Shown here: piece by piece, positions 1 through 64,000 of the stretch
Layout of the letters: each line of letters opens with the position of its first letter
How positions within the stretch are numbered: position 1 is the first letter of the stretch
Source of the DNA: Bryobacterales bacterium
GTDB lineage: Bacteria > Acidobacteriota > Terriglobia > Bryobacterales > UBA6623
DNA length: 64,000 bases
NCBI GenBank assembly: GCA_965238125.1
Contig: OZ250179.1
Coordinates: 2,406,723 to 2,470,722, forward strand
Reading direction: 5' to 3'
Program-made: the position numbers and the translations under genes
The notes under the pieces: generated by a model
What the model was told of the DNA's origin: nothing
The model's input: the letters and a program-made list of their open reading frames with translations, nothing else
The model's database searches: none

Positions 1-354
1 AACCATGTCGGCTTCCGGATGGGCTCGGAGCAACTCGACTTGTCGCTCGAGCTTATCCGGCAGCCACACATCATCGGCGTCAAGAAAGGCCGGCGCTTCC
101 CCGCGTGCTTGTTCAATCCCCAGGTTCCGCGCGGCGCTCATGCCGAGATTCACGTGCCCGGGGTGCTCCAGATAGCGGATTCGGTCCGGATCGCGGTCCG
201 CATAACGGCGAGCACAGGCCGTGCCGGCATCGCTTGACCCGTCATCGACCAGCAGCAGCTCCCAATCGGAGTACGTTTGCGCGAGGACGCTCTCGATCGC
301 CTCTTCCAGAAAGCGCTCCGCGTTGAAAAAGATAATGACGGCCGAGACGAGCAT
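1..354 (-). CDS. Family 2 glycosyltransferase, N-terminal part (gene continues past the left edge)
   Basis: Reverse-strand translation from the ATG at 354 reads MLVSAVIIFFNAERFLEEAIESVLAQTYSDWELLLVDDGSSDAGTACARRYADRDPDRIRYLEHPGHVNLGMSAARNLG..FLDADDVW. This shows the GT-A first strand plus DDGS and DAD motifs. It is missing from the ORF track because it is open to the edge. Confidence 0.75.
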   Translation of the reverse strand, partial: MLVSAVIIFFNAERFLEEAIESVLAQTYSDWELLLVDDGSSDAGTACARRYADRDPDRIRYLEHPGHVNLGMSAARNLGIEQARGEAPAFLDADDVWLPDKLERQVELLRAHPEADMV

Positions 355-378
355 CGTACTTTCGGGGATCGCGAGCGA

Positions 379-1362
379 CTACATCGAGAAAGGCGCGCCC
401 GACAGTTTGCGCAAAAAATCCTCGCCGCCGCAATCCTCCACCGCCCAGCGTGGCAGCTCCAAGGCGCTGTCGACACCGGGACGTAGCGGACCGCCCGCCG
501 TCGTGCCCGCCGCTTCAAAGCCCAGCTCGCCAACGATCCGGAGTGTGTCTGTGGAATATTTCCCGTAGGGATAGGAGAACCATCGCACCGGCTTTCCTGT
601 TGATTCTTCCAACTTGTCGCGCGAGTGTTCGATTTCGCGGCGCTGCACCTCGGCTGAATGAGCGGGCAGCAGAGGGTGAGTCGCGGTGTGCGCCCCCAAC
701 TCGATCAAGCCGTCGGCGGTCAGCCGGACGTATTGCTCTTCATTCATCGGCAGGCGCTCGGGACGCGGCGTTCCGTCGCCGCCCGCCCAAACCCAAAGCG
801 AATTGATCGCGGCGGCAATTTCTTCCGCCGGCAGCGGCTGTAGCGCAAAGTAAAGCGATCGAAAAAGGGCGTGGCGCGCGGTAGGTGTTTCTTCACTCAG
901 AGCTCGCCAAGCCCGATTGGCGTTGTAAGCGGCGCGGGAGTAGTTTCGGTCGGCGGCCGGATTCCAATCGATATCTTTGCCGCCGATCGTTAGATGAAGC
1001 TCGCTCGGCAACGGGCCGGGTTCAAGCAGAATTCTCTCGAGCTCTTCCCACCAGAATTCCCGTTGCCGACCAACCGCCGAGCTGATGACGAAAAGCGTCG
1101 CCGGAATACCGAAGGCGGAGAGAACTGCTTTCGCGGCTTCGAGATTATCCACGTAACCATCGTCGAAAGTCACCGCCACGGGCGCTTTCGGCTGCCCGCT
1201 GTCAACGGCCGCCCCGATCGATCCGAACCCGACGGCGGTAAAGTGATGGGCCACGACTTCCATTTGCTCGGCGAAGTGGCGCGGGCTTACACATAGGCCC
1301 CAAGCGTCGGAGTCCGCGTCCGCAACGCGATGATAGAGGAGAATCAGACCGTGGGCGCTCAT
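379..1362 (-). CDS. Polysaccharide deacetylase (NodB-homology domain)
   Basis: ORF 379..1443. Motifs VAVTFDDGY and LELGAHTATHPLL. The ATG at 1362 (MSAHGLILLYHRV) is preferred over 1443 because it leaves a divergent intergenic gap before the GT2 gene. Confidence 0.85.
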   Translation of the reverse strand: MSAHGLILLYHRVADADSDAWGLCVSPRHFAEQMEVVAHHFTAVGFGSIGAAVDSGQPKAPVAVTFDDGYVDNLEAAKAVLSAFGIPATLFVISSAVGRQREFWWEELERILLEPGPLPSELHLTIGGKDIDWNPAADRNYSRAAYNANRAWRALSEETPTARHALFRSLYFALQPLPAEEIAAAINSLWVWAGGDGTPRPERLPMNEEQYVRLTADGLIELGAHTATHPLLPAHSAEVQRREIEHSRDKLEESTGKPVRWFSYPYGKYSTDTLRIVGELGFEAAGTTAGGPLRPGVDSALELPRWAVEDCGGEDFLRKLSGAPFSM

Positions 1363-1555
1363 GTCCCCATGGGAGGCTGCCGAGTGAACCGGAAACGCGC
1401 CCACATGATACACTATTCGCGTTTCAGCCCAAGACACGCCCACGCGCCCGGCCGTGGAGCTTCCGCGGCTGGATTTTCGGGGCCCGGGCTATTCACCGGC
1501 CCGTTGCGCCGCGCCTACGTCGCTGCCCGTTCGCACTTCTCGACGCCGGATCCCC

Positions 1556-3693
1556 ATGGCCAACGCCGCTTTGAGATCCAACCCTTCGGTCAGCGTCGTC
1601 ATCCCGACGAAAAACGCCGGACCGCATTTCGCGAAACCCTGGAAGCGATCCGGAGACAAAGCATCGAAACCGAAATCGTTGTCGTCGATTCCGGCTCGAC
1701 CGATGACACCCTGTCGATCGCCGGCCGTTTCGGCGCCAAGGTGGATTCCCTTCCCCCCGCGTCATTCAATCACGGCGGGACGAGAAATCACGGTATCGCC
1801 CAAAGTACCGGCCGATATTGCGTCTTGCTGGTGCAAGACGCCCTCCCCGTGCGCGCGACCTGGCTCGACGCCCTACTTCAGCCCTTCGCGAACTCGCGGG
1901 TCGCGGCCGTGTCGGGCCGCGTCGAACCTCGGCCCGATGGCGATGCGGTCGGGCGCTGGGAAACCCTCGCTCAGCGTGATTTGTTGGGACCGTCCGCCCG
2001 CGTCTCGGAAGTGCGCGACTGGAGCGCCTTCGAGACGCTCTCCCGCGAAGACCGCTTACGACTGGTGACGTCGAACAACGTCGCCTGCGTCCTGCGGCGC
2101 GAGGCATGGGAAACGCTGCCGTTTTCCGACACTGCCTTTGGCGAGGACTTGGACTGGGGCTTGCGGGCTCTGCGAGCAGGCTGGCGCCTGGCCTACACGC
2201 CGGATGCGGTCGTTCTCCATTCGCACACTCGGCCCGCGGCTTTTCATTTCGAGCGGGTGTACGTGTCGGGGAAGTTAGTGCCCGGCGTGCTCGGCTACAA
2301 GCCGCAAGATCCCCAACTGAGCGGCGACGAGCAGTTCTTGCGGTTCCTCGGACTGTTGCTCGGCGAGGTGGAATTGCTCCTTCAAGAGCCCCTGAGCGAC
2401 CCGAAACAGTTCCCCTCCTATCTCGGTCGGCTTCAATGGCGGGCGGACTCCGGGCGCCGCGGGCACCGAGAGTTGAGCGACTACCGGGATCACGCCTTGC
2501 GGAGCATGTTCTATTCGCTGCTGGACGAAGTCTTGTCGTCCGCCGCGGTCTCATCACGTGAGGAGGCCGACGAAACCGTGGTCAAGGTCTTGGCTCGGAC
2601 ACTGGGAAGCTTCAGCGCGCTTTATTATCTCGATGGCGAACGGCGCGGAAATCTCAGCGACTGTATGCGGAAGCTGGATCGATCCTGGATCGAAGACAGC
2701 GGGGAACGGGCCGCATCCGATGATTCGTCGCGGCCCGCGAGCCATGGCCCTCGAGGAGAGGCGGCCGGGGCCCATTCTCAGATCACGAGACTCGCCGAGC
2801 GCTTCCCCGGTGATATCGAGCTGCCTTCCGCGCCGTTCTTTTTCAGCGAAGCACCTGTAATCCGTTCCGCGCCGGCGAGCCGAGGACGATTACGTCGCGT
2901 CGGCGACCATCTCGCCAACGCCGGATTGCTTTCGGTGCGCTCCTGGCTTGGCCACCCGTTTCGTACCGCCGGCATGGCGGTTCCGCTTGGCTGGAAACTG
3001 CGTCTCCATCGCGCCTTGAATCGGCCGCTGTTTAATTTGCGTCCTTACGCGCGCTTCCAACGCGGAGGATGCGCGGGCGCCGAGCCCCGTATCGAAGTCG
3101 CCGTGCCGATCTCGCCTAAAGATGGCCGCCGGCGACAGTTGCGACTCGTCACGCCGAACCCTTGCTCCGATGACGACGGCCTAATGAAAGACTTAGGCCG
3201 GCTTGGCGACCTAGACCGGTGGGAGGTCACAACCATCATCGACCGCCCGCCGGAAGGGGTCGGCCCCGTCAGCGATCGCGTTGAACCGGACGACGAGGCC
3301 GGCTGCTTCCCCGCTGCACGGAATTCCAGCAGGGTCATCCTCTTCGCTATCTCGGATCTCATCGTGCCGGAGCAAAGATTCTTCGAGGCTGCGACCGCCG
3401 AACTGGCGAGACTTCGCCCGGACCTCGGCTTGCGGGGAAGTTTCGGAGCCGCGGAAGACCCCCCGGCCGCCGAGGGCATCGCCGGCGCGATTTTCGTTGC
3501 TCCCCAACAGCGGCATCGTGCCCTGGCGTTAGAAATCGTGCGACGGGATTTGCCGGTCGTATACTGGCATGAGACGCCCTACAGCCCGCTTTGGGGCGCC
3601 GCGCCCGGAAGCGATCCGGCCACAAGGCGGGCAAGGACTCTGGCGCTGATCCTCGATCGGATGTTTCCGACCCACGCTCCGGCTCAGCGCTGA
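1556..3693 (+). pseudogene. Family 2 glycosyltransferase with long C-terminal extension; reading frame broken near 1630
   Basis: The frame starting at ATG 1556 gives MANAALRSNPSVSVVIPTKNAGPHF. The frame of ORF 1330..3693 continues RETLEAIRRQSIETEIVVVDSGSTDDTLSIAG..NHGGTRNHG..LLVQDALP. Together these make a contiguous GT2 domain only if one base is added at about 1630 (cat ttc / cgc share c1630). Confidence 0.7.
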
Positions 3694-3750
3694 GCGTTCG
3701 CGACGCTTGCCGACAACGGTTATCGCTCACGATGGGCTGTTGACAACCAG

Positions 3751-4712
3751 ATGAGCAAATCGCCTCCCAGCGGCCGCCTCGCGGCCGACCCCAACCCTTT
3801 TCGTGAAGCTGAGTCAGCGACCGGCACGGCAACCACCCTTACCTGGACCGCCAAGATACCGCCGTGTTGGAAGTCCGCCTGGGAGCTCCCGATGGACCCT
3901 TAGTGACTCGCTCCGGCCCCCTGGGCAGTGCCCGGATCGGAAGCTGGCTGCAAGCCGGCATCACGTTTTACCTCCAAGACGTCGAGGGAGGCAGGCCCCT
4001 AGTCCCCGAGCACACCCTCGACACCGTCACCGTCCAGCCGCCTTCGTTACCGGACAAACTGCGTTGGGGAGACCTTCGAAGGGTTACACCGATCAGCCGG
4101 AATTGGGGATATGACCGTGGGCAGCCAATCGACCGCTACTACATAGAAAATTTTCTGGGGGCTCACGCGACGGATATTCGCGGCAGGGTGTTGGAAATCG
4201 GCGATAACGCTTACACCCGTCGTTTCGGGGGCGCCGAAGTAAGTAAGGGTGAGGTTCTCAACCTCCGAGACGACGTCCCCGGCACAACGATCGTCGGCGA
4301 TCTATGTGACGCGGCTCGGATTCCTTCGGATGCGTTCGATTGCATCATCACAACGCAAACTCTGCAGTACGTCACCGACCCGCCCGGCGCTGTTCGGACA
4401 CTGCTGCGGGCCTTGCGGCCCGGCGGAGTGCTGCTGGCAACCTTCCCGGGGATAAGCCAAACCTATGACGCCGAATGGCAAGACTCGTGGTATTGGGCCT
4501 TTACGATTCCTTCGGCGCACCTGTTGTTTGACGAAGTTTTCGGCGGAGACAACGTCGCCATCGAAGGTTTCGGCAGCGTCTTAACTGCGGTATCTTTTCT
4601 CGAAGGCTTGGCGTCCCACGAACTGGCCATCGAAGAACTCGATGCCCGCGATCCCGGATACGCCGTCACCATAACGGTCCGCGCAACGAAGGCTGCAACG
4701 GTGGAAAGTTAA
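3751..4712 (+). pseudogene. Class I SAM-dependent methyltransferase with conserved N-terminal domain; reading frame broken near 3864
   Basis: ATG 3751 gives MSKSPPSGRLAADPNPFREAESATGTATTLTWTAKIP. The frame of ORF 3864..4712 continues VLEVRLGAPDGPLVTRSGPLGSARIGSWLQAGITFYLQDV..RVLEIGDNAYTRRFGG..LRPGGVLLATFPG. The two halves join only with a one-base correction at about 3862-3864. Confidence 0.65.
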
Positions 4713-4730
4713 ACCCACTTCCAGCCGTTT

Positions 4731-6860
4731 TCAGAATTTCAGGACTTGCCAAAGACCGGCGAAATCGTCGGTCCAGACGAGAGCCGGTACGTCGGGATCG
4801 GTCGGTTTCGCGACCGCCGCCAAGGCCGTCTCATCCGCCAGGAATTCGTGATTCTTCGTCACGATCATCCAGGTGGAAGGATTGATTCCGCGTTCAGCGT
4901 CTCCCGAGTCGAGAAAAAAAAGAGTCGTGTTCCCGCGGAGCTCGGCGAGGCCCCTCACGACCGGCTCGAGGTTCAAGGTATGGTTCGAGATATGGAACAA
5001 CAGCAGCCCGTCGGGTCGCAAATGCCGCCAATAAGTTTCCACCGATTCCGCTGTCAGCAAATGAATCGGGATCGCGTCGCTGCTGAACGCGTCGACGGCA
5101 AGAATGTCGAATTCTTGCGGTTGGTTGCCGCTCAGCTCCGACTCCATGCGAACCCGAGCGTCCCCCATAACCACATCGACCGCGGCGACCGAGTCCTTCA
5201 CGTAGGTGAAGTGGTCTTCGGCACTCTCGATGACGTCGGGATTAATCTCGTAAAAGCGAAAGTAATCGCCTTCCAATCCGTAGGTGGCGATGGTCCCCGC
5301 GCCCAACCCGATCACGCCCACGCGCAGTGTTCGATCGATTTCCCGGAGCCGCCGAGGATGGCGCTTCATGGCCAAGCCGATGGCGCTGTCAGGCCCGTAA
5401 TACGCAGTCGGCCACTTACGCCGATCGGGGGCAAGGAACTGCTCGCCGTGAACGACGCGTCCGTGAACCAGCTTGATCTTGCGGCTCGGTCCCTCCCCTT
5501 CCTCTTGTAGCCTCAAGATCCCATAGAAACTTCTTCTAGTTACGATCGTCTCGGGGCCTGTAGCCCGAATCATCACGATGACGCCGCACACGACCGCCAG
5601 CATCATGCCGGCCATGGGGCCCACGACCCAATGCGGTTGCTTGAGGAAAGGCTCCCAAGCTTTGACCCGATACCAAGTAAACAACGTCAACGCGCCGCAC
5701 GCCGCCAGAGCCAGCGGATACTCCGAGAACGCCGTAAAGATCCGAGGCGCGATGAGCGCCACGAAAACCCCACCCAAAGCGCCACCGGCCGCGACGGCCA
5801 GATAAAACAACGTCAGGTGCCGCGGGTGCGGCTTGAGCTTCGCCAGTTCGTTATGACAACACATGCAACACGCGAACAAGGCGATGCTGTAAGCGACGAT
5901 GTGGTAGATCAACGGAATATTCGGGCCGGCCGCGGCCACGCTGAGTGAAGCGGCCGCGGATATGCCGACGAGAAATCCGAAAACACGACGGTCATACCAT
6001 CGCTCGCTGTCGAAGCTGATGACGAAGGTGAGTAAGTAGATGGCGAGCGGTACCACCCAGAGAAAGGGAATCACCGCGATCTCTTGGCACATTTGGTTGG
6101 TCGTAGCTAACAGCAACACGGCTCCGACGGCTGAAAGGCCGAGCCAAATCGAAATCGTGCCCCCACTAGGCGACTGGACGGGATCTCCTCGATCCTCGCC
6201 GCTGGTGAGTTCGGTCTCCGGCCCGGGGCTCGCATCCATGAAACCCGCGCGAACGGCCGACCAGCCCGATAGGATCACGAAGACTCCGTAAGCGGCGGAC
6301 CAAATCAGGACTTGGTTCCGCAACGCCAGCCACGGCTCGAATAAGAAGGGGTAGCTCAGCAACGCCAGTAGCGAGCCGGCGTTCGACAGAGCGTACAGTC
6401 GATAGGGTGAGCGGCCGGGGAGAGTTTCGCTGAACCACCGTTGCACAAGCGGAGTCGTCGAAGAGAGCAACAAGTAGGGCAAACCTACCGTTGCGGCTAA
6501 CAGCAGCAGAATCTTTATCGTGGGAGGGTCGCCGGCAGATGGTTTCCAAAGAGGCGACGGCGAAATCGGTAGAACCAGCAGCGAAACCGCCAACAGCGCC
6601 AGATGAATACTGCTCCCCAAGCGGGCGGGGAGTCGTGAGCAGGCCCAGTGGGCGTACGCGTAGCCGACCAACAGCACCAACTGGAAGAAGAGTAGGCAAG
6701 CCGTCCAAACCGCCGGCCCGCCGCCGAACCACGGCAGGATATATTTCCCGATAAGGGGTTGAACTTGGAACAGCAGGAAGGCGCTTAGGATGATCGTAAC
6801 GCCGAATCGCAGCATGAAATCCTGTGGGGGTGCCGTTCGTCGATCCGCCGCCGTCCGCAA
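4731..6860 (-). CDS. Fused polytopic membrane domain / spermidine-synthase-like protein
   Basis: 709 aa. The N-terminal ~430 aa are multi-TM. The C-terminal part carries VGVIGLGAGTIATYG, YEINPDV and DILAVDAFSSDAIPIHLLT (spermidine synthase/MTase fold). Confidence 0.85.
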   Translation of the reverse strand: MRTAADRRTAPPQDFMLRFGVTIILSAFLLFQVQPLIGKYILPWFGGGPAVWTACLLFFQLVLLVGYAYAHWACSRLPARLGSSIHLALLAVSLLVLPISPSPLWKPSAGDPPTIKILLLLAATVGLPYLLLSSTTPLVQRWFSETLPGRSPYRLYALSNAGSLLALLSYPFLFEPWLALRNQVLIWSAAYGVFVILSGWSAVRAGFMDASPGPETELTSGEDRGDPVQSPSGGTISIWLGLSAVGAVLLLATTNQMCQEIAVIPFLWVVPLAIYLLTFVISFDSERWYDRRVFGFLVGISAAASLSVAAAGPNIPLIYHIVAYSIALFACCMCCHNELAKLKPHPRHLTLFYLAVAAGGALGGVFVALIAPRIFTAFSEYPLALAACGALTLFTWYRVKAWEPFLKQPHWVVGPMAGMMLAVVCGVIVMIRATGPETIVTRRSFYGILRLQEEGEGPSRKIKLVHGRVVHGEQFLAPDRRKWPTAYYGPDSAIGLAMKRHPRRLREIDRTLRVGVIGLGAGTIATYGLEGDYFRFYEINPDVIESAEDHFTYVKDSVAAVDVVMGDARVRMESELSGNQPQEFDILAVDAFSSDAIPIHLLTAESVETYWRHLRPDGLLLFHISNHTLNLEPVVRGLAELRGNTTLFFLDSGDAERGINPSTWMIVTKNHEFLADETALAAVAKPTDPDVPALVWTDDFAGLWQVLKF

Positions 6861-7157
6861 TGAGAGCCGGGCGGTATCTTACCTCGACTATCGGGAGGGA
6901 TCGGGAAGACGAGGCGCCAAAGCAGACCCTAGACGCATGATACCTCACGTATATTCGTCGCTCCCAGTCGAGTGACGTGATCTCAATGAAGAGAGCGAGC
7001 CCCGTTTCCCACTCTTGTGGAGCGGCGTCCGAGACGAGTCAAGCTGAGAGCTTGTTTTGACCGTGGCCGGCCTTGGACCGGCCTGCATTTCTCGCCGGCT
7101 GTTGGCCGAAGCATACGATAGGCCCTCCACTACTTCGTTGCGCTTGCCTCGTCCCCG

Positions 7158-8048
7158 CTACCCCGCAAGGGCGTCGGGGATAGCCGTCTCGGCCGCGCTC
7201 CACGGAATCTCTTCGTGGCACGAGGGGTCGTGCATGATTTTCTGCACCAAGGCCGCATGCAGCGCGTGGCCTCCACGTTCCACCGTCACGTTGGCGAGCA
7301 GCGGGCGTCCCAACAGAGCCAAATCGCCGATCAAATCAAGAAGTTTGTGGCGGCAGCATTCATCGCGGAAGCGCAGCCCGCCCGGGTTCAACAGGCTGTC
7401 GGGACTGAAGCAAACCGCGTTGTCGAGACCGGCCCCGCGGATCAAGCCCATATCCCGCATTGTTTCCAAGTCCGCTTCGAACCCGAACGTCCTCGCCGGA
7501 GCGATCAACCGCGCGTAGTCGTCGGCGGCCACGTGAAGTTCCACCTCGTCGGGACCCGCGAGAGGGTGTCCATAGTCGGTGCGACATGTGATTCGAAATT
7601 CGTCCGCCGGTCCAATCGAGATCCGTTTATCCCCCTCGACGATTTCCACCGGACGAACGATCCGCAGATAGCGCCGCTGCCGCCGCAACTGCTTTATCCC
7701 CGCGCCCCGCAGCAGCTCGACAAACGGATGCGCGCTACCGTCGAGGATCGGCACTTCCAGATTGTCGATCTCGATGCGCGCATTATCAATGCCGCCCGCG
7801 TAGAGGGCGCTCAACAAGTGCTCGGTGGTCGACAACAAAACGCCCTTGCGCATCAAGCTGGTCGCGTAGCTGACTCGGGCGACATGCCGCCAATCAGCGG
7901 GAATCTCGAACGAGTCAAGATCCGTCCTCACGAAAACAATGCCGCTGCCCGAGGACGCCGGAAGAATTCGCAAAGAGACGTCCTGTCCGCTGTGGAGACC
8001 GACGCCGGCCGTCTCAACGGCTTCGACGGTGCTGGTTTCAAATTGCAT
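7158..8048 (-). CDS. lpxC: UDP-3-O-acyl-N-acetylglucosamine deacetylase
   Basis: 296 aa. Contains GVGLHSGQDVSLRILPA..GIVFVRTDL, TTEHLLSALYAGGIDNARIEID..EVPILDGSAHPFVELL and a C-terminal HKLLDLIGDL motif. Confidence 0.9.
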   Translation of the reverse strand: MQFETSTVEAVETAGVGLHSGQDVSLRILPASSGSGIVFVRTDLDSFEIPADWRHVARVSYATSLMRKGVLLSTTEHLLSALYAGGIDNARIEIDNLEVPILDGSAHPFVELLRGAGIKQLRRQRRYLRIVRPVEIVEGDKRISIGPADEFRITCRTDYGHPLAGPDEVELHVAADDYARLIAPARTFGFEADLETMRDMGLIRGAGLDNAVCFSPDSLLNPGGLRFRDECCRHKLLDLIGDLALLGRPLLANVTVERGGHALHAALVQKIMHDPSCHEEIPWSAAETAIPDALAG

Positions 8049-8562
8049 GGAAGACAGCGAGTTGAAAAGTATCAGGCGAACCTTTTTGGATGTCGTTCGC
8101 GCGAGGCTCGCGCAAGGCCCAGGTTGTCGTATTGGATATGGATGTCGGCCGGGCCGCGGATCGACTCTTCCCCTATTGCAAGCGACGGTCCAACCCTAAG
8201 TCATTGATTTTATTATCCAATACAGGATAGAAGTGTGTCTATTTTGCCACACTTTCAACGCTTCCAGTGCGGGCTAAGCACGATCCGCGAGCCCGATTCT
8301 GCTTTCCGGCCGACACCGATCGCAACCAAGTCGCCCCGGGGGGACGCGAAACCTACGCCTGTCATCCGACCTCCATGACCGCCGTTTCGAGGCCGCTTGC
8401 GGGTTTCTAACCCCTCTGTTATAAAGAGAGTTCCCACGTCGGCACCCCCAAACCGCGTTTTCCGATCCTCATTTCGTAAACGCTCGATCGAGAGAGAGTC
8501 ATGGTCGCCGGCCGGCCGCAACCTCGCGAGTGAGCGTCGACGAATTCCGGACCGCAACCATC

Positions 8563-10032
8563 ATGTCGAAGTTTGAACTCCCACGCGCGACGCGCGATTT
8601 CCTGCCGGGCGAGACGGCCGCCCGCAACCATGTACGCGCCGGATTCGTGAAGGCGGCCGAATCGTACGGCTTTCAAGAGGTCCAGACCCCGATTTTCGAG
8701 CATGTGGAACTGTTCTCCGCCCGCTCAGGCCCGGAAATCAAGGGCTCGATGCTGACGTTCCATTGCGACCACGAGGAGTTCGCCCTTCGCCCGGAGATGA
8801 CGGCGCCTGTCTGCCGTTTAATGAGCTCCGGCGCCCTGGCGGCCGACCAACTGCCGCACAAGCTGTTCTATTTCGGGCCCTGCTTTCGGTATTGTCGCCC
8901 GCACTCGGGTCGCTATCGGGAGTTCTTGCAAGCCGGTTTCGAGTGCCTCGGCGCCTCCGGTCCCGACGCCGATGCCGAGGTTGTCGCCGCCGCGGGACGT
9001 GTCTTGCGCGGACTGGGCATCGACGATTTCGCCCTCAAAATCGGCAGCATTGGAATCTTTCGCGACTTGCTGCCCGACGACCTTGACGCCGAGGATGGAG
9101 CGACGGTGATCGGGCACCTTGACCAGTTAATCGGCATCCATGAGAAATGCCGCCGCCTCGGCGCCGGTTCCGACGCTTCCGTCGTGGACGATCTGAAATC
9201 CGAACGCATGGAATTGGCGGCCTTGCAGGCCCGAACCGACTACAGCGGTCCCGACTCGATCGCCGAGAGTCCTCAAATCGACCCGGCAGAATTCGCCGAG
9301 CGTTTACCGGCCGAAGCCGAAGTCACCTTTCGCCGTCTTTGGAAGGTGGAAGAGCTGCTGCCCGAGGCAACCGCGGAGCTGTTGATCAAGACTTCGCGCC
9401 TACGAGGCCCCCTTGAAACGATTCGCGAACAAGCCCTGGAATTGCTTGCGGAAACGCCGGCCACGGCCGCCCTCGACGAGCTGCTGAGCGTGTGCCGCCG
9501 TGTCGAAATGTACGGCATCGAGAAGTTCGAAGTCGCCCTCGGGATCGCCCGCGGTTTTACTTTTTACACCAGCACGGTCTTTGAGATCACATCCGGACCG
9601 GCCAATGGCGGGATTCTCTATTGCGGCGGCGGACGCTACGATCGTTTGGTGGAATTGTTCGGCGGCCCGCCCATGCCCTCGGCCGGGTGCGCCTTTCGCT
9701 TCGATGCGCTCGTGGACGCCTTCCTGCGCACCGACTCCTGGCGGGAGCCCGCACCCTATCAACTCTTTCTGCTCGCCGAGTCCGACGAAAAGCTCCCCGA
9801 GGCGATCCGCTTCGGGGAACAACTGCGGGAGCGCGGGCTGCGTGTCGGCATCGCGACCTCCGGCTCAGCGAAGCCTTCGGCGGCCGACTTCAGCAAATAC
9901 AAGACGGAGGCGATCGGCGCGATCAGGGGCGGTGAACCGATGGTCCTCGACCTAACCGACGGATCAGGCGTGCGAGAATTACCCCTCGACGCCGACACTC
10001 TCGTCACGAGCTTAGGGGCTTCTAACCCTTAG
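8563..10032 (+). CDS. hisS: Histidine--tRNA ligase (long insertion domain)
   Basis: ELPRATRDFLPGE, FRYCRPHSGRYREFLQAGFECLG, GGGRYDRLVELFGG, plus a C-terminal anticodon-binding-like region (YQLFLLAESDE..GLRVGI). ATG 8563 is preferred to GTG 8530. HisZ is not formally excluded. Confidence 0.75.
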   Translation: MSKFELPRATRDFLPGETAARNHVRAGFVKAAESYGFQEVQTPIFEHVELFSARSGPEIKGSMLTFHCDHEEFALRPEMTAPVCRLMSSGALAADQLPHKLFYFGPCFRYCRPHSGRYREFLQAGFECLGASGPDADAEVVAAAGRVLRGLGIDDFALKIGSIGIFRDLLPDDLDAEDGATVIGHLDQLIGIHEKCRRLGAGSDASVVDDLKSERMELAALQARTDYSGPDSIAESPQIDPAEFAERLPAEAEVTFRRLWKVEELLPEATAELLIKTSRLRGPLETIREQALELLAETPATAALDELLSVCRRVEMYGIEKFEVALGIARGFTFYTSTVFEITSGPANGGILYCGGGRYDRLVELFGGPPMPSAGCAFRFDALVDAFLRTDSWREPAPYQLFLLAESDEKLPEAIRFGEQLRERGLRVGIATSGSAKPSAADFSKYKTEAIGAIRGGEPMVLDLTDGSGVRELPLDADTLVTSLGASNP

Positions 10033-10194
10033 CCTCGCCTGAGGCTTACGGGCTCTGAAAAAGCCCGGGGGCAGGCCGCCTCTAGTTCTCTCCCATTCAG
10101 CTCCCCGTTGCATCCCGACCCGGCTCGCTTGTACACTCGGCTGAGTGAACGCCGTTACGACATTCGATTCTTTCAACGACTCCAAAGGAAAATC

Positions 10195-11127
10195 ATGACT
10201 CTGCTGACGAGTTACTTCCCCCGGCCCCGGGCCTTTACGGCCTTGATGATTCTTATGCTCGTGTTGACCGCGAGCGCACAGGCAGGCGACATCCGCGTCA
10301 CTGTCTGGGACGAACGCCAACCGACACAAGCGAAGGCCTACGACAATTTCTTGGGCAATGAGATTGCCGCCTATCTGAAATCAAGCCCGGGCCTCACGGT
10401 GCGCTCCTTCGGGCTCGACGACCCCGACCAAGGCATTTCCGACGCCACCCTCGCCGATACCGATGTTCTGATCTGGTGGGGGCATGTGCGCCACCCCGAG
10501 ATCTCCGTTGCGACCGCGCGCAAGATCGCCGACCGCGTCAAGGCCGGCACGCTCGCCTATATTCCGCTGCACTCGGCGCACTGGGCCGAGCCCTTCAGGC
10601 AGACGATGTACGATCGCACCCGCGCCGACGCCAAACGGCGCTTCGCCGATAAGCACACGAAATTCGAATTCATCGAGCCGCCCGGCCGTATGCCGCCGAC
10701 CTATGATTCGCTGGTCACCCCCGCCTTCTACGCCTTCAAAGGCGGTGGCGGCGTCAAGCAAGTTCGCGTCGACCTGCCGAACTGCGTCTTCCCCGGCGTT
10801 CGCGCCGACGGCAAGCCCAGCAAGGTCACTACCCTGGCGCCAAGCCATCCGATCGCCGCCGGCATCCCGACCGTTTTCACGATCCCGCAGACCGAGATGT
10901 ACGGCGAGCCCTTCCACATTCCCGAGCCCGACGTATTGATTTTCCGTGAGGACTTCCAAGAGGGCGGTTGGTTCCGAGCCGGGATGCTATGGAACGTCGG
11001 CAAGGGCAAGGTGTTCTATTTCCGACCGGGTCATGAAATCTTCCCGGTCTTCAAGGAAAAATACCCGCTGCGGATCATCGAGAACGCCGTGCGCTGGTTG
11101 GCCACGCAACTCGAGACAGCCCCGTAG
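10195..11127 (+). CDS. ThuA domain-containing protein, secreted
   Basis: ATG 10195 follows aggaaa and gives the signal peptide MTLLTSYFPRPRAFTALMILMLVLTASAQA. IRVTVWDE..DVLIWWGHVRH is ThuA-like. Confidence 0.8.
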   Translation: MTLLTSYFPRPRAFTALMILMLVLTASAQAGDIRVTVWDERQPTQAKAYDNFLGNEIAAYLKSSPGLTVRSFGLDDPDQGISDATLADTDVLIWWGHVRHPEISVATARKIADRVKAGTLAYIPLHSAHWAEPFRQTMYDRTRADAKRRFADKHTKFEFIEPPGRMPPTYDSLVTPAFYAFKGGGGVKQVRVDLPNCVFPGVRADGKPSKVTTLAPSHPIAAGIPTVFTIPQTEMYGEPFHIPEPDVLIFREDFQEGGWFRAGMLWNVGKGKVFYFRPGHEIFPVFKEKYPLRIIENAVRWLATQLETAP

Positions 11128-11149
11128 ACAGGCCCTCCCAAGCAAAACA

Positions 11150-11176
11150 GCCCGCCGATCGGGAGAACCGGCGGGC
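11150..11176. terminator. GC hairpin between convergent genes
   Basis: gcccgccg / 11-nt loop / cggcgggc, an 8-bp perfect stem, between the stop at 11127 (+) and the stop at 11220 (-). No U-tract. Confidence 0.4.
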
Positions 11177-11219
11177 CGAGGATGCGCCCGCGAAGGCGCG
11201 ATATCTTTGCGGACGCCGG

Positions 11220-12203
11220 CTATCGGCGTGCCACCAGGCGGAGAGGCTCGGAAGTGATCGCGGTGACTTTGCCGTTCAGCGCGAGCACCACGATCTTGCG
11301 GCCCTCCTTGGTGCGGAAGGTGTACTTTTCGGTGTAGTCTTGCCCGAAGATGCCCTTGAGAACCATCAAGGGTGTGCCGAATCGCTCGATCACCGCCGCG
11401 ACATCTTCGCCCAACTCGATCTCGATGTCGTCGTCGGCAGTTTCATCGAGCGCTTGGGTTGCCTCGGCGGGTGCGGGTGCGTTCGCGCCGACCTTCAAAG
11501 GGGCCGCGAAGATCCGGGTCGGGCCCGTGAACGGCGTCGTACCTGGCGAGTGCGCGGCGGCTGTATCGGAGGCGGTCTCCGATTCGACGGTCTCTTGGGC
11601 GGCCGGCTCCGCCGCCGAGTTCGATGCGGCCGCGGCCGTCTTGTCGTCAGCCTCGGCTTCCTTTTCCTTCGCCGGCTGTCTTACCGGCTGAGGAGCCGCT
11701 CGCGAAGCTCCGCGGACCGGCGATGAACGCGGCCCGTTGCCGGAGTTGCCAACGTCCCACTGGATGGGCTTCTCGGCGTCTCCGCCGGATTGCGAACCGG
11801 TCGCTCCGCGTACGCGCACCGTCGTGCCGGTCTTTGCGCGGGCGTTCGAAGCCGGAACTCCCGAAATCACCACGCCGCCCTTGATCGTTCGTCGGCTCGA
11901 ACCCGTCGACAGCGTGGCCTGATCACGCTTGGGCAGCTTAATGACGGTCTTCGGCGCTAGGTCGTCCTCTGCAAATTCCGGACTCTTGCGCGGGGACGCA
12001 TTGACCGTTCCGCCGGACTTGCCGGCCGAGTCGGTCGTTCCCTTGAGGGAGGATAAGATGCCTCCAACACCCGCACCGGCTCCGACACCTGCGGCGCCCG
12101 CTCGCGCGACGTTAATTGAATAGCCGACGAAAGCCTGTGCTTGGAGCCACGCCGGAGCCGCGAATAAGACGCAGATTGCCGTGAGAATGACCATCGATCG
12201 CAT
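11220..12203 (-). CDS. Hypothetical secreted protein, low-complexity Ala/Gly/Ser-rich with structured C-terminus
   Basis: Signal peptide MRSMVILTAICVLFAAPAWLQAQA. The 327-aa ORF has no competing ORF with protein-like sequence. Confidence 0.6.
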   Translation of the reverse strand: MRSMVILTAICVLFAAPAWLQAQAFVGYSINVARAGAAGVGAGAGVGGILSSLKGTTDSAGKSGGTVNASPRKSPEFAEDDLAPKTVIKLPKRDQATLSTGSSRRTIKGGVVISGVPASNARAKTGTTVRVRGATGSQSGGDAEKPIQWDVGNSGNGPRSSPVRGASRAAPQPVRQPAKEKEAEADDKTAAAASNSAAEPAAQETVESETASDTAAAHSPGTTPFTGPTRIFAAPLKVGANAPAPAEATQALDETADDDIEIELGEDVAAVIERFGTPLMVLKGIFGQDYTEKYTFRTKEGRKIVVLALNGKVTAITSEPLRLVARR

Positions 12204-12340
12204 AGAGACCTCCGTCCCAGTACGATGCTAGCAGAGTATCGGGTTTAACACCATACAGAGAAACACTTACGCCGCCTGGGACCGGGTAATACGGGGCTGT
12301 GAAGAGATCGGGTCGAGCTCGTCGACGCCTTTGAAACGGA

Positions 12341-13216
12341 TCAGCCTCGCATGCGCCCGATCAGGCGTTTCAACTCGGCGCGCATGGCCGAGATCGAGGG
12401 CGCGTGGTAACGACGACCATGCCCGGGCAGCACCCACTCGAAATCGAATTCCAGCAGCAGCTCCATGGAGTGGGTCTGCCGGCCCCAGTCGTACCAACAA
12501 ACCCGCGGCGAAGCATGCAGACCGTTGACATTCGGAGACCACCAGAGATGATCGCCGGTAAAGAGAACTTTGTCGCGGTAAAGGTAGGCCAGGCTGCCGG
12601 CCGTGTGGCCGGGTACGGGGATGGCGAGAAGATCATCGTCGAGCGGGGTGGGCCGGTCGATGTCGAGTTGCCGTTCTATTCCGCTTGTGGCGCGGGAGAC
12701 TTCCTGACGGTGGATCACGCGCTCACATCCGAACACCGCGCGGAACCGGGCGTGGTCGGCGATGTCGTCCCGGTGAGTGAGCAGCATGCGGTCGACGCCG
12801 CCAAGGTCGCTGATCCGGCGGAGCAACGGACCGGCGGCGCGCGGGGAATCGACCAGGACGTTTCCTTGCGGCCTTTGGAGCAGGTAACTCGACGCCCCAA
12901 ACGAAGACGCCGACGTGTAGCCGCAATAGGACACGTTGTCGACGACCGGCTCGGGAAAGGCCCGCGCGGCCGCTCGGGCGAGGGCCGGGCCGAGCGTTCC
13001 GATGGAACTTGTGGGACAGGCGACCAGCGCCATGCGGGCGCGTTCGGCCTCGGGCGGTTCGGCGGGCTGGCGGCTGACGTAGGACATCTCGGAGGCGTCG
13101 GAACGAGCAAAGACATTGGGCGCGAGCTGGCGGCAAGTGTCGCAGTCGATGCAGGTGTCATCGACGTAGAAATCGCCCGGGACGTTCTCGGCAAGTCGTT
13201 TCTCGATCGAGGCCAT
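12341..13216 (-). CDS. Ferredoxin-domain / MBL-fold metallo-hydrolase fusion
   Basis: N-terminus FYVDDTCIDCDTCRQLAP (Fe-S ferredoxin-type Cys cluster), followed by LLTHRDDIADH, VPGHTAGSLAYLY and FTGDHLW (MBL fold). Confidence 0.8.
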   Translation of the reverse strand: MASIEKRLAENVPGDFYVDDTCIDCDTCRQLAPNVFARSDASEMSYVSRQPAEPPEAERARMALVACPTSSIGTLGPALARAAARAFPEPVVDNVSYCGYTSASSFGASSYLLQRPQGNVLVDSPRAAGPLLRRISDLGGVDRMLLTHRDDIADHARFRAVFGCERVIHRQEVSRATSGIERQLDIDRPTPLDDDLLAIPVPGHTAGSLAYLYRDKVLFTGDHLWWSPNVNGLHASPRVCWYDWGRQTHSMELLLEFDFEWVLPGHGRRYHAPSISAMRAELKRLIGRMRG

Positions 13217-13318
13217 GACGTGTTCGGTTAGGCGCGGTTTGGCGACGACACTTGGAGGGAGGCGGTGCGCTTCCCTGCCCTGCTCAGCCCCACTCCCTCC
13301 TTTCGTACCATGGCCGCT

Positions 13319-13786
13319 TCAACTCCACTGATGATAAGCCGGGTGGCCGGACTTGACGGCGACGAAGGTCGCCTCGCAGGTGGCGCAGGCTTTTTCGCCC
13401 GAGAATAGCCGGGCCTCGATGCGAGCGCGGTCCTCCTTAATTTCGACGGCTTTCGCGACCAGTCGCACCGCGCGATCGACCGGCGTGGGGCGCAGCAGTT
13501 TCACGGCATACTCAGCCGTGACCGTACAGGACGGAGCCTCGGCCCCGGCGCGGCGCATCAGCTCCCAAGCGGCGGTCCAATTGGAATGGCAGTCGAGCAG
13601 AGTGCCGATGATGCCGCCGCAGAGAACGCCGGGAAAGGCGTGATGTTGGGGCGCGGGCGTCCAATCCGCGATCACCTCGGCCTCGCGGACGTAGCTTTGG
13701 ATGCGCAGGCCCTCGCGATTGGCTGGCCCGCAACCGAAGCAGATGCTGTTGGGAGCGTAGGCGAGTTGCAGCGAAGGTTCCGACAT
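13319..13786 (-). CDS. PaaI/hotdog-fold thioesterase-like protein
   Basis: MSEPSLQLAYAPNSICFGCGPANREGLRIQ..HHAFPGVLCGGIIGTLLDCH. The internal ATG at 13786 is preferred to the ORF-track start at 13858. Confidence 0.7.
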   Translation of the reverse strand: MSEPSLQLAYAPNSICFGCGPANREGLRIQSYVREAEVIADWTPAPQHHAFPGVLCGGIIGTLLDCHSNWTAAWELMRRAGAEAPSCTVTAEYAVKLLRPTPVDRAVRLVAKAVEIKEDRARIEARLFSGEKACATCEATFVAVKSGHPAYHQWS

Positions 13787-13878
13787 GATTCGCAGAGTAC
13801 CGCAGGCGGGCGAGTCGGCGCAAAAGGGGGTGGAACGGCCTGTGCTTCCGTTTGGCATTGGAGCGGTCGGTCGGTGGG

Positions 13879-13924
13879 GGATGTCGCCACGAATGGCGAC
13901 ACGACTCGCCTGGAGGCGCGCGCC
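13879..13924 (+). repeat. Intergenic hairpin repeat, family 1
   Basis: ggatgtcgccacgaatggcgacacgactcgcctggaggcgcgcgcc. Stem tgtcgcca/tggcgaca with a cgaa loop. Confidence 0.8.
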
Positions 13925-13976
13925 GCGTCCGCCGCCGAGAATAGAGACTTGCCCTGGTCGACGATAATGAATCGAG

Positions 13977-14861
13977 ATGCACGCTTACGTGCTTTATAAC
14001 GATCAGATTGTGCGCGCGACTGACGCGATCTTGCGTCCGGGGCAGCTCGGTTTGTTGGCCGGTTGGGGGGTGTTCACCACGCTGCGAATCTACGAGGGCG
14101 CGCCTTTTGCCTTTGATCGCCATTGGCAACGGATGGAGCGCGACGCCGCGTTGCTGCGCATCGATTTGCGGCTTAACCCCGACGACGTTGAGGCCGATCT
14201 GATCAAACTGGCGGCGGCCAACAACGCTCCCGAGTCCACCCTGCGGCTGTGCGTCTTTCGCAGCGAAGGCGGTTTCTGGGCCGGGCCGGGTTCGGGGAAT
14301 ACATCCGACCTGGTGGCGATGACGAATGATTTGCAGCATTGGAAGGACTCGGTTTCGCTTGGAGTTTCGGAAAACGCCCGATTCGCGGCGTCGCCATTCG
14401 CCGGGACGAAGACCCTGTCGTGGGCGCATAACCTGACTCTTGTCGAGGCCGCGCACGCCGAGGGTTTTGACGAGACGATTCTGCTCAACGAACGCCGTGA
14501 AGTCGCCGAATGTACCTCGGCGAATCTGTTCGCGGTTCACGACGGGACCACCTATACCCCGCCGTTGTCTTCGGGACCGCTTCCGGGAGTGACTCGCGCC
14601 TTGCTGCTCGAGGAAATCGATATCACCGCAGCGCCGGTTAAGGAACGAGTACTTTCGCTCGACGATCTATTCGACGCCGACGAAGTTTTCATCACCTCGA
14701 CGACCAGCGAACTGCTGCCGGTCAGCCGCATTCTCGATCGCGCGGTTGGTCCGGGGGCGGCGGGGCCGTGGCCGGTGATGGAGAGATTGCGCGGCGGGCT
14801 GCGGGAGTACATTCGAGCTTACGTTGAGGTCTGCGGGGGTGCCGAGGAGAGGGCAAAGTAA
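13977..14861 (+). CDS. Class IV aminotransferase (branched-chain / D-amino-acid / ADC-lyase family)
   Basis: 294 aa. Contains ETILLNERREVAECTSANLFAVHDGTTYTPPLSSGPLPGVTRALLLE. Confidence 0.85.
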   Translation: MHAYVLYNDQIVRATDAILRPGQLGLLAGWGVFTTLRIYEGAPFAFDRHWQRMERDAALLRIDLRLNPDDVEADLIKLAAANNAPESTLRLCVFRSEGGFWAGPGSGNTSDLVAMTNDLQHWKDSVSLGVSENARFAASPFAGTKTLSWAHNLTLVEAAHAEGFDETILLNERREVAECTSANLFAVHDGTTYTPPLSSGPLPGVTRALLLEEIDITAAPVKERVLSLDDLFDADEVFITSTTSELLPVSRILDRAVGPGAAGPWPVMERLRGGLREYIRAYVEVCGGAEERAK

Positions 14862-14884
14862 CCGGGCGGCCGCTGGGGGGCTTT

Positions 14885-14923
14885 CATCCAGGCGAGCCGT
14901 GTCGCCATTTGTGGCGACATGTC
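14885..14923 (-). repeat. Intergenic hairpin repeat, family 1 (inverted orientation)
   Basis: The reverse complement reads gacatgtcgccacaaatggcgacacggctcgcctggatg. Confidence 0.8.
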
Positions 14924-15637
14924 TTTTCCAACCCCCTCCCGAGCGCATCGGGGCATCAGGCCTGCCGTCCCTGTGCCATATGGCAAGAAGGTAAGGGCGG
15001 CAGGAACCCCCCACCTGATTCTTCCGCCCGGCCACCCCCATTTTCACGGCGGTATGATGAATGCCGCAGTTTCACAAAAACGGGACTGAAACCCGAGCCG
15101 ACCGCAAAAACGTCATGTCGATTGTTCGCGTATTCAACGAATCAAAACAGGTCCCGGTCGCCGACCGCGTCACACTCACCGATACGAGCCAGACACGCCG
15201 AACCGGGCTGCTGAAACACGAGAGCCTTCCCAAGGGGGAGGTCTCCAGGCCTGCCCATTCCTCGATCCGCCCATAAGCCGGCGGGCAGCGATCAACCCGG
15301 CTCCCGCCGCGGGGTCGACTTAATACCGGCCCTGGGCGCAAGCCCGGGGATGGAATATCCGTACCCCCACCGCCTCCGGCCCTGGGCGAACGCCCGGCAA
15401 CGCCGGGCGTTCGGGGGCTTGGGGCGGGGCCAAAGACCGGCCGCCAAGCGGCCGGTCCCCGTAGCGACCCGGCCCACGGCTCACGGCCCACGGCTCACGT
15501 ACCCCGGCGACACGGAATGCGACACGGAATCCCATCACGCGAGTAAAGAAAATATTTCCCCTTTATTCCCAACAACTTAGAAAATTCAACCCCCCGCTAC
15601 CCTTCCACCCCTGCCTTATCCTGGTAACGAGGTAACC

Positions 15638-16468
15638 ATGGCCACCAACAAGCAAACCCGCGCCAACCGCGAAAACGCCAAAAAATCCACCGGACCACGC
15701 ACCGCCGGCGGAAAAACCCGCTCTTCCAAAAACGCTCTCAAGCACGGCCTGCTCTCCCAAGACTCCGTCCTGCCCGGCGAAGCCCCCGAAGAATTCGACC
15801 GTCAACTCACCGCCATCGAGGACTGGGTTCTCCCCCGCAACCCGCTGGAACGCGAAATCTGCCGCCAAATCACCGACGCCGCCTGGCGCATGCAGCGCCT
15901 CTCCCGCATCGAGACCGCTATCATCACCGCCAACATCAACCACACCCGCCGCCACAACCGCCAGTTCCACCCCGACGTCGAACTCGACCGCCAAGGCCGC
16001 ACCAAGCTGCTCGGCGAAGCCATGATCGGCCACACCAACTCCGTCGTCCAACTCTCGCGCTACGACGGACATCTCACCCGCCGCTTCTACCGCGCCGTCG
16101 AACTGCTCACCGAGATCCGCCAAGGCGAGCGAAAATCCCGCGAGGCCCGCGAGGCCCGCAACAAAGGCGATCACGGCTTCGACGTCTACAGCCCCACCGC
16201 CCCGCCCGAGTTTCAGCATCAATACATCCCCGCCAAGCCCGACGTAATAAACCGTGCCGCCCCCAACCGAGCCGTCCCAAACCGAGCCGCGAACGTAAGT
16301 GAGCGGTATCAGACGAACCCTCAAGACCATAGGGAAGGCGGCGGACCCGAAGCATCCCACGACCCCGTCCCCACCAGCCACCGCGTCCCCACCAACGACC
16401 CGGTCAACCCACCCACCGCCGAAACCCCCGCCACAACGCCCGCGAAAGCGCCGCCACTCCTACGCTAG
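15638..16468 (+). CDS. Hypothetical protein (conserved-looking N-terminus NKQTRANRENAKKSTGPRTAGGKTRSSKNALKHGLL)
   Basis: 276-aa ORF with almost exclusively C-ending codons. The opposite-strand ORF 15563..16381 is Gly-rich nonsense. Confidence 0.6.
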   Translation: MATNKQTRANRENAKKSTGPRTAGGKTRSSKNALKHGLLSQDSVLPGEAPEEFDRQLTAIEDWVLPRNPLEREICRQITDAAWRMQRLSRIETAIITANINHTRRHNRQFHPDVELDRQGRTKLLGEAMIGHTNSVVQLSRYDGHLTRRFYRAVELLTEIRQGERKSREAREARNKGDHGFDVYSPTAPPEFQHQYIPAKPDVINRAAPNRAVPNRAANVSERYQTNPQDHREGGGPEASHDPVPTSHRVPTNDPVNPPTAETPATTPAKAPPLLR

Positions 16469-16500
16469 CCGACGCTAGCCGACGCTAGCCGACGCTAGCC
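16461..16500. repeat. 4 x 10-bp perfect tandem repeat (gacgctagcc)
   Basis: tacgctagcc gacgctagcc gacgctagcc gacgctagcc. The first unit contains the TAG stop of the preceding CDS. Confidence 0.9.
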
Positions 16501-16873
16501 GCCGAACGCGGCCCGAAACAACCGAACCCACCCCCCAACGCCACATCTCCATCCAAAATCCCCCAAAAACACCCCAAAACCCCACTTCCCGCCAATCCAC
16601 CACCCCAAGACCCTCTCCAAGCGCCCCCGACCCAAGCCCCCGCCCGCAATCCGCCCTCGTCATGGTCGCACCCAGGCCGGCCACGAGCTTCCAAACCCCC
16701 CGACGCTCAGCCCAATAATCATACAAATAGGTTAATATCAATAACTTAACAACCAACCTCCCTCGCCCCTAAAATCGACCATACGAACCCAACTCCATCC
16801 CCTCGGGGTCCCCATCGTCACACTGCGGGACCTCTCGGGGTGTGCGACTTAAATGTGGAAAAGTAAGCCCGGC

Positions 16874-16902
16874 AGCCCGGTTCACCGTCGGTGAACCGGG
16901 CT
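16874..16902 (-). terminator. 13-bp stem hairpin about 20 nt downstream of the oxidoreductase stop
   Basis: agcccggttcacc gtc ggtgaaccgggct, a perfect palindrome. No U-tract. Confidence 0.5.
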
Positions 16903-16922
16903 GGATTCCGGGCCTATTCTCG

Positions 16923-17951
16923 CTAGGGAAGGATCACAACTTTTCCGAATTGGCCTTTGCTTTCGAGGTGCTCGTGGGCCGCTCTTAGGTCGGCCAGCGG
17001 GAATGTTCGGTCGATGACGGCTTTGAGTTTGCCCGCGCCGATGAGCTTCAGCACGTCGTGCAGCTCGCCGAGGGTCCCCATGAAGGTTCCATTGAGACTC
17101 AGGTGCCGAAAGAAAAGGTGGTGGATGCTGAGGCTGACTTCGCCGCCGGTGGTCGCGCCGCAGGTGACGAGGCGTCCGCGATTGGCCAGTGACGCCGTCG
17201 AATGCGCCCAGGTCGCCGCTCCGACGTGTTCGAAAACGATGTCGACGCCGCGCTTCCCCGTCAGCCGGCGGACTTCCGACTTGATGTCTTGCTCGTAGTG
17301 GTCGATGACCTCGTCGGCGCCGAGTTCTTGCGCCTTGGCCATCTTGGCCTCGCCCCCGGCGGTTGCGATCACGCGGCAATGATGCAGCTTGGCGATTTGA
17401 ATGGCCGCCGTGCCCACTCCGCTGCTTCCGCCTACCACAAGGACGTCCTCGCCCATCTTGATCTTGGCGACGCCGACGAGCATGTGCCAGGCAGTGAGAA
17501 ACACCAGCGGGACGGCCGCCGCTTCCTCGAAGCTCAGCTCGCCGGGAATCGGAATGGCGTTGACACCGGGGACCGCGACGTATTCGGCATTGACGCCGGG
17601 GTGCGCGTAGCCGAGCAGTCCGTAGCGGCGGCAGGCATTGTCATTTCCAGAGACGCAAGCGGAACATTGGCGGCAACTCAGACCGGGAGCGAGCAGCACG
17701 CGATCACCGGGCTTGAAACGGCCCGCCACTTCCCCGACTTCGACGACCTCGCCCGAGGCGTCGCTTCCCAAGGTATGCGGCATGTCGAGCTTCAAGCCCG
17801 GCAAGCCGCCGCGGATGAACAAGTCGAGATGGTTGAGCGCGCAGGCTTTGACCTTGACCAGCACTTGATCGGGACGAATCTTTGGTTCCGGCGCGTCTTC
17901 GTATTGCAGAACTTCGGGACCACCGTGCTCGTGAATGCGGACTGCTTTCAT
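16923..17951 (-). CDS. Zinc-type alcohol dehydrogenase / quinone oxidoreductase (MDR superfamily)
   Basis: MKAVRIHEHGGPEVLQYEDAPEPKIRPDQVLVKVKACALNHLD plus the nucleotide-binding stretch VLVVGGSSGVGTAAIQIA. Confidence 0.85.
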   Translation of the reverse strand: MKAVRIHEHGGPEVLQYEDAPEPKIRPDQVLVKVKACALNHLDLFIRGGLPGLKLDMPHTLGSDASGEVVEVGEVAGRFKPGDRVLLAPGLSCRQCSACVSGNDNACRRYGLLGYAHPGVNAEYVAVPGVNAIPIPGELSFEEAAAVPLVFLTAWHMLVGVAKIKMGEDVLVVGGSSGVGTAAIQIAKLHHCRVIATAGGEAKMAKAQELGADEVIDHYEQDIKSEVRRLTGKRGVDIVFEHVGAATWAHSTASLANRGRLVTCGATTGGEVSLSIHHLFFRHLSLNGTFMGTLGELHDVLKLIGAGKLKAVIDRTFPLADLRAAHEHLESKGQFGKVVILP

Positions 17952-18033
17952 GGGGTACTCTCCTGTTACGGGCCGACCCGACCGGCGGGAGGCGGCAAGT
18001 CACGTATTATAATGGCTGTCGGGAGCCAAGCTT

Positions 18034-18951
18034 ATGCCTCGCCCCATGGACGTTTACGAAGAATTGGTTCACCTGCGCCGGATCGGACAGAAAGCCGCGC
18101 TGGCGACAATCGTCGAGGTGCAGGGATCGATTCCCAGCGCTCAGAGTGCCAAGCTGTTGGTTCGCGAGGACGGCTCGATGGTCGGAACCATCGGCGGGGG
18201 CTGCACCGAGGCCGAAGTCTGGAACGCCGCCCGCGAGGTGATGGAGAACGAGCGTCCGCAGCGGCTGCGCTTTGATCTGGGCCAGGACGCCGCCTACGAC
18301 CAGGGGCTGATCTGCGGCGGGCAATTGGAGGTTTACATCGAACCCATTCTCCCCATCCCCAGCGCCTTCATTTTTGGCGGCGGACATATTTCGAAAAGCC
18401 TCTCGAAAGTCGCCACGCTGGCCGGCTTTCGCACGACGATCATCGACAACCGCGAAGCCTACGCCAACCGCGAGCGCTTCCCCGAGGCCGTCGAGATCCA
18501 CGCCGAGGAATACGAGGACGTCTTCCCCAAGCTCGAGATCCACGAATCGTGTTACCTGGTCATCGTGACGCGTGGTCACAAGGACGATATGCGGATTCTG
18601 CGTTGGGCCATCGACCAACCGGCGCGCTATATCGGCATGATCGGCAGCAAGCGCAAGCTGGTCGAAATCGTGAAGAACTTCCAGGCCGAAGAAGGCATTC
18701 CCCCGGAAAAATTGGAACGCGTGCATTCGCCGATGGGTTTCGACATCGGCGCCGTGACGCCCGAGGAAATCGCCGTGTCGGTGGTCGGAGAGATGATCCA
18801 CTGGCGGCGGCGTCCCGATGCTGGGTGGAACGCGATTTCGAAGGCGCTGTTCGCCAAGGGTATGCCGGAAGCGGCGGCTGCGGAAACCGACGCCGCCGGG
18901 TGCGACGACAGCGCCGCCCCGAAAAAAAAAGTGCCGGCTGAGACGAAGTGA
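18034..18951 (+). CDS. XdhC/CoxI-family molybdoenzyme maturation protein
   Basis: AALATIVEVQGSIPSAQSAKLLVREDGSMVGTIGGGCTEAEV plus a Rossmann-like C-terminal half (FIFGGGHISK..VIVTRGHKDD). Confidence 0.85.
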   Translation: MPRPMDVYEELVHLRRIGQKAALATIVEVQGSIPSAQSAKLLVREDGSMVGTIGGGCTEAEVWNAAREVMENERPQRLRFDLGQDAAYDQGLICGGQLEVYIEPILPIPSAFIFGGGHISKSLSKVATLAGFRTTIIDNREAYANRERFPEAVEIHAEEYEDVFPKLEIHESCYLVIVTRGHKDDMRILRWAIDQPARYIGMIGSKRKLVEIVKNFQAEEGIPPEKLERVHSPMGFDIGAVTPEEIAVSVVGEMIHWRRRPDAGWNAISKALFAKGMPEAAAAETDAAGCDDSAAPKKKVPAETK

Positions 18952-19601
18952 AGCCTGCGGGCATTATCCTCGCGGCGGGCGAATCGAGCCGCATGGGGCG
19001 CGACAAGGCGTTGCTGCCCTATCGCGATACTACTTTCCTCAACAATATATTGAGCGGCTTTCTGCCGAGGCTGGACCCGGTGATTGTGGTGCTGGGCTGC
19101 CACGCCGAGGCTATCAGAGAGTCGATTCGTGCGCCGTCGGCTGAGCCCTCGATCGGGTCAGCAAGCGAGGAGTCGGGAGAGTCGACTGTCACGGTGGCCG
19201 AGGGGCGAGGGGTTCGAGTTGTTGTGAATCCTGATTATCGACGCGGCATGCTCTCGTCGTTGCAGACCGGCATCGCCGCCCTGCCCGCAACCGCCGAGGC
19301 GGCGATGTTTACGCTGGTCGACCACCCCGACGTCCGAGCGGAGACGCTCGACAAACTACTCGCCGTGTACCGCGAAACTGACGCCCAATTGGTCATTCCG
19401 CGAATAGGAGACCGCCGAGGACACCCCGTGATCGCCGCGCGAATTGTGCTGGAAGAGATCGCGCGGCTGCCGGCGGAGGCGTCGCCCAAAGACGTGATTC
19501 GCGCCCACCGAGAAGAGACGGTCCTTGTGGAGGTAGAGGACCACGGCATTCTGCGGGACATCGATACGCCGGGGGAGTACGAGAGGTTGGTCGGGAAGTA
19601 A
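18948..19601 (+). CDS. MobA/MocA-like nucleotidyltransferase (molybdenum cofactor nucleotidylyltransferase family)
   Basis: AGIILAAGESSRMGRDKALLPY. The GTG start overlaps the xdhC-like stop (gTGa), which suggests translational coupling. Confidence 0.8.
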   Translation: MKPAGIILAAGESSRMGRDKALLPYRDTTFLNNILSGFLPRLDPVIVVLGCHAEAIRESIRAPSAEPSIGSASEESGESTVTVAEGRGVRVVVNPDYRRGMLSSLQTGIAALPATAEAAMFTLVDHPDVRAETLDKLLAVYRETDAQLVIPRIGDRRGHPVIAARIVLEEIARLPAEASPKDVIRAHREETVLVEVEDHGILRDIDTPGEYERLVGK

Positions 19602-19714
19602 GAGGCCTACCCCTTATCCGCATTCGTGGATATATCCCGCGACTGTGGTGAGTTCATGGAGTGTCGGTCACTAGCAAGGCCGCGGTCGCCGCGGGGGCGA
19701 TCGTCGCCCGGCCC

Positions 19715-29243: not shown

Positions 29244-29437
29244 CTTCAACCTTGCAAGTGTTCATTTGCGGAGTGCCGGCGTTTTCACCGCGGTAGCGAG
29301 CGGCGCTCTTGCTGGTCCTGCCCCGCGCTGGGGCAGGTCTCCAGGCCTGCCCATTACACACGGAGCTGCGCGAACGGTGCGCTACGCGCTTTCGTTTCGG
29401 AGTTTGGACGGACGGGGCGGTTTTATTGGGCCGGGGG

Positions 29438-29472
29438 CTTGGCCCGTCGCTTGCGCTCAGGGCTCTGAATCC
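29438..29472 (-). repeat. Unoccupied copy of the IS110 target repeat (family 5)
   Basis: The reverse complement reads ggattcagagccctgagcgcaagcgacgggccaag. Compare the flanks of IS copy 1, cgattcag[IS]agcccagagcgcaagcgacgggcca. A second free copy lies at 26647-26679 and a diverged inverted partner at 29551-29576. Confidence 0.75.
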
Positions 29473-29833
29473 GGCGCTTGACACCGCTGATAGGCTGAGC
29501 ACAGCAAGGGGATTTGGTTGTTTCGGTAGCCGCCTCACGCGTCTTTCGCGCCTGAGCGCAAGCGCGGTCGGGGCTGCTCTTTTCCTACGCTACTTTCAGT
29601 GACTTGTCACGATTTGCCGGTCGAAGCCTCGGCACTTTCCGCCAGGTCATGACCCAACGGCACTAGAACCCTATTGCCGCGGCGGCATACCGCCGATCGA
29701 ATAACAGGCGAACAAAAGGACTTTCAACCGAAGGCCTCGGCAGGAAACGCTAAGGCCCTGTGGTCCCGGTACGTCTTGCCGACCCGGCCGACGCTCCGCG
29801 CTGAGCGGAGCTGCAGGAAAAAGGTGGAATCTT

Positions 29834-31222
29834 ATGAAACGACATTGCATCACACCCGGCACGGCCGCCCCCTCCCGCCGCCAACACTTTGGAGTCGCGG
29901 CGATCCAACTGGCCCTCGTGGCTCTCCTGCTCGGCCTCAGCGCTCACAAGGGGTCCGCCGACTCGATCCACCACACCCGCTACGCCCACCTATTCCCCGG
30001 CCTCGACGCGGGACAGAAAATCACCAACGCCATCCAAGCCCTGCCGAACGGCGTCGGAACCGTCGATGCCGGAGGCCTACCGACCCCCCAGCGTCTCTCG
30101 GCCGTAACGGTTCCCCCGGGCGTAACGCTCCGGCTGCCGCCGGTCACCTTCGTCGTCTCGGAAACCCTCGTCGTGCGCCCCTCGGGTCGACTGATCGGCG
30201 CCGCATGGGGCAATCCCGGCCACACGAACCTCGTCGCCGCGGCGGAGTTACAAGGTCCGGTCATCCACGCCGCGAGCGAATCCTCCAACGGCTGGTGGCA
30301 TTACGGCACGATCGAAAACCTGCGCGTCGCCGGGCACTCGCGGGCCACTGCCGCGACGGACTGCATCAAAGTCGATCGCATGGGCGAGGTGAGCCTGCTG
30401 CGAAACCTCAACTTGTCCCGCTGCCGCGAGTCCGGGTTAGGAATCACCGGCAGCCAAGCCGGCAGCGGTCGTATCGAGGGCGTCTCCGTGTTTGACAGCG
30501 GAAGAAGCGCCGTTCACCTTGACGGGATCACGAGCGGTATGATCATCAGCAGTCTTTCCGGTGACCGCAACCCCATATTCCTTGAGATCACCGGCGTGCA
30601 AAGCGGCGGCGTCTCATTGGTTCTGTTGGACATGAAAGTCGAGCAGACCCTGGCTCGCTCCGATCCGGTGATTTCGATTGACGGTTCGAAATCTCCTGTC
30701 CTGCTGACGATCATCGGCGGCACCTCGATCTCGTCCGCCACCCGCGACGACTGGATCCGCGTCACCAATTCCGGCCCCGGAGCCCACCCATACATCCAGA
30801 TCATGGGAACTCGGGTCAGCCGCAAATACAAGAACCTGGTCAATGACCTCGGCTATAAAGTGCCCCACCAGGACCAACGCATCACCCACTTCGCCTATGG
30901 CCGCAACGGCACCCGCCTGCACGTCGCTCTGGGTCGCTCGCTATTCGAAGACCTGGTCCTGTTCCAAGGCGGCCGCGACCGCACGGCCTTCAACGAATGG
31001 CGTTCGCTCGAAGGCAAGTTATTGCGATCGGTGAGAAAATCCGGCCTGGCCGTGCCGCTCCAATCCACTTCTCCGCCCGAGTCCTGCAGGGGACAACTCG
31101 CCGGCGCGCAATACTACAGCACCACCGACCAACAACTCTGCACCTGCCGCAACGACGGCTTCGACAGCGCCTGGGTCCTCGAAGACAACCCAACCCACAA
31201 CGGCCACTGCCAGGGAAACTAG
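29834..31222 (+). CDS. Secreted right-handed beta-helix (pectate-lyase/tailspike-like) protein, Cys-rich C-terminus
   Basis: Signal-like QLALVALLLGLSAHKGSA. Repetitive beta-helix-like rungs (GLGITGSQAGSGRIEGVSVFDSGRSAVHLDGITSGMIISSLSGDRN). The function call is only fold-level. Confidence 0.55.
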   Translation: MKRHCITPGTAAPSRRQHFGVAAIQLALVALLLGLSAHKGSADSIHHTRYAHLFPGLDAGQKITNAIQALPNGVGTVDAGGLPTPQRLSAVTVPPGVTLRLPPVTFVVSETLVVRPSGRLIGAAWGNPGHTNLVAAAELQGPVIHAASESSNGWWHYGTIENLRVAGHSRATAATDCIKVDRMGEVSLLRNLNLSRCRESGLGITGSQAGSGRIEGVSVFDSGRSAVHLDGITSGMIISSLSGDRNPIFLEITGVQSGGVSLVLLDMKVEQTLARSDPVISIDGSKSPVLLTIIGGTSISSATRDDWIRVTNSGPGAHPYIQIMGTRVSRKYKNLVNDLGYKVPHQDQRITHFAYGRNGTRLHVALGRSLFEDLVLFQGGRDRTAFNEWRSLEGKLLRSVRKSGLAVPLQSTSPPESCRGQLAGAQYYSTTDQQLCTCRNDGFDSAWVLEDNPTHNGHCQGN

Positions 31223-31330
31223 ACCGGCCCGACCCTCGCTGACTGGGAAAAGATGGGGACTCTCTTCCGGAAATAACACTGCGTGCGTACGATGCATTAC
31301 TCTCAAGATCGCCAAACTAGCAAATCTCTT

Positions 31331-31476
31331 GAGCCGCGAAGCGGCGGCAGGAAAATAGCCCAGGGTGGAGGGAGGTGGGGCGGAACCCTGGGTACGAAAC
31401 AAATCAGGTCGAGCCCTGAAGGGGCGGCAGGAGCGTCCCGACTCCCATTTTCATGGCGGTATTATGAACGCCAACG
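31331..31476 (+). repeat. Intergenic repeat family 4
   Basis: gagccgcgaagcggcggcaggaaaatagcccagggtggag..gcggaaccctgggta..gagccctgaaggggcggcagga..cccattttcatggcggtattatgaacgcc. Related copies lie at 56520-56625, 39590-39690 (inverted) and 14994-15066 (tail part). Confidence 0.65.
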
Positions 31477-31568
31477 TTCAGAGAAACGGACTCTTCCGGA
31501 AATCCCCCCCAAACGCGAAAGGGCGCGACCCGGTGGCCGCGCCCTTTTCGTTTGCTTGGTTTCCAGCT

Positions 31569-32246
31569 CTAGAATTGCGGAAGCGTCGGACTGTTCGGCG
31601 CGGCGGCGGGCAGCCGGAAGCCGGGTTCGGTCGATGAGCCCGGTACGGCTCTGCCCTGAAGCTGGAATTGTTCTTCGCGTTGCAATTCGCCGCGGATCAG
31701 ACCCAGCGCTTCGTTAACGCCCTTCATGTTGAGCACTTGCGCGACCGGGTCTTCGGGAGTGACCGCGACCAGCCGGCCTTCCTCGACGCTGAAGCGTCCC
31801 TGCGGATTGATGAGGCAGTAATAGTCCGTCTCGGGTTGCTTCTTCAGGAACAAAATAACCTGCTGATTGGGCAGGTAGGCGCCGCCGGCGCCGTGGATGT
31901 AGATGGCGTTTTCGAGGGTGTCTCCGCCGGTTTGCTCGACGGTGATCAGACCGCCGACATCACCGCGAATCGCTCGCGTCACGCTGAGGTCGACCAAGGT
32001 AAAGGGCAACTGCCCGCCGGCTGTGTCGACCACGCGCCCTGGTCGCGACCCGGCCACGGTCGCCAACACGACCGCGTCGGAGCTGAAGGTCATGCGGCCG
32101 AGGTTATCGAAGGTTTCCGCCCAGGAAGCCTGCAGGCCCGGAGGCGAGATAAAGTGCGACCGCACCATCGGGACAGCCAACAAAGCGACCACGACGCCGA
32201 GCGCCGCGGCCAACGATGCGAAGGTTGTGAATTGTTTCTTGGTCAT
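31569..32246 (-). CDS. Hypothetical membrane-anchored/secreted protein
   Basis: N-terminal anchor FTTFASLAAALGVVVALLAVPMV. 225 aa. It starts 15 nt after the upstream small ORF. Confidence 0.55.
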   Translation of the reverse strand: MTKKQFTTFASLAAALGVVVALLAVPMVRSHFISPPGLQASWAETFDNLGRMTFSSDAVVLATVAGSRPGRVVDTAGGQLPFTLVDLSVTRAIRGDVGGLITVEQTGGDTLENAIYIHGAGGAYLPNQQVILFLKKQPETDYYCLINPQGRFSVEEGRLVAVTPEDPVAQVLNMKGVNEALGLIRGELQREEQFQLQGRAVPGSSTEPGFRLPAAAPNSPTLPQF

Positions 32247-32260
32247 CGCTGTTTACTCCT

Positions 32261-32554
32261 TTATTGGCATTCCAGGTCTTCAGCATCGATGCAGCCGTCG
32301 CCGTCGTTGTCGATGCCGTCAAAGCACTTCTTCTTCCTTTCACCCTTGCGGTCGTTGGTACACGAGCCGCCTCCTCCGCCACCACCATCGCCGCCGCAGT
32401 TGATTTCCGCGATCGTGGCGGCGTCATGGTCGTTGAAGTCGGGGAAACCGAGGAACATGTCGTTCATCCAGGATTTCCATTTTGGCCCTGGCACGGTCAC
32501 AGGATACACCCCCGCTGCGCCGAATACCACGTCTTTTCGCGCTGAACCCTGCAC
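32261..32554 (-). CDS. Small Cys/Asp/Gly-rich protein with calcium-binding-like CFDGIDNDGDGCIDAEDLEC motif
   Basis: 97 aa. GTG start preceded by ggagg. Forms an operon-like pair with 31569..32246. Confidence 0.45.
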   Translation of the reverse strand: MQGSARKDVVFGAAGVYPVTVPGPKWKSWMNDMFLGFPDFNDHDAATIAEINCGGDGGGGGGGSCTNDRKGERKKKCFDGIDNDGDGCIDAEDLECQ

Positions 32555-32694
32555 ATCACCTCCGCCGGTAGGCGCCAGGGCTTGTCCGTCCGCTCACAGA
32601 CGTTGATTGAGCGGACTGAACGGCGCTCCGGCCGACACTGCTCCCTGCGAAACCTTTTTGGAGCCAAAAACTGTTGATCCTCGCCCGGGCAACA

Positions 32695-34026
32695 CTACCC
32701 ACCCGGCACAGGCAGCGCCCAGATCCTATGCAGCATGTCGCCGAACAGCCGCCGGTTCAGATGTCCTTCGGCCAACAGCAGCCAATAGTACCGCGCATGC
32801 TTGACCAGCCTACCGCCCGTCTTCATCAGCCGCTGTTGCAAGCTCGTCAGCGACCAGCTCTTGATCCGTTGCGGCAGCCCAAGCCTCCGCCATAGGTTCC
32901 CCAGGTTATAGGCCAGCACGCTGAGTTGCAGTCGCACTTCGTTGGCCCGGAACCGATGGCATGACAGCCTTGTCCAATGCGTCGCTTGTTTGCCTTCCTT
33001 GATCCACTGCTCCGCCGTGCCGCGCTTGTTGTAGAACCGCACCAGCGAGCGGCTCGGCAAGGCCATGCTCGTGACGATGAAACCGACGCGAGGAAACAAC
33101 TCACCTTAGTGATGCTCGACCTTCGCAACAACCCGCCGGGACTTCGACCAGCTCGCGGCCTGATACCGAAAGCTCCTGTAGCGCACCAGGGGCTTTGCGC
33201 TCGGCCTGCCCGGCGGACGAAACAGGATATCTTCGATCTCCAGCTCCAGGCTCTTGTTGGCCGGGATGCGAATCACGTAGTCCACGCCGCGCTCCTCCAA
33301 CGTCTCGTAAATATCCGGCTTGGCGAAGGCGGCATCGGCCCGGAACGTCACCTGTTTGCCCTCCGCCTGTTGGCGTTCGATTTCCGGCAGCAGCAGCTCG
33401 TCCCAGTCCTCGGCGCTGGACACGTTGCCCGGTCGCAACTTTGCCGCCAAGCAATCGCCGTGCTGGTTGAACAGCAACAGTGGGTGGTAGCAGACCGACT
33501 CGAAGTGGCCGTTGTAGGCGCTGCCTTCCTGCCGGCCGTGGACGAGGCTCTCGGTAGAGTCCATGTCCAGCACGACGCACGCGGAGTCATCACCGGCCTC
33601 GGCTTGCGCGATCAACTCGCGGTTCACCGCCATCAGCCCGATCAGATTCTCGTCGCCGGCGAGCATGGCGGTCTCGAAGCTCTGCAGCCGGGAGGTCAGC
33701 GCCGCGCCGCGATCCCAGTTCTTCTTCGAGCCAATCAGCCGAAAGGTTGGATCGGCGGAGACACGAACGGCGTCGTTGAGATCCTCGTAGCCCGCCAAGC
33801 GGGAGTAGACCGACTGTCGCAGCAGATCGACGAACGGGAACTTCTTGTTCGAGCCTTGCCGCGAATCCGTCAGATGCTCGTCTATCAGCTTGCCTAGTCC
33901 GAGTCGTTCGTCCAGTTCGCGAATGAGAATCAGCCCGCCATCCGAGGTGACTCGCGATCCTTGGAAATCGACCTTGAGAAATCCATTGAAGGTGAGCTGA
34001 AACGGTTTGTTTTCTTTTTCACCCAT
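32695..34026 (-). pseudogene. IS1380-family DDE transposase interrupted by one in-frame TAA
   Basis: ORFs 33106..34026 and 32695..33099 are in the same frame and separated only by TAA (complement of 33106-33108): ..VAKVEHH*GELFPRVGFIVTSM..FYNKRGTAEQWIKEGK..WTRLSCHRFRANEVRLQL. N-terminus VTSDGGLILIRELDERLGLG. I could not fix the element ends. Confidence 0.85.
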
Positions 34027-34639
34027 TGGGTGTTGATCTCCTCAGCGCCTTGAGTGCTTTCAAGCCCGCATAAATAAAGGCGTCCGAGTCCACCCGATGG
34101 TTAGCAGAACCGAAACTAAAGTGGAAATCCGGGCGAATGCAGGTTCGGTTCTTCGGGCCCTTGCGGTGATCAAGACCGAGGGTGTGGCCGATTTCCTGAC
34201 AACCGACGTGCTTGTCGTCGATATCGTCGTAGCTGCCTCCGTCAAGGTAGGAACGGTGCTGTAGTGCTTCGGCCTTCAAAATCAAACAGGCCCCCGCATC
34301 GTATTCCAAGAGCCGAGCAATACCCAGCCAGCCGTTAGTTCCGTAGAATCCGGCATCAACTCGAATCTCGGCTCCGGTGGAGCCTTCGGGGAGCGTCATA
34401 CAGGTTCCGCCCCAGTCATCAATCTCACCCTGCAGGACAGTCTGCCAGTGGTTCTGGAGCTCCGTAGTCCCTCCACCGACCGATCCCACGGTGGAAGTGA
34501 CCGATTTGTCACCCCAATGCCAACACCACCATTGGTTGCCGGCGTACAGGATGCCGCCCAGCGTCAGAGTGAACGCGGCCACGAAGAAACCCGCGAGCCA
34601 CGTCGCCGCCCGCCCGCAGCTCATTTCTGATGATTGCAT
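34019..34639 (-). CDS. Secreted/membrane-anchored metzincin-like metalloprotease homologue with QEIGHTLGLDH motif
   Basis: N-terminal TM segment (WLAGFFVAAFTLTLGGILYA). The motif VGCQEIGHTLGLDH fits HExxHxxGxxH except Gln at the first position. The last ~10 codons overlap the IS1380 5' region. Confidence 0.55.
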   Translation of the reverse strand: MQSSEMSCGRAATWLAGFFVAAFTLTLGGILYAGNQWWCWHWGDKSVTSTVGSVGGGTTELQNHWQTVLQGEIDDWGGTCMTLPEGSTGAEIRVDAGFYGTNGWLGIARLLEYDAGACLILKAEALQHRSYLDGGSYDDIDDKHVGCQEIGHTLGLDHRKGPKNRTCIRPDFHFSFGSANHRVDSDAFIYAGLKALKALRRSTPNG

Positions 34640-34826
34640 TGGTTCCGCCTCCTAACTACGTCTCGAAATCTGTACAAGACCCTCGCCTGCAAGGTTCAAG
34701 ATAGGCTGACTGCTCGGATAGTAACACGTATTGCCGATTCAATCTAGATGCCAAAAGTCGTAGTACTGAAAATACTCGTCGGCGCCGAAGTCGGCTCCAA
34801 GAGGCCCCGGCCGAGCGCGGCACCTA

Positions 34827-35919
34827 TTGAGCCTCGCAAAACAAAGTGACACCTTTTTGGGGTACGTACGTCTTTGTATGTATGGGAAATACAAAAGGCG
34901 TACGGCGGGATTTCGAGGCCCTGGAGAAGCGCCGTTTCAAAGCGATCCGGTTGGTCGAGCAAGGCTGTAGTCAGTCCGAGACAGCGAGGCGATTGAAGGT
35001 CGCGCGGCAAAGCGTCAGCGAGTGGCTGCGACGATACCGGCGTGACGGCGAAGCCGGGTTGCGCCAGGCCGGCCGCGCCGGCCGTAAGCCGCTGTTGGAC
35101 GCCGCGCAGCTCGAACGCCTCGAGGCGTTGCTGCTGGAAGGCCCCGAGGCGCACGGCTTCCCGACGCCGCTGTGGAGCTGTCCGCGGGTCGCTCGTCTGA
35201 TCGGAGACGAGTTCGGCGTGCGCTATCACGAGGGCCATGTCTGGAAGATCCTGCGGGCGCTCGGTTGGAGCCCGCAACGGCCCGTCGGCAAAGCGCGGGA
35301 GCGCAACGAAGAGGCCATCCGCGGCTGGCAGCGCAAGACTTGGCCGGCCATTAAAAAAAAGCCCGCAAAGAAGAACGTACGATCGTCTTCATCGACGAAA
35401 GCGGATTGAGTCAGAAGCCGCATCGTTGCCGCACCTGGGCGCCGCGCGGCGAGACACCGGTGTTGGAGTTCAACTTCAACTGGGACAAGCTGTCGGTGTC
35501 GGCCGGGCTGACGTTGCGCAACTTTTACTTCCGGCTCTATCCCGGCGCGATCGGCGAGCTGGAGGTCATCGACTTCCTGAAGGCTTTGGTGCGCCACATC
35601 GACGGCCCACTGCTGATCGTCTGGGACCGGCTGCCGGCGCACCGCAGCCGCCTGGTGCGGGAGTTTATCCAGCTCTCCGAGGATCACATCGCAACGGAGT
35701 ACTTGCCGCCCTATGCGCCGGAGTTGAACCCGGTGGAATACATTTGGGCGTACTGGAAGCAGCACGAGTTGCCCAACGTCTGCCCGAAGGACTACTGGGA
35801 ACTCGACGAGCGCGCCCGCAAAGCGCTGCGGCGAATGCGCCGCAAACCGCGCTTGATTACCGCTTTCTGGAAACAGTCTTCTCTTTGTCTCGATTCACAG
35901 TATATTATGCGAGACTCAG
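34827..35919 (+). mobile_element. IS630-family element, copy A (1093 bp), flanked by TA
   Basis: Terminal inverted repeats ttgagcctcgcaaaa.. and ..ttatgcgagactcag. TA at 34825-34826 and 35920-35921. Confidence 0.85.
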
Positions 35920-36047
35920 TAGAGTTCTTATCGGCGGCGTTTCGCCTCTTCCAAAGTAGGTCCACACATGCTCAATGCGTAGGACGCGACGGCGAGTGGG
36001 GCCGATATCTCGGGCAGGCAGTTATGAGCTTCGCGGCGGTTTATTGA
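34882..36047 (+). CDS. IS630-family transposase (orfA-orfB joined by -1 frameshift); natural stop lost, so it reads 44 codons past the IS end
   Basis: orfA has an HTH region (ETARRLKVARQSVSEWLRRY). After the A8 tract the -1 frame gives ARKEERTIVFIDESGLSQKP..LIVWDRLPAHRS..YAPELNPVEYIW (DDE). Copy B has tga where copy A has tca (35896-35898). Confidence 0.8.
35353..35360 (+). promoter_or_regulatory. A8 slippery tract (A AAA AAG type), putative programmed -1 frameshift site
   Basis: gcc att aaa aaa aag ccc. The orfB frame is open from here and carries the DDE domain. Confidence 0.7.
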
Positions 36048-36099
36048 GTCTCGTAAAATAGAGTGACACTTTTTGGTGTTGCCGTACGTATTCTTATGT

Positions 36100-37115
36100 A
36101 TGGGAACACCGAAAGGAAAGCGCCGCGATTTCGAAGCATTGGAGAAACGTCGTTTCGAAGCGATGCGTTTGCTCGATGAAGGACTCAATCAGTCCGAAAC
36201 CGCCAGGCGTCTGACAGTCGCCCGCCAAACCGTCAGTGAGTGGCGACGACAGTACCTGGCGCAAGGCGAGGCCGGGCTGCGCAAGGCCGGCCGCGCCGGC
36301 CGCAAGCCGCTATTAGACGCCACGCAGCTCGAACGCCTGGAGATCCTGCTGCTCGAAGGCCCCGAGGCGCACGGCTTCCCGACGCCGTTGTGGAGTTGTC
36401 CGCGGGTGGCTCGTCTGATCCGAGACGAGTTCGGCGTGCGCTATCACGAGGGCCATGTCTGGAAGATCCTGCGGGCGCTCGGCTGGAGCCCGCAACGCCC
36501 GGTCGGCAAAGCCCGCGAGCGCAACGAAGAGGCCATCCGCGACTGGAAGTGCAAGAGGTGGCCGGCCATTAAAAAAAAGCCCGCAAACAAGACCGCACGA
36601 TCGTCTTCATCGACGAAAGCGGATGGAGTCAGAAGCCGCATCGTTGCCGCACCTGGGCGCCGCGCGGCGAGACGCCGCTGCTGGAGTTCAACTTCAATTG
36701 GCAGAAGCTTTCGGTGTCGGCCGGGTTGACGTTGCGCAACTTTTACTTTCGGCTCTATCCCGGCGCGATTGGCGAGTTGGAGGTCATCGACTTTCTGAAG
36801 GCCTTGGTTCGCCACATGGACGGCCCGTTGATGATCGTCTGGGACCGCTTGCCGGCGCATCGCAGTCGGATGGTGCGAGAGTTCATTGAACTCTCGCAAG
36901 GCCATATCGTGACGGAGTATTTGCCGGCGTATGCGCCGGAGCTGAATCCGGTGGAATACATCTGGGCGTACTGGAAACAGCACGAGTTGCCGAACGTCTG
37001 TCCGAAGGACTACTGGGAACTCGACGAACGTGCCCGCAAAACGCTGCGGCGCATGCGCCGCAAACCGCGCTTGATTACCGCTTTCTGGAAACAGTCTTCT
37101 CTTTGTCTCGATTGA
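36100..37115 (+). CDS. IS630-family transposase (orfA-orfB, -1 frameshift at 36571-36578)
   Basis: Same architecture as copy A. The -1 frame gives ARKQDRTIVFIDESGWSQKP..MIVWDRLPAHRS..YAPELNPVEYIW. Stop at 37113-37115. Confidence 0.8.
36571..36578 (+). promoter_or_regulatory. A8 slippery tract, putative programmed -1 frameshift site
   Basis: gcc att aaa aaa aag ccc, the same context as copy A. Confidence 0.7.
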
Positions 37116-37754
37116 CAGGATATTATGCGAGACTCAATAGGGTGAGCCGCCGTCCACAAGTTTTGAGTCCGCGCGTGACCCAACTTACAACGGGACATGC
37201 AAAAAAGGGGCGATGATGCGTCTTATCAACAGAGGCCGGAACGAATTGGAAGGGCGACCGGCAATCAGCGCCTTGTTTGCCCTCCCTCGGTCCGGCCAAT
37301 CTCAGTTCGTCCGTGCAGTGAACCACACGACCCGGCGCGGGAGGTTTACCTCCTTTTTCCCTCCCGCGCCGGGGGGCCGAGAGCCTTCGCTTCGTTTCGA
37401 CGGTTTCCTTAGGTCCACTCGATGCTCCTTGCCAAGGCGATGGCGCCGGGGTTGCGCCATGAAACCGGATCGTTGGGTCGTCGGCACCGCGGTTCCACCA
37501 CTGTCCTTTGGGCCGAACGGCGTCGGCGCATACCGCTTACTGACGTGCGCGGCTCAGTTTGGGCGACGTTGCTCCGGGTCCCACGTTGGTTACAGTGAAG
37601 CGTACCTCCACCCCATCCCGCAGGGCGACAACCGCCGCGCCCAAACTTCACAAAACAGATACTGAGATGGGATGAGAGGCTGGTCGCTTGGAGCCGGGAA
37701 GCGGTAGGCTACCGGCAGCAGCGCACTTCTCCACAAGGGAGGTGCAATGGATTT

Positions 37755-38972
37755 TTGAAAAGGAGGCGACCAGCCATGAAGAAGAATAGCAAACAACAGA
37801 CCGACAAGAACCAAACCGACAAACACCAAACCAAGAAAGCCGACAGCTCACAAGCGAAGACCCGCCAACTCACCCAGCTCGAACAACAGTTGGCGCAACA
37901 ACGCATCCAGATGCAAAAAGACAACGAAATTTGCGCCGTCGCCGGCGTCGACATCGGCGACAAACGTTGCTTCGTACGGCTCACCGACCTCGCCGGCGAA
38001 AGCCTCGAGGAATGCCAAGTCCCCACCCGCCCGGAGGTCTTGGATCGCTGGTTCCGCCGTTGGCCGCGGCTGCGCATTGTGATCGAAACCGGCAGCCACA
38101 GCAACTGGATTCGCCGCCGCCTGGCCGCCCTCGCCCACGACGTGCTCGTCGCCGACGCGCGGCAATTGCGTTTAATCAGCCAATCCGACTCGAAAAACGA
38201 CCGCAACGACGCCTATTGGTTGGCCGAGCTGGGACGCACCAACCCGGCCCTGTTGAATCCCGTCGCGCCGCGCAAGCTCGAGACCGAACAACAACGCACG
38301 TTGTTGCGGGCGCGCGAGGCCGTGCTCGAGTGCCGCACGAAATTGAAAGGGAGTTTGCGCGGCATGGCGAAGTCGCACGGCATCCGCTTGGGCCAATGCG
38401 CCCAGAACCAATGGGTCGAGCGCGTCCGGGAGGCCTGCCCCGAGGTGTTGCACGCGGCGTTGTTGGGGGTGGCGACACAAATCGAAAGCCTCGGCGCGAC
38501 GATCCGCGAATATGACAAACAAATCGTCGCGTTGGGCAAGCAATACGCAGCGGTCGAGCGGCTGCGAACGATCGGAGGGGTGGGGCCGCTGACGGCGTTG
38601 ACGTTCGTGTTGGCGCTCGACAACGACCCGGGCCGCGTGAAGCGTTCGCGGCAGGTCGGCGCGCTGGTGGGGCTGCGTCCCAAGCAACGCCAATCGGGCG
38701 AGCGGTCACTGCGGCTGGGCGTGACGAAATCGGGAGATCCGCTGCTGCGGCGGACGTTGATTCAGTGCGCGCACTGGGTGCTGGGGCCGTTCGGGACCGA
38801 CTCCACGCTCAGGCGCTGGGGTTTGGGTTTGGCGGCGCGCGGCGGAGGACATGCGAAGAAGCGGGCGGTGGTGGCGGTGGCGCGCAAGTTGGCGGTGCTG
38901 ATGCATGTGTTGTGGGTGAAACAAGAAAACTACGATCCGCTGCACGGGCTGACGGAAACGGTTTCCCCATAA
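37755..38972 (+). CDS. IS110-family (DEDD) transposase/recombinase
   Basis: 405 aa. Differs from 24892..26109 at two residues. Confidence 0.95.
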   Translation: MKRRRPAMKKNSKQQTDKNQTDKHQTKKADSSQAKTRQLTQLEQQLAQQRIQMQKDNEICAVAGVDIGDKRCFVRLTDLAGESLEECQVPTRPEVLDRWFRRWPRLRIVIETGSHSNWIRRRLAALAHDVLVADARQLRLISQSDSKNDRNDAYWLAELGRTNPALLNPVAPRKLETEQQRTLLRAREAVLECRTKLKGSLRGMAKSHGIRLGQCAQNQWVERVREACPEVLHAALLGVATQIESLGATIREYDKQIVALGKQYAAVERLRTIGGVGPLTALTFVLALDNDPGRVKRSRQVGALVGLRPKQRQSGERSLRLGVTKSGDPLLRRTLIQCAHWVLGPFGTDSTLRRWGLGLAARGGGHAKKRAVVAVARKLAVLMHVLWVKQENYDPLHGLTETVSP

Positions 38973-39276
38973 GGCAGGGACGATGAGGCGCAGTCGGCGG
39001 CAACGGTTTCGGATGAAGCAACGTGATGAGGACATCCGCGAGCCCCCTAACGGGGACTCGGCGGCAAGAAGATTCCTGTTGAAAGGAAGGGAGTAGGGGA
39101 TTGGGCGGACGAAGCGAGGCCGCGGCGGAGAATCGAGATCGTGTCACGGTGACTGCGGGCTCTGGGCAGGCAGGCCGATTCTTTCGAGGATGGGTCGAAG
39201 CCGCAACAGAGAGAGCAGCGCCGAAAGACCGGACCCCAACCAGCAGAGGTCAACAACGAGACCGATAACACTGCGA

Positions 39277-39489
39277 ATGGAAGCCCGGTCCTCAACGCGC
39301 CGCAAGGCATGAGGACCCGGGCCGGATCCGACAAACCGACCAACGCCTCCCAACGACCGCCCTTGACAAGCGACCCACCTCTCATGGAAGCCCGGTCCTC
39401 AACGCGCCGCAAGGCATGAGGACCCGGGCCGGATCCGACAAACCGACCAACGCCTCCCAACGACCGCCCTTGACAAGGACCCACCTCTC
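39277..39489 (+). repeat. Tandem duplication (107 + 106 bp) of the 3' sub-terminal region of IS110 copy 2
   Basis: Units 39277-39383 and 39384-39489. Each starts with atggaagccc and contains the strong hairpin gcccggtcctca..tgaggacccgggc and the right sub-terminal inverted repeat. Copy 1 has a single unit (26414-26520). Confidence 0.9.
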
Positions 39490-39706
39490 ATGGAGCCCAG
39501 AGCGCAAGCGACGGGCCAAGGGCACACAACCGCCAAGTGCTCCGGCACCGCGGTCGCGTCGAACGATCGTTCCTACGCCCCGTCCACGTCCGGGGCTTAT
39601 CGTGATTCTTGGGTGGAGGACTCCGGCTTCCGCTTCGCTCCACCTTGGGCTACTGTCCGCCGCCCCCTACCGCGGGCTGCGGCGGCGGTTGCAGTAAGAT
39701 TGAGCG

Positions 39707-40648
39707 GTGGGAAGCGGCGAAAAAAGGGCGGGGTTGCAACGGTTGATCGCCGGTGCCGTGTTCGACATCACCGGGGTGGGCCTGATCGCTTTTTCCTTGA
39801 TCCAGCAACGGGACGAACTGCTGTGGGTGGGCGTGGGCCTGATGGCGGTCGGATCGATGTTGATCGTCGGATGGGCGCGCGAACAGTCGCGCCTGGAAGC
39901 GGCGACGCCGACACAGAAACCGGTCGCGGAGTGGTTGGTGGAGCCGGAACTGGCGCTGCCGCCGCCTCGCCGTGTGGAGCTCACCTCGACGGGCCGCTGG
40001 CGGCTATGGCTTTGGCTTGCCGCGGTCGCGGCGGCTGTGCTCTATACGAACGGGTATCCGCGAAGAGCGCAGCCGATGGAGGCGGCCTTTGCGGAGTTCG
40101 GGGTGGAAACCGAAGCGATTGTCCACGACAAGCAGCAGCGCACAAGCGCGGGCGGCGAGCCCCGCTACTACCTCTACTACCATTTCGAGGATCGGCGGGG
40201 CGAACAGGTTCGAGCTTCAACGGCGGTCGGCGAGAGCGTCTACGCGTCTCACGGTGAAGGCGATAGGATTCGGGTGGTCTATCTTGCCAACGATCCGCTT
40301 TCGCATCAGATCCAAGGCGTCGAGGACGACCGTTTGCGGCCGGAAGGGCTGGCGGCGTTGGCCGCGCTGGCGGCGGCGTTGACGGCACTCGAGCTGCAAC
40401 GCCGAAAGCACAAGCGCTTGGTCACGGCGGGATCAGCGGTGGGCGGGACGGTCTTGGAGGTGTCGCGAACCGGCGCGGCGTCGAAGTACACGGTCTCGGT
40501 GGAGACGGGCGGGGCGGAGAGGACGCTGCGGCACTCCGAGCGGGCTTGTCGGCTGCGGGTTGGCGACCGTGTGACGGTGTTGTATTGGCCGGATATGCCG
40601 TCGGACATGGTGCTTTATCGGGGGGCGGTTTATCGGGCGTTGGGGTGA
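39707..40648 (+). CDS. Membrane protein with two DUF3592-like modules
   Basis: TM segments followed by beta-rich modules (EAIVHDKQQRTSAGGEPRYYLYYHFEDRRGEQV..GDRIRVVYLANDP, and a second ..GDRVTVLYWPDMP). GTG start. Confidence 0.6.
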   Translation: MGSGEKRAGLQRLIAGAVFDITGVGLIAFSLIQQRDELLWVGVGLMAVGSMLIVGWAREQSRLEAATPTQKPVAEWLVEPELALPPPRRVELTSTGRWRLWLWLAAVAAAVLYTNGYPRRAQPMEAAFAEFGVETEAIVHDKQQRTSAGGEPRYYLYYHFEDRRGEQVRASTAVGESVYASHGEGDRIRVVYLANDPLSHQIQGVEDDRLRPEGLAALAALAAALTALELQRRKHKRLVTAGSAVGGTVLEVSRTGAASKYTVSVETGGAERTLRHSERACRLRVGDRVTVLYWPDMPSDMVLYRGAVYRALG

Positions 40649-40706
40649 AGGTGCGGGCGGCGGGTTTGCGTGAGGGGCCTTTGGTGTTGTCGCGGGGACG
40701 CTACGC

Positions 40707-40755
40707 GGGACATGTCGGCACGAATGCCGACACGGCTCGCCTGGAGGCGCGCGCC
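40707..40755 (+). repeat. Intergenic hairpin repeat, family 1
   Basis: gggacatgtcggcacgaatgccgacacggctcgcctggaggcgcgcgcc. Confidence 0.8.
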
Positions 40756-40910
40756 ACGTCTTGCCGTCGGGCTTTGAAAGGCGTGGGCAGGGGCTAAATG
40801 CTTGCGTTTCACGGGTTTGATGGTGCATAGTGAGAGCGTTATGCTGCGGCCGCGAACGGGTCGAGGCGTTACGACCATGACTTCCGGGCGGTTGATAGGC
40901 GATATGGACG

Positions 40911-42170
40911 ATGGAGAGCCCCAGAGTAGACGCGCCCATCGTCTACCTCACGGAATTGACCGGCATGCGCGTCGACGGCCCCAAAGGCCGGCGCATCGGA
41001 CGCATCCGCGAGGTGGCGATCGCTCCGAGCGAACACGCGCGACGTGTGTCTCGCTTTTTGCTCGGGGGCGGCAAAACGGCCTTCATGGTGCGTCAGGACC
41101 AGGTGCGTTCGATTTCCCCCGAACGCGTTGAACTCGCCGACGACCGCTTCGTTCCCTACTATCCCGACGAAGGCTTGCTGCTGCTCGGCAAAGACCTTCT
41201 CGACCAGCAAATCGTCGACGTCAACGGACGCAAGGTCGTTCGCGTCAACGACGTCGCTCTGCGCATCGTTTCGATCAACGGTCACGACGAGCTGTGGATT
41301 GAAGAGGTCGGCGTGGGGTTGCAAGGGGCTTTCCGCCGACTGACGGAAGGGGTTTTGCCGGCAACGTTGATTCGGCGGCTGCAACAGCGCATCAAACCCA
41401 ACTCGATCCCCTGGGACTACTGCAATATCGTCGAGCCCGACCCGCAACGGCGCCTCACGCTGAAGATTTCGCACGACCGCATCGGCCGCATTCACCCGGC
41501 CGATCTAGCCGACATTGTGGAGGACCTGCCCCCGGCCGAACGCGAGGCGCTGTTTGAAACCCTGGACGATCACGTCGCGGCCGAGGCGCTGAGCGAGGTG
41601 GACCCGAAAATTCAAGTTTCGATCGTCGAGCACCTCGACAAAGAACGAGCCGCCGACATTCTCGAGGAAATGGCGCCGGACTCCGCCGCCGATGTGTTGG
41701 GCGAATTGCACGAGGAAACGAGCCTGGAAATCCTCAAGGATATGGAGGACGTTCCGGCGGCGGAAGTCGAGGAGCTGCTCGAGTACGAAGAAGATACAGC
41801 AGGGGGGCTGATGAACACCCAGTTCGTGGCGCTCCAAGAACACGCTCTGGTGAAGGACGCCGCCGCCGCTTTCGAAGACCACCAGAACCTGCTGCCAACC
41901 TTGACCCACATATTCCTGACCGACGCGAAGGACCACCTGATCGGCGTCGTGCCGGTGGCTCGACTTACCGTCGCCGAACCGCGCACGCCGTTGCGCAAGT
42001 TGGCGGTGCTGGACGTGGTGACGGTTGACGTCGACGCGGACGAGGAAATGGTGGTCGAGCTTTTCGATAAGTACAATCTGTTTGCGCTGCCGGTGATCGA
42101 CGAGGATGAGGAGCTTTGCGGGGTGATTACGGCGGATGACGTGATCGGGGTCTTGGCGCCGGATCGGTAG
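40911..42170 (+). CDS. Soluble PRC-barrel / MgtE-N / tandem-CBS protein (MgtE cytosolic module without the membrane domain)
   Basis: 419 aa. Acidic helical region DLADIVEDLPPAEREALFETLDDHVAAEALSEVDP..AADILEEMAPDSAADVLGEL (MgtE_N-like), then two CBS-like repeats. It ends right after the second (..CGVITADDVIGVLAPDR) with no TM segments. Confidence 0.8.
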   Translation: MESPRVDAPIVYLTELTGMRVDGPKGRRIGRIREVAIAPSEHARRVSRFLLGGGKTAFMVRQDQVRSISPERVELADDRFVPYYPDEGLLLLGKDLLDQQIVDVNGRKVVRVNDVALRIVSINGHDELWIEEVGVGLQGAFRRLTEGVLPATLIRRLQQRIKPNSIPWDYCNIVEPDPQRRLTLKISHDRIGRIHPADLADIVEDLPPAEREALFETLDDHVAAEALSEVDPKIQVSIVEHLDKERAADILEEMAPDSAADVLGELHEETSLEILKDMEDVPAAEVEELLEYEEDTAGGLMNTQFVALQEHALVKDAAAAFEDHQNLLPTLTHIFLTDAKDHLIGVVPVARLTVAEPRTPLRKLAVLDVVTVDVDADEEMVVELFDKYNLFALPVIDEDEELCGVITADDVIGVLAPDR

Positions 42171-42184
42171 GGGGTTAGACGAGG

Positions 42185-42292
42185 GTCCGGCTGCGCGAAA
42201 AAAGGGTACAGCCACCGATTTTCGCCGTCCGTCGGCGTTGGACGGCGGGGCCTTTCGAGACGCGAAAGTCGCATGGCAGTCCCCCTTTTTCG
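42185..42292. repeat. Inverted pair of family 3 repeat arms
   Basis: gtccggctgcgcgaaaaaagggtacagccaccgattttcgcc ... gcgaaagtcgcatggcagtccccctttttcg, with a central hairpin ccgtcc..ggacgg. Confidence 0.7.
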
Positions 42293-42318
42293 TCCGTGAT
42301 TCCAATGTTTGTGGTTTT

Positions 42319-42385
42319 GGACCGACAGGAGTGTCGGTCCGGACTTTGGGCTGGGAGCGGCACGAGTGCCGGTCACTACTGGGGT
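42319..42385. repeat. Two family 2 hairpin units
   Basis: ggaccgacaggagtgtcggtccggactttgggct / gggagcggcacgagtgccggtcactactgggg. Confidence 0.7.
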
Positions 42386-42413
42386 GTCGGGGGGTGCGGA
42401 GCGCTGAAGTTTC

Positions 42414-43646
42414 ATGCTGAAGAGCTTGCGACAGCGGATGGTTGTGTTTCTGGGCGTTTTGGGGCCCGGGGTGATCACGGCTGTCGTCGACAACGACGCG
42501 GGCGGGCTGCTGATGTATTCCGAAGCCGGCGCGCGCTGGGGCTACGTCACGCTGTGGACGATGATTCCGGTCACGTTGATCTTGATCGTCACCCAGGTGA
42601 TGTGCGCTCGCATGGCGGCGGTAACCGGCAAGGGACTGTCCGACCTGATTCGGGAAGAGTTCGGGCTGCGGACGACGTTTCTGGTGATGGTGGCGCTGCT
42701 GGCGGTCAACCTGACCAACGTCACGGCCAATTTCGCGGGGATCGCCGGCTCGCTTGAATTGTTCCAAATCGACCGCGCGATCTCGGTGCCGTTGGGGGCG
42801 CTGCTGGTGTGGACGTTGGTCGTTCGCGGCACCTACCGGGTGGTGGAGAAAATTTTCCTCGTCGCAAGCTTCCTGTTCGTGGCGTATGCGATATCAGCTT
42901 TCCTCGTGAAGCCGGATTGGGACGAAGCTTTCCGTGCGATGGTGACGCCGGTGGTGAATTTCGATGGTCCTTATCTGGCGATCTTGATCGGCCTGGTGGG
43001 AACATCGGTCGCGCCCTGGATGCAGTTTTACTTGCAGGCATCCATCGTCGAAAAGGGCGTGGATCTCAAGCAGTATCCTGAGTCGCGAGCCGAGGTCGTG
43101 ATCGGCTGCGTGGTGATGGCGTTCATCAAGTTTTTCGTGATCGTCGCGTGCGCTGGAGCCATTTGGGCGCACGGACCGAGACAGATTACGGACATTTCCG
43201 AGGCCGCGGTCGCCTTGCGTCCGTTGGGCGAGTACGCCTACATCTTGTTCAGCGCGGGGCTGTTCAATGCATCGCTCCTGGCGGCGAGCGTTCTACCTCT
43301 TTCCACGGCGTATTCGGTTTGCGAAGGGTTAGGATTTGAGTCGGGAGTGAACCATCGTTTTTCGGAAGCGAAGGTCTTCTATTGGCTCTACACGCTGCTC
43401 ATCGTGGTAGGGGCGGGATTGGTATTGCTGCCGTCGTTTCCGCTGGTGCGGATGATTTTGCTTTCGCAGGTGCTGAACGGAGTATTGCTGCCGCTGATTT
43501 TGATCTTAATTTTGATTTTGGTGAATCGGCGCGGGTTGATGGGCGAGTGGGTGAACTCACCTCTCTATAACCTGGTGGCCTATGGTGCCGTCGCTATGAT
43601 AATTGTCTTGTCGGCGACGTGGGCGGTGGTTTCGATCATGGCGTAG
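42414..43646 (+). CDS. Nramp/SLC11-family divalent cation transporter with non-canonical metal site
   Basis: 410 aa, about 11 TM. TM1 reads AVVDNDAGGLLMYSEAGA where canonical Nramps have DPGN. TM6 reads GLVGTSVAPWMQFYLQAS where they have G.(T/I)(V/I)MPH. Confidence 0.85.
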   Translation: MLKSLRQRMVVFLGVLGPGVITAVVDNDAGGLLMYSEAGARWGYVTLWTMIPVTLILIVTQVMCARMAAVTGKGLSDLIREEFGLRTTFLVMVALLAVNLTNVTANFAGIAGSLELFQIDRAISVPLGALLVWTLVVRGTYRVVEKIFLVASFLFVAYAISAFLVKPDWDEAFRAMVTPVVNFDGPYLAILIGLVGTSVAPWMQFYLQASIVEKGVDLKQYPESRAEVVIGCVVMAFIKFFVIVACAGAIWAHGPRQITDISEAAVALRPLGEYAYILFSAGLFNASLLAASVLPLSTAYSVCEGLGFESGVNHRFSEAKVFYWLYTLLIVVGAGLVLLPSFPLVRMILLSQVLNGVLLPLILILILILVNRRGLMGEWVNSPLYNLVAYGAVAMIIVLSATWAVVSIMA

Positions 43647-43724
43647 CGACTGTTCCCCGCCCCGCTCGCCCCCCGCTCCCCTCGCCCCCGCTCCAATGAA
43701 CGGCCCGATGCCGGCGCGTTAATC

Positions 43725-44513
43725 ATGGATTACTTTGTTGTCGGGCTGGTTTCGATGGCGGTCGCGGCCCTAACCCTGTTTTCGGGGTTCGGGCTGGGGT
43801 CGCTGCTGATGCCGGCGTTCGCGCTGTTTTTTCCCCTGCATGTGGCGGTCGGCGCCACGGCGATTGTTCACCTGGCGAACAACCTATTCAAGCTGGCCCT
43901 GGTGGGCAAGCATGCGTCGCTGCCGATCGCCTTGCGGTTCGGCGGACCGGCGGTGCCGGCGGCCTTCGCGGGAGCACTGATTCTCGGGTCGATCGCCGCC
44001 GGGGATGCGCTGCTGACCTACACCCTGGCGGGCCGCTCGTTTTCGATTACGCTTGTCGGGTTGGTGATGGGATTGCTGATCTTGGTCTTTTCGCTCGCCG
44101 ACTTGCTGCCGTTTTTCGATCGTCTCCGGTTAGGGATGCCGTGGCTGCCGGTCGGAGGTGTTCTATCGGGGCTGTTCGGCGGAATTTCGGGACATCAAGG
44201 GGCGCTGCGGGCGGCGTTTCTGATCAATTGCGGGTTGGGGCGAGATGCATTCATTGGAACGAACGTCGTCTGCGCGGTGATGGTCGATGTTGTTCGACTG
44301 ACGGTCTACGGAACAATGTTTCTTTCGGGCAATCTCGCGGCGACCGACGGCCCCCCGATCGTCGGGTTGGTATTGGCGGCGACGGGATCGGCCTTTTGCG
44401 GATCCTTCCTGGGTGCTCGCTACATGAAAAAGGTGACCTTGGGTACCGTGAGGCGCTTGGTAGGGGCGTTGCTGTTGCTGTTGGGATTGGCGGTCGCCGC
44501 GGGCTGGGTTTGA
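43725..44513 (+). CDS. TauE/SafE (TSUP) family anion exporter-like membrane protein
   Basis: 262 aa with two internally repeated 4-TM halves. Contains FSGFGLGSLLMPAFALFF and GGISGHQGALRAAFL. Confidence 0.8.
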   Translation: MDYFVVGLVSMAVAALTLFSGFGLGSLLMPAFALFFPLHVAVGATAIVHLANNLFKLALVGKHASLPIALRFGGPAVPAAFAGALILGSIAAGDALLTYTLAGRSFSITLVGLVMGLLILVFSLADLLPFFDRLRLGMPWLPVGGVLSGLFGGISGHQGALRAAFLINCGLGRDAFIGTNVVCAVMVDVVRLTVYGTMFLSGNLAATDGPPIVGLVLAATGSAFCGSFLGARYMKKVTLGTVRRLVGALLLLLGLAVAAGWV

Positions 44514-44797
44514 GCGTTTTTCTCGACGGGACCGAGCGTCGGAGAGGGATGCGAAGCGGCGTGGGCTGGGAGGGCGCGGCGTCAACCGGCGACGGGTTAC
44601 CCGTTCAACCCCAAAAAATCCTCGTTCAGCCGATTTTTCCGCCCAACTAGGGTTGTTCCTGTTGGCCTGCATGGTTGAACCATGCTATTCTGACCTTGTC
44701 TACACAAGCAAATTTGGTTTCAAACCTTGGTCGGGCAGCCGCTTTGCGATTGCCCGACTTTTTTGTGGGGTCAAGACTCTTCGCGGCGAGGGCAGAG

Positions 44798-44856
44798 GAC
44801 ATGTCGGCACGAATGCCGACATACACGAATGCCGACACGGCTCTTCTGGAGGCTCA
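44798..44856 (+). repeat. Intergenic hairpin repeat, family 1 (with internal 13-nt reiteration)
   Basis: ggacatgtcggcacgaatgccgacatacacgaatgccgacacggctcttctggaggc. Confidence 0.75.
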
Positions 44857-44870
44857 TACTCGTCCGCTGT

Positions 44871-46307
44871 TTAGCTCAAAATGTCGTGGACGACATGGCC
44901 GTGGACGTCGGTGAGGCTGACGTCGCGGCCGCCGAAGCGGTAGGTCAGCCGTTCGTGGTCCAGACCGAAAAGGTGCAGGATGGTGGCGTGGATGTCGTGC
45001 ACCGTGGTGATGTTCTCGACCGAATGCATGCCCATCTCATCGGTTGCGCCGTAGACGGTGCCGCCCTTGATCCCGGCGCCGGCCATCCATATTGAAAACG
45101 CGGTTTCGTGATGGTCGCGGCCGTGCGCGTTGCCCGTGTGGGGCGTGCGACCGAACTCAGTCCCCCAAACGACCAGAGTCTCATCGAGCATGCCGCGCGA
45201 GCGCAGGTCTTTGATCAGCGCGGTGACGCCTTGGTCAGTGATGAAGGCATTGTTCCAGTGGTTTTCCTTGAGATCGGTGTGCTGGTCCCAGGTGCCGTTA
45301 TTGCCGCCGTAGAGGTCCGGGCAGGTCACTTCAACGAATCGCACACCGGCTTCGATCAGGCGGCGGGCACGAAGACACTGCAGGCTGTAGTGGTACTTGG
45401 GCTTGTGGGTCGTATCGAGCCCGTACAACTTCTTCGTCGCTTCGCTCTCCCGATCGAGGTTCAGCACATCGGGAACGAGCGATTGCATGCGGTAAGCCAG
45501 CTCGTAGTTGTAGATCGCCGACTCGACCGCGTCGTCAGAGCCCGTCGAGGCGAGAAACGAGCGATCTTGCGCCAACAGGGCGTCAAGCTTGGCCCGCTGC
45601 ACGCGCGGGTTCTCATCGGAGGGAACGATGTTGTCGATCGGCGTTCCCTTGGCCTTCACCAGCATGGCCTGATAGGTGGCCGGCAGAAAGCCGTTGGCGT
45701 AGCTTTCCAAGCCGCCCGGAGGAATGGTTCCGCCGTGCAACAGGACGTACCCGGGCAGGTCCCTATTCTCGCTGCCGAGGCCGTAGTTGATCCATGACCC
45801 GAGGCTGGGGTGACCACCCACCGAACGGCCCGTGTGCATCAGCATATTGCCGCGCGGATGTAGCGGGAAGCCGGTCTTCATCGAGCGGACCACCGCTAAT
45901 TCATCGGCGCAGGTCGCGAGGTGCGGAAATACGTCGCTGATGGGAATGCCGGATTCGCCGTAGCGGTGAAACTCAAAGGGGCATTTCTTCCATTTACGGC
46001 GACCGTCCGGGGTCTGATTCTCTCCGTGAAGCTCGGCCAGCTTGGGCTTCGGGTCGAAGGTATCGACGTGCGAAACCGCGCCCGGCATGTAGCAGAAGAT
46101 GATGTTCTTGGCCTTGGGCGCGAAATGCGGTCCGGTGGGGCCGGAGAGCCCGGCGTAAGAATCCTCGGCCATCAACGAGGAAAGCGCCAGCAGACCGAAG
46201 CCGTTCGAGGCGTAGGTCAGCATCTGGCGGCGCGTCATGGGGCGCGCGCCGTAACCGGGGCAAGCCTTTCCAGTTGTCAACTGCTCTTGACTCGTCTCGT
46301 GACTCAT
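44871..46307 (-). CDS. DUF1501 domain protein (sulfatase-fold, Tat-signal)
   Basis: TRRQMLTYASNGFGLLALSSL. Typical partner and position downstream of a DUF1553/PSCyt gene. Confidence 0.85.
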   Translation of the reverse strand: MSHETSQEQLTTGKACPGYGARPMTRRQMLTYASNGFGLLALSSLMAEDSYAGLSGPTGPHFAPKAKNIIFCYMPGAVSHVDTFDPKPKLAELHGENQTPDGRRKWKKCPFEFHRYGESGIPISDVFPHLATCADELAVVRSMKTGFPLHPRGNMLMHTGRSVGGHPSLGSWINYGLGSENRDLPGYVLLHGGTIPPGGLESYANGFLPATYQAMLVKAKGTPIDNIVPSDENPRVQRAKLDALLAQDRSFLASTGSDDAVESAIYNYELAYRMQSLVPDVLNLDRESEATKKLYGLDTTHKPKYHYSLQCLRARRLIEAGVRFVEVTCPDLYGGNNGTWDQHTDLKENHWNNAFITDQGVTALIKDLRSRGMLDETLVVWGTEFGRTPHTGNAHGRDHHETAFSIWMAGAGIKGGTVYGATDEMGMHSVENITTVHDIHATILHLFGLDHERLTYRFGGRDVSLTDVHGHVVHDILS

Positions 46308-46334
46308 GGAGACTACACTTCCTCTATCGCAACT

Positions 46335-49300
46335 TTAGCGCAGGTAGATGAACTCCTTCAAGTTGAAAAGCGCGTGAGCGATGTCTTTCCACACGGCGCG
46401 CGACTTCAGCAGCTCCTCGCGATTGACGCCGTGCAGCGAGCCCATCTCGGCCGCCAGGCCTCGCAGCCGGGTCAGTTCCGCGGCGTCAGGCCGACGAGCC
46501 AGTGCCGTTTCAAACATGTCGGCAATGCGTCTCTCTACATCCATCTCCGAATCGGCCATCACGCGATCAGCCCAGAAACCGGCTTGCTCGATCACGAAGG
46601 GGTGATTGAGCAACGCCAACGACTGCCCGGGAATATTCGTCACGTCGCGCCGCCCCCGACTCACGCCGGGATTCGGGAAATCAAACAGCTCGAGAAAACG
46701 GTCGCCCTCGTGACGGGTAACCTTGATGTAAATGCTTCGTCGGCCGCCGCCGTCGAGCGGCCCGGAATAGAGCTTGCGATATTCCTGCGGGTCTTCGCGG
46801 TAGGGATGAATACTGCTTCCGAACATCTCAGGGTTCAACGTGCCGGCTGTCGTCAAGATCGCATCGCGGACTAACTCCGCGTCCAACCGTCTGACCGGAT
46901 AGCGATGCAGCAGGAGATTGCCCGGGTCGCGCGCCCTACCGACTTCCGAAAGCGTGCTCGACTGACGAAACGTTTCGGTCAACACCAGTTGCCGTATCAG
47001 CTGCTTGATCGACCAGCCTTGTTCAATGAACTGCCCGGCCAGATGATCGAGCAATTCCGGATGCGACGGTTTCTCGCCGACGCGCCCGAAGTTGTTGACC
47101 GTCGCGACGATTCCGCAGCCGAAAACGTAGTGCCAGATGCGGTTGGCCATCACCCGCGCGGTGAGAGGGTTTTCGGGGTCGGCGATCGCCTCGGCGATTT
47201 CGCGCCGGCCGCTGCGCTCGACCTCAAAACCATTGGGGGCTTTCGTGATCAATTGCAGAAAGCCGCGGGGCGCGGGCTCGCCCAAGTTCTTGGGATCGCC
47301 GCGCTTCATGATCGGGTAGTCGCGGCCTTCCTCGACATCGGCCATCCCGTAGACCACGCGGGGCTCGGGAACATCGGACTCGACGGCGCGATATCGTCCG
47401 ACCAAATCCGCCAAGCGCCGGTCGACGTGCACCGAATTGGCGACCAGTTCGTTGTCCACCAACCAGTCCACCCAGCGGGCATCGTCGTCGGTCGCGCGGC
47501 CGGCGGCCCAGGCCTCGATCGCCCTGGCACCCTCGGCGGCAAAACGTTGAGCCAGCTCTTCGAAGCTTTTCGGCGACGAGCCGTCGAAGAGGCGTTTGAG
47601 ATGGGTCAGTTCGTCCTCGGGTACGGCTTCGCAGTCGTGGACTACCACGCGAGCAATCCCGAAATACGAGCGCGGCTGGTCGAGCAACGAAAGGTCGAGC
47701 CCCTCCATGCGGCCCGGGCGATCCGGAAAGCGCGGGTTGTCGTGCCGCGTCGCCATTTCGACATAGAAGGGATAGGAATGCTGCTCGAAGCGGGTGGGAA
47801 TCCGCACCCATTCGAGATTGTTGTTGTCGATCGGCTTGTAATCCTCGGCCAACATGCAGTTGTCGAGCGTGGCCCGCCAGGAACCGAGCTTGCCGCCCAT
47901 CACCTGCATGCTGACGAAGAGCTTGTCTTGCGGCACAAAGGGCGATCGGATCGCCGCGTTGAATTTCTCGGAAAGCGCGTGGGTGTACAGACCGGCGGGA
48001 AAGACGCCGCCCAGCACGCGGGGGCCCTCGGGAGCGATCGTGAATTCGCCGGGCGGTGAGGCGGCGTCGGTCAGCGCCTGCCCTTCGCCGGACCAATCAT
48101 GGAGCGAGCCGTCACGGAAGTCGACGAAGTCCTCGAAATAGACCCGGTTGAACTCGACGCGCGAAGCGGTTTCCTTGTGATAGCGGGCGGTGAGGCTCTT
48201 CCAGTTTTCGAGGAAATCACCCGCTGCTTGGTCGGCGAGTCGAGTAAGCTCGACCCAGAGATAGAGGGGGTCGTCCCATTTGATTTTCTCCCGCGCGAAA
48301 AGGACCGGAGCGGGAGTGTCTTCTTTCTCGGCGTCGGTGGCATCCTTGTCGGCCGACTTGTCGGCGTCGGCAGCGGGCTCTTGATCGGCCTCGGCGTTTT
48401 CCGTGTCGGTGTCGGCGGGTTTGTCGTCCGCTTCAGCCGACTCGGCTTCTTTCGCCTCGGCCTCTTCGGCCTCTTCTTTGTCAGGGCGTGGGCGATGTTT
48501 CCACGAGGAGTACGCCTCGCTCAGCCGCGTGGCGATTTGAGTGTCTTGCTTGATCCACAGCGAAGCCAAAGCGTCGCGAATCTTGGGCTTGAGTTGCCGC
48601 ATCTTCTCGCGGCGGGCTTCGTTGAGCTCGCGGGTGTCGAGCGTCCGCGTCACCAGTCGCGAGCTGCTAAGCACGCTGTAGAGCCCGTAGTAGTCTTTGG
48701 TCGGAATCGGGTCGAGCTTGTGATCGTGGCAGCGGGCGCAGGCAATCGTCAGCCCTTGGAAGGCCTTCCCGAGCACATCGATCTGGTCGTCGACGACATC
48801 CGTTCGGACCTCGCGGAAAAGAATGCAATCGTCGTGGCCTTGTTCGCCGAGGCGATAGAAATTCAGCCCGGCAAGCGATTCGTTAATGCCGTCTTGCTCG
48901 TTGATGCGCGACTCGTCGAGCAGGTCGCCCGCGATATGCTCGCGGATGAGTTGATCATAAGGTACGTCTTTGTTGAAAGCCCGAATCAAGTAATCGCGGT
49001 AGTGCGACGCCCCGTTGAGCTCGTAATTCCAGTCGTTACCGAAAGTCTCGGCGAAGCGCACCACGTCCATCCAATGCCGCGCCCAGTGCTCGCCGAAATG
49101 GACGGAGGCCAACAGCTCTTCGACCGCCTTTTCGTAACCGGCGGACGAGGGGTCGGCGGCGAATCGGGCCAGCTGCTCGGGGCTTGGCGGAAGGCCCGTC
49201 AGCACGAAACTCACACGGCGGAGCAAGGTTGCCGGATCGGCCGCGGGGGCGGGCGCAAGTTCGGCCTCGACAAGCTTGCGGCGAATGAAACGGTCAACCG

Positions 49301-49826
49301 GCGAAAGCGCCTTTCCGGAGGGGTCCTGTCGCGGCGGCGCAACTTTCTTCACAGGCTGAAACGCCCAATGCTCCCTCGTGATCTGCTCGTAAAATTCCGG
49401 GTCGCCGGAACCGAGCGGTTGATCTTTCTCGGCGGGCCAGGGCGCGCCTATCGAGATCCACTTTTCGATCGCCGCGATTTGGCCGTCGGCAAGCTTCCCG
49501 CTGGGAGGCATTTCGAAGCCTTCATGACGGACAACTCGGGCAAGAAGACTGCTTTCGGCATCGCCGAGAATGATCGCCGGTCCGCGGCTGCCGCCGGCCA
49601 GAATCGCCTCGCGCGAATCGAGCCGCAACCCCTTCTGTTGTAATTGCGAGCCGTGGCAGACATAGCACTGTTCGGCGAGTACCGGCCGCACTTCTTTCTC
49701 GAAAAATTCGAGGTCTTCGGCGGAACCATCGGCGGCCTGTAGGGGAGAGACCGCGGCCGAGACGAAAAACAGAAGAAGGGCCGCGCCGAACCGGCCCGCG
49801 AAACAAATCGTCCCCCGAAAAATCAT
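46335..49826 (-). CDS. PSCyt1/PSCyt2(DUF1549)/PSD1(DUF1553) planctomycete cytochrome-c domain protein
   Basis: FFEKEVRPVLAEQCYVCHG plus the CARCHDHKLDPI motif. ATG 49826 (MIFRGTICFAGRFGAALLLFFVSAAVSPLQA) is preferred, because the upstream part of the ORF lies in a repeat. Confidence 0.9.
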   Translation of the reverse strand: MIFRGTICFAGRFGAALLLFFVSAAVSPLQAADGSAEDLEFFEKEVRPVLAEQCYVCHGSQLQQKGLRLDSREAILAGGSRGPAIILGDAESSLLARVVRHEGFEMPPSGKLADGQIAAIEKWISIGAPWPAEKDQPLGSGDPEFYEQITREHWAFQPVKKVAPPRQDPSGKALSPVDRFIRRKLVEAELAPAPAADPATLLRRVSFVLTGLPPSPEQLARFAADPSSAGYEKAVEELLASVHFGEHWARHWMDVVRFAETFGNDWNYELNGASHYRDYLIRAFNKDVPYDQLIREHIAGDLLDESRINEQDGINESLAGLNFYRLGEQGHDDCILFREVRTDVVDDQIDVLGKAFQGLTIACARCHDHKLDPIPTKDYYGLYSVLSSSRLVTRTLDTRELNEARREKMRQLKPKIRDALASLWIKQDTQIATRLSEAYSSWKHRPRPDKEEAEEAEAKEAESAEADDKPADTDTENAEADQEPAADADKSADKDATDAEKEDTPAPVLFAREKIKWDDPLYLWVELTRLADQAAGDFLENWKSLTARYHKETASRVEFNRVYFEDFVDFRDGSLHDWSGEGQALTDAASPPGEFTIAPEGPRVLGGVFPAGLYTHALSEKFNAAIRSPFVPQDKLFVSMQVMGGKLGSWRATLDNCMLAEDYKPIDNNNLEWVRIPTRFEQHSYPFYVEMATRHDNPRFPDRPGRMEGLDLSLLDQPRSYFGIARVVVHDCEAVPEDELTHLKRLFDGSSPKSFEELAQRFAAEGARAIEAWAAGRATDDDARWVDWLVDNELVANSVHVDRRLADLVGRYRAVESDVPEPRVVYGMADVEEGRDYPIMKRGDPKNLGEPAPRGFLQLITKAPNGFEVERSGRREIAEAIADPENPLTARVMANRIWHYVFGCGIVATVNNFGRVGEKPSHPELLDHLAGQFIEQGWSIKQLIRQLVLTETFRQSSTLSEVGRARDPGNLLLHRYPVRRLDAELVRDAILTTAGTLNPEMFGSSIHPYREDPQEYRKLYSGPLDGGGRRSIYIKVTRHEGDRFLELFDFPNPGVSRGRRDVTNIPGQSLALLNHPFVIEQAGFWADRVMADSEMDVERRIADMFETALARRPDAAELTRLRGLAAEMGSLHGVNREELLKSRAVWKDIAHALFNLKEFIYLR

Positions 49827-49862
49827 GCTGGTTCCAGTGTAACGCCCCCCCAACCGCCAGGA

Positions 49863-49968
49863 GCGAAAAAGGGGGGCTGCCACCGATTTTCGCCTACCCA
49901 ACTGCGTCAAGTCCAAATCAGTCCCAGCGAAAATCGGCTGACTGTCCCCCTTTTTCGCGTAGCCGGAC
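49863..49968. repeat. Inverted pair of family 3 repeat arms
   Basis: gcgaaaaaggggggctgccaccgattttcgc ... gcgaaaatcggctgactgtccccctttttcgcgtagccggac. Confidence 0.75.
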
Positions 49969-50099
49969 TTTCACCGGCCTGCCGGCCCGCACCCTCCGCG
50001 AATCCTTGCGCCTGTCACACCTCGTGAGGCGAGATAGAATAGATACGAACGTTCTACAACTGCCGAGAAACGCTCTCCATCCCACTCCGCGGTAATATC

Positions 50100-52820
50100 A
50101 TGACCCTGCGATTCCATTCCCGCCCTCTTCTAACCGCCGTTGTTGCCGCAGCGTTACTCTCCCCGCTTCCCGCCGCCGATATCGCAATCGACGAGCTGCC
50201 CCCGGCGGCCGACCGCGAGATCGACTTCGACGCCGACATCGAACCTATCTTCCAAAAGCGTTGCTACGCCTGCCACGGCGACGATGTCGAAATGAACGGC
50301 TACAGCCTTTGGCGCAAGAAAGAGGCGATGCTCGGGGGATATTCGGGTCAGCCGGCTATTCTCTCGGGCGACAGCGAACACAGCCGCTTGATTCACCTGG
50401 TCGCGGGACTGGAAAAAAACCTCGTGATGCCGCCGGCCGGGGGGAAATTGACCAGCGAGGAAATCGCGGTGCTGCGGGCTTGGATCGATCAGGGCGTGAA
50501 ATGGGCGAACGATCCCGACCGCGAAAGACGCCGCGCCGAAGAGACGCAATGGCTTGAGATGGATTACGGTCCCGTGATTTCAGCGGCGATTACGGTGCGC
50601 GAGCCCGAGGACCCGCGCGCCGACAAAGGTCCCGACGACAACATCAGCTATAAGTCCCACGCCGTCCGGCTTCCGATCGATAGTGACCACGGCGCGGCCA
50701 AGGGCGGCATCATCTTCGACACCGAGCTACTGCGCTACTCGGCCGGGTGGAACGGCGGGTTCTTGAACTTGAAAGGGACGGTCTATGACTGGAGTCACGG
50801 CCCGCACCCTTTCATCGACGGCAAACCCATTTTTGAAACCCCCGTGGCACCGGGTTGGGCGCGTGACGGCAGCTTCACCGATCCACGCGAGGAGGGCTTC
50901 GGTCCGCTGCCGGCCGATTGGGCGAAATATCGCGGGCGGTATGTTCACGGAAAGAAGACGATTCTGTCGTATACGGTGGCCGAAACGGGTGTTCTCGATC
51001 TGCCGGGTTGGCTGGAATCCGAGGGTTTCGAAATCATTACGAGAACGCTCGAGATTGAACCCTCAAAACGAGACCTCCATCTCGAAGTCGCCGCAAACAC
51101 GGCCGGCGAAGCCCGGGCCGTCGCGCTCGGTGATTTGACCCCGAGCGAGGGCGCGGCGCGCGAAACCATTGCGGTGCTCGGCAAGACGATGCCATCGGTC
51201 GCGGGCCTGGTCGGAGCGGGGGAATCGGCCCGTTGGGTCTTCGACGATGCGAATCACATTCGGCTACGCTTGCCCCCCTCGAACGAAACTCGGCGGTTGA
51301 CCCTGCTCTACGCCAAAGTGGGCGAGGATCAAATCGCGGCGTTCGCTCGCGCGGTGCGTCTCGCCCCGAAACCGGAAGCGCTAAAGCCCTACACGCGAGG
51401 CGGCCCCACGCGCTTCCCCGAAACCATCGAGTTGGCGGGCAAGTTAGGTCGGGCAAGCGACGCCTACGCGATCGACGAAATTGCTCTGCCGTTTGAAAAT
51501 CCTTGGAAGTCCTGGATTCGCCCCGGTGACTTCGCGTTTTTCTCCGACGACCGCGCGGCGATGAGCACCTGGAGCGGTGATATCTGGATTGTCGACGGCG
51601 TCGACGACGACCTCGATAAGCTGACCTGGAAACGCTACGCGACCGGCTTCCACATGCCGATGGGACTCGAAGTCGTCGACGACGTTCTCTATGTCCTCGA
51701 CCGCGACCAGATCACTCGCTTACACGATCTCAACGGCGACGGCGAACCCGACTTCTACGAAAATTTCAACAACGACTTCCACGTCACACATCATTTCCAC
51801 GAGTTCACGCTTGACCTCGACCGTGACCACGAGGGCAATTTCATCTTTGCCAAAGCCGCGCGCCACGCTTTGCCCGCCAAGGTGAAACACCACGGGACGA
51901 TCATGAAAGTCGACCCCGAGGGTAAAAACCTCGAAATCGTCTGCACCGGGTTCCGCGTCCCGAACGGCGTGGCCGTGGGTCCCAACGGCGAGATCACCAC
52001 CTCGGACCAAGAGGGCCACTGGATTCCCTCAACGCGCATCAACTGGTGCAGCCCCGGCAGCTACCACGGCTATAAGTGGGGCGGCAGCATTCCCGACCGC
52101 CAAGACTACGACAACCCGATCACGTTTCTGCCGATCAACTTCGACAATTCCGGCGCCGGGCAAGCCTGGGTACCGAACGATCGCTGGGGGCCGTTCAAGG
52201 GCCATCTCGTCCACACCTCGTTCGGGCGCGGCAAGGTGTATCTCGTCCTGATGGAAAAAGTCGGCGGAGAGATCCAAGGCGGCGCGGTGGAATTTCCCGT
52301 TCTCACCAATACCGGTTTGATGCGGCCTGATTTCCGCGAAAAGGACGGCCAACTCTACCTCACCGGCCTATGGGGTTGGGGCACGAAGCGGCCCGACGCG
52401 GGCGGTTTCTATCGCATGCGCTACACCGGTAAGCCCGTTTATATGCCGGCGGCGCTCAAAGTAAACAAGGCGGGCATCGCCGTCACATTCACCCAACCGC
52501 TCGACCGAGCGTCGGTCGAGGATCTCGCGAACTACACGGTTCGGCGTTGGAACTACAAATGGACGACGCGTTACGGCTCCGATCTCTTCAAGCTCAACGG
52601 CGAACTAGGAACCGAGGAAGTTACGCTGAAGGCGGCGAGTTTATCGAAAGACGGCAAGACGATTCTGCTCAAAGTCGACGACCTCAAGGAAGTGATGCAA
52701 ATGCAGTTGAACCTGAGCCTCAAGGCCGCCGACGGCACCCGCATCGAGCAGGTCCTGTATCACACGATCAACACGCTGTCGAGCGAGGCGGGGACGCCGG
52801 TAACGGCGAGTTTCCGGTAA
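50100..52820 (+). CDS. PSCyt1 cytochrome-c domain protein with beta-propeller (PVC-type membrane-bound dehydrogenase-like) region
   Basis: IEPIFQKRCYACHG..SRLIHLVAG..MPP..LTSEEIAVLRAWIDQG. Later DLNGDGEPDFYENF and propeller-like repeats. Confidence 0.75.
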   Translation: MTLRFHSRPLLTAVVAAALLSPLPAADIAIDELPPAADREIDFDADIEPIFQKRCYACHGDDVEMNGYSLWRKKEAMLGGYSGQPAILSGDSEHSRLIHLVAGLEKNLVMPPAGGKLTSEEIAVLRAWIDQGVKWANDPDRERRRAEETQWLEMDYGPVISAAITVREPEDPRADKGPDDNISYKSHAVRLPIDSDHGAAKGGIIFDTELLRYSAGWNGGFLNLKGTVYDWSHGPHPFIDGKPIFETPVAPGWARDGSFTDPREEGFGPLPADWAKYRGRYVHGKKTILSYTVAETGVLDLPGWLESEGFEIITRTLEIEPSKRDLHLEVAANTAGEARAVALGDLTPSEGAARETIAVLGKTMPSVAGLVGAGESARWVFDDANHIRLRLPPSNETRRLTLLYAKVGEDQIAAFARAVRLAPKPEALKPYTRGGPTRFPETIELAGKLGRASDAYAIDEIALPFENPWKSWIRPGDFAFFSDDRAAMSTWSGDIWIVDGVDDDLDKLTWKRYATGFHMPMGLEVVDDVLYVLDRDQITRLHDLNGDGEPDFYENFNNDFHVTHHFHEFTLDLDRDHEGNFIFAKAARHALPAKVKHHGTIMKVDPEGKNLEIVCTGFRVPNGVAVGPNGEITTSDQEGHWIPSTRINWCSPGSYHGYKWGGSIPDRQDYDNPITFLPINFDNSGAGQAWVPNDRWGPFKGHLVHTSFGRGKVYLVLMEKVGGEIQGGAVEFPVLTNTGLMRPDFREKDGQLYLTGLWGWGTKRPDAGGFYRMRYTGKPVYMPAALKVNKAGIAVTFTQPLDRASVEDLANYTVRRWNYKWTTRYGSDLFKLNGELGTEEVTLKAASLSKDGKTILLKVDDLKEVMQMQLNLSLKAADGTRIEQVLYHTINTLSSEAGTPVTASFR

Positions 52821-52837
52821 GCGGTGTGTTCTTGGGT

Positions 52838-53080
52838 TCAGTTGACCCGACGATAGAACTGCGCCGGGATGGATGTTTGGCTGGGCTCAGCGGCCTTTTC
52901 ACCCTGAGATTCAGCGGCCTCTTCGCGTTTTCGTCTTTCGATAGCGGTTTTTCTCTTGGCTTCACGGACCGCTTGGCGGTATTCGAAACCGTGCAGCCGA
53001 TCGCGGACCCATTGCTTCGTTTGGGCCGCCGTCATTACAATTTTCGGCAACTCTAACTGAACCGGTCGGCGTCTTCCCAT
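52838..53080 (-). CDS. Small basic hypothetical protein
   Basis: 80-aa ORF in a gap downstream of the M48 gene. The only support is the ORF and a helical, charged sequence. Confidence 0.3.
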   Translation of the reverse strand: MGRRRPVQLELPKIVMTAAQTKQWVRDRLHGFEYRQAVREAKRKTAIERRKREEAAESQGEKAAEPSQTSIPAQFYRRVN

Positions 53081-53122
53081 CGATCAAGCCCTCGCTCTTC
53101 TTATTCTATGGTGGGCGTCAAA

Positions 53123-53998
53123 TCAAGGCGTCGGAGAGGAGTTTTCCCGCCCGGCTTCACGGTTTCCCCAGGGCCTGGTATTGCCTTGGTCCGACCAACC
53201 GTTCCCTTCGGCGAGCCGGCGCAACCGCTCCATCCGACCCTCGCTCCAAGGGTGCGTGGAAAGGTAACTCGCGGCGCGGGAGTCCCACACCGATTCCTCG
53301 TCGGCGAGGTGTTTGAAAAAGTCCTCCGCGCCGGCCACATGCCCGTACTCTCGCTGGACCATCTCAAGCCCGAAACGGTCGGCCGCAAACTCCTGCTCTC
53401 GGCTGAACCGCCGGTCGGTCACGTGATGGGCGATCGTCATGAAATCGGTGACGCCACCTCCGCCGGCCGCGACTCCGATTGCGGTCATCGCGAGCGCTGT
53501 CACGACCTGCCGGCCGAGCCCGCGCAAATGATCGCGGTTCCGAAAATGTCCCAATTCGTGACCCAGAATGAACGCCAGTTCGTTTTCGCTCTCCACCCTG
53601 TCGAGCAGTCCCGACGTCACCACCACCGCGCCGCCGGGCAGCGCGAAGGCATTGGGAAGCGTCTCCGGCGTCACTCCGGTTTGAAAGCGATAAGGAACGT
53701 CGGGCCAGTGGGACGCCAGCCGTTCAATGAGTTGTTGCAAAGTTTCGTCGACGGCATGTTGCTTCACGCCCGCCGCCGTCATCATCTCTTGCCCCCACCC
53801 CTCGAAAGCTCGTATCTCCCACGAGAAGGGAACCCACCCCATCAGCAGGTCCATCGAGAAAGAGATTAGGGCCAGGAGCACGACGAGACAGGCGCCGACG
53901 CCGACTACCAGAACCAGCGTCTCTTTGCGCGGGTCGGTTTTCGAAACGTTGATGCGGTCGGTGGGAAGCCGGGCGGTGTATTTCATCGATCCGACCAA
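53123..53998 (-). CDS. M48-family zinc metallopeptidase, membrane-anchored
   Basis: HELGHFRNRDHL (HExxH) with downstream EQEFAADRFG. N-terminal TM segment LVLVVGVGACLVVLLALISF. Confidence 0.85.
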   Translation of the reverse strand: MVGSMKYTARLPTDRINVSKTDPRKETLVLVVGVGACLVVLLALISFSMDLLMGWVPFSWEIRAFEGWGQEMMTAAGVKQHAVDETLQQLIERLASHWPDVPYRFQTGVTPETLPNAFALPGGAVVVTSGLLDRVESENELAFILGHELGHFRNRDHLRGLGRQVVTALAMTAIGVAAGGGGVTDFMTIAHHVTDRRFSREQEFAADRFGLEMVQREYGHVAGAEDFFKHLADEESVWDSRAASYLSTHPWSEGRMERLRRLAEGNGWSDQGNTRPWGNREAGRENSSPTP

Positions 53999-54017
53999 GA
54001 GGCAGTCTTGTGATCGA

Positions 54018-54482
54018 TCAGTTTTCGGCGAGCTTCACAGCGGTTCCGAACGCGAGGATCTCCACCCCGGCCGTGCCTTGATTGGCGGACCCCGCTATGC
54101 GCGACGTTTCGAGCCGCACGTTAATGATCGCCTGGCAGCCCTGAGCAGACGCTTCTTCTTTCATGCGCAGCAAGGCCTCGCGCCGGCCGCGATCGAGCAA
54201 CGATTCATAGGATTTCAACCGTCCCCCAACGAGCATCCGCAACCCCGCCAGGAAGCGCTTGAAGTAGTCCACCGAAACCACCACACTGCCGGTCACCAAT
54301 ACGCTCGATTCAATCTTCCAACCGGCGGGCGGGGAACGGAAGTTCACCGCCGGCATCGACATCATCTCCAATTCGCGGGCGCGAATGCGGCGGTAGTGTG
54401 CTTCTTCCAGGTAGCTGCCGGCGAGATACCCGAGCATCATCAGGAGAAGGAAAATGCCGAAATTGACGGCCAGCTCGATCAT
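54018..54482 (-). CDS. YbjQ/UPF0145-family protein with N-terminal TM segment
   Basis: LAVNFGIFLLLMMLGYLAG, then GSVVVSVDYFKRFLAGLRMLVGGRLKSYESLLDRGRREALLRMKEEA..GCQAIINVRLE. Confidence 0.75.
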   Translation of the reverse strand: MIELAVNFGIFLLLMMLGYLAGSYLEEAHYRRIRARELEMMSMPAVNFRSPPAGWKIESSVLVTGSVVVSVDYFKRFLAGLRMLVGGRLKSYESLLDRGRREALLRMKEEASAQGCQAIINVRLETSRIAGSANQGTAGVEILAFGTAVKLAEN

Positions 54483-54493
54483 CGTCGAACTCG

Positions 54494-54808
54494 CTATTCC
54501 ACGCGAACGGCCGTTCCGTAAGCGAACAATTCCGCCGCGCCCTGGGCCACCGAACTTGTCGAAAAACGAACATTGACGACCGCGTTAGCCCCGACCGATT
54601 GGGCCTCGGCGGTCATGCGTTGGATGGCCTCTTGCCGGGCTTCGTTGAGAAGCTCGGTATAGCTGGTCAATTCTCCACCGATAATGTTCTTGAGCCCGGC
54701 GAGCAGGTCTTTACCAAAGTGCTTGGCGCGCACGGTGCTGCCGCTGACCACACCGAAAAACTCGACGATCCGCATGCCCGGTACTTCTTCGGTATTGGTG
54801 ATGATCAC
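54494..54808 (-). CDS. YbjQ/UPF0145-family protein
   Basis: GTG start gives (M)IITNTEEVPGMRIVEFFGVVSGSTVRAKHFGKDLLAGLKNIIGGELTSYTELLNEARQEAIQRM..GANAVVNVRF. Confidence 0.8.
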   Translation of the reverse strand: MIITNTEEVPGMRIVEFFGVVSGSTVRAKHFGKDLLAGLKNIIGGELTSYTELLNEARQEAIQRMTAEAQSVGANAVVNVRFSTSSVAQGAAELFAYGTAVRVE

Positions 54809-55023
54809 GTTCGCTCCCGTCTTGCCGCTCGGAGTCGGACTCTGACAAAAGGCCGGGACGACGCGCCCCGGTAGTGCTACCTTAGCATAGCCCCGGGTAT
54901 GAATTACTCTAAGGGGAACACCGTAAATCGTTTGAATTGAATGAGTTTTGGATTTCGTTCCACCAAATCGTCCCGCGCGCGGGCATTCCGTGCTCCGATC
55001 CGCTACCATGCTTGGTCAATCCC

Positions 55024-55740
55024 ATGCGTAGCGACAACAGACAATCCGACGAACCACGTCCCACCTCCATTCAACCCGGCTATTTGCCCACCGCCGAAGG
55101 CTCCGCGCTGATCGAGGTCGGCAATACGAGAGTGATTTGCTCGGCCTCGGTCGAGCAGGGCGTACCGTCCTTCCTGCGAGGCAGCGGCCGCGGCTGGGTC
55201 ACCGCCGAATACGCCATGCTCCCGCGTTCGACCTCCACGCGCACCCAACGCGAAGTCAGCCGCGGGCGAGTCGGCGGACGCACGCACGAAATCCAGCGGC
55301 TGATCGGGCGTTCGCTGCGAGCGGTGACGGACCTCGACAAACTCGGCGAGCGAACGGTCTTCATCGACTGCGACGTGCTGGTCGCCGACGGGGGAACACG
55401 GACGGCGGCAATCACCGGGGGCTGGGTCGCGCTGGCGCTGGCAGCCAAACAGATGGTGGATTTCTCGATGATCAACGCTATGCCGCTCAACGATCACGTC
55501 GCCGCCACCAGCGTCGGCATCATCGACGACACCCCTTTGCTTGACTTGTGTTACGAGGAGGACTCCCGCGCCGGCGTCGACATGAATGTCGTGATGAACT
55601 CGGCCGGGGAATACGTCGAGGTGCAAGCCACCGCCGAAGGGCAGCTCTTCAACGGCGATCAATTGCAGGACTTGCTCGCGTTGGCCGGCAAAGGCGTCGA
55701 GCAATTGATGGAGTTGCAAAAGGAAATCATCACGCTGTGA
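55024..55740 (+). CDS. rph: Ribonuclease PH
   Basis: RPTSIQPGYLPTAEGSALIEVGNTRVICSASV..GWVTAEYAMLPRST..RTHEIQRLIGRSLR..DCDVLVADGGTRTAAITG. Confidence 0.9.
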   Translation: MRSDNRQSDEPRPTSIQPGYLPTAEGSALIEVGNTRVICSASVEQGVPSFLRGSGRGWVTAEYAMLPRSTSTRTQREVSRGRVGGRTHEIQRLIGRSLRAVTDLDKLGERTVFIDCDVLVADGGTRTAAITGGWVALALAAKQMVDFSMINAMPLNDHVAATSVGIIDDTPLLDLCYEEDSRAGVDMNVVMNSAGEYVEVQATAEGQLFNGDQLQDLLALAGKGVEQLMELQKEIITL

Positions 55741-56357
55741 ACGCGGTCGCACTCTATTGCGCCACCGCGAACCCGGGCAAACAACGAGAATTCCAACAGG
55801 CGGCCGGCGGCGATTTCTTCGTTCATCGCCTCGACGCTTGCGACTGTCCCGAAGAGGGGCATAGCTTCGAGGAAAACGCCGTCTCAAAAGCGCTTTGTTA
55901 CAGTCGGGCGTTCCGACCCAAGGATCATTCGGGAAACGAGGGGCTGGTCTTCGCCGATGACTCCGGGCTCGTCGTCGACGCGTTGGACGGGGCTCCCGGG
56001 ATCTACTCCGCGCGTTATGCCGGCCCCGGAACCGACGACGAAGCGAACAATCGCCTGCTGATCGAGAAGCTTTCGGGAGTCCTCGACAGCAAGCGCACCG
56101 GCCGTTTCGTTTGCTGTATCGCGCTGGTCCGCGGCGAGCAGGTGTTGGGCACCTTCGAGGAAAGCGCGGAGGGCCGCATTCTTAATGCCCCGGCGGGCGA
56201 GGGCGGATTCGGCTACGACCCGTTGTTTTTCTATCCGCCGCTGGGCGTGACGTTTGCCGAAGTTGCCGCGGAAACCAAGTGGGAGCACAGCCACCGCGGC
56301 AAAGCGTTTCGAGCGATGTTGGAAATGCTCAAGCGCAGACCGATCCCCACCGACTGA
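55737..56357 (+). CDS. rdgB: Non-canonical purine NTP pyrophosphatase (RdgB/HAM1)
   Basis: GTG overlaps the rph stop (gTGa). Contains ATANPGKQREF, ADDSGLVVDALDGAPGIYSARYAG, GFGYDPLF and SHRGKA. Confidence 0.9.
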   Translation: MNAVALYCATANPGKQREFQQAAGGDFFVHRLDACDCPEEGHSFEENAVSKALCYSRAFRPKDHSGNEGLVFADDSGLVVDALDGAPGIYSARYAGPGTDDEANNRLLIEKLSGVLDSKRTGRFVCCIALVRGEQVLGTFEESAEGRILNAPAGEGGFGYDPLFFYPPLGVTFAEVAAETKWEHSHRGKAFRAMLEMLKRRPIPTD

Positions 56358-56392
56358 ACGCCGCAATCCCCCGATGCCGAACGTCCCGACGT

Positions 56393-56439
56393 GGCGCGCG
56401 TCTCCAGACGTGCCGTGTCACTATTCCTGGCGACATGTC
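56393..56439 (-). repeat. Intergenic hairpin repeat, family 1 (degenerate, inverted)
   Basis: The reverse complement reads gacatgtcgccaggaatagtgacacggcacgtctggagacgcgcgc. Confidence 0.65.
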
Positions 56440-56519
56440 TTCCCTGAAAACCCCCTCTCGAGGGCTCGGCGGATCACGTTGTAGCCCATGAAACCACAAC
56501 CATCTGTAGCCGCGATCTG

Positions 56520-56625
56520 TAGCCGCGAAGCGGCGGCGGGAATATAGCCTAGGGCGGAGCCGGAACGGCGGAACCCTGGCTGGAATCCCCACCACGGTGA
56601 GCCCTGAAAGGGCGCCGGGAAGCCC
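56520..56625 (+). repeat. Intergenic repeat family 4
   Basis: tagccgcgaagcggcggcgggaatatagcctagggcggag..gcggaaccctggc..gagccctgaaagggcgccggga. Confidence 0.65.
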
Positions 56626-56667
56626 TCGCCCGACCTTTCGCGGAGTCGGCCCCGCCGCCGCCGCCCG

Positions 56668-57219
56668 CTATTCCTCGCCGCTACTCCACGGCGGAACAAC
56701 TTTATTGACCCGCGCGTAGGCGATCGATTGGCCCAGGTGTTCGCTGAGGTGCTCGAGCGAGGCCCAAACGGCTTGCCGCATGGTCATATCCTGGCCGAAC
56801 ATCTTCACGTCTTCTTCCGATTGCTCGGCACTCAGCTTTTCAATGGCGCCCCGAAGGTGAGCGAATGACTCCTTCACTTTCGGAACGATTTCGGCTTTGT
56901 CGGTGGTTTGCGTGTCGTAGCCGTCGAAACTGAAACCCTCGGGCACCGGAGTGCCGAAGTTGTTCGGAATTCCGTAATTCGCACCGGCGATGTGCAGATA
57001 CACTTCGCTGACCGAGCGGACTCCTTCTGCGGGACGCCAAGTGTAGTTCTCCGCGGGAACGGCCTCGGCCAACCCGACAACTTTCTCTTCGATTGAACTC
57101 AACCTCGCCAGCGCTTCATCGCGGTACGCCGGACTCGCCGGCTCGGCTTCAACAGGCGGCGGCGCGGGCGCGCAGGCCGCCAAACCGATAAGGCTGAGAA
57201 GCAGTAAAACTTTGTACAT
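56668..57219 (-). CDS. DinB-superfamily lipoprotein
   Basis: Lipobox MYKVLLLLSLIGLAAC. DinB-like helices (VSEVYLHIAGANY..SLEHLSEHLGQ). Confidence 0.7.
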   Translation of the reverse strand: MYKVLLLLSLIGLAACAPAPPPVEAEPASPAYRDEALARLSSIEEKVVGLAEAVPAENYTWRPAEGVRSVSEVYLHIAGANYGIPNNFGTPVPEGFSFDGYDTQTTDKAEIVPKVKESFAHLRGAIEKLSAEQSEEDVKMFGQDMTMRQAVWASLEHLSEHLGQSIAYARVNKVVPPWSSGEE

Positions 57220-57529
57220 GATCTTTCTCCTCTTTCAGGGACATGAACGAAAGCATAGCTTAATTGACTCGTCCCTTGCCTGCGCCGCTTACCGCCGATT
57301 CACTGAACTCAATATGGAGAGCCGGCCCGGTCCACCGGGCTTGGATTGCAAATAGGCCGGTACGAGGCCGTTTCAACGGCCTTTTCCCTTACGGCTTTCG
57401 CCATGGCCGAACCAAGAGAAAATTGCAGGCAGGGAAGCGCTCGCGCCGGTGCCGCCGATTCTCCCATATTTGTGTCGCGCACCCCTCTGAATCCGAGTTT
57501 CCTTTTTCTCCTATACTGGACACAACCCG

Positions 57530-57754
57530 ATGAACTTTCTTCGCCGATTGGTGATTCGCGCCGCGCGGGAACTGGCCGCGAATCCGGAAGCCCGCGCCAA
57601 AGCCTCACAAGTGTTCGAGGACGACGTCAAGCCTCGCGCCCGCAAAGCTTGGCAAAACGCTCAACCGGAAATCGAAAACGCCAAATCGGGGCTCGTGGGT
57701 TTCGCTCGAAAGGTACGCGAGGAATACCGCAAGGGCCGCGACGGCGAATCGTAA
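57530..57754 (+). CDS. Small hypothetical protein
   Basis: 74-aa ORF with an ATG and helical, charged sequence. No other support. Confidence 0.35.
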   Translation: MNFLRRLVIRAARELAANPEARAKASQVFEDDVKPRARKAWQNAQPEIENAKSGLVGFARKVREEYRKGRDGES

Positions 57755-57920
57755 GCCCCCCGCCCAGTCCGGTACTCGCTTCCCGCGAACACCACGGAAC
57801 TTTCTCTCCGGCTTTGGCCTACATTCCTCGCTGACATCGATTTGATTCACTCGCGAGGAGCGGCGGCCACTTGCGCCGTCTCCGCCGGAGGTCGGCGCAC
57901 AACTCCGATCGGGCGATATC

Positions 57921-59084
57921 ATGAGGAAACTCATGACGCATAGCGACCCGGTCCTGCGCCGTGCTCAAACCCGCTTGCCCGAAGTCATCCGGTGGATCGG
58001 CGGTCTTGTCCGCATCGAGTCTCCGACCGACAATAAAGCGGCCGTCGATCGCGCGGTGGAATACGTCGCGGACCACGTCGCCCCTTTTGCCAAGGTCAAG
58101 GCCCGGCGTCAACGCCTCTACGGCAATCACTTGCGGGTCGAATTCAACCTCCCGGGGCGCCGCAAGACTTCGCAAGTGCTGGGCTTGGGCCATCTCGACA
58201 CGGTTTGGCCGATCGGCACCATCGAGCGCATGCCCTTCAAGCAGGCCGAGGGGCGGCTGTGGGGACCGGGCGTGTTCGACATGAAATCGGGTGTCGCGTT
58301 TTTCGTGTTCGCGGCGGAAACACTCAGAGAACTCGACATTGCCGTTCCCCATCGATTCGTCATGCAACTGAACTCCGACGAAGAAATCGGCAGCCCGACC
58401 TCGCGGCCCTTTACCGAAGCCGAAGCGCGGAAGAGCAAGGCCGTTTTGGTAGCCGAGCCCGGCGCCGGGCTCGACGGGCGAGCCAAGACGGCCCGCAAGG
58501 GCGGCGGCACCTACACGTTGCGGGTCGAGGGCCGCGCGGCGCATTCGGGGCTCGATTTTTCATCCGGCGTAAGCGCTGTCCTCGAGCTGTCACGGCAATT
58601 GCTGACAATCTCTGAGTGGACGGATCTAGAAAAAGGCGTCACGGTCAATCCCGGCGTCATCCAAGGCGGAACGCGATCGAACGTGGTTCCCGAAACGGCT
58701 TGGGCCGAAGTGGATGTGCGAGCCCCGCGCCCCGCCGACGCGCGCAGGATCGAGCGGAAGTTTCGAAGCCTCAAGCCGGTCGACGGTCGCACGCGTCTGA
58801 CCGTCGAGGGCGGCGTCGGCCGGCCTCCGTTAGTGCGCTCGCGAAGCGTCGTCAAGCTCTATCGCCAGGCCCGCAAGCTCGCCGCCGAGATGGGCGTCGA
58901 ACTGGGAGAGGCGCAAGTGGGCGGCGGGTCGGACGGCAATTTCACCGCCGCGATGGGAATCCCCACTCTGGACGGGATGGGGGGCGTCGGCGAGGGCGCC
59001 CACGCCGTCAACGAGAGCATTCTGGTCAATCGCCTGGCGGATCGAGCCGCGTTACTGGCAAAGCTGATCGCCGGCATCGCCTGA
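57921..59084 (+). CDS. M20-family metallopeptidase (carboxypeptidase G2 / ArgE-DapE-like)
   Basis: GLGHLDTVWP, GPGVFDMKSG, NSDEEIGS and GGSDGNF. Confidence 0.85.
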   Translation: MRKLMTHSDPVLRRAQTRLPEVIRWIGGLVRIESPTDNKAAVDRAVEYVADHVAPFAKVKARRQRLYGNHLRVEFNLPGRRKTSQVLGLGHLDTVWPIGTIERMPFKQAEGRLWGPGVFDMKSGVAFFVFAAETLRELDIAVPHRFVMQLNSDEEIGSPTSRPFTEAEARKSKAVLVAEPGAGLDGRAKTARKGGGTYTLRVEGRAAHSGLDFSSGVSAVLELSRQLLTISEWTDLEKGVTVNPGVIQGGTRSNVVPETAWAEVDVRAPRPADARRIERKFRSLKPVDGRTRLTVEGGVGRPPLVRSRSVVKLYRQARKLAAEMGVELGEAQVGGGSDGNFTAAMGIPTLDGMGGVGEGAHAVNESILVNRLADRAALLAKLIAGIA

Positions 59085-59198
59085 GGGGCTGTGAAAAAAT
59101 GGGGACTGTACCGAGCGCCGACCAAATAAGTTCCATTGAATCAGTAATCACATTCGGCGCGAAGTGGACTGTACCCGATTTTTTCACAGCCCCTCAGG
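59080..59198. repeat. 119-bp palindromic element (family 3 variant) between convergent genes
   Basis: Perfect 21-bp termini cctgaggggctgtgaaaaaat ... attttttcacagcccctcagg. The left arm contains the TGA stop of the M20 gene. Confidence 0.8.
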
Positions 59199-59224
59199 CG
59201 GCGTCACCGCGGAGTGACATGCTT

Positions 59225-60562
59225 CTAGACCGCGTTTGCCGCCAGCCTCCGACGCACTGACTCCGCCGCCAGCGCCGTGATCTCTACGCCTTCGGGTCTG
59301 TCGTTCCGCTCCAAGACACGGGCATGGTCGTAGAGAAAGCTCAACTTTTCTCCGTCTTGATGGGAAAAACGATAGCGAACCTCCTCAACGTCGTCGCCGG
59401 GGAGAAGGCGGTCGATGGCACTACGTAAAGCGTCGAGGCCTTGCCCTCGGAGCGCTGAAACGGCAACGGTATCTTCTTCTTGCGCAACCGCTTCGCCGCG
59501 GGCTTCGGCTTCCACCTCTCCCGCTTCGAGAAGATCGACTTTGTTGAGCACAAGCAAACGAGGCTTGTCGCCCGCTCCCAGCTCATCAAGGACGTTTTCG
59601 ACCTCGCTGATGTACTCGGCGCGGTAGGGGGAAGCGATATCCACCACATGCAGAATCATGGCGGCTTCGGTCACTTCTTCGAGAGTCGCTCGAAACGCCT
59701 GAATCAAGGCCGGCGGCAGACGTGAGATAAAGCCCACGGTGTCGCTCAATAGAATGCGCCGGTGCGAGGGCAGGTCGAGCACCCGGAGCGTCGGGTCGAG
59801 AGTCGCGAACATACGGCTGTCGGCGATGACTTCGGCGGCCGTGAGCGCATTGAAGAGCGTCGACTTCCCGGCGTTCGTATAGCCAACCAGCGCGACCGTC
59901 GCCAGCGGAACCGCGGATCTCTTCTTGCGTTGCAGCTTCCGCGTGGTGCGAACCGACTCGAGTTGCGTTTTTAGCTTTTCCATGCGCTGACTGATGCGGC
60001 GGCGGTCGGTTTCCAGCTTGGTTTCACCCGGTCCTCGAGTACCGATGCCCGCACCCAATCTCGACATCGCGACGCCGCGGCCGGTCAGCCGAGGCAGCAT
60101 ATAATGCAACTGCGCCAGCTCGACTTGCAGTCGCCCTTCACGGGTTCTCGCGTGGCGCGCGAAAATGTCCAAGATCACTTGCGTGCGGTCCAGAATACGA
60201 CAGTCGAGGGCCTTTTCGAGGTTTCGCTGCTGGGTGGGCGCCAGATTGCGGTCGAAGATGACGATGTCGGCCTCCACCTCGGCCGCCCAGGCCCGCACCT
60301 CCTCAACTTTGCCGCGTCCGATGACGGTGGCGGGGTCGGGGGCTTCTCGGGTCTGGGTCGTTTCGCCGAGAACTTCCGCGCCCGCTCCCTCGGCCAACTC
60401 GGCGAGTTCATGCAGCGACTCTTCGGCGGAAAGGCGCACGGGTTCCGCGCCCCCCGTCGGTGAGCGGCCCAAGCGCAACTCCACCCCGACCAACAAACAG
60501 GTCTCACGATCTTGTTCCGTAGTCAGACGTACCGATTCTTTCATGCGATTCCCCAAAGACAA
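59225..60562 (-). CDS. hflX: GTPase HflX
   Basis: [27 protein letters not shown] and NKVD, plus the N-terminal HflX domain. Confidence 0.9.
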
Positions 60563-60664
60563 AGGTGACTTTCCCCATCCCCCAGGCGGAGAAAGGACAT
60601 CCCAAAAGGGCCGTTTGGATGAATTAACGGTTGGGCATGTCGGTAGTCTCGGTGCTTGCGAAGT

Positions 60665-60979
60665 CTACTCGTCTCGGGCCGGAGGGGCATCTACCATAGG
60701 CGGGTCCGGCGCCGGCAGGCCCGGCGATTCCGCGGATTCTCCCGTGGGGCGTTCCGCGCTCCGATAGGCGTTGCCCCCGTGACGAGGCGAGTTGACCGTG
60801 GAGATTGCATGCTTGAAGATCAATTGCTCTTGGTGGTGGGTCTCGAAAACGACACAGTACTTGTCGAATCCCTTGACGCGCCCGATGAGCTTTATGCCGC
60901 TCGTTAGATAAATTGTAACGGGTGCGCGGTCCTTGCGGGCGTTGTTGAGAAATGCGTCTTGTATGTTTTGATTTGCCAT
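60665..60979 (-). CDS. hfq: RNA chaperone Hfq with extended C-terminal tail
   Basis: [56 protein letters not shown] (Sm1/Sm2). ATG 60979 is preferred. hfq lies upstream of hflX, the classical order. Confidence 0.9.
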
Positions 60980-61497
60980 TGATGTTTCCTTGACGCAGTC
61001 GGATCGCAGGGGCCGGACTGTCTCATCATACAAGGGTGGGCTTTCGGGCGGCGAGACGAAACGACGTACTTGTTGGAAAGTTCTTGGGGCTCGGGTTGAA
61101 GTCCTTAGGCGGCGTTATTTTGGGCTGAAAACGCCCCGGAATAGCAGCCCGTAGCGTGATTCCTTGCGCCTCAGGCAGGGGGACAGCCTCGTTGCTATGA
61201 ACACGCACCATTCGCAATTTCACCATGAAAATGAACTGCGGAGGGGCGCACCAGACTAGTTGACAGGATGAATCCCGGCGCCGTGACAAAACAATGAGGC
61301 TCCGAAGGGTGATTGACAGCCTTTCGTTGGCCCGGCGGCGACGTGGCGTGACCGTCCACGCTTGCCGCGAACCGATTCATCGGTTCGTATCTTCGGCATG
61401 CGCGGAAACTGCGCAATCCGGCAATCCCAGACACGTCCCGATGACTCGGGGCGCGGCAAGGCTGGAGCCTCACGCCACATCGGGGCTCGTTCCGCGC

Positions 61498-62937
61498 TTA
61501 CGGCCTGCCGAAGTATTGTTCGGAGGGCGCGGCGAAGAAAACGTGGATGCGGCCGGTCCGCGTTTTCTCGGTCGCGTCTTGTTCTTCAAGAAACGAAACG
61601 TCGGCCAGAAAATGCGTGGACCCGCGCGGCACCGGATAGTGGAGCAACGCCGGGGCGGGAATTTCCGTGATCGGGACCGCGTCCGGCTCCCCGGCTTCGC
61701 GGCGGTGATCGGCTGCCGGTCGAGATCCGTCGGGCCCGATGAAATGCCCCGGAGTTTCCTCGTGCAGCGGCGCTTCGTATCCCGATTCTCCCAGGAATCG
61801 CGGATTCTGAAAACGGAAGCGACCCAGAGCAGCCGCGGCTCGGTTCTCGTCACCGCGATCGCTTCCGACACCTGGAAACGATGAATCGGCCTCGAAGACG
61901 AAGTAGATGTGGCGATAACGATTGGGTGGAATTTCGACCTTCAGATCAAACGGCCGCGCGGCGTCGAGCCGGATCGGCGGCGTGCTGTAGACCGGTCCGG
62001 CATTGCCCGCGGGGTCGAGCCCGGTTTCTTGCTCCCAATGCGGGGGTTTTTCGTAATCCTGATTCGCGGAGATTTCGTCCCAAGTGGGCTTGGCCGACTC
62101 CACGCCGCCGGGCGGCACTTCGAGCCCCGCCACCCAAGCAACGCCGTTGAGGACCGCCTTTCGAAAGTTGTCGTCTCGATAGTTGCGATGGTGGTGCGCG
62201 CCGGTGAAGCCGAAACCACGTCCCCCGCCGGGACGTTCGTAGGCCCAAGCAACGGCGTGGCGGTCACCGCGAAGCACGCTCGCGGTCACGTCGGGGTTGT
62301 TTGAGCTGGGGCCGTCGTTGCGCAGCAGAGTGCTCATCTGGGCGTGCGTTTCAAGAATCGGCGTGATCCCTTTGCGGTCGGGCACGAAGCGCATGTGGAA
62401 ATACCACTCGTCGTAGACCGAGAAGGGTTTGAGCCCGTTGGCGGCGGGATGGTCGGGAAAGGCTGAAAATGCGGCCGCCCAATCGGGATTGATCGACCAA
62501 CCCTTTTCGTGGTTCCCGCCGATCCAGCGGCGAACGGCTTCGGCTGGCGGGCCCTCGGGTGGTTCGACGGCGTAGTGAATGAGGGCAATACCCAGGCCGC
62601 GCCCGGCCAGCGCGTCAACCTCGTCAAGATGCGGAAGCGCGACGTGTCTAGCACCTTCGCAGGCCATCACCAAAGCATCGGCGTCGGCAAGTGTCTCGGC
62701 GTCGGGCCAGACGTCCTTTTCCATGACGACGGTTTCGAGTTTCGGCCATTGGTGTTTGAGAGATCGCGCGATCAATAACAGGCCCGCCCGATGCTCGTGC
62801 ATGCCGTAGCCATGGCTGCGCTCGCCGGGCACGAAGACGATTTTCACGGGGTCGGGAGCGCACCCGGAAAGCAGGAAGGCCGACAGCGCGAGCAGCGGAA
62901 AAATATACGGTCGGGGGCGACCTTGCACGAATCTCAT
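61498..62937 (-). CDS. ThuA-domain lipoprotein with additional C-terminal domain
   Basis: Lipobox LLALSAFLLSGC. IVFVPGERSHG..ADALVMACEG..GLGIALIHYA is ThuA-like. Confidence 0.7.
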   Translation of the reverse strand: MRFVQGRPRPYIFPLLALSAFLLSGCAPDPVKIVFVPGERSHGYGMHEHRAGLLLIARSLKHQWPKLETVVMEKDVWPDAETLADADALVMACEGARHVALPHLDEVDALAGRGLGIALIHYAVEPPEGPPAEAVRRWIGGNHEKGWSINPDWAAAFSAFPDHPAANGLKPFSVYDEWYFHMRFVPDRKGITPILETHAQMSTLLRNDGPSSNNPDVTASVLRGDRHAVAWAYERPGGGRGFGFTGAHHHRNYRDDNFRKAVLNGVAWVAGLEVPPGGVESAKPTWDEISANQDYEKPPHWEQETGLDPAGNAGPVYSTPPIRLDAARPFDLKVEIPPNRYRHIYFVFEADSSFPGVGSDRGDENRAAAALGRFRFQNPRFLGESGYEAPLHEETPGHFIGPDGSRPAADHRREAGEPDAVPITEIPAPALLHYPVPRGSTHFLADVSFLEEQDATEKTRTGRIHVFFAAPSEQYFGRP

Positions 62938-62977
62938 TGACCGATCTCCGATCGCGACCGACGAGAGCCCGCGCCCC

Positions 62978-63997
62978 CTACGACTGCAGCCTCAGCATGA
63001 ACCAAACCATTCCCACCACAAAGAGCATCGCGGCGCCGGCGCGCACCGGCTGTAGGCGCGGCAAGCTCCGCTCGATGCGGCTCAACAGCAGCGCGAACAC
63101 AACCAGCAACGCGACCTCCGCCACGCTGACCCCGGCGAGCACGAAAACCGGATCCATCTCCGATTGCTCGAGAAAGCTGCCGAAGTAAAACCCGTGAAAA
63201 ACGCCCATCGCGGCGGCTACCGTCCAGCGGTATCCGGCTTCGGGAAGCAGCAATACCTCAACCGCCAGGTAGGCGACGGTCAGCGCTCCCGCCGCTTCCA
63301 AAAACCGCGCCGAGGGCTGCCAGGATTTGGCGGCGACAACGACGGCCGACGCCGATTCAGCCAGCAGAAATGCAGCCGCCAGCCACAGCAGTTCCTTGCG
63401 GCCGCGGGCGGCCAAGACGAGTCCCAGGACAAACAAAATTTGAATCGGCCCCGAGATGACGCGCGTGAACCCGGCGCCGACTTCCGACCAAGCCACCTCG
63501 ACGGCGGTCGGCGGCACGAAGTTGATCGTGGTTCGCGTAAAACGGAAATCGAAGACGAACTGCTCGCTGACGTCACCGCGCTCGGCACGAAGCAGATGCA
63601 CATGGTTGGGCACCGTGACGGCGGCGAAGTCGCATTCGACATCGAGTTCGTCAATGGGATCGCTGAATTGAAACGCGGCGCGGCAAACATACCATCCACC
63701 GTTCTTGTCTTCCTCGCAAGACGCGTTTTCGGGTTCGGCTTGCTTTCCACCGCTTCGAACGTGGAAATTCTCGAGCAGCGTCTTTTGAGGCTCCTCCAAA
63801 TGGGCGACCTCGTAGAGCGGCATACGAAGCTCGTATTCCGCTCGCGCGCCCTCGACGCGGAGTTCCCCATTGCTGAGGCTCATCACATGGGCGGAAGCGG
63901 GGGAGGGGTAAAGGAACCAGAGGATCAGGCTGGCGGTTGCGGACAATCCCCAGGTCAGTCGTGTTTCGAAACTGAAGGTTGTTTGTGGAGAACGCAC
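62978..63997 (-). CDS. Membrane protein, HupE/UreJ-like C-terminal half (tentative)
   Basis: Signal peptide plus an extracytoplasmic N-domain, then about 5 TM segments with a VFHGFYFG motif. Family assignment is tentative. Confidence 0.45.
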   Translation of the reverse strand: MRSPQTTFSFETRLTWGLSATASLILWFLYPSPASAHVMSLSNGELRVEGARAEYELRMPLYEVAHLEEPQKTLLENFHVRSGGKQAEPENASCEEDKNGGWYVCRAAFQFSDPIDELDVECDFAAVTVPNHVHLLRAERGDVSEQFVFDFRFTRTTINFVPPTAVEVAWSEVGAGFTRVISGPIQILFVLGLVLAARGRKELLWLAAAFLLAESASAVVVAAKSWQPSARFLEAAGALTVAYLAVEVLLLPEAGYRWTVAAAMGVFHGFYFGSFLEQSEMDPVFVLAGVSVAEVALLVVFALLLSRIERSLPRLQPVRAGAAMLFVVGMVWFMLRLQS

Positions 63998-64000
63998 GGG

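Follow-up and report, generated by a model that had tools for sequence, protein, structure and literature searches.

The gene at positions 40911–42170 (plus strand) of the window, by which we mean the whole 64,000-nucleotide stretch of DNA that was analysed, encodes a 419-residue MgtE-like accessory protein that very probably belongs to a widespread family of MgtE-like cytoplasmic fragments encoded directly upstream of NRMT (NrmT; Nramp-related Mg2+ transporter) genes, with the neighbouring NRMT as its partner. NRMTs are a fourth class of bacterial Mg2+ importers; MgtE and CorA carry a cytosolic Mg2+ sensor within their own polypeptide, which NRMTs lack. The conserved accessory gene is an obvious candidate for the missing control, and the only prior test of it was a single negative co-expression experiment from 2014. 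To this our survey adds figures for adjacency (78% of loci, at a median spacing of about 13 nt), an inventory of the MgtE Mg2+ sites that the soluble protein retains, and the recognition of a conserved double PRC barrel.

The reading frame opens with ATG and lies as originally predicted, with the next plus-strand gene starting at 42414 after a gap of 243 nt. Pfam, NCBIfam, PDB and Foldseek comparisons all bear on its identity. An MgtE_N domain, which is very acidic, occupies residues 194–295 (41490–41795; PF03448, E 6.8e-26, matched over the full profile, 1–102) and is followed by a CBS pair at about residues 300–416 (41808–42158), delimited by alignment with 2yvy and 2yvx and modelled by AF2 at a pLDDT of 91–94; the Pfam CBS match itself covers residues 368–415 (E 7.7e-15). 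The top PDB sequence match is the cytosolic domain of Thermus thermophilus MgtE (TtMgtE; 2yvy, E 1.7e-31), in an alignment that spans residues 190–416 and includes both CBS motifs, and the same structure ranks first when the AF2 model is searched with Foldseek (E 5.6e-21). The equivalog profile for mgtE, TIGR00400, matches only at positions 26–251 of 450, leaving positions 252–450 without a counterpart, and with 140.6 bits it falls short of the cut-off (232.75), so that the protein is not an MgtE channel. Pfam finds no match to the MgtE transmembrane domain (PF01769) in it, and its mean Kyte-Doolittle value over 19 residues does not rise beyond 1.09, so that no window passes 1.6 and there is no transmembrane helix (the NRMT neighbour, for comparison, peaks at 2.81 and has 87 windows above 1.6). 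Residue 416 corresponds to residue 253 of TtMgtE and the C-terminal end comes three residues later, which places the stop codon at about TtMgtE residue 256, ahead of the position of the plug helix. The description of a stand-alone MgtE cytosolic module that ends after its second CBS domain, with neither pore nor transmembrane helices, is therefore borne out. A truncated MgtE pseudogene was considered and ruled out, since the homologues fall into more than 8000 clusters at 90% identity and thousands of these hold a protein of about 420 residues with invariant motifs; of the top 120 homologue clusters, only five fall outside a length of 410–444 residues.

Almost half of the protein lies upstream of these domains, in a double PRC barrel that is highly conserved and of which we found no mention in the literature searched. 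Barrel 1 (about residues 10–88; 40938–41174) is modelled by AF2 at a pLDDT of about 90, and its Pfam PRC match (PF05239, residues 11–54) scores 23.1 bits here, above the cut-off of 21.2, and relatives score as high as 47 bits. Barrel 2, with a helical/beta linker (about residues 89–190; 41175–41480), is recognised by its invariant columns and by a match to 8qzo; this stretch is the best conserved part of the protein (DLLDQQIVDVNGRKVVRVNDV, IPW, EPDPxRRL), and it is in the N-terminal PRC module that the densest run of invariant columns falls (alignments A1, A3 and A4). The full-length AF2 model, built from 27 close homologues, gave residues 83–189 a pLDDT below 50; a rerun on residues 1–192 with 126 more diverse sequences resolved this region and returned two PRC barrels in tandem (pLDDT 82, pTM 0.77). 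Foldseek gives as the best PDB match of the module the archaeal CdpB1/CdpB2 (8qzo, E 6e-7, TMq 0.53–0.55), and hits also 8onw, 1pm3 and the reaction-centre H subunits, which are single PRC barrels; a profile comparison of barrel 1 with barrel 2 weakly hints at an internal repeat (E 2e-4, 45% probability). The PRC fold had been noticed before, as one barrel; the first 190 residues hold two. The searched literature yielded no paper tying PRC barrels to MgtE or NrmT. The tandem module is likely to serve as a docking surface on the NRMT.

With the Mg2+ sites of TtMgtE defined as in PMC5882242, the alignment predicts which cytosolic sites are kept. E225, D257 and D261 align with the ligands E59 (Mg7), D91 (Mg4) and D95 (Mg6), and D410 aligns with D247, also of Mg4; Mg4 (D257/D410), Mg6 (D261) and Mg7 (E225) are thus predicted to survive, and Mg5 to be lost, its ligands D226 and D250 being replaced by N389 and G413. 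Across 27 sequences D261 and D410 are invariant, as is N389, D257 is found in 24, and 22 have an acidic residue at position 225. The Mg1, Mg2 and Mg3 sites are missing because the protein has neither the plug helix, on which Mg2 and Mg3 lie in TtMgtE, nor the transmembrane pore domain.

The downstream gene (42414–43646, plus strand) encodes a 410-residue protein that matches Pfam Nramp at E 1.4e-86 and the NRMT of Eggerthella lenta (EleNRMT, 7qia) at 1.1e-94, against only about 1e-18 for MntH structures. D28, G31, T197, A200, W202 and Q352 align with EleNRMT D55, G58, T224, A227, W229 and Q379; helix 1 reads DxxG (D28-A-G-G31) and helix 6 reads TxxA (T197-S-V-A200), in place of DxxN and AxxM, and the H+-pathway histidines of helix 6b are replaced, with W202 at the position of W229. 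The gene is a member of the NRMT/NrmT clade of SLC11, and Mg2+ transport is predicted for its product from these residues. An SLC11 protein without the canonical methionine is what the original prediction had seen, correctly, the position being Ala200; its word “atypical” does not fit as well, as this is a recognised clade of Mg2+ transporters with a solved structure. Given such a neighbour, a link to Mg2+ is expected rather than surprising. EleNRMT carries both Mg2+ and Mn2+, and its T224 is required for Mg2+ transport (Ramanadane et al. 2022, PMC8806188).

Taken together, the surviving sites and the identity of the neighbour suggest a trans-acting role for the soluble protein, as the NRMT carrier's cytosolic Mg2+ sensor, a reading to which we give an even chance. 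At high cytosolic Mg2+, the ion would bind at the acidic residues that bridge the MgtE_N and CBS domains (D257/D410 at Mg4, D261 at Mg6 and E225 at Mg7) and would lock the module in a compact form; docked on the transporter, the compact module would restrain NRMT transport, and feedback control would thereby be supplied to a bare carrier of 11–12 transmembrane helices that has no sensor of its own.

The original prediction knew of no example of such a split arrangement, and in this it was mistaken: Shin et al. 2014 (PMC4072509) had already described such pairs, reporting that most NrmT genes adjoin a gene for a homologue of MgtE's N-terminal cytoplasmic domain and that, in many of these pairs, both genes are transcribed together under an M-box Mg2+ riboswitch. 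The same authors co-expressed the pair of Acidobacterium capsulatum and proposed a role in feedback regulation or as a chaperone; with fragment and transporter together in Bacillus subtilis, Mg2+ rescue was unchanged (PMC4072509). Since an inhibitor is not expected to raise rescue, the experiment is not decisive on the sensor. NRMTs also function without the fragment, both in complementation (PMC4072509) and in proteoliposomes (PMC8806188).

The A. capsulatum transporter fully rescued a Mn2+ transport mutant and only partly a Mg2+ mutant, which makes it mainly a Mn2+ importer, and Shin et al. suggested that its fragment might respond to Mn2+ (PMC4072509). It is accordingly conceivable, if unlikely in our judgement, that the fragment responds not to Mg2+ but to Mn2+, to some other divalent metal or, by way of its CBS domains, to adenine nucleotides, and that acidobacterial NRMTs serve mainly for Mn2+ uptake; the two organisms share a phylum, EleNRMT too carries Mn2+, the Mg5, Mg2 and Mg3 sites are gone, CBS pairs, including that of MgtE (5x9g), bind ATP, and there is no M-box at this locus. 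Set against this are the conserved ligands of Mg4, Mg6 and Mg7 and a transporter with the full NRMT signature for Mg2+, including T197, the equivalent of EleNRMT T224.

The chaperone raised by Shin et al. (PMC4072509) would make of the fragment not a gate but a metal chaperone or buffer, which delivers, receives or stores the cation on the cytosolic side, or else a factor for the assembly or stability of the NRMT, aiding the folding or oligomerisation of the carrier. The strong acidity of the MgtE_N domain fits such a role, as do the frequent use of PRC barrels as protein-protein adaptors (CdpB1/B2, RimM, the reaction-centre H subunit) and the instability of EleNRMT alone in detergent (PMC8806188); we nevertheless hold it to be quite improbable, since free Mg2+ in cells is millimolar, as is generally known and also noted in PMC4072509, so that a Mg2+ chaperone seems unnecessary, and since the residues that are kept belong specifically to the sensor sites between the domains of MgtE.

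The sensor reading also draws on the conservation of the gene pair. Conserved co-occurrence in other genomes had been proposed as a check, and it was found: 60 (78%) of the 77 related loci that have enough downstream sequence, including 7/7 genome loci, have an NRMT directly downstream and in the same orientation. The two genes are separated by a median of about 13 nt, being near-abutting or overlapping in L005 and L007, and adjacency holds down to about 50% identity. No NRMT occurs within 3 kb of the remaining 17/77 homologues; these form several small clades with mixed neighbours, among which L017 and L079 have a frataxin/CyaY-like gene. In addition, in P0258 and P0266 the tandem-PRC/MgtE_N/CBS module is joined to a divergent 5-TM domain, and a search with the concatenated pair found no genuine fusion to Nramp. 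These unlinked and fused forms could mean that the fragment has a role apart from the NRMT, perhaps in CBS-domain signalling of a general kind through other partners, with adjacency reflecting co-regulation only. This we regard as very unlikely: loose co-regulation would give a far weaker linkage than the 78% adjacency seen, with its gaps of a few nucleotides and its persistence to about 50% identity, and the unlinked copies could still serve, in trans, an NRMT located at another place in the genome. The same concatenated search had returned two candidate MgtE_N-CBS-Nramp fusions (P0271 and P0276), which we rejected as assembly or gene-calling artefacts; both are N-terminally truncated singletons, P0276 with clearly frameshifted stretches and P0271 with an anomalous C-terminal tail.

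In most genomes both genes probably form a tight, translationally coupled operon. Here, the 243-nt gap (42171–42413) is the largest among the loci compared, those of the sister Bryobacterales MAG loci L001–L004 being 52–184 nt, and alignment with these loci resolves it as an enlarged spacer with hairpin-rich insertions: one, at about 42219–42277, is unique to this genome, another, at about 42278–42392, is common to it and L003, and parts of the spacer match 49927–49968 and 28314–28346 within the window. The original prediction of a gap filled by repeat elements was thus broadly right, and mobile hairpin elements have probably stretched the spacer in this genome. The enlarged gap leaves co-transcription here uncertain. 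A permissive Rfam scan (E<=1) of 39000–45000 returned no match and hence no M-box riboswitch; a scan of 40400–44900 found no sigma-70-like promoter, and terminator-like sites there were at chance level, with none inside the spacer. The RNA fold of the spacer as a whole was not significant (z = -1.6). Upstream of the block, at 40708–40748, lies a REP-like palindromic element (repeat families D2, D4 and I2), a second copy of which is found at 44797–44853, with further copies near 13881, 14887 and 56388. A TauE/SafE-family membrane protein gene (43725–44513, plus strand; Pfam TauE E 3.3e-16) begins 78 nt downstream of the NRMT gene; it is found downstream only in L001–L004 and L009, and we set it aside as probably no part of the system because the linkage is confined to relatives of at least 86% identity.

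Considered as a whole, the locus is best explained by an NRMT-paired fragment, Mg2+ sensing in trans and the operon described above, a combination that we favour, if only somewhat. More tentatively, the protein might be a detachable and obligatory gating subunit, in which the PRC pair docks on the cytosolic face of the NRMT and Mg2+, by bridging the N domain and the CBS domains, closes the carrier, and a module reused on other membrane partners; the 5-TM fusions (P0258, P0266) and the unlinked paralogues beside frataxin-like genes may be cases of such reuse. If true, this would be the first LeuT-fold secondary transporter under the control of a separately encoded, channel-derived Mg2+ sensor.

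Among known systems, the MgtE of T. thermophilus (2yvy, 2yvx, 2zy9, 5x9g) shares with the 419-residue protein the superhelical MgtE_N domain and the CBS pair, at 34% identity over about 230 residues, together with the acidic ligands of Mg4, Mg6 and Mg7; the plug helix and transmembrane pore are absent here, N389 and G413 stand in place of the Mg5 ligands, and the N-terminal tandem PRC-barrel module is extra. The archaeal CdpB1/CdpB2 (8qzo, 8onw) likewise have two consecutive PRC barrels, as in residues 1–190; the likeness is one of fold only, however, at 13–14% identity, and these are cell-division factors that have neither MgtE_N nor CBS domains. On the transporter side, EleNRMT (7qia) matches over its full length and is identical at D55, G58, T224, A227, W229 and Q379, and differs in that its Glu133 on alpha-3 is Asn106 in the NRMT here; an accessory protein was outside the scope of the eLife study (PMC8806188).

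The closest likeness is to the pairs of Shin et al. (for example Acp2976/Acp2977 and the Clostridium acetobutylicum Ca_c0685 operon), in which the gene for a soluble MgtE-N homologue also lies upstream on the same strand and the downstream partner is also Nramp-related with the NRMT site signature; the A. capsulatum pair comes from the same phylum and is likewise without an M-box riboswitch. The differences are a tandem PRC module of roughly 190 residues that the published description does not mention, and a spacer of 243 nt where the usual pairs have a few nucleotides. The locus is therefore a further member of the type of pair reported in 2014 rather than a new kind of system.

The gene at 40911..42170 (+) opens with ATG and encodes 419 residues, and the next open reading frame on that strand begins at 42414, leaving a 243-nt spacer, as originally predicted. 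Pfam places a PRC barrel at residues 11-54 (23.1 bits; cut-off 21.2), MgtE_N at 194-295 (E 6.8e-26) and CBS at 368-415 (E 7.7e-15); a weak FliG_M match was dismissed as the usual MgtE_N cross-match. The NCBIfam mgtE equivalog matched over profile positions 26-251 of 450 only and scored 140.6 bits against a cut-off of 232.75, so that the protein carries just the cytosolic half of MgtE. By sequence, the closest solved structure was 2yvy, the cytosolic domain of T. thermophilus MgtE (E 1.7e-31; fragment residues 190-416, both CBS motifs included), and Foldseek with the whole-fragment AF2 model (pLDDT 80-94 over residues 200-415) again ranked 2yvy first (E 5.6e-21, 34% identity). No hydrophobic segment was present (maximum 19-residue Kyte-Doolittle mean 1.09, vs 2.81 for the downstream transporter), which bears out the description of an MgtE cytosolic module without transmembrane helices.

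A first AF2 model left residues 83-189 unresolved; a repeat on residues 1-192 with 126 sequences, more diverse homologues having been added, gave a model (pLDDT 82, pTM 0.77) with two successive PRC barrels and, after them, short helical and strand segments. Its best PDB match by Foldseek was the tandem-PRC archaeal CdpB1/CdpB2 (8qzo, E 6e-7, TMq ~0.55), followed by single PRC barrels (8onw, 1pm3, reaction-centre H subunits). Profile-profile comparison of the two halves of the module aligned ELLGxPVxDxxGxxxGRV to DLLDQQIIDVxGRKVVRVNDV (E 2e-4, 45% probability), hinting weakly at a duplication; the fold match argues more firmly for two barrels in the predicted structure. The original assignment of a PRC barrel was thus right as to fold, and the model raises the number to two. 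Family alignments place the densest invariant columns in this module: D98, Q100, D103, G106, K108-V112, D114, G136, R142 and R143, together with W168, E175, D177, R180 and R181.

The partner gene (42414-43646 (+), 410 aa; Pfam Nramp E 1.4e-86) matches EleNRMT, the Eggerthella lenta Nramp-related magnesium transporter (7qia), at E 1.1e-94, against ~1e-18 at most for Mn2+/Fe2+ MntH and DMT structures. NRMTs are defined by the binding-site motif DxxG-TxxA/T (Ramanadane et al. 2022, PMC8806188), and D28, G31, T197, A200, W202 and Q352 of the partner align with EleNRMT D55, G58, T224, A227, W229 and Q379. What had been called a Met-less atypical Nramp is therefore indeed an Nramp, with A200 in the TxxA motif, but one from an established clade for which a structure has been solved.

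The pair is conserved, as a survey of other genomes and metagenomes made clear. By identity (95-96%) the nearest genomes are MAGs from the Bryobacterales (Acidobacteriota), and a same-strand NRMT lies 3' of the fragment gene in 7/7 genome loci; a metagenome scan added 80 further loci (48-86% identity), and of the 77 loci overall whose downstream sequence reaches 400 nt or more, 60 have a same-strand NRMT directly downstream. The same order was found in two further look-ups. In the 62 pairs with both ends placeable, the spacer has a median of ~13 nt (range -1 to 192 nt); as listed, the two ORFs overlap by 4 nt in locus L005 and lie 3 nt apart in L007. Ancestrally, the two genes clearly formed a tight operon. 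The family comprises more than 8000 clusters (90% identity) at E 1e-5; among the best 120 of these, lengths are 410-444 aa, apart from five short entries (315-401 aa) that look like truncated gene calls, and so constant a length is incompatible with an MgtE remnant in decay.

The other 17 of the 77 homologues (L013, L014, L017, L018, L021, L025, L026, L031, L033, L052, L058, L061, L062, L068, L074, L079 and L088) have no NRMT in the 0.5-3 kb of downstream sequence covered. They are distributed over several small clades lying within the linked loci, and the genes 3' of them vary, with a frataxin/CyaY-like gene directly downstream in L017 and L079; a function independent of the transporter is one rival reading of the fragment.

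Variant architectures also occur. In P0258 (621 aa) and P0266 (611 aa), the tandem-PRC, MgtE_N and double-CBS module is fused to about five C-terminal transmembrane helices with a sub-threshold MgtE match (PF01769, E 0.006); these may be a divergent PRC-bearing lineage of MgtE-like channels. At L089 (4001-6759) the module appears as two genes overlapping by 14 nt, one for the PRC part alone (230 aa) and one for MgtE_N-CBS (214 aa), with an Nramp gene after them; the split is either real, as reported for C. acetobutylicum (Shin et al. 2014, PMC4072509), or an assembly frameshift. A search for natural fusions returned only two singleton MgtE_N-CBS-Nramp proteins, both N-terminally truncated and rejected as artefacts (clear frameshifts in one, an anomalous tail in the other).

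The spacer in the window (42171-42413) is the largest among the loci seen; those of the sister Bryobacterales MAGs measure 70 nt (L001 and L002), 184 nt (L003) and 52 nt (L004). Alignment with these loci resolves two hairpin-rich insertions, one unique to the window (~42219-42277) and one common to L003 (~42278-42392), both missing from L001 and L002, and pieces of the spacer recur elsewhere in the window, in broad agreement with the predicted filling by repeat elements. We found no Rfam family, M-box included, in 39000-45000, and no consensus promoter or terminator within the spacer. Given its length and the lack of such signals, co-transcription of the pair is uncertain in this genome. Intergenic copies of a REP-like palindrome, GGACATGTCGGCACGAATGCCGACA, with a conserved tail, bracket the MgtE-like/NRMT/TauE three-gene block (40708-40748 and 44797-44853); further copies lie at ~13881-13929, 14887-14923 and 56388-56419. 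Upstream of the pair are an insertion-sequence cluster (35406-38972), with two IS630-like copies (DDE_3 plus HTH; the second frameshifted, 36073-37115) and an IS110-family transposase gene (37755-38972), and a DUF3592-containing membrane protein gene (39707-40648) whose position is kept only in the closest MAGs (L001-L003). Unrelated to the pair, a DUF1501 gene (478 aa) adjoins a PSCyt1/PSCyt2/PSD1 gene (1193 aa) at 44871-49916 (-), a pairing usual in Planctomycetes and in some of the Acidobacteria.

Taking the cytosolic Mg2+ sites of T. thermophilus MgtE (TtMgtE) from PMC5882242, we located their equivalents in 27 aligned family sequences. Mg4 (TtMgtE D91/D247, here D257/D410) is kept in 24/27 and 27/27, Mg6 (D95, here D261) in 27/27, and Mg7 (E59, here E225) is acidic in 22/27. 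Mg5 (D226/D250) is lost, with an invariant N389 and, at position 413, Gly here and Ser or Ala in each of the remaining 26; Mg2 and Mg3 (E258 and D259, plug helix) have no counterpart, the fragment ending at about TtMgtE residue 256. Compared with TtMgtE, the fragment keeps the sites by which the N and CBS domains are clamped together and is without those coupling to the pore. The most economical reading of these alignments would be a trans-acting Mg2+-dependent switch, its output delivered via some other surface; the leading candidate for that surface is the invariant tandem PRC module.

Next to most NrmT genes, Shin et al. (2014, PMC4072509) reported a gene for a homologue of the MgtE N-terminal cytoplasmic domain; in many genomes such a gene and the transporter gene share a transcript controlled by an M-box riboswitch. 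In the same study the A. capsulatum transporter fully rescued Mn2+ uptake, and a Mn2+- or nucleotide-responsive regulator is a rival to the Mg2+ switch. Co-expression of the A. capsulatum pair Acp2976/Acp2977 in Mg2+-transport-deficient B. subtilis brought no further rescue. Those authors raised two speculative roles, feedback regulation from the cytoplasm and a chaperone; that the fragment is a chaperone or an assembly factor is a further rival. Full-text literature searches turned up neither later studies of the fragment nor any paper joining "PRC barrel" with MgtE or NrmT; the EleNRMT structure paper does not discuss the fragment (PMC8806188), and a 2025 survey of MgtE architectures was built from the transmembrane domain, which places proteins without one outside it.

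The observation behind the original prediction is confirmed, and its interpretation of the pair is reasonable and not new, the arrangement, for which it knew of no characterised example, having been published (Shin et al. 2014). What is added here, incrementally, is the tandem PRC module, a map of the Mg2+ sites, figures for the adjacency and the spacer enlarged by insertions. Set beside the pairs of Shin et al., the locus is one more member of the MgtE-fragment/NrmT operon family, from the same phylum as the tested pair.

Follow-up and report, generated by a model that had tools for sequence, protein, structure and literature searches.

The gene analyzed in the present study, nrmT, very probably encodes an NRMT-type SLC11/Nramp carrier that transports Mg2+ and Mn2+ without H+ coupling and is encoded together with an MgtE-N/CBS partner protein. 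The membership of the nrmT protein in the NRMT clade, the residues of its binding site, its fold and the conserved gene pair are established here; the substrate range, the absence of H+ coupling and the role of the partner are what we infer from published work on homologues. The genes and the spacer concerned are located as follows in the window, the whole 64-kb stretch of DNA that was analyzed:

40911..42170, + strand: partner gene, directly upstream of nrmT, for a soluble 419-aa protein (the 'MgtE-like fragment' of NrmT operons)
42171..42413, + strand: 243-nt spacer between the partner gene and nrmT, with a palindromic repeat of about 100 nt at 42195-42292
42414..43646, + strand: nrmT, predicted Nramp-related Mg2+/Mn2+ transporter of 410 aa with 11 predicted TM helices
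43725..44513, + strand: gene for a TauE/SafE-family membrane protein (Pfam TauE, 60 bits), 78 nt downstream of nrmT

The nrmT reading frame, from its ATG start to the included stop codon, is intact and full-length. The Pfam Nramp profile (PF01566) matches the protein from end to end with 291 bits against a cutoff of 29.8, residues 35-382 covering profile positions 4-356 of 357. The AlphaFold (AF2) model (pLDDT 86.8, pTM 0.86) contains 11 long helices, interrupted at residues 26-28 and 199-200, which is the SLC11 LeuT-fold architecture of 11 TM helices with unwound TM1 and TM6. The top Foldseek match of this model is 7qia_A (TM 0.90/0.91), compared with a TM score of 0.82 for DraNramp; 7QIA is a structure of EleNRMT, the NRMT of Eggerthella lenta (PDB 7QIA/7QIC/7QJI/7QJJ; Ramanadane et al. 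2022, PMC8806188).

The sequence comparisons led to the same placement. Among the solved structures, EleNRMT was by far the best match (E=1e-94, 321 bits, residues 8-409), with 40% identity and 66% positives over 398 aa and 2 gaps in BLASTP. No MntH, NRAMP or NRAT chain exceeded 71 bits, the score of DraNramp; NRAT (8ont) reached 41 bits, and ScaDMT and human DMT1 about 37. The NCBIfam MntH models fell far below their cutoffs (NF001923, 101 bits against 430; TIGR01197, 48 against 272.5), and the identity to both DraNramp and E. coli MntH was 23%. As the first-pass annotation had proposed, the protein was also placed phylogenetically: in a neighbor-joining tree, the nrmT protein and 59 other non-outgroup sequences, EleNRMT included, share a long branch apart from DraNramp and E. 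coli MntH. This tree leaves out CabNRMT, Acp2977 and the separate 'outgroup' clade of Cellier, and has low bootstrap at internal nodes; just two of its features can be relied on, the close Bryobacterales grouping and the separation from canonical MntH. Relatives of the protein fall into 666 clusters of 50% identity at E<=1e-30 and are found in at least 598 species genomes; the genome scan covered the best 80 loci, all from acidobacterial MAGs or isolates and closer than CabNRMT and Acp2977. Thus, the nrmT protein is an ordinary member of the described NRMT branch, and nothing about this placement is surprising.

The residues that distinguish this branch from canonical MntH are encoded at the following positions:

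42495..42506, + strand: motif D28-A-G-G31 of the unwound region of TM1, counterpart of D-P-G-N (NRMT signature DxxG)
42729..42731, + strand: N106 on TM3, by alignment at the site of a widely conserved Glu (E133 of EleNRMT, E134 of DraNramp)
43002..43019, + strand: motif T197-S-V-A200-P-W202 of the unwound region of TM6, counterpart of A-x-x-M-P-H (NRMT signature TxxA)
43467..43469, + strand: Q352 on TM10, by alignment the counterpart of Q379 in EleNRMT and Q378 in DraNramp

The register of TM1 and TM6 was taken from a HMMER alignment to DraNramp and from MAFFT alignments with DraNramp, E. coli MntH and EleNRMT. D28 corresponds to D56 of DraNramp, D34 of E. coli MntH and D55 of EleNRMT, and G31 to N59 of DraNramp and G58 of EleNRMT. 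The strings quoted in the first-pass annotation, D26-N-D-A-G-G31 at 42489-42506 and G196-T-S-V-A-P-W202 with Ala200 at 43011-43013, are indeed present there, but its reading of TM1 as a change from DPGN to DNDAG was out of register: D-P-G-N aligns with D28-A29-G30-G31, and D26 and N27 lie upstream of the motif. Therefore, the Asp that binds the metal is still present, and it is the Asn that has changed, to Gly (DPGN to DAGG). The substitutions described for TM6 (Ala to Thr197, Met to Ala200 and His to Trp202) agree with the alignment, in which T197 corresponds to T224 of EleNRMT and A227 of DraNramp, A200 to A227 and M230, and W202 to W229 and H232, respectively.

The TM1 variant had been regarded as absent from characterized members, but EleNRMT (PDB 7QIA) reads GNDAGG. 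Among 53 full-length cluster representatives, (D/G)NDAGG is the TM1 form seen most often (approximately 40%), and DNDAGG itself, the commonest form in the acidobacterial relatives, occurs in 51 of 84 genome loci, with wide variation at the x positions; given how common it is in the clade, DNDAGG is not novel. The canonical MntH/Slc11 site of groups A, B and C (DPGN with A-x-x-M-P-H) is replaced in the nrmT protein by DAGG and TSVAPW. NRAT proteins, the plant Al3+ transporters, carry the signature DxxN - AxxT, in place of which the nrmT protein has DxxG - TxxA. The signature of the NRMT clade is DxxG / TxxA(T) (PMC8806188), and both halves are found here, in D28AGG31 and T197SVA200. Together with the EleNRMT score, the 7QIA fold match and the misses of the MntH models, this signature bears out the earlier suggestion of an NRMT, drawn from the missing TM6 Met; neither outcome that the first-pass annotation had named as refuting, a canonical D..N / A..M site or clustering with characterized Mn2+ transporters, was obtained. 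Three residues that have been functionally tested in EleNRMT, D55, T224 and Q379, are conserved as D28, T197 and Q352, the last being invariant in all 120 homologues and all 84 genome loci. In EleNRMT, Q379A strongly compromised transport, and T224A abolished the transport of Mg2+ while that of Mn2+ was kept (PMC8806188).

The canonical proton-pathway positions are occupied by L96, V103, N106, W202, Q208, W324 and T327, so that every protonatable residue of the pathway, that is, the TM6b His pair and the charged residues of TM3 and TM9, has a non-protonatable replacement. At the position of N106, Asn was observed in 120/120 close homologues and in 14 of the 84 genome loci, and Glu in 69 of the 84; 13 of the Asn-bearing loci carry T-S-V-A-P-W and one carries T-S-I-A-P-W. 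The Terriglobales relatives in the genome scan, 54-58% identical to the nrmT protein, have E plus T-T-I-A/T, not N plus T-S-V-A. Judged from these alignments, the change from Glu to Asn106 on TM3 is sublineage-specific, and after it no conserved charged residue other than the TM1 Asp would remain; it goes together with the change from T-T-I-A to T-S-V-A. The TM3 substitution and the repeat-bearing spacer are the only local peculiarities of the nrmT locus.

The partner protein consists of two PRC-barrel-like beta domains, an MgtE_N domain and a CBS pair, without a membrane domain. Pfam reported MgtE_N (91 bits), CBS and PRC, and Foldseek matched the AF2 model to MgtE cytosolic domains. Residues 190-416 align with cytosolic residues 27-256 of Thermus thermophilus MgtE (E=1.7e-31, approximately 35% identity). 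In an MgtE channel, a plug helix and a five-TM pore domain come after the N domain and CBS pair; the partner reading frame stops after CBS2 at residue 419, equivalent to MgtE residue 256 of 473, and the channel model TIGR00400 gave 141 bits against a cutoff of 233. The partner gene lies directly upstream of nrmT in 26/26 relatives at 60% identity or more and in 20 of 50 more distant loci, and such an MgtE cytoplasmic-domain neighbor is typical of most NRMT members, although not obligatory. MgtE-like neighbors in NrmT operons, the Acidobacterium pair among them, were reported in 2014 by Shin et al. (PMC4072509), and no later work on the NrmT partner protein was found in the literature searched. 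As a third member of the system, the TauE/SafE gene was ruled out, since none of the related loci has it, the only tblastn match among 85 loci being in the source contig; it probably lies outside the conserved unit.

The gap between the partner gene and nrmT has a median of 18 nt in close relatives, compared with 243 nt here, and a second copy of the repeat families in this spacer (D11 and D12) lies at 49863-49957. IS elements were also observed a few kb upstream. Neither an M-box (ykoK) nor any other Rfam family reached its gathering score in the whole window, and no M-box or other riboswitch was detected upstream of either gene at Rfam E<=10 (40400-42600). The M-box was likewise absent from 18 related loci with long spacers, in which the only Rfam match was an Acido-Lenti-1 RNA in one locus (L030). 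The M-box is not a defining feature of the clade, because the A. capsulatum member is also without one; some members have the element and others do not. The possibility that the spacer holds a conserved leader RNA was rejected: the 243 nt gave no alignment with the spacer (368 nt) of L006, the closest species representative, their fold is not unusual (z-score -1.6), and no promoter-like or terminator-like site was seen in them. The spacer is a lineage-specific inserted genomic repeat and not a riboswitch. With this repeat-bearing spacer between the genes, the co-transcription of the pair is therefore not assured.

The most likely function of the nrmT protein would be to take up Mg2+ and Mn2+ without proton coupling. 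Homology to EleNRMT places the binding site where TM1 and TM6 unwind, at their centers, and suggests that it has been remodelled for a hard cation that keeps most of its hydration shell: the retained Asp28 would act as a carboxylate ligand, Thr197 would contribute a hydroxyl and a backbone oxygen, Gly31 (for Asn) and Ala200 (for Met) would widen the pocket, and Gln352 on TM10 would shut the site in the occluded state. On the same grounds, the protein would import Mg2+ and Mn2+ with sub-millimolar affinity, but not Ca2+, and would not cotransport H+, so that uptake would draw on the ion gradient and the membrane potential. The partner protein would most likely be a cytosolic sensor of Mg2+, and possibly of a nucleotide, that regulates the carrier in trans. 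A bolder proposal, which we consider unlikely, is that the Bryobacterales sublineage has retuned the NRMT site or that the partner is a true trans-acting gating subunit. A retuned carrier could differ from EleNRMT in its selectivity for Mg2+ versus Mn2+ or in its voltage dependence. If the partner gates in trans, a channel-family Mg2+ sensor would have been recruited to control a carrier of unrelated fold. Co-expression of the A. capsulatum partner with Acp2977 had no effect (PMC4072509).

The strongest challenge to the Mg2+ and Mn2+ carrier proposed here concerns its physiological job; the Asn in place of the TM3 Glu kept by EleNRMT and the long spacer between the two genes also weigh against this proposal. 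A protein of the same fold and clade might serve the uptake of Mn2+ as a transition metal, with Mg2+ a mere low-affinity competitor and the partner responding to a signal other than Mg2+; we regard this as a tentative alternative, on the doubtful side. Acp2977, the only acidobacterial NrmT assayed, which shares the phylum and the gene pair and also lacks a riboswitch, fully rescued a B. subtilis mntH/mntABCD mutant in Mn2+ uptake and rescued a Mg2+-uptake mutant only partly, at low-millimolar Mg2+ (PMC4072509). Shin et al. concluded that high-affinity Mg2+ transport is confined to a subset of NrmT proteins and considered the M-box the best marker of Mg2+ specificity (PMC4072509). The affinity of EleNRMT for Mn2+ is about four times its affinity for Mg2+, with a Km of about 120 uM for Mn2+ and a Kd of about 400 uM for Mg2+ (PMC8806188). 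The lack of an M-box in the window and in the 18 related loci is consistent with a job in Mn2+ uptake. However, Thr197, the residue whose loss in EleNRMT abolishes Mg2+ transport, is conserved, and the partner shows homology to a domain known to sense Mg2+. Moreover, free Mg2+ exceeds Mn2+ by orders of magnitude in both the environment and the cytosol; with an approximately fourfold preference for Mn2+ against such an excess, the site would therefore mostly carry Mg2+. The two readings are not mutually exclusive.

Two further explanations deny that a working NRMT is present. A decaying or non-functional nrmT, parted from its partner by the repeat insertion, would fit the outlying length of the palindromic-repeat spacer and the nearby IS elements, but it is very unlikely: nrmT is intact, its protein is 94% identical to homologues on other contigs and retains all clade-invariant residues, and the partner reading frame is likewise intact, with 94% identity to its best homologue. 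Still less credible is the idea that the motifs were mis-read and that the protein is a canonical H+-coupled MntH with a normal D..N / A..M site. The first TM1 register was in fact two residues off, and the metal-binding Asp is kept; however, the correction restores the Asp alone, the positions of the Asn, the Met and both His still being G31, A200, W202 and Q208, and the low MntH-model scores and the 23% identity to DraNramp and E. coli MntH point the same way. The alignments already refute this explanation.

On its own, the finding of an nrmT gene matters little, since NRMTs have been known since 2014 and their structure since 2022, with thousands of members. NCBIfam lacks a model specific to NRMTs, and close homologues are publicly named 'Mn transporter' or 'Mn2+/Fe2+ NRAMP family transporter'; as a result, Mg2+-capable carriers from Acidobacteriota are mislabelled systematically. 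That the partner is strictly conserved in close relatives draws attention, twelve years on, to the role of this soluble 'sensor without a channel'.

Compared with known systems, the nrmT protein shares with canonical MntH (DraNramp, E. coli MntH, ScaDMT and EcoDMT) the Pfam family, the LeuT fold (TM 0.73-0.82), the TM1 Asp and the TM10 Gln. Canonical MntH is H+-coupled and excludes Mg2+, and the nrmT protein lacks its Asn, its Met, both TM6b His and the Glu/Asp/Arg proton network of TM3 and TM9. The partner has the N domain and CBS pair in common with the MgtE cytosolic domain (T. thermophilus, 2YVY/2YVX); it differs in having no plug helix or transmembrane pore and in about 190 additional N-terminal residues, which hold the two PRC-barrel-like beta domains. 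The NrmT proteins of Clostridium acetobutylicum (Ca_c0685 and Ca_c3329; CabNRMT), compared by description, are the founding members of the clade and also have an MgtE-like fragment in the operon, but the clostridial genes are under M-box Mg2+ riboswitches, unlike nrmT here, and the partner of Ca_c0685 is split into two genes (PMC4072509). What is known of transport by the clostridial proteins, as by Acp2977, comes from complementation (PMC4072509). The Acp2976/Acp2977 pair of Acidobacterium capsulatum resembles the present locus, again by description, in phylum, in the gene for an MgtE cytoplasmic domain directly upstream and in the absence of an M-box (PMC4072509). EleNRMT transported Mn2+ and Mg2+ in proteoliposomes, without Ca2+ transport or H+ coupling, and the chain solved was a thermostabilized construct with 11 consensus mutations (PMC8806188). 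It shares with the nrmT protein the site residues D, G, T, A and Q, the Trp at the first TM6b His position and hydrophobic or polar residues along the proton path of TM3 and TM9. The two differ in TM3 (Glu133 to Asn106), in TM6 (T-T-I-A to T-S-V-A, the EleNRMT motif being GTTIAPW) and in the residue before the TM1 motif, which is Gly in EleNRMT and Asp26 here; the nrmT protein, from Acidobacteriota rather than Actinomycetota, is also about 27 residues shorter at the N-terminus.

The results obtained herein show that nrmT, encoding a 410-residue Nramp-fold protein, is an ordinary Nramp-related Mg2+ transporter (NRMT) with its usual partner, a kind of system that is already known. The relevant features are as follows.

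42414-43646, + strand: nrmT (Nramp family), ATG start, 410 codons plus stop
42489-42506, + strand: D26-N-D-A-G-G31, TM1 of nrmT
43011-43013, + strand: Ala200 within G196-T-S-V-A-P-W202, TM6 of nrmT
40911-42170, + strand: partner, 419 aa, with PRC-barrel, MgtE_N and CBS domains (Pfam) and no membrane part
40911-41480, + strand: N-terminal extension of the partner, about 190 residues (1-190), not in the MgtE cytosolic domain, modelled as two beta-barrel (PRC-like) domains

Residues 35-382 of nrmT matched nearly the whole Pfam Nramp profile (PF01566; 291 bits, cutoff 29.8). The best solved relative was the Eggerthella lenta transporter EleNRMT (7QIA and three further entries; E=1e-94, 321 bits, residues 8-409), and BLASTP aligned 398 residues of the two with only two gaps (identity 40%, positives 66%). 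DraNramp MntH came next (at most 71 bits), and lower scores were obtained for NRAT (41 bits) and for ScaDMT and human DMT1 (both near 37 bits). An AlphaFold2 model from a 12-sequence alignment (pLDDT 86.8, pTM 0.86) contained 11 long helices with breaks at 26-28 and 199-200, where TM1 and TM6 are unwound at their centres, and Foldseek ranked 7qia_A first (TM 0.90/0.91, rmsd 2.7 A), followed by DraNramp structures at TM 0.82 or below. In a neighbour-joining tree, nrmT, its relatives and EleNRMT were on a long branch apart from DraNramp and E. coli MntH, to each of which nrmT is 23% identical; nrmT was placed with Bryobacterales sequences at bootstrap 99-100, while deeper internal nodes were poorly supported. 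The NCBIfam MntH models fell far short of their cutoffs (101 bits against 430, and 48 against 272.5), and the sole model passed was the generic one, "Nramp family divalent metal transporter".

The motif register was examined using HMMER alignments to solved structures, a MAFFT alignment of 53 full-length cluster representatives with EleNRMT and DraNramp, and a second alignment including E. coli MntH. In the latter, D56, N59, E124, D131, E134, A227, M230, H232, H237, R352, R353 and Q378 of DraNramp were all at the expected letters, which validates the residue numbering. The first-pass annotation had equated the canonical TM1 motif DPGN with DNDAG; the strings and coordinates were borne out, but the counterpart of D-P-G-N is D28-A29-G30-G31, with D26-N27 upstream of the motif, such that the metal-binding Asp is kept and the canonical Asn is replaced with Gly. 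The proposed TM6 changes (Met to Ala, His to Trp) were recovered in the alignment, with T197-S-V-A200-P-W202 as the counterpart of A-x-x-M-P-H. Classical NRAMPs are distinguished by DxxN / A(C)xxM, NRATs by DxxN / AxxT and NRMTs by DxxG / TxxA(T) (Ramanadane et al., PMC8806188). The DxxG / TxxA signature of nrmT agrees with the best match, the structure and the tree, and together these support the suggestion that loss of the TM6 Met points to the NRMT clade. The TM1 variant had been considered unfamiliar among characterised members; however, EleNRMT reads GNDAGG (and GTTIAPW in TM6), and DNDAGG was read in 51 of the 84 species-level genome loci among the matches listed. Since (D/G)-N-D-A-G-G is also the commonest form in the 53 representatives of 50%-identity clusters (approximately 40%, the x positions being highly variable), the nrmT variant is typical of the clade.

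By homology to EleNRMT, ions would bind at the unwound TM1/TM6 centre, with Asp28, Thr197 and Gln352 predicted to take the roles of D55, T224 and Q379, and Gly31 and Ala200 would widen the pocket so that Mg2+ is bound with most of its hydration shell. In EleNRMT, D55A and Q379A strongly compromise transport, and T224A abolishes Mg2+ transport and merely raises the Km for Mn2+; the protein carries Mn2+ (Km ~120 uM) and Mg2+ (Kd ~400 uM), with no Ca2+ transport and no H+ cotransport (PMC8806188). The DraNramp proton-pathway positions are all non-protonatable in nrmT (L96, V103, N106, W202, Q208, W324 and T327), suggesting that uptake would be expected to be uncoupled and potential-driven. EleNRMT keeps the TM3 Glu, whereas nrmT has N106; Cellier (PMC9606685) describes this Glu as the one charged residue of the Slc11 proton network that the outgroup conserves. 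The TM3 Asn is a minor variant: it accompanies T/A-S-V-A-P-W in nrmT and in 120 of the 120 closest homologues. Among the matches listed, Asn was seen in 14 of the 84 genome loci, of which 13 read T-S-V-A-P-W and one T-S-I-A-P-W in TM6; the 69 loci carrying Glu read T-T-I-A/T/S, T-S-I-A or, in a single case, A-T-I-A. In the wider NRMT set of 53 representatives the Glu is not invariant, with E, D, Q and N at this position.

We consider it quite probable, by analogy with EleNRMT, that nrmT is a Mg2+-capable, uncoupled importer of Mg2+ and Mn2+. This reading overlaps with one in which nrmT serves primarily Mn2+ in vivo, which appears less likely. Acidobacterium capsulatum NrmT fully rescued a Mn2+-uptake mutant, whereas its rescue of a Mg2+-uptake mutant required Mg2+ in the low-millimolar range (PMC4072509). 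According to the proposal of Shin et al. (PMC4072509), high-affinity Mg2+ transport is confined to some members of the clade, many of them marked by M-box riboswitches, and an M-box is not present at nrmT. Conservation of Thr197, however, argues against a mainly Mn2+ role. Moreover, Mg2+ is in large excess over Mn2+ in nature, and a site of weak selectivity would accordingly tend to carry Mg2+.

Repeats and neighbouring genes of the locus are listed below.

42195-42292: core of a palindromic repeat (about 100 nt) inserted in the spacer between partner and nrmT; second partial copy at 49863-49968, 7.7 kb away
13881-13929, 14887-14923 (-), 40690-40775, 44797-44853, 56388-56419 (-): second short intergenic repeat family, hairpin core GTCGGCACGAATGCCGAC
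24795-26584, 37658-39552: insertion-sequence-like block, two copies, 99-100% identical, 12.9 kb apart
26414, 39277, 39384: 94-nt segment in triplicate
43725-44513, + strand: TauE/SafE-family membrane protein gene, 78 nt downstream of nrmT
44871-49916, - strand: genes for a DUF1501 protein and a 1193-aa PSCyt1/PSCyt2/PSD1 protein, unrelated to nrmT

The spacer between partner and nrmT (243 nt, 42171-42413) is unusual compared with approximately 18 nt in close relatives, and its repeat may form a REP/MITE-like hairpin between the two cistrons. The spacer had no Rfam match and no unusual fold stability, and could not be aligned to the long spacer found in L006, the locus of the closest species representative. 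Two direct copies of the GTCGGCACGAATGCCGAC family, which was seen in none of the related loci, flank the mgtE-like/nrmT/tauE block. The insertion-sequence-like copy adjoining the locus encodes an IS110-family transposase (DEDD_Tnp_IS110/Transposase_20), with a DDE_3/HTH transposase further upstream. The TauE/SafE gene was found in the window's contig only and, among the matches listed, was absent from the 84 related loci; it is therefore probably a local rearrangement outside the nrmT system. The DUF1501 and PSCyt1/PSCyt2/PSD1 gene pair is common in Planctomycetota and Acidobacteriota. An Acido-Lenti-1 RNA motif (RF01687; 38.8 bits, barely over the gathering score) was observed at 1829-1878 of L030, an Acidobacteriaceae MAG locus, where the gene for the MgtE-like partner follows about 210 nt downstream of the motif; the window has no counterpart.

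The family is large: 8978 clusters (50% identity) were counted at E<=1e-3, of which 666 remained at E<=1e-30, and relatives were confirmed in at least 598 species genomes. The close homologues, with identities reaching 94%, are from Bryobacterales/Solibacterales MAGs, and those with names are labelled either "Mn transporter" or "Mn2+/Fe2+ NRAMP family transporter". For the partner, the database name is "magnesium transporter MgtE", though it lacks a pore. Because NCBIfam contains no NRMT-specific model and the partner is poreless, both database names are misleading. The remaining value concerns annotation, with Mg2+-capable carriers bearing Mn2+ transporter labels, and the question of what the MgtE-like partner does.

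The similarity of the partner to the T. thermophilus MgtE cytosolic domain (E=1.7e-31) spans partner residues 190-416 and MgtE residues 27-256. In the partner model, two beta-rich domains (~10-75 and ~100-175) are followed by a helical MgtE_N domain at 196-278 and a CBS pair at 300-415, and the best structural matches were MgtE cytosolic domains. The N-terminal extension, of which no discussion was found in the literature searched, is kept across the listed partner homologues at least 60% identical, and the 419-420-aa architecture recurs in more than 100 homologues. The partner was directly upstream in all 26 loci with enough flank and a transporter at least 60% identical (median gap 18 nt), and in 20 of 50 loci at 54-59% identity. 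About half of the acidobacterial loci L027-L083, in this latter range, had no partner within 3.5 kb upstream, and about half of these carried variant motifs (DNDPNG, DNDPGG, TTITPW), a pattern suggestive of a paralogous subfamily that lacks the partner. A plausible role for the partner is that of a cytosolic sensor of Mg2+ or nucleotides that acts on the carrier; however, in the sole experiment on record, on the A. capsulatum pair, co-expression was without effect (Shin et al. 2014, PMC4072509). The MgtE-like partner of NRMTs was already described in that study, which reported that most NrmT genes come with one encoding an MgtE cytoplasmic-domain homologue (Shin et al. 2014, PMC4072509), and the A. 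capsulatum pair tested there likewise consists of an MgtE-like gene and NrmT, also without a riboswitch.
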